64,000 bases of DNA from Candidatus Kuenenbacteria bacterium (GTDB lineage Bacteria; Patescibacteriota; Patescibacteriia; UBA2196; GWA2-42-15). Location: positions 1,241 through 65,240 of the forward strand of contig JAAZOM010000022.1 of assembly GCA_012797775.1 (NCBI GenBank), given 5' to 3'. The position numbers and the translations under genes are program-made. Numbering within the stretch: the first letter of the stretch is position 1; each line of letters opens with the position of its first letter. Below are positions 1 to 64,000 of this stretch, in pieces. The notes beneath the pieces were generated by a model. The model was not told the DNA's origin, made no database searches, and saw only the letters and a list, made by a program, of their open reading frames with translations.

Positions 1-1
1 A

Positions 2-622
2 CCATATATACAAGAAGCGGAGTTGGCGCGGCAAATCAAATCACGGCTTCAAACAATCTCGCTTTGCGACGAAATGACCGATTGGATGTTGGAGCGCGTA
101 AAAGAATGGGAATGCGAGGAGAATTCGTCGTCGCAAAGCGAGGTTCAAAATCTTTCCGAAAATATCAAAACGGCAGAAGCGAAAATGGAAAAGTTAGTTT
201 CCACTTATCTTGATGGCAACATTCCAAAACAGACTTATCTCAAAAAGAAAGATGAAATTTTGCTCGCTTCTGCCGTTTTGGAGCAAAAGAAGAAAGATTT
301 TGAAAGCAGGAGAAAAAATTGGGTCGAACCCCTGCGGGAGTGGATTTTAGATACGAAACAGGCCGATTTTTTGGCCAAGTCGGATAATTTCCACCAAATC
401 AAAACATTTGTTCAAAAAATCGGAACGAACCCTCGGGTTCGTAACAAATCCGCCGTCTTTGATTTTTGCCCAGCCAGCCATTTCGCCGCGAAGCGGGGAA
501 TCATTTTGCGGAGCGCGGCCGCCTCGCGGCCGCGCGGAGCAATGCTTTCAAACGCTGAAGTTTCTATTGGCGGAGAGGGAGGGATTCGAACCCTCGGACC
601 CCGTGAAGGGTCAACAACTTAG
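2..622 (+). CDS. C-terminal fragment of a large serine recombinase (integrase/resolvase family). It is 5'-truncated by the window edge, and the ORF reads antisense into the tRNA, so it may be a remnant or pseudogene.
   Basis: The reading frame is open from the first base. The peptide has the coiled-coil tail typical of large serine recombinases (..KMEKLVSTYLDGNIPKQTYLKKKDEILLASAVLEQKK..). The last ~55 nt overlap tRNA-Ser antisense. Confidence 0.35.
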   Translation, partial: PYIQEAELARQIKSRLQTISLCDEMTDWMLERVKEWECEENSSSQSEVQNLSENIKTAEAKMEKLVSTYLDGNIPKQTYLKKKDEILLASAVLEQKKKDFESRRKNWVEPLREWILDTKQADFLAKSDNFHQIKTFVQKIGTNPRVRNKSAVFDFCPASHFAAKRGIILRSAAASRPRGAMLSNAEVSIGGEGGIRTLGPREGSTT

Positions 623-657
623 CAGGTTGCTGCTTTCAGCCACTCAGCCACCTCTCC
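568..657 (-). tRNA. tRNA-Ser (anticodon GCT), 90 nt with a long variable arm and encoded CCA.
   Basis: Folded by hand: acceptor GGAGAGG/CCTCTCC, 3-bp D stem GCT/AGC, anticodon stem GCAAC/GTTGT with loop CTGCTAA, variable arm GACCC-TTCAC-GGGTC, T arm GAGGG-TTCGAAT-CCCTC, discriminator G, then CCA. Confidence 0.85.
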
Positions 658-700
658 ATGTTTAAAAATTAAGGTTATTTATTTTTTTGGTCAATTATCT

Positions 701-788
701 TCGGACCCCGTGAAGGGTCAACAACTTAGCAGGCGTGAACACGACCCTGGGCAGTGTTCACGGCTTTCAGTCACCGAGCCACCTCTCC
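701..788 (-). pseudogene. Truncated, interrupted second copy of tRNA-Ser(GCT). It keeps the acceptor 5' half, D arm, anticodon loop and variable arm, and lacks the T arm and 3' acceptor. The 5' half of the anticodon stem is replaced by a 29-nt hairpin.
   Basis: Near-identical to the intact tRNA from GGAGAGGTGGCT through GGGGTCCGA, and it diverges exactly there. It carries the inserted inverted repeat GTGAACAC-TGCCCAGGGTC-GTGTTCAC. Confidence 0.6.
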
Positions 789-998
789 ATGTTAAAACAT
801 ATTATAATGGGATAAGTATTAAGTATTATGTATTGTGGGGAGAAACTTGCTCCAGCCTCGCCCAGCTGTAGTATTCCCATAATACTTGATGCATTATACT
901 TAATACTATATTTAATTTTGGCCAAAAAGTCAAAGGTACTTTTGGCATTTTTTGCTATTTTATGATAAAATTAAAAAAGAATAATTAATTTTAAAAAT

Positions 999-1487
999 AT
1001 GACCGAGGATCAACAGAAAACAATGGAACCCCTTTCTTGGTCTTTCCCCGAGCATGAAAAGCATGAACGTAGCCGACGTTGGTATATTATCGCTGGCCTA
1101 ATTGCCGCTTTTTTGTTTGTCTATGCGCTTTTGACGAGTAATTGGCTATTCGCCCTCATTATTATTATGGTGATTATGGTTATGTTTATCAATCACCACA
1201 GTGAGCCACGGCCGATAGAATTTATTATCGACCATGAAGGTATAAAATTGGGGGAGAAACACTATAAGTACAAAGATATCAAAAATTTTTGGATTATTTA
1301 TGAACCGCCAACAGTCAAAAAGATCTTTTTTGTCTTTATGTCTAATACCAAGCCGATTTTGAGCATCCCGATCGGTGAAGAGAACCCCGTGGATATCCGC
1401 GCTTTCCTCCGACAATATTTAGAAGAAGATTTAGATCAAGAGGCCGAGCCCTTCTCTGAGGCCATGGGCCGGATTCTAAAAATTTAA
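999..1487 (+). CDS. Hypothetical membrane protein with two predicted TM helices.
   Basis: ORF with a hydrophobic N-terminal region; a terminator hairpin follows it. Confidence 0.45.
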   Translation: MTEDQQKTMEPLSWSFPEHEKHERSRRWYIIAGLIAAFLFVYALLTSNWLFALIIIMVIMVMFINHHSEPRPIEFIIDHEGIKLGEKHYKYKDIKNFWIIYEPPTVKKIFFVFMSNTKPILSIPIGEENPVDIRAFLRQYLEEDLDQEAEPFSEAMGRILKI

Positions 1488-1501
1488 ATTTTATTTTTCT
1501 T

Positions 1502-1528
1502 GGGCAAGGCACAAGCCTTGCCTTTTTG
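1502..1528 (+). terminator. Rho-independent terminator.
   Basis: GGCAAGGC-ACAA-GCCTTGCC followed by TTTTT. Confidence 0.55.
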
Positions 1529-1547
1529 ATTAATAGATTAATACCTT

Positions 1548-2222
1548 ATGACCTTTGAGCAGATTATAAATGAAATTAAAAAACACGCCAGCCGTAAAAA
1601 TGTTGAGGGTATGGCCCGCTTTGGTATCAATCCAAAAAATACACTTGGTGTTAGTATGCCTGTTTTGCGTTCACTGGCCAAAATTATTGGCAAGGACCAG
1701 AAATTATCAAAAGAGCTCTGGCAAGCCAAAATTCATGAAGCAAGAATTCTAGCTGCTCTTATCGGCGAGCCCCAGCTTGTTGGCGCCAGACAAATGGAAA
1801 GTTGGGTTAAAGATTTTGACTCCTGGGATGTTTGCGACCAGGTCTGCCTCAACCTTTTTGGCAAGACGCCCTTTGCTTGGCCCAAGGCTATTGAATGGAG
1901 CCAAAGGAGAGGAGAGTTTGTTAAACGCGCCGGCTTTGTCCTCATGGCTGTTTTGGCTGTTCATGATAAAAAAGCTGCTGACAAAGAATTTCTGAAATTT
2001 TTTCCCTATCTCAAAAAAGAGGCAATCGACAATCGCAATTTTGTCAAAAAAGCCGTCAATTGGGCCCTGCGTCAGATTGGCAAGAGGAGTCATTATTTAA
2101 GCATCAGGGTTATAAAATTATGCGAGGAAATCCAAAAAATAGATTCCCCAACTTCCAAATGGATAGCTGCTGATGCCTTGCGTGAACTGCGGGTAAAATC
2201 CTACAAATTAGCCAAAAAATAA
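1548..2222 (+). CDS. DNA alkylation repair enzyme (AlkC/AlkD-like HEAT-repeat DNA glycosylase family).
   Basis: Family-typical motifs WDVCDQVC, RAGFVLMAVLAVHDK and KKAVNWALRQIGKRS. Confidence 0.55.
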   Translation: MTFEQIINEIKKHASRKNVEGMARFGINPKNTLGVSMPVLRSLAKIIGKDQKLSKELWQAKIHEARILAALIGEPQLVGARQMESWVKDFDSWDVCDQVCLNLFGKTPFAWPKAIEWSQRRGEFVKRAGFVLMAVLAVHDKKAADKEFLKFFPYLKKEAIDNRNFVKKAVNWALRQIGKRSHYLSIRVIKLCEEIQKIDSPTSKWIAADALRELRVKSYKLAKK

Positions 2223-2249
2223 TTATAATAAGTTATTTGCCTGTCAAAG

Positions 2250-2277
2250 TTGACATATTTTCAAAACCTTGTATAAT
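2250..2277 (+). promoter_or_regulatory. Sigma70-like promoter: TTGACA, 16-nt spacer, then TGTATAAT. It would drive the infA-rpmJ-rpsM.. operon with a ~230 nt leader.
   Basis: TTGACA at 2250-2255 and TATAAT at 2272-2277, preceded by TG. Confidence 0.4.
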
Positions 2278-2504
2278 AAAAAGGTATATTAAAATAGTTA
2301 ATTTTAGGCATTTTATCAACATTAGTCTTATTTTTAATACTAATTAGTTGCCAAATGCGTTAGCGTAGCACTAGCTACCTAATTTTGTTTTACCCTTTAG
2401 GGCAAAACATCTTAAAAATTAAAATTTATCAAACAAGAGTGTTAAACCAAGATCAAAATACTGCCCCAAGCCAGCTTGGTGTCAACCGCAAAGGTTTTAT
2501 TGAG

Positions 2505-2696
2505 ATGGAAGGTGAAATAATAGAGCTTTTGCCAGCCGCCAGCTTCAAGATAAAATTGGATAATGGCCAAGAAATATTTGGCCACCTTTCCGGCAAGATG
2601 CGCATGAATAACATCATGCTTTTAACTGGCGATCGGGTCAAGGTAGAAGTTTCTCCTTATGACCTCGCCAAGGGCAGGATAGTTTACCGTTATTAA
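2505..2696 (+). CDS. infA: Translation initiation factor IF-1. Start uncertain: the ORF track opens at the TTG at 2385, and ATG 2505 gives a 63-aa product.
   Basis: [62 protein letters not shown] matches the IF-1 S1-fold consensus. Confidence 0.8.
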
Positions 2697-2708
2697 AATA
2701 ATTCAAAT

Positions 2709-2822
2709 ATGAAAGTTCGTGCTTCAGTAAAAAAAATCTGCCGTGATTGCCAGATTATACGACGCAAGAAGAGAGTGCGTGTTATCTGCAAAAACCCCAA
2801 GCATAAACAGAGGCAGGGATAA
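2709..2822 (+). CDS. rpmJ: 50S ribosomal protein L36.
   Basis: Manually translated: [37 protein letters not shown] (37 aa). It is absent from the ORF track because it is shorter than the cutoff. Confidence 0.85.
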
Positions 2823-2839
2823 TTTTTAAATATTTTTTT

Positions 2840-3229
2840 ATGGCTAGAATCGCTGGTGTAAATTTACCCAATGAAAAAAGGCTCGAGATTGGCTTGACCT
2901 ATATATTTGGAATTGGCCGCACGACCTCCAAAAAGATTATTGAGCGACTGGGGCTGGATCCCAATATGAAATGCAAAAATCTCTCCGAAGCAGAGTCCAA
3001 CCAACTCAAAAAAATTATTGAGGCAGATATTAGGACTGAGGGTGAGCTCAAGAGAGAAATTCTCTCGAATATCAAAAGACTAAAAGAAATAAATTGTTAT
3101 CGTGGAGTCAGGCACTCCAGAAGGTTGCCGGTTCGTGGTCAGCGCACCAAGACCAATTCTCGCACCGTCCGTGGCAATGTCCGTCATACCGCCGGATCTG
3201 GTAAAAAACCAGCCGCTCAAAAGACATAA
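2840..3229 (+). CDS. rpsM: 30S ribosomal protein S13.
   Basis: MARIAGVNLP...GLTYIFGIGR..RGVRH. Confidence 0.9.
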   Translation: MARIAGVNLPNEKRLEIGLTYIFGIGRTTSKKIIERLGLDPNMKCKNLSEAESNQLKKIIEADIRTEGELKREILSNIKRLKEINCYRGVRHSRRLPVRGQRTKTNSRTVRGNVRHTAGSGKKPAAQKT

Positions 3230-3253
3230 AATTATTTTATTTAATGTATAACT

Positions 3254-3697
3254 ATGGAAAATAATACTGCTGAGGCGACCATGCCAGAGGCGTCAGAGGC
3301 CAAGGCTCCGGCCAAGAAAAACAGAAAGAAAAAAGTGGTTCCGCGGCTCCTCAAGGGCCGTGGTCAGGCTCACATACAATCAACTTACAACAATACAATT
3401 GTTTCCATTACTGATCAGAACGGTAGTGTTTTGGCCTGGTCTTCTGCTGGTAAGTGCGGTTTTAAGGGTGCCAAAAAGGCTACCCCTTATGCGGCCGGCG
3501 TAGTGGTCAAAGAAGTTATAGACAAATGTAAAGATTATGGTATCAAAGAGGTTGATGTTTTGATAAAGGGCATCGGCCCGGCCAGAGAAGGGGCAATACG
3601 TGCTTTAGCTACTTATGGTGTGCAGATTGCTAGTATCAAGGACGTCACCCCTGTGCCACACAATGGTTGCCGCCCCAAAAAGCCGAGGCGCATTTAA
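3254..3697 (+). CDS. rpsK: 30S ribosomal protein S11.
   Basis: HIQSTYNNTIVSITD..GFKGAKKATPYAA... Confidence 0.9.
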   Translation: MENNTAEATMPEASEAKAPAKKNRKKKVVPRLLKGRGQAHIQSTYNNTIVSITDQNGSVLAWSSAGKCGFKGAKKATPYAAGVVVKEVIDKCKDYGIKEVDVLIKGIGPAREGAIRALATYGVQIASIKDVTPVPHNGCRPKKPRRI

Positions 3698-3705
3698 TAA
3701 TTAAT

Positions 3706-3782
3706 AAGCATTTACTCTGAGCGCAGCGAAGAGTCTCGCACCAAGTCAATTTACGAGACTCTCACTTCGTTCAGGATAAAAC
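3706..3782. promoter_or_regulatory. Structured rpsK-rpsD intergenic leader: a hairpin GAGTCTCG-N16-CGAGACTC followed by TTCAGGATAAAA, the reverse complement of the TTATCCTGAA motif of the dispersed element family.
   Basis: The inverted repeat is visible in the sequence, and it is the only sizeable gap inside the ribosomal-protein operon. Confidence 0.35.
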
Positions 3783-3795
3783 AAGTAAAAGATTT

Positions 3796-4428
3796 ATGGG
3801 TAGAGATATAGGACCAAAAGATAGACAAAGTCGCCGCATTGGAGAAAAGCTTTTCCTCAAAGGCGATCGGGATTTGACCAGCAAAAGCGGGATTGTCAGA
3901 CGCAATTATCCGCCGGGTATGCATGGGCCCAAAGGCTACACCCATCGCGGTAGTGAATACGGACGCCAGTTGATTGCCAAACAAAAAATCAAAAAAATGT
4001 ATCGCTTGAGAGAAAAACAATTTCACAATCTTTTTCTCAAAGCTGGCAAGATGAAAGGCGACGCTAGTAGCAACCTCTTGGTTTTGTTGGAGAGCCGGTT
4101 TGATAATGTTATCTATCGACTAGGCCTAGCCACTTCCAGAGATCAGGCTAGACAATTGGTTTCCCATGGACATTTTATGGTCAATGGTAACAAGATCAAT
4201 ATCCCTTCTTATGAGACAAAGACCAAAGATGTTATTACTGTTCGGGAGAAAAGCAAGAACAACGGCCTCCTTGCCCGTTCTTTAAAAGAATCTGCTGGCA
4301 AAAATATTCCTGCTTGGTTGTCTTTTGACACCTCCAAACCGGAAGCCGTGGTTGTTGACTCTCCCTCCACTGAAGAGTTGGGTTTATTGGCCGATGCCAC
4401 TCTCACCATAGAGTTTTATTCAAGATAA
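3796..4428 (+). CDS. rpsD: 30S ribosomal protein S4.
   Basis: S4 N-terminal region plus the S4 RNA-binding domain (LESRFDNVIYRLGLATSRDQARQLVSHGHFMVNG). Confidence 0.9.
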   Translation: MGRDIGPKDRQSRRIGEKLFLKGDRDLTSKSGIVRRNYPPGMHGPKGYTHRGSEYGRQLIAKQKIKKMYRLREKQFHNLFLKAGKMKGDASSNLLVLLESRFDNVIYRLGLATSRDQARQLVSHGHFMVNGNKINIPSYETKTKDVITVREKSKNNGLLARSLKESAGKNIPAWLSFDTSKPEAVVVDSPSTEELGLLADATLTIEFYSR

Positions 4429-4451
4429 AAAATTACTATTAAATTTTTATT

Positions 4452-5312
4452 ATGCAAACTATACCCACGCCTAGTAATATCGAGTTCAAAAAAGAAACCG
4501 ATTTTCGAGGTGATTTTGTGATTGAACCTCTTTACCCGGGTTATGGTTTGACTATTGGTAACGCCCTGAGGCGCGTTTTACTCTCTTCCATTCCTGGTGC
4601 CGCCATCAGCTCTATTAAAATAAAGGGAGTTGACCATGAGTTTTCCACCTTGCCGTATGTCAAAGAAGATATTGTAGATATTATTTTAAATTTGAAGCAG
4701 GTAAACCTGAAAATTGAAGGAGAAAATGATAATCCTGATGAGCCACTCAAAATCACTATCAGAAAAACTGGTGAAGGAAAAATTACCGCCGGTGACTTTG
4801 ACTGCCCTAGCCAGGTTGTTATCGCCAATAAAAATCTTCATCTAGCTACTCTGACAGACAAAGCCGCCAGTTTTGACCTTGAATGTATTGTGGAAAATGG
4901 TATGGGTTATCTGCCCACCGAAAATCGCCCAACCGGAGTTTTGGATATTGGTCATATGGCCATTGATTCTATTTTTACCCCCATCAACCATGTCAACGTT
5001 AAAACGGAAAATGTGCGCGTCGGCGAGATGACCAACTGGGATAAACTAATTATTTCTTTGGAGACCAACGGCACCGTTACTTGCAAGGAGGCTTTTGAAA
5101 TGGCCGTTTCTATCCTAAAAAATCAATTTGATTCCCTAGTTGTTGGGGCCAAGCCACCCAAAAAAGAAAAAGTTGAGGTGGCTGTAGAATTAGATAAAAC
5201 TGAGCCGGCAAAAGGGGACACAATTGAATCAGAGGAGTTATCCGAAGATGAGTCAACTGAGCCACAGGCCAAAAAGAAAAGGGGCCGGCCCAAAAAAGAA
5301 GAAAATAAATAA
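4452..5312 (+). CDS. rpoA: DNA-directed RNA polymerase alpha subunit. It has the NTD only; the C-terminal domain is replaced by an acidic tail plus an AT-hook-like KKKRGRPKK.
   Basis: Alpha-NTD motifs are present (IEPLYPGYGLTIGNALRRVLLSS). No HhH alpha-CTD sequence is present; the last ~55 aa are low-complexity. Confidence 0.85.
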   Translation: MQTIPTPSNIEFKKETDFRGDFVIEPLYPGYGLTIGNALRRVLLSSIPGAAISSIKIKGVDHEFSTLPYVKEDIVDIILNLKQVNLKIEGENDNPDEPLKITIRKTGEGKITAGDFDCPSQVVIANKNLHLATLTDKAASFDLECIVENGMGYLPTENRPTGVLDIGHMAIDSIFTPINHVNVKTENVRVGEMTNWDKLIISLETNGTVTCKEAFEMAVSILKNQFDSLVVGAKPPKKEKVEVAVELDKTEPAKGDTIESEELSEDESTEPQAKKKRGRPKKEENK

Positions 5313-5315
5313 TTT

Positions 5316-5666
5316 ATGAGACACCAAAAACAACGCACCAAACTTGGTAGAAACGTCGGTTCAAGAAAAGCCCTCATGCGGAGCATGGCTATTTCTTTAA
5401 TTGTACACGAGAAAATTACTACTACTTTGTCCAAAGCCAAAGTTTTGAAGCCCATGGTGGAAAAACTGGTAACTCGAGCCAAGAAAAATGACTTGGCCAG
5501 CCGTCGTTTGTTGATCAGTGCTTTAGCCAAAGAAAAACCAGTCAAGAAACTCCTAGAAGTCACTGGTCCAAAGTATTTAGAAAGAAAGGGTGGTTATTTA
5601 CGCATTATAAAACTAGGTGCTCGTCGAGGGGATGGCTCAGAAATGGCTATTATAGAATTTGTATAA
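5316..5666 (+). CDS. rplQ: 50S ribosomal protein L17.
   Basis: MRHQKQRTKLGRN...LRIIKLGARRGDG. Confidence 0.9.
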   Translation: MRHQKQRTKLGRNVGSRKALMRSMAISLIVHEKITTTLSKAKVLKPMVEKLVTRAKKNDLASRRLLISALAKEKPVKKLLEVTGPKYLERKGGYLRIIKLGARRGDGSEMAIIEFV

Positions 5667-6033
5667 TTTTATGAAAAAAGAAATCAAAAGACAAGAACAC
5701 GTTATTGATGCTTCTGGCAAAGTACTCGGTCGTTTGGCCAGTCAGATAGCCGTTCTTTTGCGTGGCAAACACAAACCGGAGTTTGAGCGTCATATAGATT
5801 TGGGTGACAAAGTGGTGGTAGAAAATGTTGACAAAATAAAAGTTACTGGTAACAAATTCAATGACAAGATTTATTACAAAGGTTCTACCCGGCCAGGCGG
5901 TTTGAAAAAAACCAAAATGAAAGCAGTCGTCGCCGACAAGGGCTGGGCCGAAGTTCTGCGCCGCGCAGTTTATCATATGTTGCCCGGCAACAAACTCCGC
6001 CCAGAAATTATGAAGAGATTGATTATAAAATAA
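5659..6033 (+). CDS. rplM: 50S ribosomal protein L13 (the start is probably the ATG at 5671).
   Basis: HVIDASGKVLGRLASQIAVLLRGKHKP. Confidence 0.9.
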   Translation: MYNFMKKEIKRQEHVIDASGKVLGRLASQIAVLLRGKHKPEFERHIDLGDKVVVENVDKIKVTGNKFNDKIYYKGSTRPGGLKKTKMKAVVADKGWAEVLRRAVYHMLPGNKLRPEIMKRLIIK

Positions 6034-6034
6034 T

Positions 6035-6478
6035 ATGGTTATCAAAAAAACAGACAAACCAGAAATCAAAAGAGAAACGGCCGCTACTGGCAAATATTAT
6101 TATGGACTTGGTCGCCGCAAGACCGCCATTGCCAAGGTTAAACTTTTTGAGAATGGTACCGGCAAGCTAGTTGTCAACGGCAAAGAATATAAATCTTTTT
6201 ACAGATATCCTCTTTATGCTGAAAATTTAGAACTGCCTTTCGAATCGGTTGGTTTGACGGGCAAAATAGATGCTGAGATAAAAGTCGTCGGCGGAGGCAT
6301 GAAAGCTAGTTCCGAAGCCTGCCGCTTGGGTATTGCCAGAGCTCTAATCAAAATGACTGAAAATTTCAAGCCCGCTCTCCGCGCTGCTGGCTATGTCACC
6401 CGCGATCCTAGAGCCAAAGAAAGAAAGAAGCCAGGCTTAAAAAGAGCCAGAAGAGCTCCCCAGTGGGCTAAGAGATAA
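6035..6478 (+). CDS. rpsI: 30S ribosomal protein S9.
   Basis: YYGLGRRKTAIAKV...C-terminal RRAPQWAKR. Confidence 0.9.
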   Translation: MVIKKTDKPEIKRETAATGKYYYGLGRRKTAIAKVKLFENGTGKLVVNGKEYKSFYRYPLYAENLELPFESVGLTGKIDAEIKVVGGGMKASSEACRLGIARALIKMTENFKPALRAAGYVTRDPRAKERKKPGLKRARRAPQWAKR

Positions 6479-6493
6479 TGCAATATTTTCCGA

Positions 6494-6522
6494 CACCCCC
6501 GATGTACATCGGGGGTTTTTAT
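6494..6522 (+). terminator. Rho-independent terminator ending the ribosomal-protein operon.
   Basis: CCCCCGATGTACATCGGGGG followed by TTTTT. Confidence 0.7.
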
Positions 6523-6617
6523 TTGACAACGCCCCCATTTTTTTATAGGGTTACTCAATTCAAACAAAAAGTAAATAACCCTTAAAAAGTGCTATAAAAA
6601 AACAGGAGGGTGTAATC

Positions 6618-7646
6618 ATGAAAATGAAATGGATCGTGTTTCTGCTGTTGGTGCTTGCTTTTGGCAGCCCGTCACAGGAAATCGGGGTGACATATTCATA
6701 CCCACACGCCTTATGGTTATACGATGGCGACGAGACCAAGGCCAAGGCGGTGCTGGAACAAGCAGCACAAGCGGGGATAAAGGACTTACGCCTGATAATC
6801 CACTGGAACTGGTGTCAACCAGACTCCAGCGGCCAGTTCGATTTCAGCAGTCTGGAGTGGCAGCTCGAGATCATGGAAAAATACGGGGCCGAAACCGTTA
6901 TATTATGCCTCGGGCGCAAGGTTCCGAGATGGCCCGAGTACCACATTCCCGAATGGGCTAAGCAGTTGCCAGAGGAGGAATTCCGGCAAAAGCTCATCCG
7001 GTACATAGAGGGGGTAATTTCGCATTATTCCGACGACCATCGGATAACCCATTTTCAGGTCGAAAATGAGCCTTTGTCCAGTTTTGGTGAAGGGAAGGAG
7101 TTCTGGCAGAAGAGGTTTGATGATCAGCAAAATTTTCTGGCCGCTGAAATTTCCATCGTTGAAAAGTATGATCATCTTTGCCGGCCTATTATCGTCACTG
7201 ACCCAGGCGATTTTGGAAATTACAATGACGCCGCCGAAAATGCAGATATTTTGGGCGTGAGTTATTATGGGGTAGTTTACAACAGTTGGTTGGGCTATTT
7301 CCCCAACCGCTGGCTTTACAAAAAATTCTTTCGTTTTTTTATTGGGAATTTTTTATGTGGCCCATGGTTCCAGGCCGAGACGATCAGCCAGTTCATCGGA
7401 GGCAAGTCAGTCTGGATGGTTGAAGGCCAAGGCGAACCCTGGGGTCCAAAGGATAACAGGTCGCTCTCCCCAGAGGAGTCTGCCAAAAGCATGAACCCAG
7501 AGAAGCTTCGGCAGAATCTGGAAGCTGTTCGACAAGCTGGCTTCAAAGGGCCAATTTTTCTCTGGGGCATCGAATGGATGGCCTGGATGAGAGATAAAGG
7601 CCACCGAGAGATGTGGGAGACCGTGGAGGGTCTAGTCCGAAAATAA
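6618..7646 (+). CDS. Secreted glycoside hydrolase, clan GH-A (beta/alpha)8 fold, GH5-like. It is markedly GC-richer than its flanks.
   Basis: Signal peptide MKMKWIVFLLLVLAFGSPSQ. NEP acid/base motif (HFQVENEPLSS) and a putative nucleophile region (VWMVEGQGEPWG). Strong SD AGGAGGG 8 nt upstream. Terminators lie on both sides. Confidence 0.5.
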   Translation: MKMKWIVFLLLVLAFGSPSQEIGVTYSYPHALWLYDGDETKAKAVLEQAAQAGIKDLRLIIHWNWCQPDSSGQFDFSSLEWQLEIMEKYGAETVILCLGRKVPRWPEYHIPEWAKQLPEEEFRQKLIRYIEGVISHYSDDHRITHFQVENEPLSSFGEGKEFWQKRFDDQQNFLAAEISIVEKYDHLCRPIIVTDPGDFGNYNDAAENADILGVSYYGVVYNSWLGYFPNRWLYKKFFRFFIGNFLCGPWFQAETISQFIGGKSVWMVEGQGEPWGPKDNRSLSPEESAKSMNPEKLRQNLEAVRQAGFKGPIFLWGIEWMAWMRDKGHREMWETVEGLVRK

Positions 7647-7669
7647 ATTGTGGTAATATATTGTGGTGG

Positions 7670-7699
7670 ACGCTCAACACTAAGTTGAGCGTTTTTTTA
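7670..7699 (+). terminator. Rho-independent terminator.
   Basis: ACGCTCAAC-ACTAA-GTTGAGCGT followed by TTTTTTT. Confidence 0.7.
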
Positions 7700-7776
7700 T
7701 TCTTATTTTACTTACCTCGCTTGCCCAGCTTTCTACTTATCTTGCTTTATCCTCGTTTTTCCGCCATAATTAAAGC

Positions 7777-9498
7777 ATGCTTAACTGGCTCAAAAAATAC
7801 AAAACAGCCATATTTTTAGGCTTATTTTGCTTGGCCTTTTTTTGTATTTACGCTCATTTCAATCTACTGGTTATGCACCCAGACGGGGCAGGGGACAATC
7901 CAAAATTTTCTTCCCCGGACGAGACCGCCAATTATTTTTGGGCCAAAAGACTGGCCCAAGGCCAGCCGCTTTATTATTTTGAAGAGTTAAATGGTCCAGG
8001 CAACAACCTTATCCACCCGAGAAGCATCAATGTTATTGATGGCAAAAACGTACCCGGCTCTTTTCTAGGTTTGATTTTTATTTATGGTTCCCTCGCCAAA
8101 ATCCTCGGCCTCGGAGTCGTTCCCTATTTAACGCCATTTTTTTCCGCGCTCGGGATTTTCTTTTTTTATTTATTACTAAAAAAGATTTTTAATTCTACCC
8201 CTGTCGCTCTTATTCCCGCAACGCTCTTGGCTTTTACTCCAGCTTGGTTTTATTATTCCTGCCGAGGTATGTACCATAACGTACTGTTCACCAGTTTGTT
8301 GATTATGGGGGTTTATTTTTTATGGAAGGTTCTGGCGGAAGCTCCTAGCCCAAATTCCAAATCCCAAGCCCCAAATCAAAAATCAAAAATCAACAATCCA
8401 AAACTAATGTTATATTTCCTCTCCGGTCTTTTGATCAGCTTCGCTCTATTCACTCGCACTTCAGAAATTGTTTGGGCCGCCTTAACTATTTTTTTTATTT
8501 TCATTTTTCACTTTAAAAGGATCTATTGGCCCGGTTTTCTTTTATTTTTGGCCGCTGGAACGATCCCCATTATCGCCTTATTCTATCACAATCAGATTCT
8601 TTACGGTTCACTTATCTCTGCTGGTTATCGCGCCGTGAGTGATGCTGTATCTATTGGCGGCTTGGCTAGTGCTGGTGTTTTATTCCAGATTTTTGTCACC
8701 CCCTTTGGCATTCATCCCGGTTCCATTCTCACCAACGGTTTCAATTATCTTTATCAGCTTTTTCCGATTTGGGGCGCACTTTATTTTCTTGGCGCTTTCC
8801 TCTTCGCGATTCTCCCGACTCATATTATTAAAATCAATTATAAAAAAAGAATCGCTTATCTCGCTTATTGCTTACTGCTCACTGCTTATTTATTGATTTT
8901 TTATGGTTCTTGGGCGATCACTGATCGCATTGACCGGGAGACTCTCTCGCTTGGTACTTCTTATCTGCGTTATTGGCTGCCGATTTATATTGTTACCTTG
9001 CCGTTTGTCGCTACTATTATCTGGCAGCTCGCCAATTTTTTGACTCCGCTCCAAAAAAGAAAAATTTTTTATCAGTCAATTTTTTCTTTTGCCGCTTGCC
9101 TTTGCATATTTATGCCCACGATCAATGTGCTTTTGCGCCAGAGTGACGAAAGTTTGTTTCTTTTAAAAAACCTAAACGAAACTCGTGTTAAATCAGCCAT
9201 TGTTAATAAAATGGTCGGGCCAGAAGATATCGTCCTCGTCTACAAACAGGCGGATAAAATATTTTTCCCCGAACGCACTCTTTTAATTACCGAACTAGCT
9301 GTCCCTATTGATTATGAATCAGTCGCCACCTTGTCAAAAATCAGAGATGTCTATTATTATTCCTACGCCAATCCCAGAGACGTTGATTCCATCTCGCGCT
9401 TGCAATTTGCTCCATATGGATTGGAAATTGTCGAGGGGCAAAAGGTTTTTGGCAATGATAGACTTTATAAGATTAAAAAAATTAGACAAATACAGTAA
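7777..9498 (+). CDS. Polytopic membrane glycosyltransferase, GT-C fold, ArnT/PMT-like (GT39/GT83).
   Basis: More than 10 TM helices. The first extracytoplasmic loop carries the HP..DE motif (HPDGAGDNPKFSSPDETANYFWAKRL) typical of the ArnT/PMT family. Confidence 0.45.
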   Translation: MLNWLKKYKTAIFLGLFCLAFFCIYAHFNLLVMHPDGAGDNPKFSSPDETANYFWAKRLAQGQPLYYFEELNGPGNNLIHPRSINVIDGKNVPGSFLGLIFIYGSLAKILGLGVVPYLTPFFSALGIFFFYLLLKKIFNSTPVALIPATLLAFTPAWFYYSCRGMYHNVLFTSLLIMGVYFLWKVLAEAPSPNSKSQAPNQKSKINNPKLMLYFLSGLLISFALFTRTSEIVWAALTIFFIFIFHFKRIYWPGFLLFLAAGTIPIIALFYHNQILYGSLISAGYRAVSDAVSIGGLASAGVLFQIFVTPFGIHPGSILTNGFNYLYQLFPIWGALYFLGAFLFAILPTHIIKINYKKRIAYLAYCLLLTAYLLIFYGSWAITDRIDRETLSLGTSYLRYWLPIYIVTLPFVATIIWQLANFLTPLQKRKIFYQSIFSFAACLCIFMPTINVLLRQSDESLFLLKNLNETRVKSAIVNKMVGPEDIVLVYKQADKIFFPERTLLITELAVPIDYESVATLSKIRDVYYYSYANPRDVDSISRLQFAPYGLEIVEGQKVFGNDRLYKIKKIRQIQ

Positions 9499-9563
9499 CT
9501 TGTAACTCGCAAAAAGTAAAATTATCCCTTGTGCTAGTTACTAATTACGAGTTACTAGTTACC
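9494..9563. repeat. Dispersed palindromic repeat, copy A: AGTAACTTGTAACTCG, spacer, then CCTTGTGCTAGTTACTAATTACGAGTTACTAGTTACC.
   Basis: Shares about 35 of 37 nt with the copy at the window end (63956-63995). It overlaps the TAA stop of the upstream gene. Confidence 0.7.
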
Positions 9564-10193
9564 AAAAGAATTATTATGCCCATCTATAAATACATAAGAT
9601 TTATCTTAATTGCCGCCCCCATCATCTTTCTGGGCTTTTTAATATACAAAGACCTTGTCCCTAGTGGCCGCTTGATTACTAACTATGATTTTTGTGATTT
9701 AAATCCGTTCGCTTCTTCCTGGTCGCCGCATGGCCGGGTTTTGGCTATAGAAAAAATTAAAATGGGCGGCGACAAATATTGCCAACAAAAAATGGTCATT
9801 GACCCGGTTTATTTTGACATCCGCCTGCCACAAAGATTTAATGAGGCCAGGCTGACCGTCTGGTATCAAAAAAAATCTGAAACAAAATTGCAAATTGGTC
9901 CAGCCATTGATTTATCCGCCTGGCAGTGGCAATTAAAAGATATTAATTATATCCGCACCGAAAACAATTGGCAGGTCGGCGTCGCTGATTATAATATTCA
10001 ATCTTCCAAGCTAGATAATAATCGTTTGCGCTTTCTAGTTTCTTCGCCAAATATGGACACCTCTAGGCAGGAGATTATTTTTAAAAAAATAGAAATAGAA
10101 TTTATAAAAAAACCGATTACCGCTTGGCCGGATTTTATCGAAAGAGCAAAAGAATTCATCTTGTTTTCTAGATTAAAAATTATTTTTCAGTAA
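9531..10193 (+). CDS. Hypothetical protein (the real start is probably the ATG at 9576). The ORF is bracketed by repeat copies A and B.
   Basis: ORF with an N-terminal TM segment. The 5' end of the track ORF is repeat-encoded (LVTNYELLVT). Confidence 0.4.
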   Translation: MLVTNYELLVTKRIIMPIYKYIRFILIAAPIIFLGFLIYKDLVPSGRLITNYDFCDLNPFASSWSPHGRVLAIEKIKMGGDKYCQQKMVIDPVYFDIRLPQRFNEARLTVWYQKKSETKLQIGPAIDLSAWQWQLKDINYIRTENNWQVGVADYNIQSSKLDNNRLRFLVSSPNMDTSRQEIIFKKIEIEFIKKPITAWPDFIERAKEFILFSRLKIIFQ

Positions 10194-10210
10194 CTCGTAA
10201 CTAGCTACTA
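10188..10210. repeat. Dispersed palindromic repeat, copy B (partial): CAGTAACTCGTAACTAGCTAC.
   Basis: It overlaps the TAA stop of the preceding ORF and resembles the left end of copies A and D. Confidence 0.5.
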
Positions 10211-10215
10211 AAGAT

Positions 10216-10422
10216 ATGAGAGAATTTTTCAAAAAACTGATCAATGCTCTATTCTATATTTCGCTCCTTATCTGGCTGGTTTATTTTGTGCTAGAATTAC
10301 TAAAAGAAGGGTTGGTTTCCAATTACTTTGATTTAAACTTATTATTACTCTCGGTGATTGTAATCGGAGTGATAAATATTATGATTAATTATAGCAGCAA
10401 CCATGATGATACGAGAGGCTGA
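10216..10422 (+). CDS. Small hypothetical membrane protein.
   Basis: 68-aa ORF with two hydrophobic helices. Confidence 0.3.
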   Translation: MREFFKKLINALFYISLLIWLVYFVLELLKEGLVSNYFDLNLLLLSVIVIGVINIMINYSSNHDDTRG

Positions 10423-11167
10423 CATTGCTCGCGAAACCAATGTTGATAAGACCGGGCTAGCACTCTCTGTCACCGATTCAGGTGATGTTAATAGCCTTGC
10501 GCAATACCTTATATTTGAAACAAGTAATAATTTTAGACGTGAAGATACTAAGGCCCCATTAGAATTAAGGATTAAAAAATTAGCAAGGGAAATAGCCGAT
10601 AGAAAAAAGGCTGTTGTTTTGATTCGTGACGGTGATAAAATCATAGGGAGCACGACGGTCAGTGATCTTTTGCCAGACAGCAAGGAAGCCTGGGCTGATG
10701 GTACTTTGGTGGATCCTAGTTATCGTGGTCGTGGCATAGGTTTGCAATTAGCTCTAGCGCAAGAAAAAATAGCTAGATCTGCCGGTCGGGAATCAATAGC
10801 CACCATAGTTGCTGTTGATAATATGCCCAGTATTGCCTTGAGATTAAAAGCCGGTTATATATTAAATGGGATTAATCGCTGGAAAAGCGAGGCCGGTTAT
10901 AAATTTAGAAAAGATCTGACAGCGTCATCTGGCGAGGCGGCTGTTAACTGGGTAGACAAAGTTTTAACTGGTGGGATTGGTATAATTGAGAAAATAGACC
11001 AGCAAAACACCCAAAAAGAAATATTGGTTCCAGCTGACGACCCTGATGTTGTTAATAAAATTATAGCCAAGGGTTATCGGGGGGTTTATTTGTTGATGCC
11101 AGAAAATTTTCGGAACGAAAAAGAACAACCAATTAATAAAAATTGTATTGTATTTGTTAAAGATTAA
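10403..11167 (+). CDS. GNAT family N-acetyltransferase.
   Basis: Acetyl-CoA binding motif VDPSYRGRGIGLQLA. Confidence 0.5.
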   Translation: MMIREADIARETNVDKTGLALSVTDSGDVNSLAQYLIFETSNNFRREDTKAPLELRIKKLAREIADRKKAVVLIRDGDKIIGSTTVSDLLPDSKEAWADGTLVDPSYRGRGIGLQLALAQEKIARSAGRESIATIVAVDNMPSIALRLKAGYILNGINRWKSEAGYKFRKDLTASSGEAAVNWVDKVLTGGIGIIEKIDQQNTQKEILVPADDPDVVNKIIAKGYRGVYLLMPENFRNEKEQPINKNCIVFVKD

Positions 11168-11178
11168 TTTATAATAAT

Positions 11179-11661
11179 ATGATTGACGGCGTAAAAATAA
11201 AAGAATTAAAGATCCACCCAGATGTGCACAAAGAAGGCGAAGAAGTGGTCAAAGAACCGGGTTTTTTGGCCGAGGTTTTACGCGCCGATGAAGGGCTTTT
11301 AAAAAAATTCGGCCAAAGCATTTTCACTCTAGCTTATCCAGGTACGATCAAGGCTTTCCATTGGCACAAGCTCCAAGATGATTTATGGTTTTTTGCTACC
11401 GGCAAAGTTATTGTGGTCTTGCATGATCTGCGGGACGATTCACCGACCAAGGGTGAGACCCAGGTTATAGGAGCCGGAGCAGGGGATTATAAATTAATTT
11501 TAATTCCTGTTGGCGTAGCCCATGGCTACAAAGTGCTTGGTGATGAGTCAGCTATGCTTTTTTATCACGTGACCGAAGTTTATAATAAGGACAATCCTGA
11601 CGAAGAACGGATTCCCTACGATGATCCCCAGATTGGTTTTGATTGGGGAAAATACCAATAG
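11179..11661 (+). CDS. dTDP-4-dehydrorhamnose 3,5-epimerase-like cupin (RmlC family sugar-nucleotide epimerase).
   Basis: HWHKLQDDLWFFATGKVIVVLHDLRDDSPTKG and a later GVAHGY. Confidence 0.5.
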   Translation: MIDGVKIKELKIHPDVHKEGEEVVKEPGFLAEVLRADEGLLKKFGQSIFTLAYPGTIKAFHWHKLQDDLWFFATGKVIVVLHDLRDDSPTKGETQVIGAGAGDYKLILIPVGVAHGYKVLGDESAMLFYHVTEVYNKDNPDEERIPYDDPQIGFDWGKYQ

Positions 11662-11692
11662 AATTAAAAATTAGAAATTTAAAATTATTCTT

Positions 11693-12592
11693 ATGAGTTG
11701 GTTATTAATCACCCTCATCGCCTATTTTTTGAACGCCATTGCCATGGTCATTGACAAGACCTTGCTCAAGCGCGATATAAAAAATCCTTTTGTTTATACT
11801 TTTTATATTGCCGCTCTGGGAGCGGTATTAATGGTTTTTATTCTGCCCTTCGGCTTGAAGTGGCCTGGCTTGAGCCAATTTATTGTCAGCCTCGCCGCCG
11901 GCGCTACTTTCGCTCTGGGTTTATTCTTGATGTTTTTTGGGCTTAAGAAAGAGGACGCTTCTCGGCTCACTCCAGTGATCGGCGGGCTGACTCCAGTTTT
12001 TGTCTTCCTGCTGGCTTATTTATTTTTGGGGGAGCGATTATTTGGTCGTCAAATTATTGCTTTTATTCTCATCATTGTTGGTACCTTTGTAGTTTCCTTA
12101 AGTTTTGGCCGGGGGCATGCCCCTCATCTGCGTCGGGCTTTTTGGCTGGCCCTACCCTCGGCTTTTCTTTTCGGACTTTCCTATGTCTTGACCAAAGATG
12201 TTTACAATCATCAGCCATTTATTTCCGGTTTTGTTTGGACCAGACTCGGTGCCTTCATTGTCGCTATTATGCCCATGTTGTGGGCCAAAAATCGCTATGA
12301 TTTGCTTCATCCACCAAAAGGAGGTGGTATGTCTGGTGCCAAGAGCCGTTTTCTTTTCGGTCAAGCTTGTGGCGGTTCATCTGCTATTTTGATCCAATAT
12401 GCCGTGTCTCTGGCCTCCGTTTCTTTGGTTCAAGCCCTGCAGGGCACTCAATATGTTTTTATCTTTCTGGCCGTTCTTTATCTGACTTATTATCGCCCCA
12501 AAATTTTAAAAGAAACATTCAATCCAGCCATTATCACTCAAAAAATAATTGCTATTATTTTGATTGGTCTAGGTTTATATTTTATAATCTAA
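11693..12592 (+). CDS. EamA/DMT-family membrane transporter.
   Basis: Ten predicted TM helices and duplicated EamA-like halves. Confidence 0.45.
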   Translation: MSWLLITLIAYFLNAIAMVIDKTLLKRDIKNPFVYTFYIAALGAVLMVFILPFGLKWPGLSQFIVSLAAGATFALGLFLMFFGLKKEDASRLTPVIGGLTPVFVFLLAYLFLGERLFGRQIIAFILIIVGTFVVSLSFGRGHAPHLRRAFWLALPSAFLFGLSYVLTKDVYNHQPFISGFVWTRLGAFIVAIMPMLWAKNRYDLLHPPKGGGMSGAKSRFLFGQACGGSSAILIQYAVSLASVSLVQALQGTQYVFIFLAVLYLTYYRPKILKETFNPAIITQKIIAIILIGLGLYFII

Positions 12593-12596
12593 AATC

Positions 12597-13166
12597 ATGT
12601 CTTTGTTTTGGTTGGCTATTCATATTTTTTTCTTAGCTTTAGTCCAAGCTTTTCTTGAAGTTCAAATCGAAGGCCCTCATGGCTGGGCTGCCAAGTTGCC
12701 TGTTTGGCGCCCCAGAGCCGACGGGAAAATTGAACGTTTAAAGAAAATATTAAAAATTAAAAAACCCCTGACCGGCTATCATCTGGGCCTGATTGTTTTT
12801 TGGATTTTTATTTTACACTTACCTTTTGCTTTTGGAGTCAGCTGGAGTTGGAAGGCCGAGCTAGTTGTTTTATCTTTTTTAACCTTCTGGATGTTTATCG
12901 AAGATTTTCTATGGTTTATTATCAATCCACACTTTGGCTTCAAAAAATTTAAATCCGAATATGTCTGGTGGCATGATCGCTGGGCCATTGGTGTGCCGGT
13001 TGATTATTATGTGGCCCTTATTTTTTCTTTCATTTTTTATTTACCTGTTAGATCCACTATAGCTGAAAGCATTATTGAATGGCTGAAAATATTAGCTATT
13101 TTTATTGTTTTAACTTTAATCACCATTTTAATCACCGAACTGGTCAGAATGATTAGAAAAAAATAA
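12597..13166 (+). CDS. Hypothetical membrane protein.
   Basis: ORF with several TM helices. Confidence 0.35.
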   Translation: MSLFWLAIHIFFLALVQAFLEVQIEGPHGWAAKLPVWRPRADGKIERLKKILKIKKPLTGYHLGLIVFWIFILHLPFAFGVSWSWKAELVVLSFLTFWMFIEDFLWFIINPHFGFKKFKSEYVWWHDRWAIGVPVDYYVALIFSFIFYLPVRSTIAESIIEWLKILAIFIVLTLITILITELVRMIRKK

Positions 13167-13176
13167 TTTATCAACC

Positions 13177-13213
13177 AAAAACACCCCCGTTATCTTTCAA
13201 GGGTGTTTTTTTA
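13177..13213. terminator. Bidirectional rho-independent terminator between convergent genes.
   Basis: AAAAACACCC-loop-GGGTGTTTTTTT. Confidence 0.65.
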
Positions 13214-13217
13214 TTGG

Positions 13218-13832
13218 TTATTTAATCAGGAAAACATTATAGCCGCTGGTTTGTTTGGACTTTTGTTTGTGTGCCAATTTATCCAACCATCTGGCCAGTT
13301 TATTAAAAATTTTTTTCTTACCCAAGGGACTCAAATATATCCAAGTTTCTAGGGGCCAGCGCACATTTTGTATTTCTATGGAAGAAAAATTTTTGGCCAA
13401 ATGTTTTAACGAATCTTCGGTGTAGCGCCAAAAATCACCATAGTAACCCTTTTCTGCATGATAGCGATAGAGGAAAGGCACATAAATAAAACAATATCCG
13501 CCGGGCTTCAAGACCCGATACATTTCTTCAAAAGCCTTGAACGGATTTTCAATATGTTCCAAAACAGCAATGCAAATTATAGCGTCCACAGATTTATCCC
13601 CTAGCGGCAGATCGTGTATATCACCGACAATATCCGGATTATAATCTGGCACCGGGTCTAAAATTTTATAATACACCCTCTCCAGATATTTTTTGATCCA
13701 GGCGCGATTGGGGTTATAGCGGTTGCCCTTATTTTCCAAGATCCTAAGTCCGCCCCCAATATCCAAAATTTCTTTTTTCTCCTCGAAAATTTGTTTTATT
13801 TTTTGATTAAAAAATTCATCCCACGGAGTCAT
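13218..13832 (-). CDS. Class I SAM-dependent methyltransferase.
   Basis: ILDIGGG (motif I) and VDAIICIAVLEHI..LKPGG (Methyltransf_11-like). Confidence 0.6.
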   Translation of the reverse strand: MTPWDEFFNQKIKQIFEEKKEILDIGGGLRILENKGNRYNPNRAWIKKYLERVYYKILDPVPDYNPDIVGDIHDLPLGDKSVDAIICIAVLEHIENPFKAFEEMYRVLKPGGYCFIYVPFLYRYHAEKGYYGDFWRYTEDSLKHLAKNFSSIEIQNVRWPLETWIYLSPLGKKKIFNKLARWLDKLAHKQKSKQTSGYNVFLIK

Positions 13833-13936
13833 ATTGTTTCGTCGGTTAATTAAGGCTGGTTTGTCTCTTGGCCAGATTTAAGATACAATATAATTACTCC
13901 TTAAGTTTATAATTTTCAAGATATTTAAGCAAATTT

Positions 13937-14998
13937 ATGCGGCTTTTAATGCTTACAAGGAAAGTTGACAGTCAAGACAGTCGGGCCAGTTTTGTTTCTG
14001 ACTGGCTTTTGGAATTAGCCCAAAACCTAGAAAAATTAGTAGTTATTTGCCAAGAAAAAGGCGATACCAGCGGCTTACCGGAAAACATTGAAATCTTTTC
14101 ATTGGGCAAAGAATTAGGCCATTCAAAAATCAAGCAATTTTTCCGCGCGCAGAAAATATTATTCAAGCTTGTCAAAAAAAGTGACGGCGTCTTGGCCCAC
14201 CAGATGCCTATTTATGGGGTTCTTGCTGGGCCTGCCAGTTGGCTGTCTCACAAAAAATTAATTCAATGGTATGCTCATGGTACTGTTGACTGGCGCTTAA
14301 AGTTGGCGAATTTTTTCGTGACCGAATTTGTCACCTCGTCAGCCGATGGTTTTCGAATGCCAACCAAAAAACCAGTGCGGGTTATTGGGCAGGGTATCAA
14401 CACTAATAAATTCAAAATTCAAAATTCAAAACTCAAAGCAAATGAAGAATTTAATATTTTGACTATTGGTCGTATTTCACCGAGTAAAGATATTGAATCC
14501 ATGATCAAGGCTGTTTATGAATTAAAAGAACAGAATGTCGATAATATAAAATTAACTATCATTGGCGCACCAGCTACGGCCGCTGGTTTTCATTATTCCC
14601 AAAATCTTCAGTCTATGGTGGAGAACATGAATCTGGGCAACCAAATCAATTTTTTTGGCGGCATTCCTCACGCTGAAACAATAAAGCATTTAGCTCAAGC
14701 TGATTTATTTTTAAATTTGAGTGATACAGGTAGTTTGGACAAAACCGTTTTGGAAGCTATGGCTGCTGGTTGCCTAGTCTTGACGAGCAATATTGCTTAC
14801 AAAAATATTTTGCCGCCTGAATTATTCACCACCAAAGACAACCCCCAAACCTTGACCCAAAAGATTAAAGAATTGATGGGCTTATCAGAACAAAAAAAAG
14901 AGGAGTTTAAAAAACAATTACGCGATGAAGTCCTCGCCCATCACAACTTGGCCGACTTTGCCAAAAAAATTGTAGGATTATATAGTAATTTATCCTGA
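13937..14998 (+). CDS. Glycosyltransferase family 4.
   Basis: GT4 C-terminal core: GRISPSKDI...EAMAAGCLVLTS. Confidence 0.65.
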   Translation: MRLLMLTRKVDSQDSRASFVSDWLLELAQNLEKLVVICQEKGDTSGLPENIEIFSLGKELGHSKIKQFFRAQKILFKLVKKSDGVLAHQMPIYGVLAGPASWLSHKKLIQWYAHGTVDWRLKLANFFVTEFVTSSADGFRMPTKKPVRVIGQGINTNKFKIQNSKLKANEEFNILTIGRISPSKDIESMIKAVYELKEQNVDNIKLTIIGAPATAAGFHYSQNLQSMVENMNLGNQINFFGGIPHAETIKHLAQADLFLNLSDTGSLDKTVLEAMAAGCLVLTSNIAYKNILPPELFTTKDNPQTLTQKIKELMGLSEQKKEEFKKQLRDEVLAHHNLADFAKKIVGLYSNLS

Positions 14999-15000
14999 AC

Positions 15001-15080
15001 CCCGATGCGAATCGGGGCGAAGGATCCCACCGTAATCCGCTCTATTTGTGGGATCTTTCGCTAACGCTCAAGATAAACTT
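15001..15080 (+). repeat. Dispersed intergenic element, copy 1: TTATCCTGA, hairpin, GAAGGATCCC, loop, GGGATCTTTCG...CTCAAGATAAA. Its TTATCCTGA supplies the upstream gene's last two codons and TGA stop.
   Basis: Alignable with the copies at 27321-27445 and 34146-34181. Confidence 0.6.
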
Positions 15081-15092
15081 CCAAATAAAAAT

Positions 15093-15959
15093 ATGAAAAT
15101 TGCCCTTATTGGCTCCACTGGACAACTCGGTACGGATTTCAAAAAAGTTATTCCTGCTCAATTTTTGGTTAATTTAGATTATCCTAATTTTGACTTAACC
15201 AAAAAAGATCTTGTCCGCGAACAATTATTAGCTATTAGACCAGACATAGTTATTAATACTGCTGCTTATAATCTAGTTGACCGGGCCGAAGATTTCCCCG
15301 AGGAAGCCCTAGCCGTGAATTATTATGGCGTAAAAAATTTGGTTGATGTTTGTTTAGAATTAGATTGTATTCTGGTTCATTACAGTAGTGATTATATTTT
15401 TGGAGGAGAGGACGATCGCCGCACCCCTTACACCGAAGAAGACCACCCCGCGCCAATCAACCAATATGGCCAGTCAAAATTATTGGGCGAACAGGAAATC
15501 ATTAAACGTTGTCAAAAATATTTTATTATCCGTACTTCTGGCCTTTTTGGCACCGCTGGCTCAGAAGGCAAAGGCGGCAATTTTATTGAATCAATTATTA
15601 AAAAAGGTAAAGAAACTGGCGAATTAAAAATTGTTGATGACCAATTTCTTACCCCTACCTATACCTTGGATTTGGCCCGCCAAAGTTGGCAGTTGATGCA
15701 AACCGAACATTTTGGTCTCTACCATGCCACCTCGGAGTGGGAGTGTAGTTGGTATGAATTTGGGAGAGAAGTGATGAAATACATTGATCCCAATATCAAA
15801 ATTATCCCGGTTAAAACTTCTGAATATCAATTGCCCGCCCAAAGACCCAAATATTGTGTTTTGGAAAATAAAAAATTAAAAGAATTAGGTTTAAATATTA
15901 TGCGCCCTTGGGCCGCCACCATTCCTGACTATCTCCAAGAGAAAGGATATCTCCAATAA
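15093..15959 (+). CDS. rfbD: dTDP-4-dehydrorhamnose reductase (RmlD family).
   Basis: MKIALIGSTGQLG..., YSSDYIFGG, YGQSK and VDDQFLTPTY are typical of RmlD. Confidence 0.65.
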   Translation: MKIALIGSTGQLGTDFKKVIPAQFLVNLDYPNFDLTKKDLVREQLLAIRPDIVINTAAYNLVDRAEDFPEEALAVNYYGVKNLVDVCLELDCILVHYSSDYIFGGEDDRRTPYTEEDHPAPINQYGQSKLLGEQEIIKRCQKYFIIRTSGLFGTAGSEGKGGNFIESIIKKGKETGELKIVDDQFLTPTYTLDLARQSWQLMQTEHFGLYHATSEWECSWYEFGREVMKYIDPNIKIIPVKTSEYQLPAQRPKYCVLENKKLKELGLNIMRPWAATIPDYLQEKGYLQ

Positions 15960-15961
15960 TT

Positions 15962-17251
15962 ATGAAAATATTAATCGTCGCTTATAAATTTGGTACCGAA
16001 AAAGAGCTGGGCGAACACCTGGGCACCTATCATTATTTTATAGAAATCGCCCGCCGTCTTGTTGCTTCGGGACACGAGATTGCTGTGATTGCGCCCTGGC
16101 TTTCTTTTTCAAAAAAAGGCAGTGGTGGATTTGATGGCGTCAAAGTAATTCGTTACTATCCGCCGCTCTGGCATAAAATTTGGGCTTTCCCTTTCAACCG
16201 CCTCTTGCGCTTTTCGTATATTTGGGCTACCCAGAGGCAAGTCTTGAAATTTAATAAAAAAGAAAAGCCCGACGCTATTTTTGTCTGGCAGGCTAGGGAA
16301 ACTGGTTATGCCGTTGCCCAGCTAAAAAATAAAATAAAAACACCTTTTATCTTTCGCCAGATCACCACTTGGCACTGGCATTTTGAAAGGGGACCAAAAG
16401 AAATTTTTGGCCAGCGCTCTTGGTACAAGGCCATAAAAAATTTAGGGCTCGGGCGTCTGGTTGATTATCTTTTAAATTTTCTACTTGATCAAAAAACTCA
16501 AAAAAGATATGCTCGTGAGATTTATCAAAAAGCAGATAAGGTTGTTTTTTTGAGTCAGGTGGCTGCGGCCGAAGGCCTTGATATGGGGCTAGACAATGAC
16601 AAGGTTGACACCTTGCCGGTCTCCATAGAGACTGATTTGTTTCAGCCATTAAATAAAAAAAATGACTTACGCCAAAAGCTAGGTATCAATGGAGACAAGG
16701 TTATTTTATTTATTGGCCGCATAAATTTTGCCGAAAAGGGTATTGGTTATCTGCTCGAAGCTCTGCCGTCAATAATTACCGAGATTCCCGGAGTAAATTT
16801 GGTCATTGTCGGCAGTGGCGGGGAAACCCCGCGCATGATGGCCATGATCAAAGATTTGCAGATAGAAAAAAATGTCCAATTGGTTGGCAGTAAATCTTTT
16901 TATCAATTGATCGATTATCTCAATGCCGCAGATGTTTTTGCTACCCCGTCGGTCTGGATGGAAGCTTTTGGCCAAGTGACGATCGAAGCTATGGCTTGCG
17001 GTTTGCCAGTAGTCACCTCTGACGCCGGCGCTAGCCCAGAGATAAATATTAATAATGAGACTGGTTTTATCGTCCCAGCCAAAAACAAAGAAGCGCTCGC
17101 CGAGGCCCTTACCCAAATTTTAAAAGATGACCAACTGGCTGAGAGGTTTGGCCGAGAGGGCCGGCAAAGAGTTTTGGAAAATTATACTTATGAAGTTGTG
17201 ATTGAAAAACTTTTAGCGATTATTCAATCTATAAAAAATAAAACCCGATGA
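15962..17251 (+). CDS. Glycosyltransferase family 4.
   Basis: EAFGQVTIEAMACGLPVVTSD..ETGFIV. Confidence 0.65.
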   Translation: MKILIVAYKFGTEKELGEHLGTYHYFIEIARRLVASGHEIAVIAPWLSFSKKGSGGFDGVKVIRYYPPLWHKIWAFPFNRLLRFSYIWATQRQVLKFNKKEKPDAIFVWQARETGYAVAQLKNKIKTPFIFRQITTWHWHFERGPKEIFGQRSWYKAIKNLGLGRLVDYLLNFLLDQKTQKRYAREIYQKADKVVFLSQVAAAEGLDMGLDNDKVDTLPVSIETDLFQPLNKKNDLRQKLGINGDKVILFIGRINFAEKGIGYLLEALPSIITEIPGVNLVIVGSGGETPRMMAMIKDLQIEKNVQLVGSKSFYQLIDYLNAADVFATPSVWMEAFGQVTIEAMACGLPVVTSDAGASPEININNETGFIVPAKNKEALAEALTQILKDDQLAERFGREGRQRVLENYTYEVVIEKLLAIIQSIKNKTR

Positions 17252-18402
17252 AACTCATTTATTTTAGCAATTCACGCATCCCCACTGAAAAAGGTTATGG
17301 CATACAGATAATGAAAATGTGCCATTTCCTGGCTGCCATTGTTGATCATCTGGAATTGGTTATCCCAACCAAAAAAAACAAGGTCTTTAAAAATGTTGAT
17401 GCTTTCGGCTATTATCAGGTAGAAAAGAATTTTATCCTCAAAAAAATCAGCTGTTTAGATCCCAGCTGGATTGCCAAAAAAATGCCCCAGGGAATTTATA
17501 TCAAAGTCCAGGCCGTTTTTTGGCTGGTGAGTTTGTCCGTTTATTTACTTTTCAAACAAAATAAAAATCAGTTTGTTGCTTATACCCGGGACGAATATTC
17601 CCTGCCTGTTTTGCAGCTTTTTTTCAAAGCAGTAGTCTGGGAAGCGCATACTTTGCCGCGCAACACCAAGCGCTATTTAAAATATTGGTCTAAGTGCCAT
17701 AAAATTATTACTATTACTAATGGCCTCAAAGACGAGCTGGCTGGACTTGGCCTTGATGGAAAAAATATTCTCGTCGCTCCTGATGCGGTTGATTTATCTG
17801 AATTTGAAAAAGTTAGATTGGGCAAACAGGAATTGCGCCAAAAGCTCGGCCTGCCGCCGGATAAAAATATTATCGCCTACACCGGCCATCTTTACGACTG
17901 GAAAGGAGTTCAAGGTCTAGCCGATGCGGCCAAATTTTTGACCGAAAAAGAAATCATAGTTTTCATTGGCGGCTCTGAAGAAAAATTTGACCTAGGTAGA
18001 TTTAGATCGAGAAATGAAGGCAACAAACGAATTTTAATTTTGGGCTACAAGCCCTATGCTCAGATGCCTCTTTATCTGAAAGCGGCCGACGTTTTGGTTT
18101 TGCCAAATTCTGCCGGTGAGCAGAAATCAAAATCTTGGACCTCGCCTTTAAAGCTTTTCATGTATCTGGCTAGCGGTACGCCTATCGTAGCTGCCGATCT
18201 ACCCAGTTTGACTGAAATTTTAAATAAAGATAATGCCGTCTTGTATCAGCCAGACGACTCGGCCGCTATGGCCACCTCTATCCAAAAAGTGTTGACTGAT
18301 CCCTCGCTAAGCACTAAGATAAGTGCAAAGGCCAGAAGTGATGTTCAGGCCCACACTTGGCAAAAAAGGGCCGAGAAAATAGTGGCATTTATCCAATCTT
18401 AA
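17248..18402 (+). CDS. Glycosyltransferase family 4-like.
   Basis: GT-B C-terminal core (LKLFMYLASGTPIVAADLPSL). Confidence 0.5.
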   Translation: MKLIYFSNSRIPTEKGYGIQIMKMCHFLAAIVDHLELVIPTKKNKVFKNVDAFGYYQVEKNFILKKISCLDPSWIAKKMPQGIYIKVQAVFWLVSLSVYLLFKQNKNQFVAYTRDEYSLPVLQLFFKAVVWEAHTLPRNTKRYLKYWSKCHKIITITNGLKDELAGLGLDGKNILVAPDAVDLSEFEKVRLGKQELRQKLGLPPDKNIIAYTGHLYDWKGVQGLADAAKFLTEKEIIVFIGGSEEKFDLGRFRSRNEGNKRILILGYKPYAQMPLYLKAADVLVLPNSAGEQKSKSWTSPLKLFMYLASGTPIVAADLPSLTEILNKDNAVLYQPDDSAAMATSIQKVLTDPSLSTKISAKARSDVQAHTWQKRAEKIVAFIQS

Positions 18403-18404
18403 AT

Positions 18405-19349
18405 ATGCAAAAACTATCAATCGTTATTCCCATTTATAATGAAGCGGAAAATCTCCCCGAGCTTTTCCAGGAAATAAAGTCATCACTGGCTTCTCTTGGA
18501 GCTGATTATGAAATTATTGCCGTTAATGACGGCTCAACAGACAACAGTTTTAATGTCCTAAAATCTTTGGCTACTGCTGATGCCAAAATAAAAGTCATTA
18601 GCTTTAGCCGCAATTTTGGCCAGACGGCCGCCCTTTCTGCCGGCTTTGTCCATGCTTCTGGCGAGGTTATTATCCCCCTTGATGCTGATTTACAAAACGA
18701 CCCCCATGACATCCCTTTACTTTTGGCCAAATTATCCGAAGGATATGATATCGTTTCTGGCTGGCGCAAAAATCGTCAGGACAAATTGATCAGCCGCAAG
18801 ATTCCTTCCCGCCTAGCCAATAGCCTGATCGGCAAAATTACCAAAGTCAAACTTCACGACTACGGCTGCACCATGAAAGCTTACAAAAGAGAGAGCCTGG
18901 CCCCCGTACGTCTCTACGGAGAAATGCATCGTTTTATTCCGGCTCTGGCCGCTTGGCACGGCGCCAAAATTACCGAAGTCGTCACCAACCACCGGCCACG
19001 CAAATTTGGCCAGACCAAATACGGCATTCGTCGGACATTCAAAGTTATTCTTGATCTTTTGACCGTGAAATTCCTGACCGATTATTCTACCAAGCCCATG
19101 CATTTTTTTGGCAAAGCTGGATTTTATTCTTTCTCTCTGGCTTTTCTCTCTGGCTTTCTGGCTGTTTATCTGAGACTCTTCCATCACATTTCTCTGATTA
19201 TCACACCCTTACCCTTGCTGACTGTCTTTTTGATGCTTGTTGGTTTGCAATTTATTCTTATGGGTCTTTTGGCCGAGATGATCACCCGGACCTATTATGA
19301 AACGCAAAATAAGCCAACCTATTTTATTAAAGAAAAAATAAATTTCTAA
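18405..19349 (+). CDS. GT2 polyprenol-phosphate glycosyltransferase (GtrB/ArnC/DPM1-like) with C-terminal TM helices.
   Basis: LSIVIPIYNEAENL, NDGSTDNS and DADLQNDP (DXD motif), plus two C-terminal TM helices. Confidence 0.65.
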   Translation: MQKLSIVIPIYNEAENLPELFQEIKSSLASLGADYEIIAVNDGSTDNSFNVLKSLATADAKIKVISFSRNFGQTAALSAGFVHASGEVIIPLDADLQNDPHDIPLLLAKLSEGYDIVSGWRKNRQDKLISRKIPSRLANSLIGKITKVKLHDYGCTMKAYKRESLAPVRLYGEMHRFIPALAAWHGAKITEVVTNHRPRKFGQTKYGIRRTFKVILDLLTVKFLTDYSTKPMHFFGKAGFYSFSLAFLSGFLAVYLRLFHHISLIITPLPLLTVFLMLVGLQFILMGLLAEMITRTYYETQNKPTYFIKEKINF

Positions 19350-19352
19350 TCT

Positions 19353-21200
19353 ATGTGCGGCATCGTCGGTTATTGTGGGGCTGGCAACCAAGACAATTTA
19401 AAATCGTTGAGCAAACTACTTCATCATCGCGGGCCTGATGATGAAGGTTTTTATTTTGATGAGTTGGTGGGCTTGGCTCATCGCCGCTTATCAATTATTG
19501 ATTTGAGTCCGCTCGGTCATCAGCCCATGAGTAGCGAGGACGATTCGCTCCAGATCATCTTCAATGGCGAAATCTACAATTATCAGGCCTTGAAAAATGA
19601 ATTACTGGCTACCGGCCGCCACCAGTTCAAAAGTCACAGCGATACCGAGGTTATTTTGCATCTCTATGAAGATCTGGGCACCGCTTGTTTTGCCAAGTTA
19701 AATGGCATGTTTGCTTTGGCTATTTGGGACAAAAATAAGCAAGAGTTAATTTTGGCCCGCGATCGGGTAGGGGAGAAGCCGCTTTATTATGCCGAGATTA
19801 ATAATGTTTTTTATTTCTCTTCTGAATTAAAAGTTTTTCCAAGTATCGCAGGCTTTACCAAAAAATTAAACCACCAAGTTTTTTTGAAATATCTGGATCA
19901 GGGTTATTGCCCCGGCCCAAACACTATTTTTGAGTCAGTTCAAAAATTGGGAGCTGGTGAATTTTTGGTTTATAAAAATAATCAGATAAAAATTGAAAAA
20001 TATTGGACCCTGCCAACCTTGGCGGACAAAAGTGCTTTAACTTTTAGCGAAGCGGTTAGCCAGCTTGATAATTTAATTGACGAGGCCGTGAAAATTCGCC
20101 TGATGAGCGATGTGCCTTTGGGCGTGTTTCTTTCTGGCGGCTTGGATTCCTCACTCGTGGCTTATTATGCCCAAAATAATTCATCTCAAAAAATCAAGAC
20201 CTTTACTATTAGTTTTGGCGAAAAGTCATTTGACGAATCACCCCATGCGGCCGAAGTCGCCAAGTTATTAAATACCGATCACCATGTTGCCCAAGTTTCC
20301 GCGGCTGAATTATTATCCACTATTGATGGTTTGCCAAGTATTTTAGATGAGCCACTGGCCGACTCCTCGATTATTCCTACCTATTGGCTATCCAAAAAAA
20401 CGCGTGCCTCTGTGACTGTGGCTCTAGGTGGTGATGCTGGTGATGAATTATTTTTTGGTTACCAAACCTTCAAGGCTTGGCGCTACTGGCAAATTCTAAG
20501 GAGTCAGCCAGCCTTTATCCGCCAATCTCTAAAATCATTAGTCAATATTTTGCCTAGTCGTTCTGGTTATTTCAGTGCTGATTTCAAATTCAAACGAGCC
20601 ATTTTAAATTTTGATGCTGATTTTTATAATCAACATTTCCGTTGGTTTTCACCATTCACCCTCGGGGAATTAGGTGAATTAGTTAAGTCTCCCGACACCC
20701 TTGATTACCATCACTCTTGGCCAGCCGAGGATTATTCCAAATCGCTCAACCAGTCCGCCGCCCTTTATCAAAAGTATTATTTGACTGATGATATCTTTAC
20801 CAAGGTTGATCGGGCTTCTATGGCTGTGTCTCTGGAAACGCGAGCGCCTCTTGTTGATTACCGCTTGATAGAATTTGCCAACAGTCTGCCGCCAGATTTT
20901 AAGTTTCACCATGGTCAGGGTAAATATATTCTCAAAAAATTAGCGGAAAAATACTTGCCAGAAAATATTATTTATCGGGAGAAGCACGGCTTTCCTTCGC
21001 CCGTTGACGCTTGGCTCCGCGGCCCATTAAAAAGTAGGGCAGAGGAATTATTCTCGGGAGAAAAAATAATCAAGCAGGCCCTGCTCAATCCTGAGTTTGT
21101 CCAATTCCTCTGGCAAGATTTTCTCTCCGGTAATCACTATCGCGCTCGCCAGATCTGGCCTCTTTTCATCTGGCAGCTCTGGGCAGAAAAATATTTATAG
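19353..21200 (+). CDS. asnB: Asparagine synthase (glutamine-hydrolysing)-like amidotransferase, AsnB/WbpS-like.
   Basis: N-terminal MCGIVGY (Ntn Cys) and the PP-loop SGGLDSS. Confidence 0.75.
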   Translation: MCGIVGYCGAGNQDNLKSLSKLLHHRGPDDEGFYFDELVGLAHRRLSIIDLSPLGHQPMSSEDDSLQIIFNGEIYNYQALKNELLATGRHQFKSHSDTEVILHLYEDLGTACFAKLNGMFALAIWDKNKQELILARDRVGEKPLYYAEINNVFYFSSELKVFPSIAGFTKKLNHQVFLKYLDQGYCPGPNTIFESVQKLGAGEFLVYKNNQIKIEKYWTLPTLADKSALTFSEAVSQLDNLIDEAVKIRLMSDVPLGVFLSGGLDSSLVAYYAQNNSSQKIKTFTISFGEKSFDESPHAAEVAKLLNTDHHVAQVSAAELLSTIDGLPSILDEPLADSSIIPTYWLSKKTRASVTVALGGDAGDELFFGYQTFKAWRYWQILRSQPAFIRQSLKSLVNILPSRSGYFSADFKFKRAILNFDADFYNQHFRWFSPFTLGELGELVKSPDTLDYHHSWPAEDYSKSLNQSAALYQKYYLTDDIFTKVDRASMAVSLETRAPLVDYRLIEFANSLPPDFKFHHGQGKYILKKLAEKYLPENIIYREKHGFPSPVDAWLRGPLKSRAEELFSGEKIIKQALLNPEFVQFLWQDFLSGNHYRARQIWPLFIWQLWAEKYL

Positions 21201-21262
21201 TGTATAAAATAAGCAAATTTTTTTATTGTCATTTTTATTAAATTATTTTTTATTTAAAAAAT

Positions 21263-21679
21263 ATGTATAATATTTTTAGTTATATCTGGGCCATTATTAA
21301 AAACATTATTGTTTTGTTTATTATATTTTTGATTTTCAACCAAGCTTACTCGTCTTTTGAAACTATTGTTTTTTGTTTTTTAATATTAATTTACATTAGT
21401 ATAAGCCAATTTTTTTCAAGCAACGCTTATGCGCAGATGACCCAAACTCTTTTGTTAACGGAAAGAATTATAAACCTAAAAAAATTATTCAATAAATCTG
21501 AAAATGAAAATTCTTTAAATCCTGATTATATAGAAAACAACGAGGTTGATTTTGAAAAAGAAGAAATAAAAGAGGCTAAGGACAGAATGAAACCCCATGT
21601 TGTCAAATTTTATATCAACTCGGTTTTTAATTTTGTAATTTTTGTGGTTTGCATTTTTTATCTATTTGGAGAATTATAA
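21263..21679 (+). CDS. Hypothetical small membrane protein, extremely AT-rich.
   Basis: ORF with two hydrophobic segments; roughly 22% GC. Confidence 0.3.
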   Translation: MYNIFSYIWAIIKNIIVLFIIFLIFNQAYSSFETIVFCFLILIYISISQFFSSNAYAQMTQTLLLTERIINLKKLFNKSENENSLNPDYIENNEVDFEKEEIKEAKDRMKPHVVKFYINSVFNFVIFVVCIFYLFGEL

Positions 21680-21808
21680 TATAAATTTTTCTCTTCATCA
21701 GGGTTTTTATTCACCTTGTCAATTGCCCCCAAAATTGCTAAGCTAAAAGCAGTAAAACAAGCTATTTTCTTGGCTCATTTTCACATTTGAGCCATTATTT
21801 ATCATATT

Positions 21809-22492
21809 ATGAGCCAAGTAGAAAATTTCAAGGACTGGAATGAAAAAATGGCCATCAAATACAACCCGGACCATTATCACAACAGCCGTAATATTTTTAT
21901 CCGTCTTTTGAGTCATTTGCGCACTCGGCTGATCATTCGTCTCCTCGACGTCAGGCCGAAAGACGAGGTGATCGACCTTGGCTGTGGCTCTGGCAATATG
22001 CTCGCCGCTATTCATAGGGGCCGCCTGACCGGCATTGATCTGTCCGCTTCACTTATTCAGTTGGCCGAAAATAAATTGAAGGGCAGTGGAGCCACTATTA
22101 TTGAGGGCAGTGTCGAAGACCTACCAGAGGTAATTCGTTCAAAAAAATATGACAAAATATTTTCCAGTGAAGTTATTGAACATCTAGAACACCCAGAAAA
22201 AATGATTGACGAGATCGTGGCCATTGCCAAGCCTGAGAGCCTGATAGTCATTTCTTTCCCCAACGAACACCTGATTGGCAAAATAAAATTTGTCCTGCTC
22301 AAGCTGGGACTATTCAAAATATTATTCAAGGGCCTGCCGCCCCAAATGGCGGATGAATGGCATTTGCACGAGATAAAACTTGAATATTTCAAACAATTAA
22401 TCTCCGGCCGCTTGCGCATTATCACCATCAAAAAGATTCCTTCTTGTCTTTTGCCGCTCCATTATGTTTTTCTTTGCCAGATAAATAAATAA
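21809..22492 (+). CDS. Class I SAM-dependent methyltransferase.
   Basis: VIDLGCGSGNM and the VIEHLEHP motif. Confidence 0.6.
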   Translation: MSQVENFKDWNEKMAIKYNPDHYHNSRNIFIRLLSHLRTRLIIRLLDVRPKDEVIDLGCGSGNMLAAIHRGRLTGIDLSASLIQLAENKLKGSGATIIEGSVEDLPEVIRSKKYDKIFSSEVIEHLEHPEKMIDEIVAIAKPESLIVISFPNEHLIGKIKFVLLKLGLFKILFKGLPPQMADEWHLHEIKLEYFKQLISGRLRIITIKKIPSCLLPLHYVFLCQINK

Positions 22493-22496
22493 AATT

Positions 22497-24485
22497 ATGG
22501 CCCTTCTTATTTTTATAAAATTAATCATTTTCTGGGTGATCATCACTTTTTTTGCCTGGCGGCTAATGCTTTTGATATTTAAAGATGAGTCTAAGGAATT
22601 TTTGCTGACGCTGGCTTTGATCGCTGGGCCAGTTTTTTATATTTTTACTCTGAATATTTTGGGCCATTTTTTCCCTATAACTTTTTTATTCTTTTATGTT
22701 TTGGCCGTTTTTCTGATTATTGGTCTCGTGCTGTTTATTTTTACCCATAAAGATAAAATAAAATCTTTTTGGCTCTTGGACAAAAGATGGAGAAAAATTT
22801 TGCTTTTGACCATTATCGTCATTTTTCTCACCACCGGCTTGATCGCCGCTCGGGGCTATTCTGGTGATGAGTTTAATATCTTTAGCACCGTGCCTATGGC
22901 CGGCACGATCGCTGAGGGCAACTTCCCAGTGCGCTGGACAGTCGAGCCGCAGGTCATGGCTTATTATCATTATGGCATAGAGCTTTTTTCCGCCGCCATG
23001 TACAAAACCACAGACTTGCCTTTTTGGTATGGCGTGGATCTTTGCCGCGCTTTATTTACGATCTTATTTTTGGCTCTTATCTTTCTTGTACTTTTCAAAA
23101 TTACCAAGCATCCAGCCAAAAGTTATTTAGTTTCTCTTCTGACGCTCTTTGGCGGCGGTTTGGTTTGGATTTATGGTATTACCGGTTTTATTCATAGGAA
23201 TGCCGCTGCGCCCTGGAAATTTTTGCACCAAGGCACGACTTCGGGCGCGGCCGGACCACTGATCAGAGATATCCATATTCAGTGGGGGGCTATTTCTTTT
23301 CTCCTGATTCTGCTTGGTATTTTTCTTTATTTCAAAGCTGTAGAATACAAGAAAGAAAATAAACCCTGGCTCCCTATCGTCCTAATTAATATTATATCGC
23401 TAGCGGTTCTGGCCCTAGTCGGAGAGACCTACTTATTGGTTGAACTGTTGGTTTTTCTATTGTATCCCTTTGCCACTCTATTTATTAAAAGCCAGAAAAA
23501 ATATTTTAAAACCTATTTGCTGATTTCGCTCCTCACTGTGGCCGCCGTCTCTCTTATTGCCGCTTTCCAGGGCGGGGTATTAACAGAATTATTTCACCAG
23601 AGTTATGACCGCCATCCGCGTCCGACTGGCAACTGGTTCTTTTTCAATCATGAAAAAATTGGTTTTCTTTGGAGCTCTCAATCACTGATCAATTTTGGTC
23701 TGCCCTTATTTCTTATCTTGCCTTGTTTGTATTTGCTATATGTTCGCTTCAGGAAAGGGGAGTATTATCAAGAACTTTTATTTTTGCTTTTGCTTTCTTT
23801 CGCCTGTTTTGCCGTGCCCTTTGTAATGGAGCTTGGCCCGCGCTATGACTATGAAATGCTCCGCTATCTTTATCTGGCCCCGCCATTTTGGAGTCTGGCC
23901 ATTGGACTTGTCTTAGCCGATATTCTCATTGATAATCAACGGGTCAAAAAAATTTGGCATCGCCTCGGCTGGTTAGTCGTATTTTTTATGGTGCTAGTTG
24001 GCTTTCTTTTCCAAATTATTTTTATGGTAGTCCCCATCGGCCGTTCCAGTCAGAGATTTACTCCATTTTTTTACAGCTTTCCACCGCCGACCGCCATAGA
24101 GTCTCGGGCTTTTGCTTGGATCAAGAAAAATACCACTATCAATGATTATTTTTTTAGCTACAGCCCCAGCCAAGACGATTCCACTATCTATAATAAAAAG
24201 ATGAATATTTTTGCTGGCCGCATCGCCCCAGTTTACAGTTATATGGCTGACCACAAGATGCTCAACCGCGACCAGCTGGTTCAGGACTTAATCGCCGCTT
24301 TTGGCCGAGCCGAAGTCTCTTGCCTGCCGGCGGATTTAAAATTTATGGGCTATAAATATCTCTATGTGAGTGAATATTGGCCAGCCGGCCTTGAAGAGAA
24401 GTGCCAGGCCAATAATAAATTAGAATTAAAATATGAGGATTCTAAAAATGGTTCTTTCGCCCGTATTTATAAGATAAATTATTAA
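22497..24485 (+). CDS. Large polytopic membrane protein, possibly a GT-C fold glycosyltransferase or polymerase.
   Basis: At least 12 TM helices and a soluble C-terminal domain. Confidence 0.35.
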   Translation: MALLIFIKLIIFWVIITFFAWRLMLLIFKDESKEFLLTLALIAGPVFYIFTLNILGHFFPITFLFFYVLAVFLIIGLVLFIFTHKDKIKSFWLLDKRWRKILLLTIIVIFLTTGLIAARGYSGDEFNIFSTVPMAGTIAEGNFPVRWTVEPQVMAYYHYGIELFSAAMYKTTDLPFWYGVDLCRALFTILFLALIFLVLFKITKHPAKSYLVSLLTLFGGGLVWIYGITGFIHRNAAAPWKFLHQGTTSGAAGPLIRDIHIQWGAISFLLILLGIFLYFKAVEYKKENKPWLPIVLINIISLAVLALVGETYLLVELLVFLLYPFATLFIKSQKKYFKTYLLISLLTVAAVSLIAAFQGGVLTELFHQSYDRHPRPTGNWFFFNHEKIGFLWSSQSLINFGLPLFLILPCLYLLYVRFRKGEYYQELLFLLLLSFACFAVPFVMELGPRYDYEMLRYLYLAPPFWSLAIGLVLADILIDNQRVKKIWHRLGWLVVFFMVLVGFLFQIIFMVVPIGRSSQRFTPFFYSFPPPTAIESRAFAWIKKNTTINDYFFSYSPSQDDSTIYNKKMNIFAGRIAPVYSYMADHKMLNRDQLVQDLIAAFGRAEVSCLPADLKFMGYKYLYVSEYWPAGLEEKCQANNKLELKYEDSKNGSFARIYKINY

Positions 24486-24490
24486 TTCTC

Positions 24491-25345
24491 ATGTTGTCAG
24501 CCAAGATTATTCAAAATTTAAAATGTCCCCATTGTTTGGCCGGCTTAAAACATTCCGAGCATAATTTTTTGTGTGAGCACTGCCAAAAAGAATATGCCAT
24601 TACCGATGGCGTCGTAAGTTTTGGGCATTTTACTGAGGATAAAGCCAACGCCAGCGCTGACAATCTCATCAGCCGGCTAAAAAACTTTTTTAAAAGATAT
24701 TCCGCTTTTTACAACTTTCTCTATTACGCTTTCGGCGGGTTCTTCGTCGGTCTTAGCGCTAGGCAAGCTATTTGGAGATTAGATCAAGATAAACTAATAC
24801 TCAATCTCGGCTCAGGCATCAAACGCATCCGGCCGGAGGTGATTAATATTGATTTTTTGCCATTTAAAAATGTTGATATTGTCGCTGATATTACCCACTT
24901 GCCATTTGCTGATAATTCCGTTGACGCGATTATCAATGAATTTGTGCTTGAGCATGTCAAAAATCCAGAGGCTATCATCACTGAAATAAAAAGGGTTTTA
25001 AAACCCGGCGGCTTGGTCTATGTCTCCACACCTTTTGTTGAGAGCTTTCATTCTTCACCCCACGATTACCAGCGCTGGACCAAGCCCGGGTTGATTCATC
25101 TCATGAAAGATTTTCAATTAGAAAAAGTTGGTATTCGCTCCGGCCCCACCTCAGCGCTCTTGTCAATTTTAAATGAGTGGTTGGCGGTACTCTTGAGTTT
25201 TGGCTGGCGACCGCTAGAACAAATTTGGCTGATGTTTTTTACTATTATTACCAGTCCTTTAAAGCTATTGGATTATTTTATGTGGCGCTTGCCCAATGCC
25301 GATAATATTTCCTATGCTTTTTATTATTTAGGCAAGAAATCATAA
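24491..25345 (+). CDS. SAM-dependent methyltransferase with an N-terminal Trm112-like zinc ribbon.
   Basis: CPHC..CEHC, then NLGSG..VDAIINEFVLEHV..LKPGG. Confidence 0.6.
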   Translation: MLSAKIIQNLKCPHCLAGLKHSEHNFLCEHCQKEYAITDGVVSFGHFTEDKANASADNLISRLKNFFKRYSAFYNFLYYAFGGFFVGLSARQAIWRLDQDKLILNLGSGIKRIRPEVINIDFLPFKNVDIVADITHLPFADNSVDAIINEFVLEHVKNPEAIITEIKRVLKPGGLVYVSTPFVESFHSSPHDYQRWTKPGLIHLMKDFQLEKVGIRSGPTSALLSILNEWLAVLLSFGWRPLEQIWLMFFTIITSPLKLLDYFMWRLPNADNISYAFYYLGKKS

Positions 25346-25348
25346 TTT

Positions 25349-25873
25349 ATGAAAAACAAATTTTTTATTATAGCCGTTCTCATTGCTCTTGGTTTTGCCA
25401 GTCGCCTTTTCAGCTATCCGCCCAACTTTTCACCCTTGGGTGCCATTGCTCTTTTTGCCGGCTTTTATTTTTTAAAACGCACTTCATTGTTGGTACCTAT
25501 TATTATCCTGGTTGCCTCGGATATTTTTATTGGTTTTTATGATTGGCGTCTGATGGCTTCGGTTTATGCCAGTTTCGTTTTGATTGGGCTCGTTGGTTCT
25601 TATCTAAAAAAACACTATCATTGGTGGTCAGTTGGACTCGGGTCAGTCATTGGCTCCTTGTTATTTTTTATTATTACCAATCTGGCCTTTTGGTATTTTG
25701 GCGGCTTTTATTCCTTGGATTTAGCCGGCCTAGCTTCTTGTTTTACATTAGCCATTCCATTTTTCAAAAATACTCTGATTGGCGACCTGTTTTTTACTAC
25801 GATTTTATTTGGGATTTATAGTCTGGCCCCATATTTACAGAAATTAACAGCAAGAAAGATTGTCCAAGGATAA
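25349..25873 (+). CDS. Small polytopic membrane protein, possibly an ECF-type S component.
   Basis: Five or six TM helices, about 170 aa, immediately upstream of the B12-dependent radical SAM gene. Confidence 0.3.
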   Translation: MKNKFFIIAVLIALGFASRLFSYPPNFSPLGAIALFAGFYFLKRTSLLVPIIILVASDIFIGFYDWRLMASVYASFVLIGLVGSYLKKHYHWWSVGLGSVIGSLLFFIITNLAFWYFGGFYSLDLAGLASCFTLAIPFFKNTLIGDLFFTTILFGIYSLAPYLQKLTARKIVQG

Positions 25874-25901
25874 TCAGTATTATTTATATATTTGTATTAG
25901 T

Positions 25902-27314
25902 ATGAAAATTCTCTTCATTATCCCTCCCTATGATCTCATGGCCAAGGGTTATGGCTCAAAGAAAAAATTGCGCGCTGGTTTTTTCCCACCCTTGGGCGTG
26001 GGTTATTTGGCCGCCCCGCTATTGCAATCTGGCCACAATGTAAAAATCATTGATTGTCCGCCGCTGGACTACCAAAACGAAGATGTCGGCCGGATAGTTG
26101 ACGATTTTCGGCCAGATGTTATTGGTATTTCCTCTCTTTCTGCTTCGGCCGAAGAGGCTTACAGCCTGATAAAATATTTAAAAAATTTATATCCAGCAAT
26201 TCCTATCATTTTTGGCGGGGCGCATGTTACCTGTTTCCCGGAAAAGATCATCGAGGCAGTGCCCATGGTTGATTGCCTTTCCTATGGGGAAGGGGAGATT
26301 ACTTTCCAAAAAATTGTTGATTCTTTGATTAAAACAGGTACTATTGATAAAAATATCCCCGGCATCTGGGTCAAAAATGAGGCTGGTCAATTTGTAAAAA
26401 ATCCGCCTCCGCCAGCCATTATGAATATTGATGAGCTCTTACCGCCGGCTTACGAATTGTATGACTATAGCATCTACATGCCCCTGCCTTTGCAATATAA
26501 AAAATTGCCAGCGGCCAACGTCATCACTTCCCGCGGTTGCCCTTGGGGACATTGTACTTTTTGTTTTGAATCTGGCCGCGCTTCTCAAAAGTATCGCCGC
26601 CATAGTCCTGAGCGAGTAGTTTCCGAAATAAAAAATCTTTATGAAAATTTTGGTATTCGCGAGATCACTTTTTGGGATGATAATTTTTTGGTTAATGAGC
26701 AGTGGATTTTAGAATTTTGCGATTTATTGGACGCCAGTGGCCTAAAAATTCCTTGGTCAGCCTGTGGCCGGGTGAATACCGTCACCAAAACCATGCTCGA
26801 ACGCGCTAAAGAATCAGGCTTGTGGTGTGTTTTTTATGGTTTTGAGACCGGCAACGAAGATTTATTATTGCGCATCAAAAAAGGAGCGACCCTGGAGCAA
26901 GCGCGCCAAGCGGCCCAATGGACTATAGACCTTGGTATTGATATCCGCGGCTCTTTTATGTTGGGGCTACCTGGTGAGACGCCGGGCAAGGCTTTGAAAA
27001 CAATCCAATTCGCTAAGGACCTAAAAATACCCTTTGCTCAATTTCTCCTGACTTTTCCCGAATGGGGGACAGAGCTCTATGATGATGCCTTGGAAAGCGG
27101 TCAGATGGTTTCTTCTTATGGCGGTCGGACAACTGCCACCTATGTGCCCGCCGGTTACAAAAATGCCGAAGAACTACGCGCCATGCAAAAACGCGCTTAT
27201 CATTCTTTTTATTTCAACCCGGCTTTTATTTGGCTCCATATGAAGCGCCTGACTAGTTGGAGCGAAATAAAACAATACTATCTCGGCCTGAAATATATTT
27301 TAGGAGTGAGTTAA
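25902..27314 (+). CDS. B12-binding radical SAM protein (class B radical SAM, methyltransferase-like).
   Basis: N-terminal cobalamin-binding Rossmann-like domain (MKILFIIPPY..GISSLSASAEEAY), then CPWGHCTFC (CX3CX2C). Confidence 0.65.
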   Translation: MKILFIIPPYDLMAKGYGSKKKLRAGFFPPLGVGYLAAPLLQSGHNVKIIDCPPLDYQNEDVGRIVDDFRPDVIGISSLSASAEEAYSLIKYLKNLYPAIPIIFGGAHVTCFPEKIIEAVPMVDCLSYGEGEITFQKIVDSLIKTGTIDKNIPGIWVKNEAGQFVKNPPPPAIMNIDELLPPAYELYDYSIYMPLPLQYKKLPAANVITSRGCPWGHCTFCFESGRASQKYRRHSPERVVSEIKNLYENFGIREITFWDDNFLVNEQWILEFCDLLDASGLKIPWSACGRVNTVTKTMLERAKESGLWCVFYGFETGNEDLLLRIKKGATLEQARQAAQWTIDLGIDIRGSFMLGLPGETPGKALKTIQFAKDLKIPFAQFLLTFPEWGTELYDDALESGQMVSSYGGRTTATYVPAGYKNAEELRAMQKRAYHSFYFNPAFIWLHMKRLTSWSEIKQYYLGLKYILGVS

Positions 27315-27320
27315 ACATAA

Positions 27321-27445
27321 AATTTATCCTGACACTGTCTCGCGAGAGGCAAGGGAAGGATCCCATTTAGGCTCGCACTCACTATAATTTAAGTTTATAC
27401 TTATCGGGACGGGATCTTTCGTCGCTGGCTCCTCAAGATAAATTA
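27321..27445 (+). repeat. Dispersed intergenic element, copy 2: TTATCCTGAC, hairpin (TCTCGCGAGA), GAAGGATCCC, 50-nt loop, GGGATCTTTCG...CTCAAGATAAA.
   Basis: Alignable with 15001-15080 and 34146-34181. Confidence 0.6.
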
Positions 27446-27455
27446 TTACATCACA

Positions 27456-29141
27456 ATGATATTATCTTTTATAAAAAAACACTACCTTATCATCTCGATT
27501 TTGGCTATCGCTTTTATTTTGCGGCTAGTTGGGATTTTATATGGCCATCCATTAGCCCTGGTCAATGATGAAACACCCACGCTGGCTGCTAGTTTGAAGA
27601 TGATTGGCACCAGCTCACTGCGCGCCAATGCTTTTCAGTATTATTATCCGGCTGGCCTCGCCTATGTCTTTCTTCCATTTTTAGCTCTTTATCTAGTTTT
27701 TGCTAGGATTTTTGGGATATTTGGCAGTATCGCCGAGATCAAGGATATTGTTCTTTTAAATATTGGTTATTTCGCACCGGTCGCCAGGTTTGTCAGCGTT
27801 ATTCTAGGCACTGCCTCCGTTTTTTTGGTTTACCACATCAGTCAAAGATTATTTAGCCATAAAAAAATCGGCCTTTTGGCCGCTTGGTTTTTGGCTATCA
27901 ATTTTTTTCATGTGGCTAATTCTCATTATGGTCAGACTTGGACAGCCCAGTCTTTTTTTATTTTATTAGTACTGTTTTGGGCGGTTTATTTTTATCAAAA
28001 AGAAAAAATTTCTCGCTATGATTATCCCTTGGCTGGTATTTTTATCGGTTTGGCCTTTAGCATCAACTTTGTTGGTATTATCAGCTATGTTTGGTTTTTA
28101 TTGGCTCACTGGCTGAAAAATAAGGGCCAAAAGTTTGTAAAAATTTTTATTGCCAATAAGAATTTTTGGCTGGCCAATCTGGTTTTATTATTAATGATTG
28201 CTTTGGTTTATTATCTCAATCCTTTTGGCTTGAATAATTATTTTGGCCGAATTTTTAATGACAACCCCGCAACCAATAGTTACTCCTTTTTTAGTTTTAC
28301 TAGTTTAAAGATTTTATTTTCTTATCTCAAAAATGGCTTTTTAGCGGAGCCGTTATTATTTCTCCTAATTATTCCTGCCGCCCTTATTCTTTGGAGAAAG
28401 CATAAAATTGCTTTTTGTTTTTTAATACCTTGGCTGATTATTTATTTGCTTTTTCTGGCCCCATTGACCAACCCGATGGTTAGATATCTGTTGCCGACCA
28501 TTCCTTTGATGTCTATTGTTGTCGCTTTCTTTATTCACTATCTTTTTGAAAAATTTTCCGCCAAAATAAAAATTTTTATTATCATTATTTTTCTTTTGAG
28601 CTTGCCCAATCTTTTTTTTAGTTTGTTGCTTGATTATCGGATGACCAGACAAGATACCCGCCTCTTGGCTTACAGCTGGGTAGTCAATAATATCAAAAGT
28701 GGCAGCCATATCAAAAATTTAGATCTAGGCGCGGAAATTCCCTTTGTGGAAAGCAAAGAAATAGTCAGCCTGATAAAAGAAAAATTGCCCGAGCTTTATT
28801 CCAGCAAAAGAAAATATTTATCTTCACTAGAGGAGGAAAATTATCCCGATCCCAATTATGCCATTATCAATTATCCTGATCTGGTAGCCGCCGATTATGA
28901 TTTCGAATATTTGATTGTGAGTGACTTTGATAAAAATAATTTAATAAACAAAACCAAACCAACAGCTGCTTCCCAAAAGCTGATAAAATACTTTTATCCA
29001 AGTGAAAATAGCCCCCTGCCAACCAAAAGTGAGCTGGAGTTACCCTTCAATCTTTATTCGTTCGATCCCTGGTTTTTGCTCCGTTTCTATGATTATTATG
29101 GCCCCTATATTGAGATTTACGAGCTAAAAAAGACGCCATGA
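27456..29141 (+). CDS. Polytopic membrane glycosyltransferase, GT-C fold, ArnT/PMT-like (GT39/GT83).
   Basis: First loop HPLALVNDETPTLAASLKM (DE motif) and more than 10 TM helices. Confidence 0.45.
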   Translation: MILSFIKKHYLIISILAIAFILRLVGILYGHPLALVNDETPTLAASLKMIGTSSLRANAFQYYYPAGLAYVFLPFLALYLVFARIFGIFGSIAEIKDIVLLNIGYFAPVARFVSVILGTASVFLVYHISQRLFSHKKIGLLAAWFLAINFFHVANSHYGQTWTAQSFFILLVLFWAVYFYQKEKISRYDYPLAGIFIGLAFSINFVGIISYVWFLLAHWLKNKGQKFVKIFIANKNFWLANLVLLLMIALVYYLNPFGLNNYFGRIFNDNPATNSYSFFSFTSLKILFSYLKNGFLAEPLLFLLIIPAALILWRKHKIAFCFLIPWLIIYLLFLAPLTNPMVRYLLPTIPLMSIVVAFFIHYLFEKFSAKIKIFIIIIFLLSLPNLFFSLLLDYRMTRQDTRLLAYSWVVNNIKSGSHIKNLDLGAEIPFVESKEIVSLIKEKLPELYSSKRKYLSSLEEENYPDPNYAIINYPDLVAADYDFEYLIVSDFDKNNLINKTKPTAASQKLIKYFYPSENSPLPTKSELELPFNLYSFDPWFLLRFYDYYGPYIEIYELKKTP

Positions 29142-30274
29142 GAGTTATTATCCTTGCCAACCACCTAGAGGCGACTGACGGCTGGAGCCGCTATGCTTAT
29201 GATCTCGCCAAAAACCTAAAAGCCGCTGGCCACGAGATTCTTTGTTTGGTCAATAAAAAATCCTCTGCTGATATTGGTCAGAGAGTGGTTTTTGGCAGCC
29301 CCTTGGGCTACCTAGCCAACCCTTGGCGATCTTTCAAAACTGGCAAAAAAATTCAGTCGATATTTTTTGAATTTCAGCCAGACATTATCCATGTCGTTAC
29401 CGAACCCTATGCCAGCTGTTTAATATTTTGTCGTTACCCCAAATCCAAGATAATCATGACTATCCATGGCACCTATGCTTATCCACCAGCACTTTTATCC
29501 AGTTCCCTTAAACATTTTCTGGCCCGCCTGTTGACCACCAGTGTTTATAAAAAAATAACTACTGTTATTGCTGTTAGTTCTTTTACCAAAAATCACTTGA
29601 TCAAAAAAATTAATTCTTCAAAACTCAGAGCCAAAACAAAAGTAATTACCAATGGTATAGATTTGGTCTCATTCCCGCTTTTGAATACCGCCCCGGCTAG
29701 AGACAACAAAATTAAAAAAATTATGTTTGTCGGTGGCATCAAATCTGGCAAAGGAATTTTAGAAGCTCTGGCTGGTTTGCTTTATTATAAAAATAATTTT
29801 TCTGAAGAGTTCCAGTTTATTATTATTGGTCAAGCCGAACCCGAGACATCCTATTTTGGCGCTTTACAAAAATTTATTAATGAGAGCAATTTGATTGACC
29901 AGGTAGTTTTTCGCGGTCGCATCAGTCATGAAGAATTATTGGCTGCATACAAAGAAGCCGATTTGTTTCTGATGCCCTCTCTTTGTGTTGATGATAAATG
30001 GCTTGAAGGCTTTGGTTTGGTTTATCTGGAGGCCGCGAGCCAAGGTGTGCCCTGCCTTGGCTCCAAAGAATCTGGTGCTATTGATGCTATTGTTGATGGA
30101 GAGACCGGTTATCTTGTCGACGCCAGAGATCCCGTTGATATTGCCAAGCATATTGATTTAGTGCTCAACAAAAAAACAATCAATCCGGCTGAGTGTCTTG
30201 CCTGGGCCGAAAAGAATGATATCAAAAACAAAATTAAAGAAATAACAGAACTATACCGCTCCGCATTATTATAA
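29138..30274 (+). CDS. Glycosyltransferase family 4.
   Basis: EGFGLVYLEAASQGVPCLGSK..ETGYLV. Confidence 0.65.
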   Translation: MRVIILANHLEATDGWSRYAYDLAKNLKAAGHEILCLVNKKSSADIGQRVVFGSPLGYLANPWRSFKTGKKIQSIFFEFQPDIIHVVTEPYASCLIFCRYPKSKIIMTIHGTYAYPPALLSSSLKHFLARLLTTSVYKKITTVIAVSSFTKNHLIKKINSSKLRAKTKVITNGIDLVSFPLLNTAPARDNKIKKIMFVGGIKSGKGILEALAGLLYYKNNFSEEFQFIIIGQAEPETSYFGALQKFINESNLIDQVVFRGRISHEELLAAYKEADLFLMPSLCVDDKWLEGFGLVYLEAASQGVPCLGSKESGAIDAIVDGETGYLVDARDPVDIAKHIDLVLNKKTINPAECLAWAEKNDIKNKIKEITELYRSALL

Positions 30275-30281
30275 TATTTTT

Positions 30282-31493
30282 ATGAAAATAGTTATCGTTT
30301 CCAACTCTTTTTCTCCCCGCGAGGGCGGCGCTGCTGCTATCGCCTTTGAGCAGGCCAAATTATTATCAGATCTTGGCCATCAGGTTTTTGTTTTTTCCGG
30401 TGTTGCCGACAAAAATATTGGCTGGTCCAAAGAATCAGGTTTATCTGTTTATCGTTTGGTCACGCCAGGCTTGCCTTGGTTTTTGCGTTCTTATTTTTGT
30501 CTCCGTAATAAAAGGATAGAAGATGAATTTAAGAAATTTTTGGCTGAAGTAAGCCCAGAAGTTATCCACTTTCACAATCTCTATTACCAATTTCCTTTTT
30601 CTTTATTTAAAATAGCCAAAAATTTTACACCTCGCACCCTTTTTACTGTTCATGACGTGATGACCTTTAGCTATACCAAGCTTAGCCACTTTATTGATCA
30701 GAAATATAATTTAGAAAATATTGATACTATTAATTACCATTTATCTTTGTGGTGGCAGCTCAAGCAAAGCAAAAAAGGTTTTAATCCTTGGCGCAATATT
30801 ATTATCCGCCATTATTTAAAATATTTAACCAAAATATTCAGTGTTAGCGGTGAACTCAAAAAAGCTCTAGAGCAAAATAAAATAAAAAATATTACAACTA
30901 TTCACAATGGCATCAATGTTGCCGATTGGGCGGTAGGGGAGAGCGAAGCGCAAAAATTCAAAAAAGAATTAGGTTTGGATAATAAAAAAATTATTCTTTT
31001 CGCCGGCCGCTTGAGCGGCTACAAGGGCACCAAACAAATTATGGCCGCCCTGGAAATTATTACCAAGACAATTCCCGAAGCCATGCTTTTGGTTTTAGAT
31101 AGCCAAAATAATTATCAGAATAGTCAGCCCTATGTTCATTTGGCTGGTTCGGCCAGTCGCGAGCAAATGAAATATTATTACGCCATGAGTGATCTTGTAG
31201 TTGTGCCCTCGATTTGTTTTGATTCTTTTCCCACGATCAATCTAGAAGCCATGGCCTGTCACAAGCCAGTCATCGCCACCATTTTCGGGGGGAGCAGAGA
31301 ATTAGTTGAAGATCAAAAAACAGGCTATTTAGTTAACCCGTTACATATTGATGAATTAGCCGAAAAAATAATTTACCTTTTGCAAAATCCAAAGCTGGCT
31401 AGGGAAATGGGGGAGTCTGGTTATCAAAAAGTAAAAAATGAGTTTAATCAAGAAAAATGGATCCAAGAAATTTTAAACTGCTATCATCATTAA
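30282..31493 (+). CDS. Glycosyltransferase family 4.
   Basis: FPTINLEAMACHKPVIAT..KTGYLV. Confidence 0.65.
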   Translation: MKIVIVSNSFSPREGGAAAIAFEQAKLLSDLGHQVFVFSGVADKNIGWSKESGLSVYRLVTPGLPWFLRSYFCLRNKRIEDEFKKFLAEVSPEVIHFHNLYYQFPFSLFKIAKNFTPRTLFTVHDVMTFSYTKLSHFIDQKYNLENIDTINYHLSLWWQLKQSKKGFNPWRNIIIRHYLKYLTKIFSVSGELKKALEQNKIKNITTIHNGINVADWAVGESEAQKFKKELGLDNKKIILFAGRLSGYKGTKQIMAALEIITKTIPEAMLLVLDSQNNYQNSQPYVHLAGSASREQMKYYYAMSDLVVVPSICFDSFPTINLEAMACHKPVIATIFGGSRELVEDQKTGYLVNPLHIDELAEKIIYLLQNPKLAREMGESGYQKVKNEFNQEKWIQEILNCYHH

Positions 31494-31550
31494 AGTTGCT
31501 CTATTTTCTGCCCCATGTTATCCTAAAATCAAGAAGTTAAATTATAATTC

Positions 31551-32522
31551 ATGAAAGTTCTCATCACCGGTATTGGCGGATTTGTCGGCCAGTATCTCAA
31601 TGATTATATTTCCCAAAACCACCCCGAGGTAGAAATACATGGCACGGTATTTAGCAATGTCCACATTGATCGGACAATTTTTGCTGATAATAAATTTATC
31701 AATCATGTTTGTGACATAAATGACAAAGAAAAAGTTAGAGAATTAATAAATCTAGTCAAGCCGGATATTATTTTTCATTTAGCGGCCCAAAGTTACGTCA
31801 GCTCTTCTTGGGAAAATCCAGAAAATACTCTCCATACCAACATTATTGGCCAAAGCAATTTATTTGAAGCCGTACGCCAATTGCGTGATGAAAAATTTGA
31901 TCCGGTTATCTTAATCGCCTGTTCTTCTGAAGAATATGGCCCAGCAATAGAAATTGGCCACCCTCCCTTTACCGAGGCAAGCGAGCTCAGGCCCAAATCC
32001 CCCTATGCTATTTCCAAAATCGCTCAGGATTTTATGGGTTTTCAATATTTTCAGGCTTACGGCTTGAAAATCATTAGAATCCGGGCTTTTAACCACACTG
32101 GCCCGGGCCGTGATCCAGTTTTTGGTGTTTCCAATTTTGCCAAAAAAATTGCCGATATAGAAAAAGGAAACATTGTGCCAGAAATAAAAACCCGCGACCT
32201 AGGAGCTCTCCGTGATTTTACTGATGTGCGCGATATTGTGCGCGGCTATTGGCTGGCGATAGAAAAATGCCAACCCGGCCAAGTTTATAATCTGTGTTCT
32301 AGCCGCGGTATCACTTTTGAACAAATATTAAATAAACTCTTGGCTCTTTCCGCAGTTAAAAATATTTCTTTGATCAAAGATCCGGAGGGCAAAAGGCCGA
32401 CTGACGGTGGCCAGATTATTGGTGATAATACCAAATTTAAAAATACCACCGGCTGGCAGGTGGAGATTGATTTCTTGGAGCAAACCGTGCCAGACATGTT
32501 AAATTTCTGGCGCAAAAATTAA
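31551..32522 (+). CDS. NAD-dependent epimerase/dehydratase, GDP-4-keto-6-deoxymannose reductase (Rmd)-like.
   Basis: MKVLITGIGGFVGQYL (GxxGxxG) and the YAISK catalytic dyad. Confidence 0.55.
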   Translation: MKVLITGIGGFVGQYLNDYISQNHPEVEIHGTVFSNVHIDRTIFADNKFINHVCDINDKEKVRELINLVKPDIIFHLAAQSYVSSSWENPENTLHTNIIGQSNLFEAVRQLRDEKFDPVILIACSSEEYGPAIEIGHPPFTEASELRPKSPYAISKIAQDFMGFQYFQAYGLKIIRIRAFNHTGPGRDPVFGVSNFAKKIADIEKGNIVPEIKTRDLGALRDFTDVRDIVRGYWLAIEKCQPGQVYNLCSSRGITFEQILNKLLALSAVKNISLIKDPEGKRPTDGGQIIGDNTKFKNTTGWQVEIDFLEQTVPDMLNFWRKN

Positions 32523-32527
32523 GATAG

Positions 32528-33157
32528 TTATTTTTTATTAATTAAATACAAACAAATCCAGTCAGGAGCTTTTGTGCTCTTTTTTTGTTTGGTTAATTTA
32601 TTATCAGTTACAATTTCAACAGATTTTATTTTGAAGCCAATTTGTTCGGCCATAGTTATAAATTCTTTTTTGCTAAAAAAGCTAAACATTCTTTCTCCGA
32701 ACAAATCAGTAACCATTTTTTCTCCATTGCCCTTTTTAAGGGAAACAAAAATTATCCCTTCATCCCTGACTATTTTTCTAAATTTAGTTAATACCTTGGA
32801 GATATCTATTTTGCGCAGATTGATTAAAGACGCACAGGCCCATATGCCGTCATAGTAATTATCGGGCATTTTTATTTTCCTTAGATCACAGCAATATAAT
32901 TTTGATTTTGGGAATTTTTTCCTAATCTCGCTGATTGTTTTTTTAGAATAATCCAAACCAGTCATCTCAAACCCCATTTTTATAAAATCTGAAAAATTAT
33001 CCGATCCGCCGCAGCCAGCATCTAGAATCTTGGCTCCGTCGCTAAGATATTTAGCAAATATTTTTCTCTGCTTTGACCAGTCATAAGAACGACTTTTCTC
33101 AAAATGCCACTTTATTCCTTTTTCGTAATTCTGTTTAGTTTTTTTATATGCATCCAT
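32528..33157 (-). CDS. Class I SAM-dependent methyltransferase.
   Basis: ILDAGCGGSD..GLDYS..IFVSL. Confidence 0.55.
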   Translation of the reverse strand: MDAYKKTKQNYEKGIKWHFEKSRSYDWSKQRKIFAKYLSDGAKILDAGCGGSDNFSDFIKMGFEMTGLDYSKKTISEIRKKFPKSKLYCCDLRKIKMPDNYYDGIWACASLINLRKIDISKVLTKFRKIVRDEGIIFVSLKKGNGEKMVTDLFGERMFSFFSKKEFITMAEQIGFKIKSVEIVTDNKLTKQKKSTKAPDWICLYLINKK

Positions 33158-33160
33158 ATT

Positions 33161-34195
33161 TTATATGTTCTTTAATATCTTTTTCAGCCAATAGTATGGT
33201 CCGGGCAGATAGTGGCGCAGAAAGGATTTGATCTTTTTCTTTAGACCACTATTGATGTCATAGATATACCAAAAAGTATAATTATCCGCTTGGCGATTAT
33301 TGTATTCTATTCTTGCTGGATGCTGGAGTTGAAATTCCATCGGGTAGCGCGCCATATTGGCATTTTTATCTAGCACATTGACTGTCGAGCCAGCTCCTTC
33401 GCCAAAGCCGATATTGGTGATCAAATTTTTTTTCGGAGCGATTACCAGCCCTTCGTGCATCAAGACATTATAAAACCATTGCACATCCCAGGTGCCGTCA
33501 CGCGCTTTTTTATTATCTTTTATATTATCAAAAAGATTGCTCCAATATTCTCTGACCGCATAATTGGGCAATATCTTTTTGAGTTTATCAGTCTTTCTTA
33601 TCCCCTCCCAGCTTTCCAGAAAAAATTCATAAGTGTTAAAGGCTCTTTGCCAAGTGGCCCAACCCCAGGTTTGTGCCACCTGAGAAAAATAATAGCTATC
33701 AGGACAATTAAATTTTTTATTACCTTGTTGGGTGTTCAGCCCGGCAATTTGCATTATTTTTGGGTTATCCTTGTATTTTTCTAGAAGTTCTTCGCAATAA
33801 TAAAAAAAACTTTCATCCGGCAGACAGTCGTCCTCGAGAATTATCGCCCGATCCACTTGCCCAAAAACCCACTCCAGCCCCGAGGCGATCCTCGGTCCGC
33901 AATTCATATTCACCTCAGAAAAATTCTTTTTTACCTCGCACTCCCAATCTACTTGGTCCACTACCGCCCTAGCCGCGTCGCACTTTATTTTTTCTTCGGC
34001 ATTTCTCGCTCCGTCAGCGATCACAAAAAGCTGTCTTGGCTTGACTTGTCTGATGGCATTGAGTGTTTTCTCGGTTGTATCGACGCGCCGATAAACTGTT
34101 AAAAGTATGGGGACATTAAATTGATTTTTCATATTATTATTAAGTTTATCCTGACCCCGCATTGAGTTCTGCGGGGGAAGGATCCCGTGGTTCAT
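33161..34195 (-). CDS. Putative GT-A fold glycosyltransferase (the start is likely a later ATG near 34132).
   Basis: VPILLTVYRR...LFVIADG..ILEDD (DXD-like). Confidence 0.3.
   Translation of the reverse strand: MNHGILPPQNSMRGQDKLNNNMKNQFNVPILLTVYRRVDTTEKTLNAIRQVKPRQLFVIADGARNAEEKIKCDAARAVVDQVDWECEVKKNFSEVNMNCGPRIASGLEWVFGQVDRAIILEDDCLPDESFFYYCEELLEKYKDNPKIMQIAGLNTQQGNKKFNCPDSYYFSQVAQTWGWATWQRAFNTYEFFLESWEGIRKTDKLKKILPNYAVREYWSNLFDNIKDNKKARDGTWDVQWFYNVLMHEGLVIAPKKNLITNIGFGEGAGSTVNVLDKNANMARYPMEFQLQHPARIEYNNRQADNYTFWYIYDINSGLKKKIKSFLRHYLPGPYYWLKKILKNI
34146..34181 (+). repeat. Dispersed intergenic element, copy 3 (core only): TTATCCTGAC-CCCGCATTGAGTTCTGCGGGG-GAAGGATCCC. Its TTA is the TAA stop of the minus-strand GT2 gene.
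   Basis: Same core as copies 1 and 2. Confidence 0.55.
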
Positions 34196-35138
34196 TTTTT
34201 AATGCCGCGTAAATTTTGGGCATTTTATTTTTCAAATAACCTTTCACCATTAAGTTCCTTTTTCGGCGGTAAAGCTCTTTGGCCTCTGCCGATTGTTTTG
34301 TGTTCAGTTGCTCTTTTTGTAGGAATTTCCTATATATCAGCCCATCAATTTTCAAAGCGCTTATCAAGTTTTTTATTTTTTTTGTTTTTTGGTTGCGCGC
34401 CTCATCGCGTTGCACCAATTCATCCCAGCCTATTTTGGCATAACTTTCATTTATTAATTCAAAAATAGATTTTAAATAACAAAGATGTTGCGCCTCGCTA
34501 TTGTTTCGCCCCAGAGAATTACCGTGGATACGGTGGCTCACCAAAAATTCTGGCACATTTGTTATTTGTTCCTCTTTTAAAAGTTTAACATATAAATTTA
34601 AATCTTGGGCGTACTTATATTCCTCATTATAATTGCCTATCTTGGCGATTTTGTCTTTACGGAAAAATATAGAGCTGTGCCAGATGCACGGTTTGCCAAA
34701 GATAAAATGAAACTTTATCAATTTTGTTTCTACTGGCGGCTGCCTCTTGGCCAGCATTTGGCCATTTTCGTCAATAATTTTTACCCAACTGCCCGTGAGC
34801 GCATATTTGGGGTTGCCTTCCATAAATTCATATTGTCTAGCCAGTCTTTCTGGCGCGGATAGGTCATCGGCATCGAGCCTGACAATATATTCACCTTGTG
34901 CCTCCCTGATTCCGACATTGAGAGACTTGGTTAGCCCCAAATTATATGTATTGTGAATTAATCTGATTCTCTTATCTTGTTTAGCGTAATTTTCGATTAT
35001 TTCCTTAGTTTTATCAGTCGAGGCATCATTAATTATAATAAATTCAAAATCAGTGAAAGTCTGGTTCAAAATACTCTCAATTGCTTCTGGTAAATATTTT
35101 TCCGCGTTATAAGCGGACAGCAAGACCGATACTTTCAT
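34146..35138 (-). CDS. Glycosyltransferase family 2.
   Basis: VSVLLSAYNAEKYL, NDASTD and RLDADD. Confidence 0.7.
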   Translation of the reverse strand: MKVSVLLSAYNAEKYLPEAIESILNQTFTDFEFIIINDASTDKTKEIIENYAKQDKRIRLIHNTYNLGLTKSLNVGIREAQGEYIVRLDADDLSAPERLARQYEFMEGNPKYALTGSWVKIIDENGQMLAKRQPPVETKLIKFHFIFGKPCIWHSSIFFRKDKIAKIGNYNEEYKYAQDLNLYVKLLKEEQITNVPEFLVSHRIHGNSLGRNNSEAQHLCYLKSIFELINESYAKIGWDELVQRDEARNQKTKKIKNLISALKIDGLIYRKFLQKEQLNTKQSAEAKELYRRKRNLMVKGYLKNKMPKIYAALKNEPRDPSPAELNAGSG

Positions 35139-35150
35139 AAAATTTTTATT

Positions 35151-36461
35151 TTAGGCCATGGCCTGTAGTTCCTCGTCTTCAGTATACAAAATCTCTAACC
35201 CCTCAATTACCGGCGTGTCTTTATATTGTTTATTAAAGCCATCAAAAAATGCTTTTATCATTTCCAGTTTAATCCGGTAATTTTCTTTATTGTCGGTCGC
35301 CTTTAGGTGCGCCCGCTGACTGCTTTTACAATAAGCACACAGAGGATTCATCTGGCCGTCTCGTGCATTGACTGTCTGCCGCAGATATTGCAAAACCGGA
35401 TGTTGCCAGATTTTATCAAATTCAACTTGGCCATATTTTTCAATATGTTTTTGGTAATTGAAGATAAAAGGATTAAAAACATTACAGCAACCCAGATAAT
35501 ATGAGTCCTGATGTGAATAACAAGAGCGTAGTTGTAATCCGACCCAAGGCGCATTGCAGGCGGTTGCCTTTCTGTCTTTATCTTCTCCTGGCTTCCTGTC
35601 TTTTTCTTTTTGGAAATATGGCGGCTCTTTGGGCAAAGCGGCAATCACTCCCTGCTCTTTGGCATAATTATAAAGGCGATCTATTTTTTTATTAATCTCA
35701 TCCACTTCGTCGTCTCGGACGATTATCTCCTTGAGGGCATGATTATAATCATGATAATGGTAAAGGCCAAAGAAATCTATTTTAAATTTTTTTATTAGAT
35801 CAATCATTTTGACCGCTTCATCTATATTGGCCTTATTCAAAGCATAAACCACGGTAATACGGGGTTTTTTATAATTACCATCCATTTTCTTTTTGGCGAG
35901 AGACACCAGATTGCCGATGACTGTTTCAAAGTCACCAGCCTGCAAGATTTTATAAGTTTCCGGCGTCGCCGCATGGATAGAAAAAGTTATGGCGTCAAAA
36001 CCGATTTTTAGCATGGTATCCTGTATTTTTTCATTTAGCCCCATGCCGTTAGTAGACATGCCCAAATCCAGCTTGTGTTTCAATTTTAAATAACCAATTA
36101 TTTCCTTGAAATGAGGGTTTAATACGGACTCACCAATAAAACCCATAAAATTTATACTGCCAGCCTTATCAAAGATTTTATCAAACGCCTTTATTTGTTC
36201 CGGCGTTATATTATTAGCCACCCTTTCAATATTTTTTTCTCTCAGGTTGTGAACCGAGCAGATCGGGCAGAGTAAATTACAGCAATTGCTCAAGCTCATG
36301 GTAATTTTCGTCGGCTGGCCCTTGGGATTTTTTTTGTTTTTTCCCGCCTCTGCCAAGGCCAACATCTTGTTCAATTTTTTCTTTTTACTTGGTAGCACCA
36401 AAGAAGCCATCGCGTTTATCGGCTGTGTCGAGACGATCTTCTTGATATTCTTTTTAATCAT
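35151..36461 (-). CDS. Radical SAM protein with a C-terminal Cys-rich SPASM-like domain.
   Basis: CNLLCPICS (CX3CX2C), a TIM-barrel core, and C-terminal CNAPW..SC..GCCN..CAYC. Confidence 0.55.
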   Translation of the reverse strand: MIKKNIKKIVSTQPINAMASLVLPSKKKKLNKMLALAEAGKNKKNPKGQPTKITMSLSNCCNLLCPICSVHNLREKNIERVANNITPEQIKAFDKIFDKAGSINFMGFIGESVLNPHFKEIIGYLKLKHKLDLGMSTNGMGLNEKIQDTMLKIGFDAITFSIHAATPETYKILQAGDFETVIGNLVSLAKKKMDGNYKKPRITVVYALNKANIDEAVKMIDLIKKFKIDFFGLYHYHDYNHALKEIIVRDDEVDEINKKIDRLYNYAKEQGVIAALPKEPPYFQKEKDRKPGEDKDRKATACNAPWVGLQLRSCYSHQDSYYLGCCNVFNPFIFNYQKHIEKYGQVEFDKIWQHPVLQYLRQTVNARDGQMNPLCAYCKSSQRAHLKATDNKENYRIKLEMIKAFFDGFNKQYKDTPVIEGLEILYTEDEELQAMA

Positions 36462-37201
36462 AATCCGTTTGCTTTAATTTTTTTAATCAGCCATTTCCGG
36501 CTCCGCAATTTTAGATCGCGGTCATGCAAACGCACAAAGTCTTCGTCCTGAATAAATTCAATGCCCACCATTTGCTTATTACTATCAAGCATATAGCGGT
36601 TCGCTATTACCTTTTTGATATTTGTTTCCTTGAGCGCCTCATAGGTTTTTATACTCCAGACATTGCCCGAGGGTACAAAGATTTCTATGCTTCTCCCAAA
36701 ATAATTTTCTAATATTTTTTGTGATTCTAAAATATGTTCGCGATGCAAAGAGCTTGGCAAGTCTGGCCAGAACTCGCGGTGCATTTTTCTATTGGAATAT
36801 CGGGAATAGGGGAGATGATTACCCACAACGCAATGCGTCAATCCGTGGTTAGCAATGGTTATGAGTTCCTTATCGGCGGCCTGTTTCAACATTGCTGCTT
36901 CGGCCGGGAATTTCTCAGGAAAAGGTGTTAAATTTGAATTTTCATCTACCCAAGTTGCCGCTATAGAGACAATCGGCACAATGCCATTATCCTCAAAAAT
37001 TTTTAAATATTTTCTCCAATCTTCTGCTGTTAGCTCTTCATATTTTGCCCAGCCGCGGAAGGGCCAGACTCTTTTTAAAAATCCATAATTAGCCCAAGGA
37101 AAATAAAAATAAGTTATCCCGCGCCAGGTAAAACTTTTTTTGCCCCATTGGTTATAATATTTGGTCGATGCGCCGATGTCATCAATGCGCCATTGTTTCA
37201 T
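36458..37201 (-). CDS. Putative polysaccharide deacetylase-like protein (DUF2334/CE4-like).
   Basis: RIDDIGAS and IANHGLTHC motifs. Confidence 0.35.
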   Translation of the reverse strand: MKQWRIDDIGASTKYYNQWGKKSFTWRGITYFYFPWANYGFLKRVWPFRGWAKYEELTAEDWRKYLKIFEDNGIVPIVSIAATWVDENSNLTPFPEKFPAEAAMLKQAADKELITIANHGLTHCVVGNHLPYSRYSNRKMHREFWPDLPSSLHREHILESQKILENYFGRSIEIFVPSGNVWSIKTYEALKETNIKKVIANRYMLDSNKQMVGIEFIQDEDFVRLHDRDLKLRSRKWLIKKIKANGL

Positions 37202-38901
37202 TTGGTCAAAATTATAAATAATCCGCTATAATACTGGTCTTGTTTTTTATCCAGCTTCAACATTCTTATCAGTAAAAGCCAAGGTAGAAAAAAAAGATAA
37301 TAACCTATCTTGCGTTTTAATACAGAACCGCCCTGGGCCGATTTCCTTTTTGTCATATCCCAGATAGCCGTATGACTGTTGCCAAAGGTTGTTATTTCTA
37401 CCTTATCAAAACCGCTTTCTTTAAAAACCTTTTCTGCAAATTTTTTTGTCGGCCTTAGGTTGTCATCGTGCTCATTGCTAAAAAAGGGGATACTCAAAAG
37501 TGCTGCACCGCCAGGTTTTATTAAACGATACATTTCTCTTGTTGCTTTAGGGAAATCATTTAAGTATTCCACCACCTCCAAGCACAAAATAGAATCAAAA
37601 TAATTATCAGGGTAATTCAACCCCTTCTCAATATCTCCATATAAAACATTTGCTTCCTTGTTCTCTTCTAGGTCAATAGCTACCATTTCTTCGGCCTTTA
37701 TTATTTGGTCATAGCGCCTGTTTTTTGAGCCGATATCCAATACTCGCCCTTGGAGCAGCCAGATATTTTTTAAAAGCAATTTTTCTAGAGCATTACGATG
37801 CCAGGTAAATTTATAATAGCGGTAAATCATCTTCTTCGCCGCTTTTATTTTTTGGATAAAATTTTTCATTATCAATATTTTATTAAAAACAAACAAAGTT
37901 ATTTTTGTTCTATAGAGTAAAATTTTATTAATTTTTTTACGCTTACCGTCGGTTAGTCGTTCTATTTTATTAATATATTTATAGGCTATCGTTTGAATGG
38001 TTTCATATTTTATGTCCCCGACATAAGCTTGGTATTCCCGACTGATCAATTCTATTTTTTCTATCAGTTCTTTTTCATTGGTAAACAACTCGCCACCTTT
38101 TTGTACTATTTCTCCATTACCGCCACTATTTAGTGCTGCTACTGGCAAGCCGCAAGCCAGTGCCTCTATTATCGCGTTGGAGCAAGCGTCGTCTTTAGTC
38201 GCTGTAATATAAATATCACGTTCTTTAAGTTTATCAGCCAATTTTTCGCTTGTCAGCGGAGGGATAATTTTTATATTTTTAAAATGAACGGGACAATTTC
38301 CCACAAAAGACATTTCATAGCGCGACCAGTCCAGATTTTTGTCCAAGTATTCATAAAACTCAAAGCCTTTTTTTATGTTGCCCGACCAACTGCTGGCGAT
38401 CAATTTTGTTTTTTGCGAATTATGATTTGGCCTATTATCAGTATTAAAAATTTTTGGGTCAACCGCATTGCCGATAATACTATATCTCTTACTATTAAAT
38501 CCCAGTTTTTTTGATTCTTCGTACAGCCAGCCTGAAACAAAAATAGCCCAATCAGGTAATTTACTCGCCACCCCATTCATCAGGCGATCTAAAATAGCCC
38601 ACTCCTTCCCTTTATGATAGCCAAGGATCCCCCCCAGACGGTGAATAAATATTTTATTCGGATATTTTAACTTCAGCTCTACTACCTCCGGCAGTTTTTG
38701 ATAGCTATAAAATATAATACATTCAGCCTTTTCTGTTTCTTCCTCATATATCCCCAAATTAATAAATTCATCCCTCAAGACTTTTAGGAATTGATTGGCG
38801 CCGCCCCAGGGGCCGTCTTTAAAATCGTATAATATTTTAATCTTTAAATTGCTGTTCATAATATTTTTTGTAAAAACCTTTTTTATCCAAAAGCTCCTCA
38901 T
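37198..38901 (-). CDS. Bifunctional GT-B glycosyltransferase (N-terminal) fused to a class I SAM methyltransferase (C-terminal).
   Basis: N-terminal IIEALACGLPVAALNSGGNGEIV; C-terminal VLDIGSKNRRYD..LCLEVVEYL..LIKPGG. Confidence 0.55.
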   Translation of the reverse strand: MRSFWIKKVFTKNIMNSNLKIKILYDFKDGPWGGANQFLKVLRDEFINLGIYEEETEKAECIIFYSYQKLPEVVELKLKYPNKIFIHRLGGILGYHKGKEWAILDRLMNGVASKLPDWAIFVSGWLYEESKKLGFNSKRYSIIGNAVDPKIFNTDNRPNHNSQKTKLIASSWSGNIKKGFEFYEYLDKNLDWSRYEMSFVGNCPVHFKNIKIIPPLTSEKLADKLKERDIYITATKDDACSNAIIEALACGLPVAALNSGGNGEIVQKGGELFTNEKELIEKIELISREYQAYVGDIKYETIQTIAYKYINKIERLTDGKRKKINKILLYRTKITLFVFNKILIMKNFIQKIKAAKKMIYRYYKFTWHRNALEKLLLKNIWLLQGRVLDIGSKNRRYDQIIKAEEMVAIDLEENKEANVLYGDIEKGLNYPDNYFDSILCLEVVEYLNDFPKATREMYRLIKPGGAALLSIPFFSNEHDDNLRPTKKFAEKVFKESGFDKVEITTFGNSHTAIWDMTKRKSAQGGSVLKRKIGYYLFFLPWLLLIRMLKLDKKQDQYYSGLFIILTK

Positions 38902-40657
38902 GGGTTCCTTGTTCTAATATTTTACCATCTACTACCACGACGATATTGTCAGCGCTTTTGATGGTTGATAGGCGGTGAGCGATTGCCACCACCGTCTTTC
39001 CAGCCAAAACTTTCTCCAGCGAAGCTTGTATGGCCTTTTCTGTTTCTGTATCCAAAGAGCTGGTCGCTTCATCCAAAATCAAAAGTTCCGGATCTCTGAT
39101 AATTGCCCGAGCAATAGCAATTCTTTGTTTTTGGCCGCCAGAAAGACGTGCTCCTTTTTCTCCAACTATTGTTTCGTATTTTTGGGGCAGGGTCTCTATA
39201 AAATCATCTATTTGGGCTACCTTTGCGGCGCGCATAATATCCTCTTTGTTGGCTCCCCAGCAACCATAGGCGATATTGTTGGCAATAGTGTCATTAAATA
39301 TCACGATGTCTTGAGAAATATAACCCAGATGTTCTCTCCAAGTTTTAGTATTCACTTCTTTCATGTCAGTTTTGTCAACAAAAATTTGACCGCCCGTCGG
39401 CATTATTAGCCCGGATATTATATTCGCCAGAGTGGTTTTTCCTGACCCTGTCGGGCCGACTAGGGCAGTGATTTTGCCCTTGGGTATCACCAGATTGATT
39501 GATTCTAAAACATTATTCTCTTCCTCATATCTCAAATTAATATCTTTCAAGACAATCTCTTTTTCTAGTTTTGTGATTTTTTGATTTCCATTCCAAGCTT
39601 TTTCTTTTTGTGCCTCTCTGATTATGGCCTCATAGGCCTTATAGGGTTCCATCAACTGGAACATCCTTGCTACTGCCCGCAAGCTGGCGTTGGCCTCGTT
39701 AAACATTTTTAGAAAGATATAGAAATAAGTTATCAAAACCGGCACATAAAAAGTTATATTTAAACCCCATATTTTTGTTACAAAAGTAAAAATACTGACT
39801 AGAGCGGTCATAACGGCAACCTCTGATAGGGGAGCAATTATTGCCTCATAGCTTTCATACTTATAGTCAAGATCGGCCATTGAATTGGATATTTGGTAAA
39901 AATTTTTTCTTTCATATTCTTCAGCTGTAAAAATTTTGACAGATTTTATATTACCCAACTTTTCTATCAATTGGCTATGAAGAATCGCTGACTCTTTGGT
40001 GGCCTGCATGCTAACCTTCTTGACCTTGGCGAATAAATTTTTTATCGGGATGGTTATGACTGCTTCCAAAATTATTGCCATCAGGGTAAATTTCCAAGAA
40101 ACAAAAACAAGTAAAATCAAATAAATTATTATTTTACTCACCTTTGAGATCATTTCTAAGAGTGTAAAATAAAAGCTAACTATTGATTTTGTAAAAATAG
40201 ATATACTTGTCACCAAATTGCCAGCCTTCATCTTATTTGCGAATTGTAAATTAGCCTCCGATGATGCTTCAAACATTTCATATTGCAAATCACGCCTAAT
40301 ACAAGAACTTACCCGGCTGATGGTTATTGTTTTTAGATAAGTAAAAAAACTTTTTAGCACGATCATCCCCAAAGCAAAAAACATTAATTTTAATACAATA
40401 TCTGTTTTATCTCCGGTAAAGAAATGCCCCCAAAATTTTTCTAGAAATGGTATTGTTGCTTGTGCGCTGGAAGACGGATCGATTATACTCTGAAAAAAAG
40501 GAATCATTGTACCCAAGCTAAAACCCTCGAAAATTGATGCCAGTACACTAAAAACAATAGACAAGGCAGTCAATTTTTTGTATTTTTTGAGTTTGCCGTA
40601 GGCCTTTTTAAAATATTCCTGCCTTTCTGGTGTAAAATATTTCATATTTAATCCCAA
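38837..40657 (-). CDS. ABC half-transporter exporter with fused TMD and NBD, MsbA/PglK-like (the start is likely the ATG at 40645).
   Basis: Six N-terminal TM helices, Walker A GPTGSGKTT, signature LSGGQKQRIAIARA and Walker B ILDEATS. Confidence 0.75.
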   Translation of the reverse strand: MGLNMKYFTPERQEYFKKAYGKLKKYKKLTALSIVFSVLASIFEGFSLGTMIPFFQSIIDPSSSAQATIPFLEKFWGHFFTGDKTDIVLKLMFFALGMIVLKSFFTYLKTITISRVSSCIRRDLQYEMFEASSEANLQFANKMKAGNLVTSISIFTKSIVSFYFTLLEMISKVSKIIIYLILLVFVSWKFTLMAIILEAVITIPIKNLFAKVKKVSMQATKESAILHSQLIEKLGNIKSVKIFTAEEYERKNFYQISNSMADLDYKYESYEAIIAPLSEVAVMTALVSIFTFVTKIWGLNITFYVPVLITYFYIFLKMFNEANASLRAVARMFQLMEPYKAYEAIIREAQKEKAWNGNQKITKLEKEIVLKDINLRYEEENNVLESINLVIPKGKITALVGPTGSGKTTLANIISGLIMPTGGQIFVDKTDMKEVNTKTWREHLGYISQDIVIFNDTIANNIAYGCWGANKEDIMRAAKVAQIDDFIETLPQKYETIVGEKGARLSGGQKQRIAIARAIIRDPELLILDEATSSLDTETEKAIQASLEKVLAGKTVVAIAHRLSTIKSADNIVVVVDGKILEQGTHEELLDKKGFYKKYYEQQFKD

Positions 40658-42348
40658 TTAAAATAAATATTTTTAATTTTTTCTTTTTTAATTCTGTCTT
40701 TTAGCTGGTCCATTTTTACACGCATCTCAGGAATTCTCTTGCCGTGTCCTTCAACCAAAAGCCATTTAATTTTTTTTATTGCCCCACTATCTATCAAGCT
40801 TGTTATTATTTCACACTCTACGCCCTCAACATCCATTTTAACCAACTTTATCTCTCGCCCCAGACTATTTATAAACCCTGACAGGTCAATCAACCCCACT
40901 ACTATATAATCTTTTGGGTTTATATTTCCCTTGTATTCAAGTAAGGAAGAGCCAATAGACCATTTTACCTGATCCTCACTGGCGTTTTTGTGTAGATATA
41001 GCGGCATGGTTGTATTTTGGGTATAAACTCCTTTGTTTATACAATGTACCTTGTTGCTGCCGGGGAATTTTTTTGATAATTCTCCAAAGGCGTAGGGGTT
41101 TGGCTCAAAAGCATAAACCTCAGCTCCCTTATCCATCATCATTTTTGTATACTTTCCGATATTCGCGCCGCAATCGATTGCCGTATCACCAGGCTTTAAT
41201 TTATTTAAGTAAAAAAGACCATCGCGTATCTCTCTGCCAATAATAAAATATATTTTGTATTTCCACTTCAAAAAAGTAGGATATTTATTCAACCGGCCGA
41301 TTAGTGTTGCTAAAATTTTTTTTTGTTTCATTTTGTTGAGCTTACTTATTAAATCTTGATATTTTTTTATATAATTATTTTTATTGAGCATTGCCGCGGC
41401 CCTCTCATAATTTTCATTGATATATTCTAAATCCTTGGCTTGCCTATGTTCATTTTTTACCCAATCAATTATTTTATTAATACTTGTCTCATTATAAATT
41501 AAATCTTCATGTATAAAATCTTGCGCTAAGCCGACATCGGTCGAAAAAATCATCGTTCTGGTGAGAGCCGCTTGTAAAATCGCCTTTGGCCCCCCCTCGC
41601 TTTTTGAACTGACAATACACAAGTCAATCAAATTATACAATAAATTAATGGTTTCTTCTGGCAGATTATTGATCAAAATATCATCCTCTTTATTTTCGAT
41701 ATAGTTATAGTCACCCACAAAAATAAAGGGGATATCGTATTTTTGGCATTCACTGATCACATAATGTCTCCGTGGCCCGGCCAGAACCAGCATTATTTTT
41801 TCTTTGGGCAGCAAGCGCAATATTTTTATCAGCAAGTCCGGGTCCTTTTGCCACTTTGGTGCCAATAAATTATTACCCAAGGAATCTCGCTGAAAAGTGC
41901 CAATTAAAATACGGTTGGCTATTTTGTTTTTATCTATTTTTAATATTTCGCAAATTTTTTCTTTGCTCTCTTTTAGCGGTTTGTATATCTCCGGCGAGAC
42001 ATAAAAGGGGATTTGGCTATACGAACAGCCCTCGTTTTTTAGGAAGTTAGAAATTTTTTCATTCGGCGAGATCCAATAATCAATTAATTTTTTTGCTTGC
42101 TGATAATTCTCCAGATTGTTGGTCACCACCGCCACTGTTTTTCTACCAAGCAGCTTGCGCCAAAAAAATAAGAATATTTTATTAATAGAAACTATTTGGG
42201 CATACCAGACAAAAAATAAAATATCCGCCCGACTATATTTTTCTACTAGTTCAACCCCGGGTATTTTTTTTAGGAAATACTCGGCATTTTTTCTGTCCTT
42301 ATCTATCGACCAGCCGACTCCATCTGTGCCAATTAATTTTATTTTCAT
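40648..42348 (-). CDS. Two-domain protein: N-terminal glycosyltransferase-like domain fused to a C-terminal FkbM-family methyltransferase.
   Basis: C-terminal DCGANIGKYT..AFEPNP..KMDVEG (FkbM). Confidence 0.5.
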   Translation of the reverse strand: MKIKLIGTDGVGWSIDKDRKNAEYFLKKIPGVELVEKYSRADILFFVWYAQIVSINKIFLFFWRKLLGRKTVAVVTNNLENYQQAKKLIDYWISPNEKISNFLKNEGCSYSQIPFYVSPEIYKPLKESKEKICEILKIDKNKIANRILIGTFQRDSLGNNLLAPKWQKDPDLLIKILRLLPKEKIMLVLAGPRRHYVISECQKYDIPFIFVGDYNYIENKEDDILINNLPEETINLLYNLIDLCIVSSKSEGGPKAILQAALTRTMIFSTDVGLAQDFIHEDLIYNETSINKIIDWVKNEHRQAKDLEYINENYERAAAMLNKNNYIKKYQDLISKLNKMKQKKILATLIGRLNKYPTFLKWKYKIYFIIGREIRDGLFYLNKLKPGDTAIDCGANIGKYTKMMMDKGAEVYAFEPNPYAFGELSKKFPGSNKVHCINKGVYTQNTTMPLYLHKNASEDQVKWSIGSSLLEYKGNINPKDYIVVGLIDLSGFINSLGREIKLVKMDVEGVECEIITSLIDSGAIKKIKWLLVEGHGKRIPEMRVKMDQLKDRIKKEKIKNIYFNWD

Positions 42349-42351
42349 ATT

Positions 42352-43086
42352 TTACTCATGTTCAATTACGCCCCACCATTCACCCCAGTTGATTTGGTAA
42401 TTTTTTATTTTCCAGCCGCTTTCTTTTAGTTCCTTTTCAATTTCCTCAACAGTATATTCTGTTTCATGTGTCGGGTCTAGCCGGTATTCAAAACCCATCA
42501 ATTTTTTATAAACAGTCAGCCAGTCGCGGCTGATCATGGGTACACGCAAAAGTAATATTGGGGCAATTTTTTTCATATTTTTTAGTAGCTCGCGGCGCTC
42601 CCGGATATGTTCTAATACATTTGATAATACTACCTTGTCAAATTTCTCTTGGGGCTCATACTCATTCAGATCAGCCACCAAAAATTTCAAATTATCTTTT
42701 TTATATTTATTCCTAGCCTCTTCTATGCTTTTAGAATTAAAATCCACCCCCAGTACATATTTTGCTTTTTGGGCGATTTTCATAGCCACCAAACCCGTGC
42801 CCGACCCAGCATCTAGCACCCTATCATTCGGCTCAATGTTGTCCAGAAAAAACTGGTGGTATTTAATTATGCCATGCTTGGGGTGGATTCCCTTATTCAA
42901 GCTGACGGCCAGCTCTGATATTTTCTCATAGGCCCTGTTATGCTGGTCTATGTATTTGCCCAAGAGTTTTATTTTTTTCTTTTCCGTCAAAGATCTGGCC
43001 TTGATTGCTGACAGAGCCACAGTTAAAGTTTTTTTGAGCCCTCGTTGTTTTAAATTATTTTTAATTTTTACTAATAAGTTTTTCAT
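42352..43086 (-). CDS. Class I SAM-dependent methyltransferase.
   Basis: VLDAGSGTGL..GVDFN..LSNVLEH. Confidence 0.6.
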   Translation of the reverse strand: MKNLLVKIKNNLKQRGLKKTLTVALSAIKARSLTEKKKIKLLGKYIDQHNRAYEKISELAVSLNKGIHPKHGIIKYHQFFLDNIEPNDRVLDAGSGTGLVAMKIAQKAKYVLGVDFNSKSIEEARNKYKKDNLKFLVADLNEYEPQEKFDKVVLSNVLEHIRERRELLKNMKKIAPILLLRVPMISRDWLTVYKKLMGFEYRLDPTHETEYTVEEIEKELKESGWKIKNYQINWGEWWGVIEHE

Positions 43087-44209
43087 AAATATTTATTTCC
43101 TTATTAATCTGGGTTTTTAGTGAAAAATTATCAACCACAAACCGTCTGGCACTTTCTCCCAGCTTTCTCTGTCGATCATCATCATTGATTATTGATAATA
43201 TTTTTTTGCGTATATCTTCAAAATTATTTTCTGTGAGTAGCCCCGTCTCTCCATCTTTGATTATTTCTTTTGTGCCTTCCACCCTCGTTCCAATACAGGC
43301 GAGACCCATACTCATTGCTTCCAAAAGTGATTTTGGCATCCCTTCATAAAGCGATGGCAAAACATAAATTTTATATTTATTTAATAATTTTGGCAATTCG
43401 TCATTCGGTCGCCGGCCAGTGAAGGTTAATTCTACCTTCAGCCCCTCGGCCAACCTTTCTAATTCTTTTTTTAATAATTCACTTTTTTCATCCATTGGGC
43501 CGCCGATTATATCTAGGGCGATATCCGTACCCTCGAGTGCCCTTATTAAAGTATTCAGATTTTTTTGTTCTTCAATTTTGCCAGAATAGGTGATTCTTCG
43601 GTCGTGTTTATCGCTGGTTTCTGGTGCAAATTTATCCGTATCAATATAATTGGCGATTACTTCTATTTTCTCGGGTTTAATTTTATATTTCTCTAGTAAA
43701 TATTGCCGATCACCTTCCGAGGTCACCAGCGCCGCATCGGCCAGAGCGTAGGCAATTCTTTCCCACCAGATTATTTTTTTATCCGCCTTGCCCTTTTGCT
43801 TCACCTGAAAAAGCGACTGCGTCCAACCAGTTCGGAGTATTAATTTACCCCTTGGTTTTATGATTTTAGCAACTAACGCTGCCCGGGCTTTTAACTGATT
43901 TGTTTTCCAGAAATTGCACTCCCTAACTTTTTTCCAATTTAAAAAAGGCAAAAGCCAGCGGTAATCCCTGGCTCTCATGCGCCATTTTTTGTAAACAATT
44001 TCAATGTTCGGCGCCAGATACTTGGCATAGTGCAACTCTTCCCGACCATCGTAAGTGAATAAATAAATTTTTTTAAAATATTGCGCCAGAATATTATAAG
44101 GCGCTATTTCTCTTGTCAGTATACCCGCCTTATCCCAATTTTTTAGGCTCATCTTTTCTGTCAAAAAAAATCCCAAAATTTTTTCCTTTAGCTTAGCACT
44201 ATTATTCAT
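43061..44209 (-). CDS. Glycosyltransferase family 4.
   Basis: EGMPKSLLEAMSMGLACIGTRV..ETGLL. Confidence 0.65.
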   Translation of the reverse strand: MNNSAKLKEKILGFFLTEKMSLKNWDKAGILTREIAPYNILAQYFKKIYLFTYDGREELHYAKYLAPNIEIVYKKWRMRARDYRWLLPFLNWKKVRECNFWKTNQLKARAALVAKIIKPRGKLILRTGWTQSLFQVKQKGKADKKIIWWERIAYALADAALVTSEGDRQYLLEKYKIKPEKIEVIANYIDTDKFAPETSDKHDRRITYSGKIEEQKNLNTLIRALEGTDIALDIIGGPMDEKSELLKKELERLAEGLKVELTFTGRRPNDELPKLLNKYKIYVLPSLYEGMPKSLLEAMSMGLACIGTRVEGTKEIIKDGETGLLTENNFEDIRKKILSIINDDDRQRKLGESARRFVVDNFSLKTQINKEINIYEKLISKN

Positions 44210-44234
44210 AATTCTTTATTCTTAATTCATCGTC

Positions 44235-45686
44235 CTATTGTCCGCCGCCGGTCAATACTGTTTTTACAGTTTTTAAAATAATAGAAATATCCAAAACTAG
44301 CGACCTATTTTTTATATAATAAAGGTCATATTGCAATTTTTCCCAGGCATCTTTTTCCGAAGCCCCGTAGGGGAAATTAATCTGCGCCCAGCCAGTTAGC
44401 CCCGGTTTGACCAAGAGGCGCGTCTCGTAAAAGGGGATTACTTCTTTCAGTTTTTCAATAAACTCCGGCCGCTCGGGCCTTGGTCCGATAAAACTCATTT
44501 CGCCGCGAAGAATATTTACCAGCTGTGGGATCTCATCGATTCTCGATTTTCTGAGGAAGCGGCCAATTCTTGTTACTCGTGGGTCATTTTTTTGTGCCCA
44601 TTGCGGTCCGTTTTTTTCTGCCTCCACTACCATTGTTCTAAATTTAACCGCCATAAATTTTTTGCCGTTTTTACCAGTTCGCTGTTGCATAAAGAAACCT
44701 GGGCCCTCGCTAGTCGCTCTTATTGTAAAATATATTATTGGCAAAAATGGTATTGAGATAAAAAGCATGATTAAAGACAAAACAAAGTCCGCCACCCTTT
44801 TTTGGGTTTCATAAATTCTCTTGTTTGCTTCTTTGATATTTTCCAAAAACCATAGTTGCCCAATGGTATTTATCAATATTTTACCAGTAAATTGTTCTGC
44901 AAACTTTGAGAAGTCCCAGATAGTTATTTTTTGTGATAGTAGTTTATAAAGCTGACTGATTACTTCTGGCCGGTATTCTTGACTGTTGGCTATTATAATT
45001 ATTCTGATCTTATTATCATTGATAAATTTTTCCAGTTTTTCTTCTCCTTCTAAAAATTCAAGTTTCTCTCCATTATCAGAGAGTGGTGTATCAGGGGGTG
45101 GCGTGCTATTGTCTTTGGATTTAAATATCGCGGCTACCTTTATGCCCATTTGGGGCTTATTATTTATTTCTCGGGCTAAATTTAAAGATTCTTCCGACAA
45201 GCCGATAATCAGAGCCTTCTCTAAAAATTTTTTATTAACAATTATAGTATTAAAAAATCTCCGCCAAGCAATAATCAGTGTGCCAAAGATTATTATATCC
45301 AAAACCAAGATTGTTTTCGGGGTAATGCCCGTAGTGGTTATATAAAAGAAAGCGAAACCAATCATGGCGCACCAGATTATATTTTTTATCATCAGGGCAT
45401 AAAATCTAAAATTATTTCTAGCTGTTTCTAGATCATATAGCTTATTAATAAAAAATATTACAATCCAGAGTAAAAAAACAAGAGAAAAAGGCAGCCAGTG
45501 CTTGGCCCAAGTTTCGTTATCCACTGCTTTTTGAAAGCGCAAAAACAGGGTTAACCACAAAGAAAAATAGAGAATAATTATATCTCCGATGAACAAAACC
45601 AACCGCTTGATTTTAGAAGCGACACTAATCATATCTTGGGTTATTATATTTGTTTTTATTATAGTAAAAATCAGGCTTTTTTTCAA
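44235..45686 (-). CDS. Polyprenyl-phosphate hexose-1-phosphate transferase (WbaP/PglC-type bacterial sugar transferase), the initiating enzyme.
   Basis: C-terminal Bac_transf domain: KRVADFVLSL...MVVEAEKNGPQWAQKNDPRVTRIGRFLRKSRIDEIPQL..GEMSFIGPRPERPEF. Confidence 0.8.
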   Translation of the reverse strand: MKKSLIFTIIKTNIITQDMISVASKIKRLVLFIGDIIILYFSLWLTLFLRFQKAVDNETWAKHWLPFSLVFLLWIVIFFINKLYDLETARNNFRFYALMIKNIIWCAMIGFAFFYITTTGITPKTILVLDIIIFGTLIIAWRRFFNTIIVNKKFLEKALIIGLSEESLNLAREINNKPQMGIKVAAIFKSKDNSTPPPDTPLSDNGEKLEFLEGEEKLEKFINDNKIRIIIIANSQEYRPEVISQLYKLLSQKITIWDFSKFAEQFTGKILINTIGQLWFLENIKEANKRIYETQKRVADFVLSLIMLFISIPFLPIIYFTIRATSEGPGFFMQQRTGKNGKKFMAVKFRTMVVEAEKNGPQWAQKNDPRVTRIGRFLRKSRIDEIPQLVNILRGEMSFIGPRPERPEFIEKLKEVIPFYETRLLVKPGLTGWAQINFPYGASEKDAWEKLQYDLYYIKNRSLVLDISIILKTVKTVLTGGGQ

Positions 45687-45742
45687 GCGCTCGGCTATTC
45701 TTGTTTTATTAACCTTTATATTATAAAATAAAGTTAATAACT

Positions 45743-47962
45743 ATGATAAACACCAATTTGACCCGCTATTTAAGAAATAGCCTGTGGGTTTGTTTATACT
45801 TAATACTTATTACGCCCCTTTTGATCGGGAATAATTTTTTATTTCCTTTTATTTCCCTAAAAACTTTTTATTTTCGTATTTTGGTGGAAATAGCTCTTTT
45901 TTTCTATATTCTGCTTGCCTTTTCCCATTCCTCATATCGCCCAAAGATAAACAGACTAACGCTCTTGGTTTCCATTTTCGGTTTGGTAGTTTTGTTGACC
46001 GGCCTTTTGGGTGTTAATTCTTATCGGAGCTTTTGGGGCACAATTGAGAGAGGGGAGGGTTTTTTGACTATTTCTCATATTATTATTTTTTTCTTTCTTT
46101 TATCCCAAGCCTTTCAGAATAAGCGCCAATGGCTAAATTATTTTTCTGCCTCAATTATTGTTAGTTTTTTTGTTGGTCTTTATGCTTTGGGCCAAGAATT
46201 TACACAAATTTCTTGGATAGTTGGAGCTGGCGAGGGCCGACTTTCTTCCACTCTTGGCAATGCCGCTTATTTAGGGGCCTACTCCCTTGGTCATTTGTGG
46301 CTCTGCGCTATTATTTTATTTGAAAACAAAAAAATATATTGGCGTATTCTTTTTGGGATTTTTTCCCTCTTCGAGCTTTATATCTTATGGCAGTCGGAAA
46401 CCAGAGGCGCCCTACTCGGCCTACTTTTCACACTAGTTTTAATTCTAATACTCTTACCATTTTTTTCTCAGAAAAAGAAAACAAGGATAGTTTCAATTCT
46501 GGCCATATTAATATTGGTTCTCTCTTTTCTTTTTGTTTGGTCGAATCGGCATTCTGGCTGGATCGCCAAATCTAATACCCTAAATCGTTTGGCCAATATT
46601 TCCCTAGAAGATATCACCACTCAGTCGCGCCTACTCGCTTGGGACTCTTCTTGGCAGGGCTGGAAAGACCGATTTTTGCTGGGCTATGGCTGGGAGAACT
46701 ACAATATCGCTTTTAATAAATATTTTCACCCGGAAATTTTCCGTGATAATGGTTCACAAATTTGGTTCGATCGCGCCCACAATACCTTATTTGACGTCGC
46801 TGTCGCCACTGGCATTGGCGGCCTAATTATTTATCTGGCTATTTTTGGGGCAGCCCTGTTTTATCTCTTCCGCTTTTTGAGGAGAGACAGGGAGAATATG
46901 GCTATTTATTTAATCACCATTGCTTTTTTAATCGCTCACTTTGTCCAAAACTTTTTTGTTTTTGACTGCCTGGCCACCTATATTATGCTTTTTATGGTTT
47001 TGGCGTTCGTATCTTTTATTATCAGCAAGCATCAAAAAAACATTCAACCCCAAATCAAGGAAGAAATAGTCCCCTTTAATTATTTGGTTTGTTGCCTCGG
47101 CTTTGTTTTTCTGATTTTATCTGGTTTCTTCTTTAATATCAAACCTGCCAAAGCCAATATTTCCGGCCTTGATGGCCTCAGATATTTTTATCAAGGAAAA
47201 ATAAACGAAGGTGTTGATAAAATGGTTGCCGCTATTAATATGGGCACCTACCAATCAACAGAAATTCGCCAAAAACTCACTGACAATATTATCAACACAG
47301 ACAAGAGCGGCTATCCGGGTAATGCCGAACAGCTAAAGCGCAATTTTTCTATTGCCGTACAGGAAACCCAAAAAAATATAGAATTATCACCCAAGGATGT
47401 CCAAAATTATCTATATTTGATGATAATTTATAATAATTATTCTTTTATGGACGCCTCTTTGCCCAGTCAAGTATTGCGGCTTGGTGGCGAGGCTCAGAAG
47501 CTGGCGCCAAACAGGCCCCATGTTTATTTTGAGATGGGACAGGCGGCTATTAACTCTGGTAGTCCCAAACAAGGTGTTGAATATTTTAAAAAAGGGGTTG
47601 GCCTTAATCCGGATAATCTAGATTCGCAATGGATGCTTTTGACAGCCTATATTATTACCGGTGACGAGAAATCCTCAGAATCTCAATATCAGACGATGAT
47701 CAAATTGGGCTTATCGGAAAATATTCAAAACCTTGAACGCCTGATTCGTCTTTATTATCTGACAAAAAATTATGATCAGATGATATATTTTTATAAAAAA
47801 ATTATTGACCTCGAACCGCAAAACACTGATCATTGGTCCAAGCTTTCTGGCGTTTTAAAAGAAAAAAATGATCCTATTCTTTTCAACCAAACAATGTCAG
47901 AGCTGCTTGAAAAATATCCTGCCATGTCTACCAAGCTATTGCCAGCAGTTATCACGAAATAA
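45743..47962 (+). CDS. O-antigen ligase/polymerase-like (Wzy_C domain) membrane protein with C-terminal TPR repeats.
   Basis: About 12 TM helices, the Wzy_C hallmark loop (RAHNTLFDVAVATGIGGL), and C-terminal TPR-like repeats. Confidence 0.6.
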   Translation: MINTNLTRYLRNSLWVCLYLILITPLLIGNNFLFPFISLKTFYFRILVEIALFFYILLAFSHSSYRPKINRLTLLVSIFGLVVLLTGLLGVNSYRSFWGTIERGEGFLTISHIIIFFFLLSQAFQNKRQWLNYFSASIIVSFFVGLYALGQEFTQISWIVGAGEGRLSSTLGNAAYLGAYSLGHLWLCAIILFENKKIYWRILFGIFSLFELYILWQSETRGALLGLLFTLVLILILLPFFSQKKKTRIVSILAILILVLSFLFVWSNRHSGWIAKSNTLNRLANISLEDITTQSRLLAWDSSWQGWKDRFLLGYGWENYNIAFNKYFHPEIFRDNGSQIWFDRAHNTLFDVAVATGIGGLIIYLAIFGAALFYLFRFLRRDRENMAIYLITIAFLIAHFVQNFFVFDCLATYIMLFMVLAFVSFIISKHQKNIQPQIKEEIVPFNYLVCCLGFVFLILSGFFFNIKPAKANISGLDGLRYFYQGKINEGVDKMVAAINMGTYQSTEIRQKLTDNIINTDKSGYPGNAEQLKRNFSIAVQETQKNIELSPKDVQNYLYLMIIYNNYSFMDASLPSQVLRLGGEAQKLAPNRPHVYFEMGQAAINSGSPKQGVEYFKKGVGLNPDNLDSQWMLLTAYIITGDEKSSESQYQTMIKLGLSENIQNLERLIRLYYLTKNYDQMIYFYKKIIDLEPQNTDHWSKLSGVLKEKNDPILFNQTMSELLEKYPAMSTKLLPAVITK

Positions 47963-47964
47963 TT

Positions 47965-50190
47965 ATGTTTGTATTCAAAAAGATAAAATTTTTATATTTA
48001 CTTGTGGTGATTAATTTTATTTCCATAAATTTTTTGCCTTATAACCCAGTTGGCGCCGCCGGTGTTTCATCGGTTGGGGAAGACTATCTTGGTAGTGAAA
48101 TGCTTTTAAAGTTAAAAAATAATGATTTTGTTTATGAGATTAAATTGCGAGACGAAACACCCCAAGAATTTATAAATAACAATATAAAAAATGATGCCGT
48201 TGATTTTATAGAGCCCAATTATATTTATCGCGCTTCTATTTTAGAGCCCAATGACCAGTATTATTCTCAGCAGGTTTACCTTTCTATTCTAAATACCCCC
48301 ATGGCCTGGGATTATACTACTGGCAGTGGTGATGTGGTGGTCGCCGTCATTGATAGTGGGGTTGATATAAAAAATCCCGATTTGGTCAATAATATCTGGC
48401 ACAACACAAAAGAAATTCCCAATAACGGCATTGATGATGACAGCAATGGTTTTGTTGATGACTATTCTGGCTGGGATTTTATTGAAGGCGTACCAGACCC
48501 CAGCCCAAAGTTTACGGGTAATTATACCTTTATGGGTATCAATCATGGTACGATTATTGCCGGGGTTATCGCCGCAGAAGGTAATAACAAAATCGGGATA
48601 ACTGGTCTTAGCTGGCACTCAAAGATAATGCCCCTTAGGGTTTTGAGCGGCGAGGGTACGGGTGATTCATATGATGTGGCTAGGGCTATTGATTATGCTC
48701 GCCTCAATGGAGCCAAAATTATAAACTTGAGCTTTATCGGAGATAAAAAATCAGAAACACTCAAGGAGGCCATCCGTCGGGCCTACCAATCTGGTATTTT
48801 ATTGGTAGCAGCGGCTGGCAATGAAGTCAATCAAGGTGAAGATCTGAAGGATAAACCGCTGTACCCAGTCTGTATGGACGGTGATAGCCCTGGCGACAAC
48901 TGGGTATTGGGTGTTGCCTCTTTGGATAACTATGATCACTTGGCTAGTTTTTCCAATTACGGTAGTTGTGTGGATATCACGACCCCGGGCGTTGGAATTT
49001 TTAGTACTCTAGTGAAAAACGATGCTCGTTTTGAATATCGCAATGAATACGGTGGGCTCTGGACAGGCACTTCCATGTCTGTACCCCAAGTCGCTGGTGC
49101 GGCGGCTTTGTTAAGATCCCTAAAGCCAGAATTGTCAGTTTTGGAGTTGCGCGATCTTCTTCTCAAAAATTCTGACAACATAGACCATCTCAACTCTAAA
49201 TATGCCGGCAGACTGGGTCGGGGCAAGTTAAATATCTTTAGGGTACTATCTGCTGCCAAAAACTCACTTAGCTCTATCGAATATCGTACAGACAAAATAA
49301 TTGTTGCCCCAGGTGTTGGTGGTGGACCCCAGATTAGAACTTATTATGAGGGCAAGCCCTATTCCCAATTTTTTGGGTTTGATAAAAATAAAAGATTTGG
49401 GGCCAATATCGCCAGTCGTGATTTGACCGGTGATGGGCAAGAAGAGTTGATCGTGTCCGCAGAAAAAGGGGAGGAGCCTTGGGTGCAGATTTTTGATATT
49501 AATGGCAATTATAAAGCAAAATTTTTGGCTTATGATAAAAATATGAAACAAGGCGTTAAGGCCAGTGCCGGTGATATAAACAATGACGGCCAAGAGGAAA
49601 TAATCACCGTACCACAGTCTGGTTACAAGCCCTTGGTAAAGATATTCAATCAAACTGGTAATCTCTTGGGTGAGTTTTATGCCTTTAATCAATTTTTTAG
49701 AGGTGGTTTAAGTATTAGTATAGGTGACGTAAACAACGATACTTTTGAAGAAATAGTTGTCGGCGCCGGGCCTGGTACGCAGAGCTTTGTAAAAATATTT
49801 AATTACCATGGTCAGCTTTCCGGTCAGTTTATTGCCTACAAGGAGAATTTCTTTGGTGGAGTCAATGTTGCTATTGGGGATGTCGACAGTGATAGCCAAA
49901 AAGAAATAATTTTAGCCCCCATGGGTAAAATGGCTCCCGAAGTTAAAATTTTTAATTTCCAAGGCCTTTTAAAATCTAGTTTTTTGGCTTATGACAAAAA
50001 ATTTATAAACGGTGTTAATGTCGCCGCCGGCGATATTAATAATGATGGTTATGATGAGATAATCACCGGCCCGGGCGCTGGCGGCGGTCCGCAGGTCAGG
50101 GTTTTTAATATCAAAGGTAAGGCGCTTATGCAGTTTATGGTTTTTAATGATAAATTTAAAGGTGGAGTAAAGGTTTCTTCAGGCAAATAA
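47965..50190 (+). CDS. Secreted S8 subtilisin-like serine protease with C-terminal FG-GAP-like repeats.
   Basis: Signal peptide. Catalytic Asp (VAVIDSGVD), His (HGTIIAGV) and Ser (GTSMSVPQVAGAAAL). Six or more copies of GD(I/V)NNDGxEEI. Confidence 0.75.
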   Translation: MFVFKKIKFLYLLVVINFISINFLPYNPVGAAGVSSVGEDYLGSEMLLKLKNNDFVYEIKLRDETPQEFINNNIKNDAVDFIEPNYIYRASILEPNDQYYSQQVYLSILNTPMAWDYTTGSGDVVVAVIDSGVDIKNPDLVNNIWHNTKEIPNNGIDDDSNGFVDDYSGWDFIEGVPDPSPKFTGNYTFMGINHGTIIAGVIAAEGNNKIGITGLSWHSKIMPLRVLSGEGTGDSYDVARAIDYARLNGAKIINLSFIGDKKSETLKEAIRRAYQSGILLVAAAGNEVNQGEDLKDKPLYPVCMDGDSPGDNWVLGVASLDNYDHLASFSNYGSCVDITTPGVGIFSTLVKNDARFEYRNEYGGLWTGTSMSVPQVAGAAALLRSLKPELSVLELRDLLLKNSDNIDHLNSKYAGRLGRGKLNIFRVLSAAKNSLSSIEYRTDKIIVAPGVGGGPQIRTYYEGKPYSQFFGFDKNKRFGANIASRDLTGDGQEELIVSAEKGEEPWVQIFDINGNYKAKFLAYDKNMKQGVKASAGDINNDGQEEIITVPQSGYKPLVKIFNQTGNLLGEFYAFNQFFRGGLSISIGDVNNDTFEEIVVGAGPGTQSFVKIFNYHGQLSGQFIAYKENFFGGVNVAIGDVDSDSQKEIILAPMGKMAPEVKIFNFQGLLKSSFLAYDKKFINGVNVAAGDINNDGYDEIITGPGAGGGPQVRVFNIKGKALMQFMVFNDKFKGGVKVSSGK

Positions 50191-50192
50191 TT

Positions 50193-50678
50193 ATGATAGG
50201 CAAAATTTTTTATAACCTTTATAATAAATTGGCGGACAAGATCAGGAATATACCCATAGTTCGCAAGCACCCTACCGCCAAAGAATTAATAAAATATTCG
50301 ATTGTTGGCAATTTCAGTAATATTTTAGATCTTGTTTTATATGTCATTTTGACTCGCTCTTTTATTTTTTGGCATGAAAATTATCTTTTTGCCAATGTCC
50401 TTACGATGGTTGTCGGCAGTCTTAGCCGTTTCTTTCTCCATAAAAAATGGACATTCCGCCACGACACTGGCTCTTTTCATGAGCAATATCTTAGATTTAT
50501 TGCCGTTATGTTCGTCAGCCTTATCTTGAGCACCGTTCTATTGTTTTTAACTGTAGAATACTTGCTTGTTAATGATATTGTGGGTAAACTTATTGCTACC
50601 GCTATTATTACCCTTATTGTCTATTATTTAACCAAAATTTGGGTGTTCAAAAAAGGTATTCCTTGTAATAAATTTTAA
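50193..50678 (+). CDS. GtrA-family membrane protein.
   Basis: About 160 aa, four TM helices, N-terminal KYSIVGNFSNILDL. Confidence 0.45.
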   Translation: MIGKIFYNLYNKLADKIRNIPIVRKHPTAKELIKYSIVGNFSNILDLVLYVILTRSFIFWHENYLFANVLTMVVGSLSRFFLHKKWTFRHDTGSFHEQYLRFIAVMFVSLILSTVLLFLTVEYLLVNDIVGKLIATAIITLIVYYLTKIWVFKKGIPCNKF

Positions 50679-50701
50679 TAATTAAGTTAATTAACAAAAA
50701 T

Positions 50702-51724
50702 ATGACTACTATTGATAAAGCTTCTTTGGCCACTGGCCGCCAAAATGTTATTTTGACTGGGGCCGCCGGGTTTATCGGTTCCAATCTCGCTGAGGCGCTA
50801 GTCAAAAATTACAATGTTATTGCCATTGATAATTTTATTACCGGTAAAGAAAAAAATATTGACATGCTTTTGCAGCTGCCAAATTTTGAGTTTATTAGAC
50901 ATGATATTTCCCAACCTTTAAAATTGGAAGATTTTCCCGAATTAAAAAAATTCCAGATTGATGTTCAGGGTATAAATAAAATTTTTAATCTAGCTTGCCC
51001 GACAGCTCCCAAAGACCACGCCAAATATGCCATGGAAATAATTGCCGCCAATTCTATCGGCATGCAAAACATGCTGAACCTGGCCCTAAAATACAAAGCG
51101 ACCTTTGTCCATGTCTCCAGCCAACATGTCTATGGCATGCCCAAAGACACCAACCCCATCAAGGAAGACTATTTCGGTTATGTCAATCCGGTGAGCCCGC
51201 GCAGCGCCTATGATGAGGGCAAAAGATTTGCCGAGTCTATCGTTAGTGAATATCAAAGGCAGTTCGGGCTGGACGCTAGGGTCGCCCGGGTTTTCACCAC
51301 CTACGGCCCGCGCATGGCCCTCAAAGAAGGTCGTTCTGTCCCTGATTTTATTATCAACGCCCTCAACGGCGAAGATTTGATTATTTATGGTGATGAGAAT
51401 ACCAAAAATACCTTCTGCCATGTCGACGATATCGTTGACGGCCTTATAAAATTGGCCAACTCACCCCTCAATACGCCAGTCAATTTGGGACATTATGAAA
51501 AGTATACTCTCAAAAGCACTGCGGAATTGATCATCAAGCTGACTGAATCAAAATCTAAAATAATTTATCGTGATCCAGAGTGGTATGTTGCTTCCTATAA
51601 TATCCCCGACATCTCTTTGGCCAAAGAATCCCTTGGCTGGTTCCCCTTGATCGGTCCAGAAGAAGGATTGTCAAAAACCATAGAGTTTACCAAAATCAAT
51701 CTGAGATTGTATCAGTCTCAATAA
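50702..51724 (+). CDS. UDP-glucuronate decarboxylase (UDP-xylose synthase)-like NAD-dependent epimerase/dehydratase.
   Basis: ILTGAAGFIGSNL..IDNFITGKEKNI, followed by a YxxxK-like catalytic motif (YDEGK). Confidence 0.55.
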   Translation: MTTIDKASLATGRQNVILTGAAGFIGSNLAEALVKNYNVIAIDNFITGKEKNIDMLLQLPNFEFIRHDISQPLKLEDFPELKKFQIDVQGINKIFNLACPTAPKDHAKYAMEIIAANSIGMQNMLNLALKYKATFVHVSSQHVYGMPKDTNPIKEDYFGYVNPVSPRSAYDEGKRFAESIVSEYQRQFGLDARVARVFTTYGPRMALKEGRSVPDFIINALNGEDLIIYGDENTKNTFCHVDDIVDGLIKLANSPLNTPVNLGHYEKYTLKSTAELIIKLTESKSKIIYRDPEWYVASYNIPDISLAKESLGWFPLIGPEEGLSKTIEFTKINLRLYQSQ

Positions 51725-51747
51725 TAATTAAGAATTAATAGAAGATT

Positions 51748-52905
51748 ATGTCAAAATACATTTTTACTTCCGAGTCGGTCACCGAAGGTCATCCAGACAA
51801 AGTTTGTGACCAGCTGTCAGATGGTATTTATGATGAAATGATTAAACAAGATCCAGACGCTCATGCCGGCATTGAATGTTACGCCACCACCGGTCTGGTC
51901 GTAGTCGGCGGTGAGGCCCGCACCAAGGCCTATATTGACATTCAGGAGACAGTTAGAAAAATTTTACAACGCATCGGCTATGACAAGCCGGAAATTGGTT
52001 TTTGTTTTTCTGATGTTGGAGTTATCTCCACCTTACACGAACAGTCACCAGATATTGCCCAGGGTGTTGACGAGGGCGCCGGTGAATTCAAAGAACAAGG
52101 TGCTGGCGACCAGGGCTTGATGTTTGGCTTTGCCACCAATGAAACACCGGAATTGATGCCTATGCCGATTTCTCTGGCTCATAAATTGACTGCCAAATTA
52201 TCCGAGGTGCGCAAAAGCGGGCAATTACCTTATCTGCGCCCCGATGGTAAAAGCCAAGTGACAGTTGAATATGAAGATGGCAAGCCAGTTCGAGTTAGTA
52301 CTGTAGTCATCGCCGCTCATCATGCCGACGATGTTTCTTCGGAACAATTACGTGCTGACATAAAAGAGCAAGTTATCCAGCCAGTACTCGGCGATTTAGT
52401 TGATGAGAATACGAAATATTTTATCAATTCTACTGGTCGCTTTGTTTTGGGCGGCCCGCCAGCCGATACCGGCCTTACTGGTCGCAAAATCATTGTTGAT
52501 ACTTACGGCGGTTATAGCCGTCATGGTGGTGGCTGTTTTTCCGGCAAATGTATCACCAAAGTTGATCGCTCGGCCGCCTATATGGCGCGCTATGTCGCCA
52601 AAAATATCGTCGCCGCTGGGCTGGCTGACAAATGCGAGATCCAGGTCGCTTATTCCATTGGTGTGGCTGAACCAGTCAGTATTTTGGTAGATACTTTTGG
52701 TACTGGTAAAATTTCTAATGAGAAAATAGAGCAGGCGGTTAAAGAAACTTTTAGCTTCAAGCCCAAGGATATTATTGACCAGCTAGATCTCAAGCGCCCA
52801 ATTTATGAAAAGACCGCTGCTTATGGCCACTTTGGCCGCGAACTGCCGGAGTTCACTTGGGAAAAAACCGATAAGGCGGAAATATTAAAAAAATATTTGG
52901 TATAA
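51748..52905 (+). CDS. metK: S-adenosylmethionine synthetase.
   Basis: [17 protein letters not shown] and GGGAFSGKD-like GGCFSGKC. Confidence 0.9.
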
Positions 52906-52908
52906 TCT

Positions 52909-53331
52909 ATGGAATATATTGACAAGGAAATTGATATTAAACCAAAAGAGGAATTAACAAAAGTTACGGGGATTTTTGAAGGCCTGATTCAGTCAGAAAG
53001 ATTGATCAATGCCAATATCTTTTGCTGGTTGCCCCATGAGGTTTCTTCTTTGGTTTTGGCCGAATCCGATCCAAATTTTCTTGCCGACCTCAAAGATTAT
53101 TTGGCTGATACTATTCCTTCAGGCCAATGGGTCAAGCACGATGAACCGAATACGCCGTTTCGTCATAATGCTCATGAGCATATTCGCACTAAAGTTATTG
53201 GCCGCCACTCATTGACGCTACTAGTTAAAGATTCAAAAATATGGTGGGGGCAGTACCAAGATCTTTATTTATACAATCCTGTTTATCAACATAAATCAAA
53301 CAAGCTGCTTATCCGTATAATGAAATTTTAA
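52909..53331 (+). CDS. YjbQ/UPF0047 family protein (secondary thiamine-phosphate synthase-like).
   Basis: The HNAHEH..L.G.S and W.GQYQ.L pattern of the YjbQ family. Confidence 0.5.
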   Translation: MEYIDKEIDIKPKEELTKVTGIFEGLIQSERLINANIFCWLPHEVSSLVLAESDPNFLADLKDYLADTIPSGQWVKHDEPNTPFRHNAHEHIRTKVIGRHSLTLLVKDSKIWWGQYQDLYLYNPVYQHKSNKLLIRIMKF

Positions 53332-53371
53332 AATAAAAAGCGGCCCCGCAATTTATATGACGGGGGCCGCC
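53328..53371 (-). terminator. Rho-independent terminator for the minus-strand small gene (hairpin, then a T-run on the minus strand).
   Basis: GCGGCCCCG-N12-CGGGGGCCGC, preceded on the plus strand by AAATAAAAA. Confidence 0.65.
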
Positions 53372-53400
53372 GCTCTGGTGGCTATTGCCGACAATCCCGG

Positions 53401-53679
53401 TTAAATCACCCGGAATGAAGAACACTGCACCACCACCCGAATTGGACTTGAGATAGTTGCCAAGATGGCGTCTTCATAGGAAAATTTTATGACGCCATTC
53501 TGTGCCGCCACCAATAGAATATCCAGCAGTTGTGGCGTCCAGATCCCTCCAAGTAAATTCGGTTCACCTTTAAGGATGTAACTGCAAAGATCCGTAAAAG
53601 AGACACTCTCCCCACTGTGCGTTTCAAAAAATTCACGCACCAGTTTGCCCAGAATCTCTCTGGTTTCCACGATCATCAC
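53401..53679 (-). CDS. GC-rich orphan small protein (92 aa) with a strong SD and its own terminator; function unknown.
   Basis: AAAAGGAGGTGATGATCGTG context (SD GGAGGTG 5 nt from the start). A terminator follows. Roughly 48% GC against ~38% in the flanks. Confidence 0.45.
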   Translation of the reverse strand: MMIVETREILGKLVREFFETHSGESVSFTDLCSYILKGEPNLLGGIWTPQLLDILLVAAQNGVIKFSYEDAILATISSPIRVVVQCSSFRVI

Positions 53680-53863
53680 CTCCTTTTATTACACAGGCTT
53701 TTATTAGTTCATGTTCAAAAAATGACCATCATCTGATAGTAACAGAGAATCTTCTGTTTGGCAAGAGGCAAAAATATTTCCAAGTCCTCCCAAGGTTCAA
53801 CCATCACCGCCTAGACCGCGAAGCAGGGCAGACTGGATTGAACCAATGATTCAAAAATTATCT

Positions 53864-54781
53864 ATGACCATCCTTGTCACTGGTGGCGCCGGTTTTATTG
53901 GCTCACACCTGGTAGATAAATTAATAAAAGAAAAACACCGCGTTATTGTTGTGGATGATTTGTCAACCGGCAAAAAAATAAACTTAAACAAACGCGCCAA
54001 ATTTTATCGTCTGGATATTCAGGACAAAAAACTGGAACAAATATTCAAAAAAGAAAAACCACAAGTTGTTTATCATCTGGCCGCCCAGATGAATGTCCGC
54101 AAATCTATCGCTGATCCCATTTTTGACGCAAAAACTAATATCGTCGGTGTTTTGAATTTATTGGAAAATTGCGTCAAATACCATGTAAAAAAATTTGTCT
54201 TTATTTCCACCGGCGGGGCGATTTATGGTGACGGCGTCAAGATTCCTACGCCTGAAACAGCCACCGAGGCACCGATCTCACCCTATGGCATTGCCAAGCT
54301 GGCCACCGAAAAATATTTACATTATTATCGTCATCAATACGGATTAAACTACACCGTGCTCCGTCTGGCCAATATCTATGGCCCGCGCCAAAATTATCTA
54401 GGAGAAGCCGGGGTCGTAGCCATTTTTTGCCATCAACTCAAAAATAATCAACCCACATTTATCAATGGTCCTGGCCAACAAACCAGAGATTTTGTTTTTG
54501 TCGCCGATGTTGTTGCCGCTGCCTTAAAAGCCCTCAAAGACAAAAAACCAAATATTTACAATATTGCCACCAGCAAAGAAAATAATATCAATCAATTGGC
54601 AAGTGCTTTGCAAAAAGTTAGCGGCGTGAAAACCCCCATTGAGCATCGCTCGGCTATCAAAGGTGAGCAGATGAGAAGCTGTCTGAATTACCAGAAGATA
54701 AAAAAACACCTTGGTTGGTCGCCAAAGTATGATCTAGAAAAAGGACTAAGGGAAACCTGGCAGTGGTTTCAGAAAAATTAA
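53864..54781 (+). CDS. galE: UDP-glucose 4-epimerase-like NAD-dependent epimerase.
   Basis: MTILVTGGAGFIGSHLVDKL and YGIAK. Confidence 0.6.
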   Translation: MTILVTGGAGFIGSHLVDKLIKEKHRVIVVDDLSTGKKINLNKRAKFYRLDIQDKKLEQIFKKEKPQVVYHLAAQMNVRKSIADPIFDAKTNIVGVLNLLENCVKYHVKKFVFISTGGAIYGDGVKIPTPETATEAPISPYGIAKLATEKYLHYYRHQYGLNYTVLRLANIYGPRQNYLGEAGVVAIFCHQLKNNQPTFINGPGQQTRDFVFVADVVAAALKALKDKKPNIYNIATSKENNINQLASALQKVSGVKTPIEHRSAIKGEQMRSCLNYQKIKKHLGWSPKYDLEKGLRETWQWFQKN

Positions 54782-54793
54782 GTAATTAAAATT

Positions 54794-55330
54794 GTGATTA
54801 TGGATCTTGATCCTTTTATCCGCAAAGTTCCCAATTGGCCCAAACCCGGCATTTTGTTTTATGATATTACCACCTTACTCGAAAACAAAGATGTTTTTAG
54901 GGACTTGACGGAAGCATTGGCCCGGCCATTTTTGGGTGAAAAAATCGACAAAGTCGTGGGCATAGATGCACGCGGTTTTATTTTAGCCGGGGTTATCGGT
55001 TATAAACTAGGAGCCGGCGTATCTCTGGTCCGCAAAAAAGGCAAGCTGCCGTTTAAAACCATTGCCGAGTCATACACCCTAGAATACGCTTCCGAGACAG
55101 TCGAGATGCACGAAGACACCATCAAAAAAGGGGAGCGGGTTTTGATTGTTGATGACTTAGTCGCCACTGGCGGTACCCTTGTCGCCGCCACCAAGCTTGT
55201 GGAGAGATTGGGCGGCGAAATAGTCGGCATCGCCTGTGTCGTCAATTTGCCGTTTCTCGGTGGATCAGAAAAATTACGCCCATACAGATTTCATTCTCTT
55301 ATCAACTATCACGACGACCAGGTTGTTTAA
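54794..55330 (+). CDS. apt: Adenine phosphoribosyltransferase.
   Basis: PRPP motif VLIVDDLVATGGT, plus VVGIDARGF. Confidence 0.85.
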   Translation: MIMDLDPFIRKVPNWPKPGILFYDITTLLENKDVFRDLTEALARPFLGEKIDKVVGIDARGFILAGVIGYKLGAGVSLVRKKGKLPFKTIAESYTLEYASETVEMHEDTIKKGERVLIVDDLVATGGTLVAATKLVERLGGEIVGIACVVNLPFLGGSEKLRPYRFHSLINYHDDQVV

Positions 55331-56034
55331 AGCTTGCTCAAAATAGTCTGAATTATTTGTACTGAATTTTTAGCCGCTTGACCCAAAAAATTATTAAAGT
55401 CAATTCCCGCCTCGCTGTCAGCTTTGTCTGAAATTGTCCGGGCGATAACAAAAGGTATTTGATTTACCGTGCAGACATGGGCGACCGCCGCCCCTTCCAT
55501 CTCTACCGCGTCGCCCTGAAGTTCATCGGTGAGATAAGAAAATTCTAGAATTTTTGCTCGAGTAATAAACTGATCTCCTGTCAGTATGCGGCCCTCGACC
55601 ACTTTGTTATTTGGCAACTGTGTTTCTAGGGCAATTTTTTTCAGATTTTCATCAGCCGCAAAAATTTTATAATCAGTATAGGGTATAGCGCCACGTGAAT
55701 AGCCTAGAGCCTCGGCCTCCATGTCGTGATACATACAATCTCGACTGACGACCACATCGCCGATTTCCAGATTTTTATTCAGGGCGCCAGCCAAGCCAGT
55801 AAAAATTATTTTTTGCGGACCATAAGTATTAATTATTTTCTGGCAAACCAAAGCCGCAAAGACCTTGCCGAGTCCAGACTTGGCTATCAAGACATTTTTG
55901 CCGGCTATCTGGCCCAGGTAAAATTCAAAACCTTGCCACTTTTCACCGCGCAGATTTTCCGCTAGGGCCAAATATTCGTTTATTTCCTCGTCCATGGCCC
56001 CGATAATTCCGATTAAACCCAAATTTTGTTTCAT
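55327..56034 (-). CDS. mtnN: 5'-methylthioadenosine/S-adenosylhomocysteine nucleosidase.
   Basis: GIIGAMDEE..KSGLGKV..EMEGAAVA. Confidence 0.8.
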   Translation of the reverse strand: MKQNLGLIGIIGAMDEEINEYLALAENLRGEKWQGFEFYLGQIAGKNVLIAKSGLGKVFAALVCQKIINTYGPQKIIFTGLAGALNKNLEIGDVVVSRDCMYHDMEAEALGYSRGAIPYTDYKIFAADENLKKIALETQLPNNKVVEGRILTGDQFITRAKILEFSYLTDELQGDAVEMEGAAVAHVCTVNQIPFVIARTISDKADSEAGIDFNNFLGQAAKNSVQIIQTILSKL

Positions 56035-56122
56035 AAGTTTAAATTTTTACACCAGCTTTATTTAATGTTAAGATATTATTTCAGAGCCGTCAAAGTGTAT
56101 TTACAAGTAAAAACAATAAATT

Positions 56123-57565
56123 ATGCCCCAAAAATTTGCCACTCGTTTTGCCCCCAGCCCCACCGGGGACTTGCATATTGGCGGTTTGCGTACCGCTCTT
56201 TTCGCCTATCTTTTTGCCAAAAAAAATCAAGGCAAATTTTTCTTGCGCATTGAGGATACGGACCAGACGCGATACAAGGAGGGGAGTGTTGAGGGCATTA
56301 TCGCCGGTCTAAAATGGGCTGGGCTTCATTATGATGACGAAATAGTTTATCAATCAAAAAGAACAGAAATTTATCAAAAGCATGCGGCCGAATTGGTAGA
56401 AAGTGGGCACGCTTATCATTGTTTTTGCACCGCTGACGATCTGGCCAGCATGCGCCAAGAACAAACGGCTGATGGTAATACGGTCACGCGCTATGATCGT
56501 CGTTGTCTAAACCTCACACCCGAGGAAGTCAAATCAAGATTAGACTCCGGCGTGCCACACGTTATCCGTCTCAAGGTGCCGAGTGGTGAAACAGAATTTA
56601 CCGATTTAATTCGCGGCCAAGTTAAAATTAATAATGCTGATATTGATGACCAGATTCTCCTCAAGTCAGATGGCTTTCCGACTTACCACCTGGCCAATGT
56701 CATAGACGACCACGAGATGGGCATCACCCACGTCATCCGTGCTGAAGAGTGGCTACCCTCCACACCCAAACACATTATTCTTTACCAGATGTTTGGCTGG
56801 GAGATCCCCGAGTTTGTTCACCTGTCAATGATTCTCGCTCCAGACAGAACCAAGCTGTCCAAACGCCATGGTGCCACTTCTGTTTTGGAGTTTAAAAATC
56901 TTGGTTATTTACCCGAGGCAGTAGTCAACTACATTGCCCTTCTCGGCTGGAATCCCGGTACGGAACAGGAAATTTTTTCTCTGAAAGAATTGGAACATGA
57001 ATTTGATCTCGCCAAAGTCAATAAAGCCGGCGCGATTTTTGATATTGAAAAACTCAACTGGATGAACGGCCACTATATCCGGCAGAAAAGTTTGGATGAG
57101 CTCACTCATTTATGTATTCCTTGTCTGGATAATTATTTACAAACCAATTACCAGCTACAAGTTACTAGTTATTCTTTTGAATTTCTGAAATCGATCGTCG
57201 GCCTAGAACAAGAGCGTCTCAAGAAGCTCTCTGAAATAGGGGAGCGAACCAAATACTTTTTTACCCGCCCCACAGTTGACCCCAAAACGTTAGTCTGGAA
57301 AAAATCCACGCCCGCAGAAACCCAAGAGAGATTGAAATTTTTGGTAGAATTTCTCGCCACGATTCCTGAAGAAAACTGGACCAGAAACACCCTGGAAGAA
57401 ATTTTAATTGACGAAATAAAGCGCCGTGGCTTTGGCAATGGCGACACCTTGTGGCCGATGCGCGTGGCCCTATCCGGCGAAGAAAAGTCTCCCTCGCCTT
57501 TTGAAATCGCCGAAGTTTTGGGGAAAGAAGAGACGCTAAAGAGATTAAAATTGATCCAAGGATAA
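56123..57565 (+). CDS. gltX: Glutamate--tRNA ligase.
   Basis: RFAPSPTGDLHIGGLRTA (HIGH) and KLSKR (KMSKS). Confidence 0.9.
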   Translation: MPQKFATRFAPSPTGDLHIGGLRTALFAYLFAKKNQGKFFLRIEDTDQTRYKEGSVEGIIAGLKWAGLHYDDEIVYQSKRTEIYQKHAAELVESGHAYHCFCTADDLASMRQEQTADGNTVTRYDRRCLNLTPEEVKSRLDSGVPHVIRLKVPSGETEFTDLIRGQVKINNADIDDQILLKSDGFPTYHLANVIDDHEMGITHVIRAEEWLPSTPKHIILYQMFGWEIPEFVHLSMILAPDRTKLSKRHGATSVLEFKNLGYLPEAVVNYIALLGWNPGTEQEIFSLKELEHEFDLAKVNKAGAIFDIEKLNWMNGHYIRQKSLDELTHLCIPCLDNYLQTNYQLQVTSYSFEFLKSIVGLEQERLKKLSEIGERTKYFFTRPTVDPKTLVWKKSTPAETQERLKFLVEFLATIPEENWTRNTLEEILIDEIKRRGFGNGDTLWPMRVALSGEEKSPSPFEIAEVLGKEETLKRLKLIQG

Positions 57566-57591
57566 TTTAATACTATAATACTATAAACAAA

Positions 57592-57634
57592 ATCACCCCG
57601 CAGTTACAGCTGTCGGGGTGATTTATGTTTGTGC
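57592..57634. terminator. Bidirectional rho-independent terminator.
   Basis: AAATCACCCCG-N13-CGGGGTGATTT, flanked by A and T runs. Confidence 0.6.
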
Positions 57635-57663
57635 ACTATTGTCATCTGTGCCCATAAGGCATC

Positions 57664-57927
57664 TTATGATTTGGACGTCTGCTCTTTGGCTTCTTTATTT
57701 TTGAAATAAAGAGTCGAAGCCACTGTGCCAAGAGCACAGCCGAGAGCATAGAGTATTACCAATTGCCAGTTGCTAATATCATTGACTATTGTCTCGAGCA
57801 CATAGTACCAGATAAAAATATTGACAATCGTCACGGCTCCACTCGCCAAGATCTGGTTTTTGGTAACTACTTTGGTCCAAGTAGTGACAATCAGCATTTC
57901 CAAAATGCCCACAAAAAATAGCATCAT
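57664..57927 (-). CDS. Small hypothetical membrane protein.
   Basis: 87-aa ORF with two TM helices. Confidence 0.3.
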   Translation of the reverse strand: MMLFFVGILEMLIVTTWTKVVTKNQILASGAVTIVNIFIWYYVLETIVNDISNWQLVILYALGCALGTVASTLYFKNKEAKEQTSKS

Positions 57928-58212
57928 AATAATCTCTTTTATGGCGCTTATTTGCCACTTAGTTTATAAAAAGAACGACCTTTTTATTCTCCAGAAAAAA
58001 ATCAACCAATTAATTACTAACGGGTTGATTTTTAACTGTTTTTCCATTATACTCCGAAAAAGCCCTTTTGTCAACCACAAAAAACCTGTCATTGCGAGGA
58101 GCCAGAGCGACGAAGTTGCCTCATCTTCCCGATAGCTTTTTCCCCCTATTTTTGCTAGTATTAAATTAGTTCTATTCGTATATTTGTATAATATTTGTAA
58201 ATTTGTAGTGGC

Positions 58213-59310
58213 ATGAAAATTTGCCTCATCAATAATCTCTACCCACCCTACAATCGCGGTGGCGCTGAGCGGGTAGTAGAAAACCAAGCCCAAGAATTTG
58301 TGACCGCTGGCCATGAGGTTTTTATTATTACCTCGAGGCCGATACAAGACCGCTCTCAAGCAGGCTCAGAAAAAATTAAAGTCTATCGCTTTTTTCCTCC
58401 CAATATCATTTCCTATTACCACCTGCAAAAATTACCCTTTCCGCTCCGCGCCCCGTGGCGTCTCTTTGACACTTTTAATTTTCACTCCTATTTTAAAATC
58501 AAAAAAATATTGCAAACAGAAAAGCCAGATATTGTCTATGCCCACAACCTAACAGGCCTTGGTCTTCTTATTCCGCGTTTAATTAAAAAATTGAAAATAA
58601 AATATACTCAAACCATGCATGATGTGGTCGGTATCCGCCCGAGCGGCCTTTTGCTTTATGGTCAGGAAAAAGAAAATATTTTTATCAAATTTTGGACCAG
58701 CTTGAATCGCTGGCTGTATAGCTCTCCAGACAAGGTTATCTTTCCGTCAGTATGGCTAAAAAAATATTATGAAGGGCATAAATTCTTCCCGCATGGCCCA
58801 AAAGAGGCTGCACAGAATTTCTACTTGCCATCAGCCAATCTATTGTTGAATAAGAAATTAAAATCCCCAGACAAAGTCACTTTTCTTTACATCGGTCAAA
58901 TCGAAAGCCACAAGGGCATTCTATTTTTAATCCAAACCCTAAACGAGTTACTAGTTACTAGTTATGAGTTACTCATTCTGGGTTCTGGCTCCCAGCTTGA
59001 ATCAGCCAAAGACCTAGCCAAAAGTAATTCACAGATCAAATTCCTCGGTTATCAGCCCAAAGAAAAGATTCAAGAATATTTAAAACAAGCCGACTACACC
59101 ATTGTCCCGTCTCTATGTTATGAGGCCTCACCTACTGTTATTTTTGAGAGCTTGGCTGTTGGTGTGCCTGTTATCGCTTCAAATCTCGGCGGCATCCCCG
59201 AATTAATCAGGGTAGGGGAGAAGGGTTATTTGTTTGAGCCGGGTAATAAAAAGCAGTTGTTAGAAATTATTGAAGATATTTATGCCACAAACCAAAATGC
59301 AAAAAATTAA
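58213..59310 (+). CDS. Glycosyltransferase family 4. It contains a dispersed-repeat-derived segment in-frame.
   Basis: N-terminal NRGGAERVV and C-terminal EASPTVIFESLAVGVPVIAS. Confidence 0.65.
   Translation: MKICLINNLYPPYNRGGAERVVENQAQEFVTAGHEVFIITSRPIQDRSQAGSEKIKVYRFFPPNIISYYHLQKLPFPLRAPWRLFDTFNFHSYFKIKKILQTEKPDIVYAHNLTGLGLLIPRLIKKLKIKYTQTMHDVVGIRPSGLLLYGQEKENIFIKFWTSLNRWLYSSPDKVIFPSVWLKKYYEGHKFFPHGPKEAAQNFYLPSANLLLNKKLKSPDKVTFLYIGQIESHKGILFLIQTLNELLVTSYELLILGSGSQLESAKDLAKSNSQIKFLGYQPKEKIQEYLKQADYTIVPSLCYEASPTVIFESLAVGVPVIASNLGGIPELIRVGEKGYLFEPGNKKQLLEIIEDIYATNQNAKN
58942..58976. repeat. Dispersed palindromic repeat, copy C, embedded in-frame in the GT4 CDS: ACGAGTTACTAGTTACTAGTTATGAGTTACTCAT, encoding ELLVTSYELL.
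   Basis: The same GTTACTAGTTAC units as copies A and D. Confidence 0.55.
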
Positions 59311-59929
59311 GTCAGGTATAGCCGTCGATATTGACGAGACGTTGTCTGGTACGGCTGAGTATTGGTTCAGGCAGATGGCAAAACTTTTTGGCAATCCAGA
59401 AAAGCTGTCAGTAAAAAAATTAATTACCAAATATCGCTATACTTACAATGTTCCTTATTGGCAAACTGGGGGAGCACTAGCTTGGCTTGAACAGCAACGT
59501 CATTCTAATGACTTACAAAAAATTTTACCTTTGATAAAAAACTCCAATCATTATTTAAACAAAATAAACAAAATACTGCCCATAGCCGTTTATTTGACTA
59601 CCAGGCCAGACACTATCGTTCGGGGTACAAAATTTTGGCTTGATAAACACAATTTCCCAAAAGCGCCAATAATCGCCAAGCCATTGAGCTGGAAAGAAAA
59701 CAGTAATTTGTGGAAAGCCAAAACGCTGACAAAATTATATCCTCAAATTATTGGTATTATAGATGACAATCCAGAGTTGGTTGATTATTTATCCGTAAAT
59801 TACAAGGGAACAATTTTTTTATATGATAATAAATCAAAAAAACGGCCGCCGTTAAAAATTATTTGCGCTAAAACCTGGCCGATTCTCTATAAAAAGATAG
59901 TTACTCAAAAATTGACCAAAGCCAGCTAA
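59270..59929 (+). CDS. HAD-superfamily hydrolase (5'-nucleotidase-like). The start is possibly the ATG at 59297.
   Basis: DxDxT motif (IAVDIDETL). Confidence 0.4.
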   Translation: MKIFMPQTKMQKIKSGIAVDIDETLSGTAEYWFRQMAKLFGNPEKLSVKKLITKYRYTYNVPYWQTGGALAWLEQQRHSNDLQKILPLIKNSNHYLNKINKILPIAVYLTTRPDTIVRGTKFWLDKHNFPKAPIIAKPLSWKENSNLWKAKTLTKLYPQIIGIIDDNPELVDYLSVNYKGTIFLYDNKSKKRPPLKIICAKTWPILYKKIVTQKLTKAS

Positions 59930-59952
59930 AATTGTAGGATTAATATATATTT

Positions 59953-60384
59953 ATGGCCAAAGAACATGAAAAATTTTGGATCACCCAGGCCGGTGTTATT
60001 ATCAGAGATAATAAATGCCTAGTTTTGGAACTAACCAAACCGGCTGGTTTTTGGGATATTCCCGGTGGCCGCGTTGATATTGGCGAAGCAGATAATAGCG
60101 AAGCTGCTTTCCGTCGGGAAATAAAAGAGGAGTTAGGCGTTGAGGATTTTAGAATTATCGACTTAGTCGCTCATGATATTTGGTGCGCCAGCGAGGGTAA
60201 TACCCCAGTTTGCGCCCTAATATTTTTGATTGATAATCTTGATACTTATAATTTCCAATTAAGTCACGAACACGCTCAATATAAATGGGTCAGCGAAGAG
60301 GAGATCAAGGACGAATTCCTTTGGCCCGGAGCGATTAAAATGCTGAAAAAAGCCTTTGCCCGTTATAGAGAATTAAAAAAATAA
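59953..60384 (+). CDS. NUDIX hydrolase.
   Basis: Nudix box [25 protein letters not shown]. Confidence 0.7.
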
Positions 60385-60391
60385 GTTAGTT

Positions 60392-61810
60392 ATGAAATTT
60401 TATATCACCACAACTTTACCTTATGTCAATGCCGAGCCACATATCGGCTTTGCTTTGGAAATTGTGCAAGCTGACGCCATCGCCCGTTGGCGCGCTCAAA
60501 ATGGCGACGAGGTGTTCTTTAATACCGGCACCGACGAGCATGGGCTGAAAATTTATCGCAAAGCTCTAGAGCTCGGAGTTGACCCGCAAAAATACTGCGA
60601 CGAATATGCCGTCAAATTTGACAGCTTAAAAAGCGCTCTAAACTTGAGCTACAACAGTTTTATTCGTACTACTGACGAGCACCATCTCAAGGCCGCTCAG
60701 GATTTTTGGCGTCTTTGTGAAAAAAATGGTGATATTTATAAGAAAAATTATCAAGTCAAATATTGTGTTGGTTGCGAACTGGAAAAGACAGAATCAGAAC
60801 TAGAAAACGGTAAATGCCCCATCCATCCCAATTTAGAATTAGAATTAATTGACGAGGAAAATTATTTTTTCCGTTTTTCCAAATATCAAAAACCACTTCT
60901 AGATTTGTATGAAAAAAATCCTAATTTTGTCGTACCCGCTCACCGCCTCAAAGAAATAAAAAGCTTTATTGAATCAGGCCCGGAAGATTTTAGTGTTTCC
61001 CGGCTCAAAGAAAAAATGTCTTGGGGTATCCCAGTACCCGGTGACGAGAGTCAAGTGATGTATGTCTGGTTTGATGCGCTGATTAATTATATTTCTTGTC
61101 TTGGCTGGCCCAAAGACGAAAAAAGATTCCAAGATTTTTGGCCAGGTGTTCAGGTCGCCGGCAAGGATAATCTGCGCCAGCAAACGGCTATGTGGCAGGC
61201 CATGCTTTTGTCCGCCGGTTTGCCGCCCTCCAAACAGGTGATGATTCACGGGTTTATTACGGCCGGTGGTGAAAAAATGAGCAAATCTCTCGGCAATGTC
61301 GTCAACCCTTTTGACTTGGTAGAAAAGTATGGTACTGATGCCGTGCGCTATTATCTGCTCGCCAAATTGCCACCCTTTGAAGATGGCGATTATACTGAAG
61401 AAAAATTTAAAGAAGCCTACACTGCTGATCTGTGCAACGGCCTTGGCAATCTAGTTTCTCGTGTTTCCAACCTGATTGAGAAAAATAATTTATCACTCAA
61501 ATTATATACCGATAGTGATGATGAAATAAAAAAGAGCTTTGATCAAAAATTATCCGCCTATAAATTCAACGAGGTCTTGGAAATTCTCTGGAGCAAACTG
61601 CGCGCTTGCGACGAAACCATCACCAAAACAGAACCCTGGAAAATAAAAGACAAAGAAGAGTTGAAGAAAATATTAGAACCAATTGCCCAAGATATTTTAG
61701 ATGTAGCGATTTTACTCCAATCATTTTTGCCAAATACTGCAGAAAAGATTATTCGAACGTTTACTACCGAGAAAATTGTGAAAAGTGAAATTTTGTTTCC
61801 TAGAGTTTAA
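60392..61810 (+). CDS. metG: Methionine--tRNA ligase (short form).
   Basis: HIGF (HIGH-like) and KMSKSLGN. Confidence 0.9.
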
Positions 61811-61812
61811 TT

Positions 61813-62283
61813 ATGCTTGAAGAACGTTTTAAAATCACCCCGGCTTCATATTTATTTCTCATCAATGATAAAAATGAATTGCTTTTAGGTTTGCGACAGA
61901 ATACCGGCTATCGCGATGGACAACATGAGGTGCCCGCCGGTCACATTGAGGCAGGGGAATCTTTTGTTGATTGCATTGTCAGAGAGGCCAAAGAGGAAGC
62001 TAATGTAGAAATAAAAACGGAAGACCTAAAAATCGCTCATATTTTACATCGACTAAAGAGCGATGAAGAAGAGCCGGATAAAAACCTTCGTCAACGCCTA
62101 GATGTATTTTATATTGCCAAAAAGTGGTCTGGCGAAATCAACAATAATGAATCCAGCAAATGCGCTTATTGGCGCTGGTTTCCCCTAGATAAATTGCCCG
62201 ACAATATTTTCCCTTATGTTAAATTCGCCCTAGAACAATATCAAAGAGGCGTCATGCTCAGCGAAATAGGGTTTAAAAATTAA
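61813..62283 (+). CDS. NUDIX hydrolase.
   Basis: Nudix box GHIEAGESFVDCIVREAKEEANV. Confidence 0.65.
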   Translation: MLEERFKITPASYLFLINDKNELLLGLRQNTGYRDGQHEVPAGHIEAGESFVDCIVREAKEEANVEIKTEDLKIAHILHRLKSDEEEPDKNLRQRLDVFYIAKKWSGEINNNESSKCAYWRWFPLDKLPDNIFPYVKFALEQYQRGVMLSEIGFKN

Positions 62284-62303
62284 AAATTAGAAACTTTACT
62301 CAT

Positions 62304-62822
62304 ATGCTCGTCATCGACATTATTTTGCTCATTATAATTCTGGGTTTTATTATCAACGGCTGGCAATTGGGTCTTATCAAAACCCTTGGCGCTTTGATTG
62401 GCATTCTGGTTGGTGTGGTTTTGGCTGGCCATTTTTTCAATGAGCTAGCCGTACTCCTCACTCCGGTTTTTGGCGGTCGCGAAAATCTCGCCAATATTAT
62501 CAGCTTTTTGGCGATATTTTTGATCGTCAATGGTCTCGTTGCCATGGGCATCTGGCTTCTCAAGGGCACACTCAAGCTTCTTTCTTTTGTGCCATTTGTC
62601 AAACTAGTTGATCATATTGGTGGTGCGGTTGTCGGCCTTGTTTGCGGGGTTTTTGTCCTAGGGATTTTAATTGTGGTTGTTTATAAATATCCGGTTATCA
62701 ATTTTCTGACCGTTTATTTGGAACAATCAAAAATTGTGCCGTTTATAGTCAAAGGCTCATCGGTTGTTATGCCCCTTTTGCCTGAAGCAGTCAAGCAAGT
62801 AAAAGATGTCCTAAAGGTTTAA
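62304..62822 (+). CDS. CvpA-family membrane protein.
   Basis: Four TM helices and the N-terminal pattern D.I..II..G.I.G...G.I...L typical of CvpA. Confidence 0.5.
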   Translation: MLVIDIILLIIILGFIINGWQLGLIKTLGALIGILVGVVLAGHFFNELAVLLTPVFGGRENLANIISFLAIFLIVNGLVAMGIWLLKGTLKLLSFVPFVKLVDHIGGAVVGLVCGVFVLGILIVVVYKYPVINFLTVYLEQSKIVPFIVKGSSVVMPLLPEAVKQVKDVLKV

Positions 62823-62826
62823 CATC

Positions 62827-62966
62827 TTTTCCCCTCCTCTCTGAGGAGGGGGTAGGGGGTGGTGGGAGACTCGCAGTAATTTGATTATATAAAAAACTTA
62901 TTAGTGCAACTGTCCCACCACCCTGGCTCGCGAGCTCGCCACCCCCCCCTCAGGGAGGAGGGGAAA
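62827..62966. repeat. GC-rich compound inverted repeat (~140 nt) with nested hairpins and G-runs; a candidate structured RNA, terminator or miniature insertion.
   Basis: Outer arms TTTCCCCTCCTC/GAGGAGGGGAAA and inner arms GGGTGGTGGGA/TCCCACCACCC around a ~40-nt AT-rich loop. Each arm has its own CCTCC..GGAGG hairpin. Confidence 0.6.
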
Positions 62967-63016
62967 TTCACGCGCCCGGATTAGTTTTTAGACTAAAAAA
63001 TTCTAAAATTATTTTC

Positions 63017-63883
63017 ATGCCCTTTCTTATTGACAGCCACGCCCATGTGAATTTCAACGCTTTCAAAGACGACGGAGAAGAAATTATCCGTCGTTCTTTG
63101 ACTAAAGGTATCTGGATGGTCAATGTCGGTTCACAGCATGATACCTCCAAACGCGCTTTGGAAATTGCCAATCAATATGACGAGGGCGTTTATGCCGCTA
63201 TTGGGCTACACCCGATTCATTTATCGCACACCGAAGTTGACGAAGAAGAAATTCATTTTCAGACCCGTGAGGAACAGTTTGATGAAAATAAATATCAAGC
63301 TCTAATTGACGCTGACAAAAATCATAAAATCGTGGCCGTAGGGGAGATTGGCCTTGATTATTTTCATATTCCGGCAGAGATGACCCTGGAAGAAGTGAGA
63401 AATCGTCAAGCACCAGATTTTATCAAACAGCTACATTTTGCCGCCAAAAATAATCTGCCAGTGATTATCCACTGCCGCGATTCTGAGCGTGGCAAATTTG
63501 ACGCTTATCGAGATACTTTGGACATCCTGAAAGCAGAAATAAAAAATGGTTTGCAACTACGGGGCATCAAGCACAGCTTTGACGGCGATCTAAAGATTGC
63601 CGAAGAGTTTTTTCAATTGGGATTTTACATCAGCTTTACCGGCGTGATTACTTTTGGCAAAAATGCTGAAGATTTGCGCCAGCTAGTCAAAGCTTTACCC
63701 TTAGATAAAATATTAGTAGAAACCGATTGCCCCTATTTGGCTCCGGCCCCCCATCGCGGCGAGCGCAATGAACCAAGTTTTGTCGAATTTACCGCCCAAA
63801 AAATCGCGGAATTAAAAAATATTTCTTTGGATAAGGTTGCTGAAACTACTATGGAAAATACAAAAGATTTATTTAAATTTTAG
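63017..63883 (+). CDS. tatD: TatD-family metal-dependent hydrolase (DNase).
   Basis: IDSHAHV, VGEIGLDY, IIHCRD and ETDCPYLAP. Confidence 0.85.
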   Translation: MPFLIDSHAHVNFNAFKDDGEEIIRRSLTKGIWMVNVGSQHDTSKRALEIANQYDEGVYAAIGLHPIHLSHTEVDEEEIHFQTREEQFDENKYQALIDADKNHKIVAVGEIGLDYFHIPAEMTLEEVRNRQAPDFIKQLHFAAKNNLPVIIHCRDSERGKFDAYRDTLDILKAEIKNGLQLRGIKHSFDGDLKIAEEFFQLGFYISFTGVITFGKNAEDLRQLVKALPLDKILVETDCPYLAPAPHRGERNEPSFVEFTAQKIAELKNISLDKVAETTMENTKDLFKF

Positions 63884-63887
63884 GTCG

Positions 63888-63997
63888 AGTAACTTGTAAC
63901 TAGTAACTCGTAATTAGTAAATGGTAGAATTTTTATTTTAAATAAAATAACAGTCCTTGTGCTAGTTACTAGTTACGAGTTACTAATTACTGCCTTG
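63888..63997. repeat. Dispersed palindromic repeat, copy D. It has left and right arms of GTAACT/AGTTAC-type units around a 27-nt AT-rich spacer and is truncated by the window end.
   Basis: The right arm CCTTGTGCTAGTTACTAGTTACGAGTTACTAATTAC matches copy A at about 35 of 37 nt. Confidence 0.7.
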
Positions 63998-64000
63998 TTT

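What the first reader, a model, noticed from the sequence alone, without database searches (positions are those of the whole stretch)
53328..53860. GC-rich orphan small gene with a consensus SD and a dedicated terminator.
The ~530-nt gap between yjbQ-like and galE is GC-richer than its surroundings. It contains a minus-strand 92-aa ORF (53401-53679). The ORF is preceded by AAAAGGAGGTG, a near-perfect SD, and followed by a GC-rich hairpin (GCGGCCCCG..CGGGGGCCGC) plus a T-run on its own strand. The protein (MMIVETREILGKLVREFFETHSGESV..) has no family I recognise. Composition, expression signals and isolation between housekeeping genes suggest a horizontally acquired small gene. I checked for RNase P, tmRNA and SRP RNA hallmarks and did not see them.
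Basis: seen in the sequence. Interest (0 to 1): 0.5.

Follow-up and report, generated by a model that had tools for sequence, protein, structure and literature searches.

The report
Strain-specific orphan small-gene cassette beside galE
The gap holds a probably real small gene of unknown family that only this strain carries, inserted by recombination next to a decayed piece of the neighbouring galE gene; it is a modest curiosity, not a new kind of system.

Summary
A 92-codon minus-strand ORF (53401-53679) follows a very strong Shine-Dalgarno (SD) site and precedes a GC hairpin with a U-run. The "GC-rich" claim is weak, only +1.6 sd above native genes.

The window is a Candidatus Kuenenbacteria MAG. 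Positions 53332-53863 (532 nt) are absent from sister lineages, where the yjbQ stop and the galE start are 1 nt apart. A strain 98% identical in metK carries an unrelated 89-aa minus-strand ORF at this site instead. An independent assembly reproduces the insert exactly.

It carries the only good promoter match for the ORF. The functional galE is itself a recombinant mosaic.

The metK|galE junction is a variable slot holding at least six different contents. Three are unrelated minus-strand small ORFs, each with a strong SD and its own terminator, in a genome whose genes almost never have an SD.

Verdict: a probably real, recombination-acquired orphan gene of unknown function. Interest is moderate to low.

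The parts
53332..53863 (.). The 532-nt strain-specific insertion between the yjbQ stop codon and the galE start codon.
   Evidence: L001, L003/L010 and L011-L015 read ...GAAATTTTAA-T-ATGAAA... with no gap. The BLAST alignment breaks at 53339 and 53863. The independent Logan contig L016 is 100% identical over 52626-54173.
53332..53371 (-). Intrinsic terminator for the small gene: hairpin 53371-53340, then UUUUUAUUUU at 53339-53332.
   Evidence: Fold energy is -19.6 kcal/mol for the hairpin. The U-run is on the minus strand only. The plus strand has an A-run before the hairpin and CGCTCTGG after it. The 12-nt loop explains why the simple scan missed it.
53401..53679 (-). Orphan ORF. It is 92 codons from GTG 53679, 91 from ATG 53676 (the NCBI form), or 89 from GTG 53670, which is the most likely start. 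The stop is TAA at 53403-53401.
53675..53687 (-). Shine-Dalgarno site AAAAGGAGGTGAT.
   Evidence: Duplex with a canonical anti-SD is -19.2 kcal/mol. GGAGGTGA occurs twice in 128 kb of both strands. Only one other of the 54 native gene starts has a strong SD.
53736..53764 (-). Promoter-like site TTGCCA-17 nt-TACTAT, with TG before the -10 hexamer. The inferred transcription start is near 53729, giving a leader of about 50-60 nt.
   Evidence: It is the only minus-strand promoter-like match between the ORF start and galE (53680-53863) in the consensus scan. It is the only occurrence in the window, with 0 expected. The same motif lies antisense in galE nt 82-110 of L017-19 and L020-21. This is a consensus match only and has not been shown to function.
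53685..53860 (+). Decayed copy of galE nt ~30-190 (a galE pseudogene fragment, psi-galE) of the L017/L020 allele class. It has in-frame stops and indels.
   Evidence: The local alignment scores 42-43, against a shuffle maximum of 25-30. The global alignment is 69-71% identical, z 5.6-6.1. MAFFT block. tblastx hits fall on galE of L020, L021 and L006.
53864..54781 (+). The functional galE (NAD-dependent epimerase). It is a recombinant mosaic and forms the right flank of the insertion.
   Evidence: Pfam Epimerase hit, E 1.5e-66. Nt 1-135 are 82-91% identical to L006 but only 57-75% identical to L017. Nt 136 to the end are mostly 82-100% identical to L017, dipping to 60% in one 45-nt window around nt 316.
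52909..53331 (+). The yjbQ-like gene (UPF0047). It forms the left flank and is itself variable: it is absent from the closest strain, L017.
   Evidence: Pfam PF01894, E 9.6e-12. L017-19, L020-22 and L026 have no yjbQ between metK and galE.

Best explanation
The 532-nt gap is a strain-specific insertion at the yjbQ|galE junction of a Candidatus Kuenenbacteria genome. It is one contiguous piece of a [quoted passage not shown] locus from a sister lineage. It arrived by recombination, which also left the functional galE as a mosaic.

It works as a self-contained minus-strand expression unit:
- a sigma-70-like promoter (53764-53736) preserved inside the decayed galE fragment;
- a leader of about 50-60 nt;
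- an unusually strong SD;
- an 89-91-codon ORF;
- an intrinsic terminator that abuts the yjbQ stop codon.

The product is an orphan, acidic (pI 4.9), single-domain protein predicted to adopt a winged-helix fold. The helix at the "recognition" position has no basic residues. I therefore infer a protein-binding or regulatory adaptor rather than a classical DNA-binding repressor.

Shown: the indel, the mosaic, the pseudogene fragment, the signals, the orphan status and the parallel cassettes in relatives.

Inferred: transcription, translation, the fold and the function.
For: Indel and its polarity:
- Sister lineages have the yjbQ stop and galE start 1 nt apart.
- Outgroups have metK overlapping galE, or the upstream epimerase abutting galE.
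- L017 is 98.2% identical over 50244-52905 but carries a different 89-aa ORF and no yjbQ.
- The insert is not a misassembly: the independent Logan contig is 100% identical.

Recombination scar:
- psi-galE at 53685-53860.
- Mosaic functional galE.

Coding evidence:
- ORF plus SD arise jointly by chance in 0.17% of shuffles.
- The annotated frame scores best of the six frames, though only narrowly.
- The GC1>GC3>GC2 pattern matches native genes.

Parallel cassettes:
- ORF89 (L017) and ORF96 (L020/21) sit in the same slot on the same strand.
- Each has a strong SD (-9.3 and -12.9 kcal/mol) and its own terminator (-19.6 and -18.0 kcal/mol).
- They lie only 17-30 nt from galE, so their promoter must sit inside galE.
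- The motif TTGCCA-N17-TACTAT is found exactly there.
- ORF89 also models as a winged helix: pLDDT 68.5, and all top 50 Foldseek hits are winged-helix domains.
Against: - Only one genome carries the ORF (two assemblies, probably of the same sample), so conservation and dN/dS cannot be tested.
- Codon usage is ambiguous. It is at the 11th percentile of native genes, and 19% of known spurious ORFs score as high.
- ORF length alone is unremarkable (p = 0.16).
- The structure model has low confidence (pLDDT 59.6, single sequence), and the Foldseek E-values are not significant.
- The promoter motif is the antisense of conserved VIVVDxLSTGK codons. Weaker versions occur in every galE allele, and the three loci with the exact motif share one allele class. 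Its association with minus-strand ORFs is therefore confounded by ancestry.
- ORF92, ORF89 and ORF96 show no sequence similarity to one another.
- No donor sequence was found.
- The 16S anti-SD of this organism is not in the window, so SD function is assumed.
Confidence: 0.55

Rival explanations
1. The insert is a non-coding recombination scar. It is decaying DNA left by recombination at a hot spot, and the 92-codon ORF is fortuitous and not expressed as protein.
For: - The adjacent 176 nt are demonstrably a decaying galE fragment.
- ORF length alone occurs in 16% of shuffles.
- Codon usage lies between native genes and spurious ORFs.
- The ORF is a singleton among about 15 billion proteins.
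Against: - The SD is exactly placed, and the joint chance of ORF plus SD is 0.17%.
- A strong terminator lies on the correct strand.
- Two other lineages carry analogous SD-and-terminator small ORFs in the same slot.
- The ORF part shows no similarity to any gene in relatives, so it is not a recognisable pseudogene.
Confidence: 0.2
2. The product is a classical winged helix-turn-helix DNA-binding regulator, in the manner of PadR, MarR or Fur. It would control the adjacent galE and cell-envelope glycan operon.
For: - The predicted topology is H1-S1-H2-H3-S2-S3.
- PadR, Fur, Zur and LmrR are among the structural hits for ORF92 and ORF89.
- ORF89 has a weak Pfam RTP hit, E 0.031.
- The gene lies divergently from galE within a glycan locus: Wzy_C, GtrA and epimerases.
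Against: - No HTH-clan Pfam or NCBIfam hit, even at E<=1-10.
- The protein is acidic (pI 4.9).
- Helix 3 (residues 49-60, QLLDILLVAAQN) has no Lys or Arg.
- The loop between H2 and H3 is 10 residues, not a tight turn.
- The best structural matches are protein-binding winged helices: JetB, cullin WHB and ORC.
Confidence: 0.15
3. The functional product is the minus-strand RNA, not a protein. Its convergent transcription, or the RNA itself, would modulate read-through from metK-yjbQ into galE.
For: - In relatives galE directly follows yjbQ, with stop and start 1 nt apart, and so probably depends on the upstream operon.
- No plus-strand promoter match lies between the cassette and galE.
- The 404-nt transcript folds better than shuffles, z -2.5.
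Against: - An SD of -19 kcal/mol and an open frame that fills the transcript are unexplained by an RNA-only role.
- No Rfam match.
- No relatives exist for a covariation test.
- The transcript overlaps psi-galE, not the functional galE.
Confidence: 0.08
4. The ORF is an old vertically inherited gene of this genus, and the sampled relatives have lost it.
For: The slot between metK and galE is occupied by some gene in many relatives.
Against: - The occupants are mutually unrelated.
- Outgroups have metK overlapping galE.
- A strain 98% identical in the flank has a different occupant.
- The SD is alien to the genome's usual start context.
- The psi-galE fragment and the mosaic galE indicate recent recombination.
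Confidence: 0.05

Closest known systems
Winged-helix domains that act as protein-protein modules: the JetB/kite winged helix of Wadjet, cullin WHB, and ORC/Cdc6 winged helices.
   Same: - The predicted H1-S1-H2-H3-S2-S3 topology matches.
- Helix 3 is non-basic.
   Different: - No sequence or profile similarity.
- It is a single free-standing domain.
- No JetA, JetC or JetD, SMC or kleisin gene was seen in the flanking genes that were annotated.
- The model has low confidence.
Small bacterial winged helix-turn-helix regulators: PadR, MarR, the Fur DNA-binding domain, and RTP.
   Same: - Similar size and fold class.
- These families appear among the structural hits for ORF92 and for ORF89 in the same slot.
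- The gene lies divergently from the gene it might regulate.
   Different: - No family HMM hit.
- The protein is acidic.
- The recognition helix has no basic residues.
- The H2-H3 loop is long.
Gene-cassette hot spots, such as integron arrays or variable islands flanked by conserved genes.
   Same: - Unrelated small ORFs are exchanged at one fixed chromosomal position, next to a fixed promoter-bearing sequence.
- At least six different contents occupy the metK|galE junction.
   Different: - No integrase, attC-like repeat, target-site duplication or terminal inverted repeat was found.
- Each minus-strand cassette carries its own SD and terminator.
- Exchange appears to occur by general recombination.
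Lineage-specific orphan (ORFan) genes of candidate phyla radiation (Patescibacteria) genomes.
   Same: A short hypothetical protein confined to a single genome. NCBI names it 'hypothetical protein GYA54_03095'.
   Different: Here the history of the locus can be reconstructed: the indel, the pseudogene relic and the mosaic flank. The translation signal also differs from the host norm.

Membership tests
Winged-helix (wHTH) fold superfamily | H1-S1-H2-H3-S2-wing-S3 topology. | tested here: inconclusive
Winged-helix (wHTH) fold superfamily | A significant sequence or profile match to a family of the HTH clan. | tested here: not met
   Pfam at E<=1 and NCBIfam, PHROGs and PADLOC at E<=10 gave no hits. 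phmmer against PDB sequences at E<=10 gave none.
DNA-binding wHTH transcription regulators (PadR, MarR, Fur-like) | A basic recognition helix (H3) and a wing that contact DNA. | tested here: not met
   Helix 3 (QLLDILLVAAQN) has no Lys or Arg. Whole-protein pI is 4.9, with 7 K+R and 10 D+E. DNA binding itself cannot be tested here.
Wadjet JetB / kite proteins | Tandem winged-helix domains encoded in a jetABCD (SMC-kleisin-kite) operon. | tested here: not met
   ORF92 is a single 89-92-aa domain. It has no PADLOC JetB hit. Its neighbours are metK, yjbQ, galE and apt.
Known non-coding RNA families (Rfam 15) | A covariance-model match at the gathering score. | tested here: not met
   No match in 53250-53950 even at E<=10, apart from two chance-level hits outside the ORF. 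No tRNA or tmRNA was found.
Mobile element (IS, MITE or integron cassette) | Terminal inverted repeats, a target-site duplication, attC, a transposase or integrase, or multiple copies. | tested here: not met
   No convincing terminal repeats or duplication were found. There is no second copy in the window or in relatives. No phage or plasmid match was found. The remaining ~28 kb of the contig and the rest of the genome were not searched.
Pseudogene fragment of a longer gene present in relatives | DNA or translated similarity to the occupant of the same slot, or to a flanking gene, in relatives. | tested here: met
   This is met for 53685-53860, which is galE nt ~30-190 at 69-71% identity, z about 6. 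It is not met for the ORF and terminator part, 53332-53684.
Protein-coding gene native to this genome | Codon usage and start context like those of the other genes. | tested here: inconclusive
   The codon log-likelihood ratio is 0.079, against a native mean of 0.169 (sd 0.073) and a spurious-ORF mean of -0.040 (sd 0.105). The start context, a strong SD, differs from 53 of the 54 native gene starts scored.

The most novel reading that the evidence does not exclude
The metK|galE junction of Kuenenbacteria may be a dedicated swap-in slot. A promoter embedded antisense in the first ~110 nt of galE would drive interchangeable, unrelated small genes. Each of these brings a strong Shine-Dalgarno site and its own terminator into a genome that otherwise initiates translation without SD sites. 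In this strain the promoter would have been kept as a galE pseudogene fragment because the small gene needs it. That would be a cassette-exchange arrangement without an integrase or attC. It might serve strain-level variation of small winged-helix or zinc-ribbon adaptor proteins, linked to cell-surface glycan genes.
Probability: 0.2. Interest if true: 0.55.

Novelty: new member of a known kind. Interest (0 to 1): 0.3.

Why it matters
On its own this is one more orphan hypothetical protein in a candidate-phyla-radiation MAG.

Its value is as a well-documented case. A strain-specific small gene can be dated and traced through a clean indel, a pseudogene scar and a mosaic flanking gene. Its translation signal also differs sharply from the host's SD-poor norm.

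If the slot model is right, it would show how reduced episymbiont genomes trade small accessory proteins at fixed positions in a cell-envelope glycan locus. It would also give concrete candidates (ORF92, ORF89, ORF96) for expression and interaction studies.

Tried and rejected
- **The giant-protein hit (P0002).** The only non-self hit of the exhaustive phmmer search was a 2861-aa protein, E 7.9e-6. It aligns to tandem Ig-like repeats at 31% identity, about 27 bits per repeat. The score is inflated by the repeats, and the aligned region is predicted helical in ORF92. I treat it as chance.
- **tRNA-like fragment.** GGATTGAACC near 53836 looked like a tRNA T-arm or att site. ARAGORN found nothing, and the stretch aligns to galE nt ~170-190 instead.
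- **16S rRNA 3' end.** TCACCTCCTTT on the plus strand is only the complement of the SD. There is no Rfam SSU hit.
- **Homology with other slot occupants.** ORF92 was compared with ORF89, ORF96, ORF112, ORF123 and ORF388 by BLASTP, Smith-Waterman with shuffles, hhalign and tblastn. All were non-significant.
- **Mobile-element hallmarks.** The 9-nt repeat ATGACCATC (53722 and 53864) looked like a target-site duplication. At 53722 it aligns to galE nt ~67-75, not to the start codon.
- **Donor search.** Metagenome, viral-contig, phage and plasmid searches with the protein and the DNA found nothing.
- **Single-crossover integration model.** I considered integration of a circular DNA by one crossover (Campbell-type). 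It was suggested by ACCGCCTAGAC in psi-galE matching L006-type alleles, but 11 nt at synonymous sites is too little evidence.
- **Apparent 1.6-kb gene-free stretch at 37.2-38.8 kb.** This was an artefact of my ORF filter. A 567-aa gene fills it.

Full report
**What is in the sequence**

The window has 39.9% GC. It comes from a Candidatus Kuenenbacteria MAG, because the ORF equals NCBI protein GYA54_03095 on a 91.7-kb contig.

The local gene order is as follows:
- a Wzy_C/TPR protein;
- an S8 peptidase with FG-GAP repeats;
- GtrA;
- an epimerase;
- metK (51748-52905);
- a yjbQ-like gene (52909-53331);
- the gap;
- galE (53864-54781);
- apt;
- an MTA nucleosidase on the minus strand.

- The minus-strand ORF spans 53401-53679.
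- AAAAGGAGGTGAT lies at 53687-53675 on the minus strand.
- A hairpin at 53371-53340 is followed by UUUUUAUUUU on the minus strand only.

The listed GTG start at 53679 lies inside the SD. ATG 53676, the annotated 91-aa form, is only 2 nt after GGAGG. GTG 53670 has 8-nt spacing. That matches the 6-7 nt seen in the two analogous cassettes described below, so I take 53670 as the most likely start.

**Is it more than chance?**

ORF length alone is not significant. Sixteen per cent of dinucleotide shuffles of the 532 nt contain an ORF of at least 92 codons. An ORF of at least 85 codons with GGAGG 4-10 nt before its start occurs in only 0.17%.

The "GC-rich" claim is weak.
- ORF GC is 0.459, against a native-gene mean of 0.404 (sd 0.035).
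- GC3 is 0.495, against 0.415 (sd 0.049).
- metK, apt and others are as rich or richer.

Codon usage is ambiguous.
- The log-likelihood ratio is 0.079.
- That is the 11th percentile of native 92-codon chunks.
- Nineteen per cent of known spurious ORFs score as high.
- The annotated frame scores best of the six, though only narrowly.

The SD is the truly unusual signal. Of 54 other gene starts in the window, only one (6618) has a strong SD. The rest have A/T-rich leaders of the ...ATAATT-ATG type. AGGAGG occurs 12 times in 128 kb of both strands.

**Orphan status**

No search found a relative.
- Pfam, NCBIfam, PHROGs, PADLOC and PDB sequences gave no hit, even at permissive E-values.
- The word-indexed search of 5.8 billion clusters returned only the protein itself.
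- The exhaustive phmmer scan of 1.84 billion representatives returned the protein itself and a 2861-aa repeat protein. That score comes from tandem Ig-like repeats, and I regard it as chance.
- Metagenome, viral, phage and plasmid scans found nothing.
- Rfam found nothing in the region, and ARAGORN found nothing there.

**Locus comparison: the decisive evidence**

- *Indel.* In the lineage whose YjbQ is 85% identical (L001, L003/L010, L011-L015; about 20 contigs from several sources), the gene order is the same. There the yjbQ stop and galE start are separated by 1 nt, TAA-T-ATG. Window positions 53332-53863 are therefore an indel of 532 nt.
- *Not a misassembly.* An independently assembled Logan contig from run ERR1876141 (L016) is 100% identical over 52626-54173.
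- *Closest strain.* Look-ups based on GalE found L017-19. They are 98.2% identical to the window across GtrA-epimerase-metK and 92.7% identical across apt-gltX. Between metK and galE, however, they carry no yjbQ and an unrelated 89-aa minus-strand ORF.

Other lineages hold other contents between metK and galE:
- a 96-aa Cys-rich minus-strand ORF (L020/21);
- a plus-strand coiled-coil family of 388, 123 or 112 aa, whose members are homologous to one another (L026, L022, L006);
- 281 nt of AT-rich spacer (L028).

Three groups of relatives have no slot occupant at all:
- metK overlaps galE in L030/31;
- the upstream epimerase abuts galE in L023-25, which have no metK there;
- yjbQ abuts galE in the L010-15 lineage described above.

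The empty state in the more distant genomes makes insertion the derived state.

Window 53685-53860 aligns to galE nt ~30-190.
- It fits the L017/L020 allele class best, at 69-71% identity.
- The z-score is 5.6-6.1 in global alignment. The local score is 42-43, against a shuffle maximum of 25-30.
- It contains stops and indels.

The functional galE is itself a mosaic. Its first ~135 nt are L006-like (82-91% identical, against 57-75% to L017). From nt 136 onward it is L017-like, mostly 82-100% identical, apart from one 45-nt window around nt 316 at 60%.

The insert therefore looks like one contiguous segment, "terminator - small ORF - galE 5' end", from a locus of the L017/L020 type. It was placed between yjbQ and a galE with a different 5' allele.

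**Expression model**

The only promoter-like match on the minus strand between the ORF start and galE is TTGCCA-17-TACTAT at 53764-53736, with TG before the -10. It is unique in the window and lies inside psi-galE.

The identical motif lies antisense in galE nt 82-110 of exactly the relatives that have a minus-strand ORF: L017-19 and L020-21. It occurs in none of the eight other locus types.

In those relatives the ORF start is 17-30 nt from the galE start. Any promoter for the ORF must therefore lie inside galE.

Caveats:
- The motif is the antisense of the conserved VIVVDxLSTGK codons.
- Weaker versions exist in all alleles.
- The three positive loci share one allele class.

The association is therefore suggestive, not proof.

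All three minus-strand ORFs have strong SDs (-19.2, -9.3 and -12.9 kcal/mol). All three also have their own hairpin-plus-U-run terminators (-19.6, -19.6 and -18.0 kcal/mol). The plus-strand coiled-coil genes have native-type starts without an SD.

**The protein**

The AF2 single-sequence model has low confidence (pLDDT 59.6). Its topology is winged-helix.
- Hundreds of further winged-helix matches follow.
- The Foldseek hits belong to the same fold class but are not significant.

ORF89 from L017 models somewhat better (pLDDT 68.5). It has the same order of elements, and all its top 50 Foldseek hits are winged-helix domains. It also has a weak Pfam RTP hit, E 0.031.

ORF92 and ORF89 share no detectable sequence similarity.

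ORF92 is acidic (pI 4.9), and its helix 3 has no basic residue. I therefore favour a protein-binding or adaptor role over a classical repressor role. This step is inference.

**Verdict**

The interpretation, an orphan and acquired small gene, is partly supported.

The main rival is a non-coding recombination scar with a fortuitous ORF. It cannot be excluded without expression data or further genomes, and I give it about 0.2.

As a finding it is a new member of a known kind: a lineage-specific orphan gene, probably with a winged-helix fold. The side story of a variable slot with a promoter embedded in galE would be moderately interesting if confirmed.

Noticed in passing
window 53864-54781: The functional galE is a recombinant mosaic. 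Nt 1-135 resemble the L006-type allele (82-91% identity). Nt 136 to the end resemble the L017 strain, reaching 97-100% at the 3' end.
   Followed up: yes
window 1-64000 (gene starts): The genome is almost free of Shine-Dalgarno sites. Fifty-three of the 54 native gene starts have A/T-rich leaders with no meaningful anti-SD pairing.
   Followed up: partly
window 6604-7646: The only other gene with a strong SD (CAGGAGGGTGTAATCATG) is a 342-aa protein with a weak Glyco_hydro_42 hit, located just after rplM-rpsI. It has the highest GC (0.496) and GC3 (0.586) in the window, so it is a second candidate for foreign origin.
   Followed up: partly
L017 3916-4427; also L010 2388-2804 and L006 6008-6424: A DUF559 endonuclease-like gene lies directly downstream of galE in several relatives. 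In L017 it is bracketed by CCCCTCC...GGAGGGG inverted repeats. The window lacks it, with only 12 nt between galE and apt. L023-25 have a PDDEXK_3 gene directly downstream of galE, and L020 has a GIY-YIG gene about 1.6 kb further downstream, beyond apt and the nucleosidase gene. Small nuclease genes near galE may help explain the local recombination.
   Followed up: partly
window 62823-63016: The intergenic region holds GC-rich inverted repeats (TTCCCCTCCTCTCTGAGGAGGGGG ... CCCCCCCCTCAGGGAGGAGGGGAA). They resemble the repeats that flank DUF559 in L017 and may be a REP- or MITE-like element.
   Followed up: no
L026 1217-2383; L022 2617-2988; L006 4629-4967: A plus-strand coiled-coil protein family with no Pfam hit occupies the metK|galE slot in three lineages, at lengths of 388, 123 and 112 aa. 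The members share a C-terminal ...YYxxHxxxQ...YxNKIAxxY motif. The short forms look like C-terminal remnants of the long one.
   Followed up: partly
L021 (ERZ928041, run ERR1876141) compared with the window and L016: Two different Kuenenbacteria populations occur in the same sequencing run, ERR1876141. Their GalE proteins are 85% identical, and one carries ORF96 while the other carries ORF92. Potential recombination partners therefore share a habitat.
   Followed up: no
L006 3001-4619 compared with window 51748-53331: The order of yjbQ and metK is inverted in the lineage with 77% identical YjbQ: yjbQ-metK there, metK-yjbQ here. yjbQ is missing from this locus in L017, L020, L022 and L026. yjbQ is thus itself a mobile occupant of this region.
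   Followed up: partly

What the first reader, a model, noticed from the sequence alone, without database searches (positions are those of the whole stretch)
58213..59310. Repeat-derived sequence in-frame inside a GT4 glycosyltransferase.
Within GT4 gene 58213-59310, the DNA ACGAGTTACTAGTTACTAGTTATGAGTTACTCAT at 58942-58976 is a near-tandem of the dispersed palindromic units. It is translated as ..LNELLVTSYELLILGSG.. and sits where GT4 enzymes normally have a short variable linker before the conserved hydrophobic-x-I-V-G-D-G strand. Total length looks normal, so the repeat appears to have replaced rather than extended the linker. This is reminiscent of Rickettsia palindromic elements that insert in-frame into ORFs. 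It may instead reflect recombination between repeat copies at gene ends.
Basis: partly seen in the sequence, partly recalled or inferred. Interest (0 to 1): 0.55.

Follow-up and report, generated by a model that had tools for sequence, protein, structure and literature searches.

The report
Translated seven-base repeat inside a glycosyltransferase
A short run of four seven-base DNA repeats lies in frame inside a sugar-transferring enzyme gene of a tiny uncultured bacterium, and relatives carry a run at the same spot whose copies have changed together, so this piece of protein evolves like a microsatellite.

Summary
Window 58945-58974 is GAGTTAC TAGTTAC TAGTTAT GAGTTAC TC, read in frame as ELLVTSYELL in a GT4 glycosyltransferase of a Candidatus Kuenenbacteria genome. 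The same heptamer builds intergenic hairpins at 9.5 kb and 63.9 kb.

The Rickettsia-like insertion reading is not supported. The segment is one direct array, not a palindrome. It adds no residues compared with aperiodic distant orthologs. Every Kuenenbacteria-clade ortholog recovered has a heptamer array at the same codons.

Unit sequence differs by lineage: NAGTTAC, GAATTAN, TCATTGC, ACTTTAT, AAACTAC. Units match 5.9/7 within an array but 3.9/7 between lineages, which is concerted evolution. GluRS (gltX, 57146-57173) shows the same pattern.

Period-7 arrays are specifically enriched:
- 8 in this window, against 0 for periods 6 and 8-15.
- 0 in shuffles and Markov simulations, and 0 in 100 kb of E. 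coli.
- 7.4 per 100 kb in other Patescibacteria loci.

Best reading: an old coding heptanucleotide microsatellite, kept in frame and at fixed length by selection. I infer that misaligned-strand conversion homogenises it. The loop also accepts small hairpin insertions in relatives.

This is a new variant of a known kind (bacterial heptamer simple repeats) and moderately interesting.

The parts
58213..59310 (+). GT4 glycosyltransferase gene (365 aa) that contains the array
   Evidence: ORF. Pfam PF13439 and PF00534 hits. An identical protein is named 'glycosyltransferase family 4 protein [Candidatus Kuenenbacteria bacterium]'. The E-x7-E motif E304..E312 is readable in the translation.
58945..58974 (+). 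In-frame heptamer array GAGTTAC TAGTTAC TAGTTAT GAGTTAC (+TC). It covers codons 245-254 (ELLVTSYELL), which form the loop after the helix and the first residues of the next beta-strand.
   Evidence: for the sequence. AF2 model (pLDDT about 94 here). The third unit boundary reads TAT GAG where a perfect array would give an in-frame TAC TAG stop (read directly from the sequence).
56123..57565 (+). gltX (glutamyl-tRNA synthetase) gene carrying a second in-frame array of the same unit
   Evidence: ORF. The ortholog in L161 carries PF00749 and PF19269. tblastn orthologs.
57146..57173 (+). In-frame heptamer array AATTACC AGCTACA AGTTACT AGTTATT in gltX (peptide NYQLQVTSYS)
   Evidence: Orthologs L086 ([AG]ATTACN x5) and L004 (ACTTACN x4-5) have arrays at the same codons, and unit position 2 is fixed differently in each lineage.
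63886..63993 (.). Intergenic hairpin element: an inverted pair of heptamer arrays (GTAACTN x5 and NAGTTAC x4) around an AT-rich loop, directly after the TatD stop codon
   Evidence: RNA fold -36.9 kcal/mol, z = -6.0.
9495..9563 (.). Intergenic hairpin element of the same heptamer. The left arm contains the TAA stop (9496-9498) of the upstream gene. The right arm is 94% identical to 63955-63990.
   Evidence: (family D6). Fold z = -3.65.
10190..10203 (-). Two-unit copy of the heptamer (GTAACTC GTAACTA on the + strand) that supplies the TAA stop (10191-10193) of ORF 9531-10193
8347..8405 (+). Another in-frame period-7 array (ATCCCAA / ATCAAAA units) in membrane-protein ORF 7777-9498, encoding SPNSKSQAPNQKSKINNPK
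8858..8891 (+). In-frame period-7 array (TGCTYAY units) in the same membrane-protein ORF
14401..14443 (+). In-frame period-7 array (AATTCAA units) in the interdomain linker of a second glycosyltransferase (ORF 13937-14998), peptide NKFKIQNSKLK

Best explanation
The segment is a coding heptanucleotide microsatellite. It is a four-unit tandem array of the 7-nt unit NAGTTAC that is part of the functional GT4 reading frame. Because 7 is not a multiple of 3, successive units are read in all three phases (GAG-TTA-C|TA-GTT-AC|T-AGT-TAT|GAG-TTA-C). They encode the loop after the first helix of the C-terminal Rossmann domain and the start of the next strand.

The array is not a recent insertion. It was already present in the common ancestor of the Kuenenbacteria-clade orthologs, and it has kept its position, length and frame since then.

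Within each lineage the units are kept alike (concerted evolution). A base change is either erased or spreads to all units, so the encoded peptide changes as a block: ELLVTSYELL, ELRITNYELW, SSLLIAHCSLL, TLYLIHYTLC.

The most likely mechanism is inferred, not shown. I propose transient one-unit misalignment of the strands during replication or repair, followed by mismatch correction and realignment. That is length-neutral conversion between neighbouring units. Selection then removes frameshifting changes of one or two units, removes in-frame TAG codons, and preserves the hydrophobic and aromatic positions encoded by the conserved TTA core (L246, V/I248, Y251, L253).

The array is one instance of a genome-wide, period-7-specific excess of short tandem arrays in this and other Patescibacteria. 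These arrays occur between genes (there often as inverted pairs forming hairpins, sometimes supplying stop codons) and in permissive loops of conserved proteins, including the presumably essential GluRS (essentiality rests on general knowledge and was not tested).
For: Shown:
1. The array, its frame and its excess over chance.
2. The same codons carry a period-7 array in every Kuenenbacteria-clade ortholog recovered, with 16-20 of 21 period-7 matches. Most distant Patescibacteria orthologs score 4-13 with the same 24-residue spacing.
3. Mean unit identity is 5.9/7 within arrays. Between lineages it is 3.9/7 at the same unit position and 3.9/7 at different positions. Up to 4 of 7 unit positions are fixed differently in at least 3 of 4 units.
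4. In L001 the edge units keep the ancestral G (position 3) and A (position 6) while the inner units are converted.
5. An NJ tree built without the array columns puts all array-bearing genes in one clade, with aperiodic outgroups. NAGTTAC/RAGTTAC is scattered over the tree, which suggests it is ancestral. The window's sister L161 (84.5% identical) has G to A in all four units.
6. Array DNA identity to the window is bimodal relative to the 90-nt flanks. It is 0.93-0.96 against about 0.72 for L168 and L081, and 0.43-0.54 against 0.62-0.84 for L084 and L001.
7. Arrays extend into the next 7 nt without any length change in L002, L081 and L168.
8. gltX shows the same behaviour at one site. The N-terminal loop of GT4 orthologs is a third such site.
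9. Period 7 alone is enriched: 8 arrays against 0 in the window, 13 against 0-2 in relatives' loci, and 62 against 0-36 in other Patescibacteria loci (36 for period 4, 16 for period 5, at most 10 for periods 6 and 8-15). E. coli has 0 in 100 kb.
10. The AF2 model places codons 245-254 in a confident loop-plus-strand region.

From the literature: heptamer simple repeats are over-represented in many bacteria, and polymerase slippage has been proposed as the cause (PMC4692102; PMC4679880).
Against: - No conversion or slippage event was observed directly.
- Arrays are identical in near-identical contigs from three to five independent samples for each of four lineages (L087-91; L003/L082/L083; L084-86; L161-163). 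So there is no sign of ongoing instability.
- Four imperfect units is short for classical slippage.
- GAATTAN occurs in two separate branches of the tree. That needs either parallel homogenisation or recombination. The NJ tree has no support values.
- Wholesale unit changes such as TCATTGC or ACTTTAT could instead be replacement by ectopic conversion from another array. I could not test this on short metagenomic contigs.
- Whether the ancestral array arose in place or by replacement from a dispersed element is unresolved.
- All sequences come from metagenome assemblies.
Confidence: 0.7

Rival explanations
1. A dispersed repeat element, or one arm of the intergenic hairpin element, was copied into the gene. 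This would be by insertion plus a compensating deletion or by ectopic gene conversion, as in Rickettsia palindromic elements. The gene merely tolerates it.
For: In this genome the GT4 array, the gltX array and the intergenic hairpins share the unit AGTTACN, and this unit is specific to this genome among 81 loci. The same loop does accept foreign short elements in relatives:
- a 31-nt GC hairpin in L164;
- a 60-nt element with TCCCCC/GGGGGA ends in L004/L092;
- a perfect palindrome in L014/L044;
- a hairpin-rich insertion at the gltX site in L090.
Against: - No residues are added relative to aperiodic orthologs.
- There is no second arm and only a weak fold.
- The non-heptamer prefix CCTTGTGC of the dispersed element is absent.
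- The array is present in all clade orthologs, not sporadically.
- In the lineage of L086 (the L084-86 contigs) the gltX array and the GT4 array have different units, and likewise in L004. So arrays are not being overwritten from one genomic master copy.

An ancient seeding event of this kind in the clade ancestor cannot be excluded.
Confidence: 0.15
2. The array is a phase-variation (contingency) switch. Gain or loss of one heptamer shifts the frame and turns this surface-polysaccharide glycosyltransferase off and on, as in Haemophilus and Neisseria glycosyltransferases.
For: Tandem repeats whose unit is not a multiple of three, inside glycosyltransferase genes, are the classical design of such switches (established knowledge; heptanucleotide examples in PMC2651432 and PMC8262952 were listed). 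Two other arrays in the window lie in a second glycosyltransferase and in a large membrane protein.
Against: - Only two adjacent units are identical.
- All orthologs, and all independent assemblies of the same lineage, are in frame with the same unit number.
- The same kind of array lies in gltX and TatD, where on/off switching is implausible.
- The array encodes conserved hydrophobic core positions.
Confidence: 0.05
3. The heptamer arrays are kept because the DNA or the mRNA is a binding site. The binder would be, for example, a protein that reads one heptamer per domain, such as cold-shock or S1-type OB folds proposed for TAACTGA repeats. The coding copies would then be functional regulatory sites and not just tolerated repeats.
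For: - Array DNA is more conserved than flanking coding DNA in L081, L168 and L088, including synonymous positions.
- Intergenic copies lie directly at gene boundaries.
- An analogous proposal exists for TAACTGA repeats upstream of start codons (PMC4679880).
Against: - Unit sequences differ freely between lineages and between loci of one genome. A sequence-specific reader would not tolerate this.
- The extra conservation is equally expected from homogenisation within the array.
- No candidate binder was identified.
Confidence: 0.1

Closest known systems
Over-represented heptanucleotide simple sequence repeats of bacteria (Mrazek et al. 2007 as cited in PMC4692102; GGGAATC repeats of Xanthomonas and GGGGA(T/C)T repeats of Nostoc)
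   Same: Both are tandem 7-nt units of a few copies. Period 7 is specifically enriched over neighbouring periods. Most copies are intergenic, some as inverted pairs able to form hairpins. Unit and length vary between related genomes at the same intergenic site.
   Different: The known cases are described as intergenic. Here arrays lie in frame inside conserved enzymes, are held at fixed length, and can be followed at the same codons across a whole clade with unit turnover. The units here are AT-rich and cannot form G-quadruplexes.
TAACTGA heptamer direct repeats of Beggiatoaceae, cyanobacteria and Bacteroidetes (MacGregor 2015, PMC4679880)
   Same: Both are heptamer arrays of 2-6 units near gene starts. 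'Forward' copies carry stops in all frames and overlap upstream stop codons, as at 9496-9498 and 10191-10193 here. 'Reverse' copies can be translated inside ORFs: TCAGTTA gives LSVISYQ, and TAGTTAC here gives LVTSY.
   Different: In that study the in-ORF copies are mostly at protein ends or in hypothetical proteins, and one unit sequence is shared across phyla. Here units are specific to lineage and locus. Similarity of the 114 array units to TAACTGA is no better than random. The arrays sit in structured interior segments of GT4 and GluRS. Orthologous concerted evolution was not among the passages of that paper returned by my term search.
Rickettsia palindromic elements (in-frame selfish insertions; Ogata et al. 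2000, recalled from memory and not read here)
   Same: Repeat-family DNA is translated as part of functional, conserved proteins at structurally permissive sites.
   Different: Rickettsia palindromic elements are 100-150 bp palindromic elements that add residues and are present or absent between orthologs. This segment is a 28-30 nt direct array, is length-neutral, and is present in all clade orthologs. The true analogues of those elements here are the small hairpin insertions in relatives (L164, L004, L014/L044, and L090 in gltX).
Cyanobacterial STRR heptamers with small dispersed repeats embedded in them (Mazel 1990; Elhai 2008; recalled from memory; Calothrix heptamers are mentioned in PMC4692102)
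   Same: Heptamer arrays serve as landing sites for very small hairpin elements, as in L164 and L004, where a hairpin element sits at or inside the array.
   Different: The cyanobacterial cases are intergenic. Here both the array and the embedded element are translated.

Membership tests
GT4 (GT-B fold) glycosyltransferase | N-terminal Glyco_transf_4 domain plus C-terminal Glycos_transf_1 domain | tested here: met
   PF13439 at 7e-20 (residues 16-194) and PF00534 at 1.1e-30 (residues 214-360), both above the gathering scores. The AF2 model has two Rossmann-like halves, pTM 0.86. The profile hits solved GT4 enzymes: WlaC/PglA 6eji, BshA 5d00 and GlgA.
GT4 (GT-B fold) glycosyltransferase | E-x7-E motif in the C-terminal domain | tested here: met
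   E304-ASPTVIF-E312 is readable in the translation. E304 is invariant and E312 nearly invariant in the alignment.
Heptanucleotide simple sequence repeat (long-unit SSR) | Head-to-tail copies of a 7-nt unit, at least 3-4 units | tested here: met
   Four units, with 18 of 21 period-7 matches. Unit list.
Heptanucleotide simple sequence repeat (long-unit SSR) | Excess over chance that is specific to period 7 | tested here: met
   8 arrays in the window against 0 for periods 6 and 8-15. Shuffles, Markov simulations and 100 kb of E. coli all give 0.
Heptanucleotide simple sequence repeat (long-unit SSR) | Unit-number polymorphism between strains | tested here: inconclusive
   No length differences among near-identical contigs from 3-5 samples in four lineages. 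Between lineages there are 4 to about 7 units (L002, L081, L168, L167) and longer variants in L046 and L098. No read-level data were available.
Rickettsia-palindromic-element-like in-frame mobile palindromic element | Element is an inverted repeat able to fold as a hairpin | tested here: not met
   There is a single direct array. RNA fold z = -1.96, with 8 of 200 shuffles folding as well. No inverted partner lies within the gene.
Rickettsia-palindromic-element-like in-frame mobile palindromic element | Insertion lengthens the host protein relative to orthologs without it | tested here: not met
   There are 24 residues between KG and GxG in the window and in aperiodic orthologs such as L006, L007, L010 and L019.
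Rickettsia-palindromic-element-like in-frame mobile palindromic element | Patchy presence or absence among close orthologs | tested here: not met
   All 12 distinct Kuenenbacteria-clade orthologs have an array at these codons.
Rickettsia-palindromic-element-like in-frame mobile palindromic element | Other copies of the same repeat family dispersed in the genome | tested here: met
   AGTTACN arrays lie at 9495-9563, 10190-10203, 57146-57173 and 63886-63993.
Phase-variable contingency locus | Long, near-perfect repeat tract with frameshifting length variants between isolates | tested here: not met
   Only two identical adjacent units. All orthologs and replicate assemblies are in frame. The same kind of array occurs in gltX.
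TAACTGA-type heptamer repeats | The unit is TAACTGA or TCAGTTA | tested here: not met
   The unit is AGTTACT (TAACTAG on the other strand), which differs at 2 positions. Across 114 arrays the distance distribution to TAACTGA equals the random expectation.

The most novel reading that the evidence does not exclude
Patescibacteria may have a period-7-specific, length-neutral homogenising process, or a selected DNA- or RNA-level role for heptamer arrays. This process would operate inside the coding sequence of conserved genes, including presumably essential ones. Short structured protein segments (loop plus strand in GT4, a linker in GluRS, loops in TatD and membrane proteins) would then be encoded by microsatellites read in three phases. 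They would evolve by whole-array unit replacement over family-level divergence. That would be a previously undescribed mode of protein-sequence evolution in very small genomes.
Probability: 0.3. Interest if true: 0.75.

Novelty: new variant of a known kind. Interest (0 to 1): 0.58.

Why it matters
Repeats whose unit is not a multiple of three are expected to be excluded from coding sequence, or to act as on/off switches there. Here a heptamer array sits stably in the interior of conserved enzymes. It is read in all three phases, and its copies change together.

A single DNA-level event can therefore rewrite three to nine residues at once. DNA-level homogenisation can also override ordinary codon-by-codon divergence, and it can make synonymous sites look constrained.

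This has practical consequences:
- It affects alignment, phylogeny and dN/dS analyses of candidate-phyla-radiation genes.
- It explains odd recurring peptides such as LVTSYEL and LRITNYEL in unrelated proteins.
- It identifies permissive loops that also collect small hairpin elements.
- It offers a tractable natural system for asking why 7 is the favoured repeat length in bacteria.

Tried and rejected
- A single-sequence phmmer search against the PDB found nothing at 1e-10. The profile search worked.
- DNA for P0005, an ortholog with a 14-residue insertion at the loop, could not be fetched because the sample file is too large.
- Rfam had no family in 56-64 kb.
- There is no promoter-like or terminator-like site at the array.
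- I first read the L004 insertion as a small transposable element with a 7-8 bp target duplication. Recounting showed a 60-nt element with 6-nt inverted ends at a unit boundary, and no duplication is needed. I dropped the model in which arrays are footprints of transposon target duplications, because it predicts growth in length and cannot explain equal-length arrays with different units.
- I tested whether the unit is related to the published TAACTGA repeat or is favoured across Patescibacteria. It is not: units are diverse and the distances match random expectation.
- I looked for intergenic AGTTAC arrays in relatives' flanks and found none in 11-18 kb per locus. Genome-wide sharing of the unit could therefore only be shown for this window.
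- P0009/L167 looked like a clean seven-residue (three-unit) duplication. It is five residues longer, so it is not a simple three-unit step.
- Six literature searches found no description of coding heptamer arrays in candidate phyla radiation bacteria. Absence from that library does not prove it has never been described.
Full report
**1. What is in the sequence**

The ORF 58213-59310 (+) encodes a 365-residue protein with the two Pfam domains of family-4 glycosyltransferases. An identical protein is on record as a GT4 protein of a Candidatus Kuenenbacteria bacterium, a member of the Patescibacteria or candidate phyla radiation.

The quoted string is present at 58943-58976, one base after the stated start. 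It is read as NELLVTSYELLILGSG. It is not a near-tandem of palindromic units. It is a plain head-to-tail array of four heptamers, GAGTTAC TAGTTAC TAGTTAT GAGTTAC, at 58945-58972.

The same unit, AGTTAC plus one variable base, builds two intergenic hairpin elements made of inverted arrays, at 9495-9563 and 63886-63993. It also builds a two-unit copy at 10190-10203 and a second in-frame array in the neighbouring glutamyl-tRNA synthetase gene at 57146-57173 (peptide NYQLQVTSYS).

The 12-mer AGTTACTAGTTA with at most one mismatch occurs 12 times against 0.1 expected.

A perfect (TAGTTAC)n array has TAG in every frame. In both genes the unit boundary that would give an in-frame TAC TAG reads TAT GAG or TAT TCT instead. 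This is read directly.

**2. Where it sits in the protein**

An AlphaFold2 model built on 36 orthologs has mean pLDDT 88.5 and about 94 in this block. It has helix 236-244, loop 245-250 and strand 251-256. The array covers codons 245-254, so it encodes the loop and the first four residues of the strand that leads into the conserved GxG.

A profile search of solved structures aligns this stretch with the equivalent helix-loop-strand of WlaC/PglA, where the loop is three residues longer.

The spacing from the conserved KG to GxG is 24 residues here and in distant orthologs without any periodicity.

**3. Orthologs: the decisive comparison**

I collected DNA of orthologs from genome and metagenome collections. 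Every ortholog of the Kuenenbacteria clade has a period-7 array at exactly these codons, but the unit differs by lineage:

| Locus | Array | Note |
|---|---|---|
| L081 | GAGTTAC TAGTTAC TAGTTAC GAGTTAC | same peptide as the window |
| L168 | GAGTTAC TAGTTAC TAGTTAC GAGTTGC TAGTTCT | same peptide as the window |
| L161 | GAATTAA GAATTAC GAATTAT GAATTAT | closest relative; peptide ELRITNYELW |
| L002 / L003 | GAATTAN x4-5 | |
| L001 | TCGTTGC TCATTGC TCATTGC TCATTAC | peptide SSLLIAHCSLL |
| L087-L091 | AAGTTAC GAGTTAC GGATTAC GAGTTAC | |
| L084-L086 | ACTTTAT ACTTAAT ACATTAT ACTTTAT | |
| L004 / L092 | CAAACTA x4 | interrupted by a 60-nt element |

These arrays score 16-20 of 21 period-7 matches. 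Most distant Patescibacteria orthologs score 4-13 of 21.

Mean identity between units of one array is 5.9/7. Between lineages it is 3.9/7, whether the same or different unit positions are compared. Up to four of seven unit positions are fixed differently in at least three of four units.

In L001 the first unit still has the ancestral G at position 3 and the last unit still has the ancestral A at position 6. Lagging edge units of this kind are typical of tandem-array homogenisation.

A neighbour-joining tree made without the array columns groups all array-bearing genes, with aperiodic outgroups. NAGTTAC/RAGTTAC is spread across the tree, so it is probably ancestral. The window's sister L161 (84.5% identical) differs by G to A in all four units.

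Array DNA identity to the window is either well above the flanks or well below them:
- L081: 0.96, and L168: 0.93, against flanks of about 0.72.
- L001: 0.54, and L084: 0.43, against flanks of 0.62-0.84.

In L002, L081 and L168 the array has taken over the next seven bases with no change in length.

Protein-level selection cannot produce 7-nt periodicity across three reading phases. This is therefore a DNA-level process, filtered by selection on the protein. The unit core TTA is the most conserved part. Read in the three phases it gives the conserved L246, V/I248, Y251 and L253.

**4. The same thing elsewhere**

In gltX, the orthologous codons carry:
- A[AG]TTACN-type units in the window;
- [AG]ATTACN x5 in L086;
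- ACTTACN x4-5 in L004.

Unit position 2 is fixed as G, A and C in these three, respectively. L003 has a different unit (AATCAGA). L161, L002 and L001 have no array. L090 has a hairpin-rich insertion.

A third recurrent site is the N-terminal loop of GT4 orthologs. L008 has AAAAGTC x5 and L021 has CAAAATC. L040 has GAATTAC x4, giving KLRITNYEL, the same peptide that L161 has in the other loop.

The window has further in-frame arrays in a membrane protein (8347-8405 and 8858-8891) and in a second glycosyltransferase (14401-14443). In L085 TatD has GGATTAC x4, which the window's TatD lacks.

**5. Period 7 is special**

All counts use one detector (four units, at least 80% matches, lower periods excluded):

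| Sequence set | Period-7 arrays | Comparison |
|---|---|---|
| Window | 8 | 0 for periods 6 and 8-15; 0 in shuffles and in third- and fifth-order Markov simulations |
| Relatives' loci (94 kb) | 13 | 0-2 for other periods |
| 842 kb from 42 other Patescibacteria species | 62 (7.4 per 100 kb) | at most 1.2 per 100 kb for periods 6 and 8-10 |
| E. coli (100 kb) | 0 | |

Across 1.31 Mb there are 114 arrays. Of these, 46% lie wholly inside long open frames, which make up 86% of the bases. Arrays are therefore enriched between genes but are far from excluded from genes.

Units are diverse, and the AGTTACT family is peculiar to this genome.

**6. Explanation and rivals**

The best-supported reading is an old coding heptanucleotide microsatellite under concerted evolution. 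The step I infer but did not observe is length-neutral conversion through transient one-unit misalignment and repair. Published work has proposed polymerase slippage for the general excess of heptamers in bacteria (PMC4692102; PMC4679880).

*Insertion of a palindromic element, as in Rickettsia.* Three of four defining features fail: no palindrome, no added length, and no patchy distribution. Real small hairpin insertions do occur at this very loop in relatives L164, L004/L092 and L014/L044. An ancient seeding of the array from a dispersed element cannot be excluded.

*Phase variation.* This is unlikely. Only two adjacent units are identical. All orthologs and replicate assemblies are in frame. 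GluRS has the same feature.

*A binding-site function.* The extra DNA conservation in some lineages and the gene-boundary position of intergenic copies hint at this. The free variation of units argues against it.

**7. Comparison with what is known, and novelty**

Heptamer simple repeats, their over-representation, inverted pairs and turnover between related genomes are known for intergenic DNA of Xanthomonas and Nostoc.

TAACTGA repeats are known to overlap stop codons and occasionally to be translated in the reverse orientation.

The new points here are:
- in-frame arrays in structured interior segments of conserved enzymes;
- persistence at the same codons over a clade whose proteins have diverged to about 60% identity;
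- block-wise unit replacement.

I found no description of this for candidate phyla radiation bacteria. I classify it as a new variant of a known kind.

**8. Limits**

- All sequences come from metagenome assemblies, and many contigs are short.
- The tree has no support values.
- There are no read-level data.
- The origin of the ancestral array is unresolved.

Noticed in passing
window 57146-57173 (gltX, 56123-57565): There is a second in-frame array of the same heptamer (AATTACC AGCTACA AGTTACT AGTTATT, peptide NYQLQVTSYS) in glutamyl-tRNA synthetase. Orthologs L086 and L004 have arrays at the same codons with different units. L161, L002 and L001 have none. L090 has a hairpin-rich insertion there.
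   Followed up: yes
window 8347-8405, 8858-8891 (ORF 7777-9498) and 14401-14443 (ORF 13937-14998): Three more in-frame period-7 arrays with other units: ATCCCAA/ATCAAAA, TGCTYAY and AATTCAA. They lie in a large membrane protein and in the interdomain linker of a second glycosyltransferase.
   Followed up: partly
window 9495-9563, 10190-10203, 63886-63993: The intergenic heptamer hairpins sit exactly at gene boundaries. The TAA stops of ORF 7777-9498 (9496-9498) and ORF 9531-10193 (10191-10193) lie inside heptamer units. Both right arms share the prefix CCTTGTGC and are open from a GTG (9531 and 63961), reading LVT(N/S)YELL, the same peptide as in the GT4. They might therefore be partly translated.
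   Followed up: partly
window 58083-58125: The sequence CATTGCGAGGAGCCAGAGCGACGAAGTTGCCTC lies just upstream of the GT4 gene. Its two halves (CATTGCGAGGAGC and AGCGACGAAG) recur in many Patescibacteria loci, and in L131 and L146 they also lie directly upstream of the GT4 ortholog. It looks like a widely dispersed small element.
   Followed up: partly
L164 1000-1060; L004 10739-10798 (= L092 3120-3179); L014/L044 about 11233-11265: Small hairpin elements are translated in frame at the same GT4 loop in relatives. L164 has a 31-nt GC hairpin (CCCGCCTCGC...GCGAGGCGGG) inside the heptamer array. L004/L092 has a 60-nt element with TCCCCC/GGGGGA ends at a unit boundary. L014/L044 has a perfect 16-nt-arm palindrome (GACACTCGGTGTCTTGCAAGACACCGAGTGTC).
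   Followed up: partly
GT4 orthologs, nt about 127-175 of the gene: L008, L021, L040 and L037 (locus coordinates about 10127-10175); L013 is weaker: The N-terminal loop (residues about 44-57) is another hot spot for heptamer arrays in distant Patescibacteria lineages. Close relatives of the window (P0002-P0007) carry repeat-like peptide insertions there (for example SPYQGEA...PEAEGY and LHVARGAKMSQLGSKLNLEP), and the window's protein does not.
   Followed up: partly
L085 5518-5557, compared with window about 63536-63570 (TatD): TatD of a relative carries GGATTAC x4 in frame (QVTDYGLRITG). The window's TatD is one residue shorter there and was not flagged as an array. This is an example of gain or loss of a coding array between relatives.
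   Followed up: partly
window 58046-58074 (- strand): A perfect sigma-70-type consensus promoter (TTGACA, 17 nt, TATAAT) points toward the small DUF5698-like gene at 57664-57927 on the minus strand.
   Followed up: no
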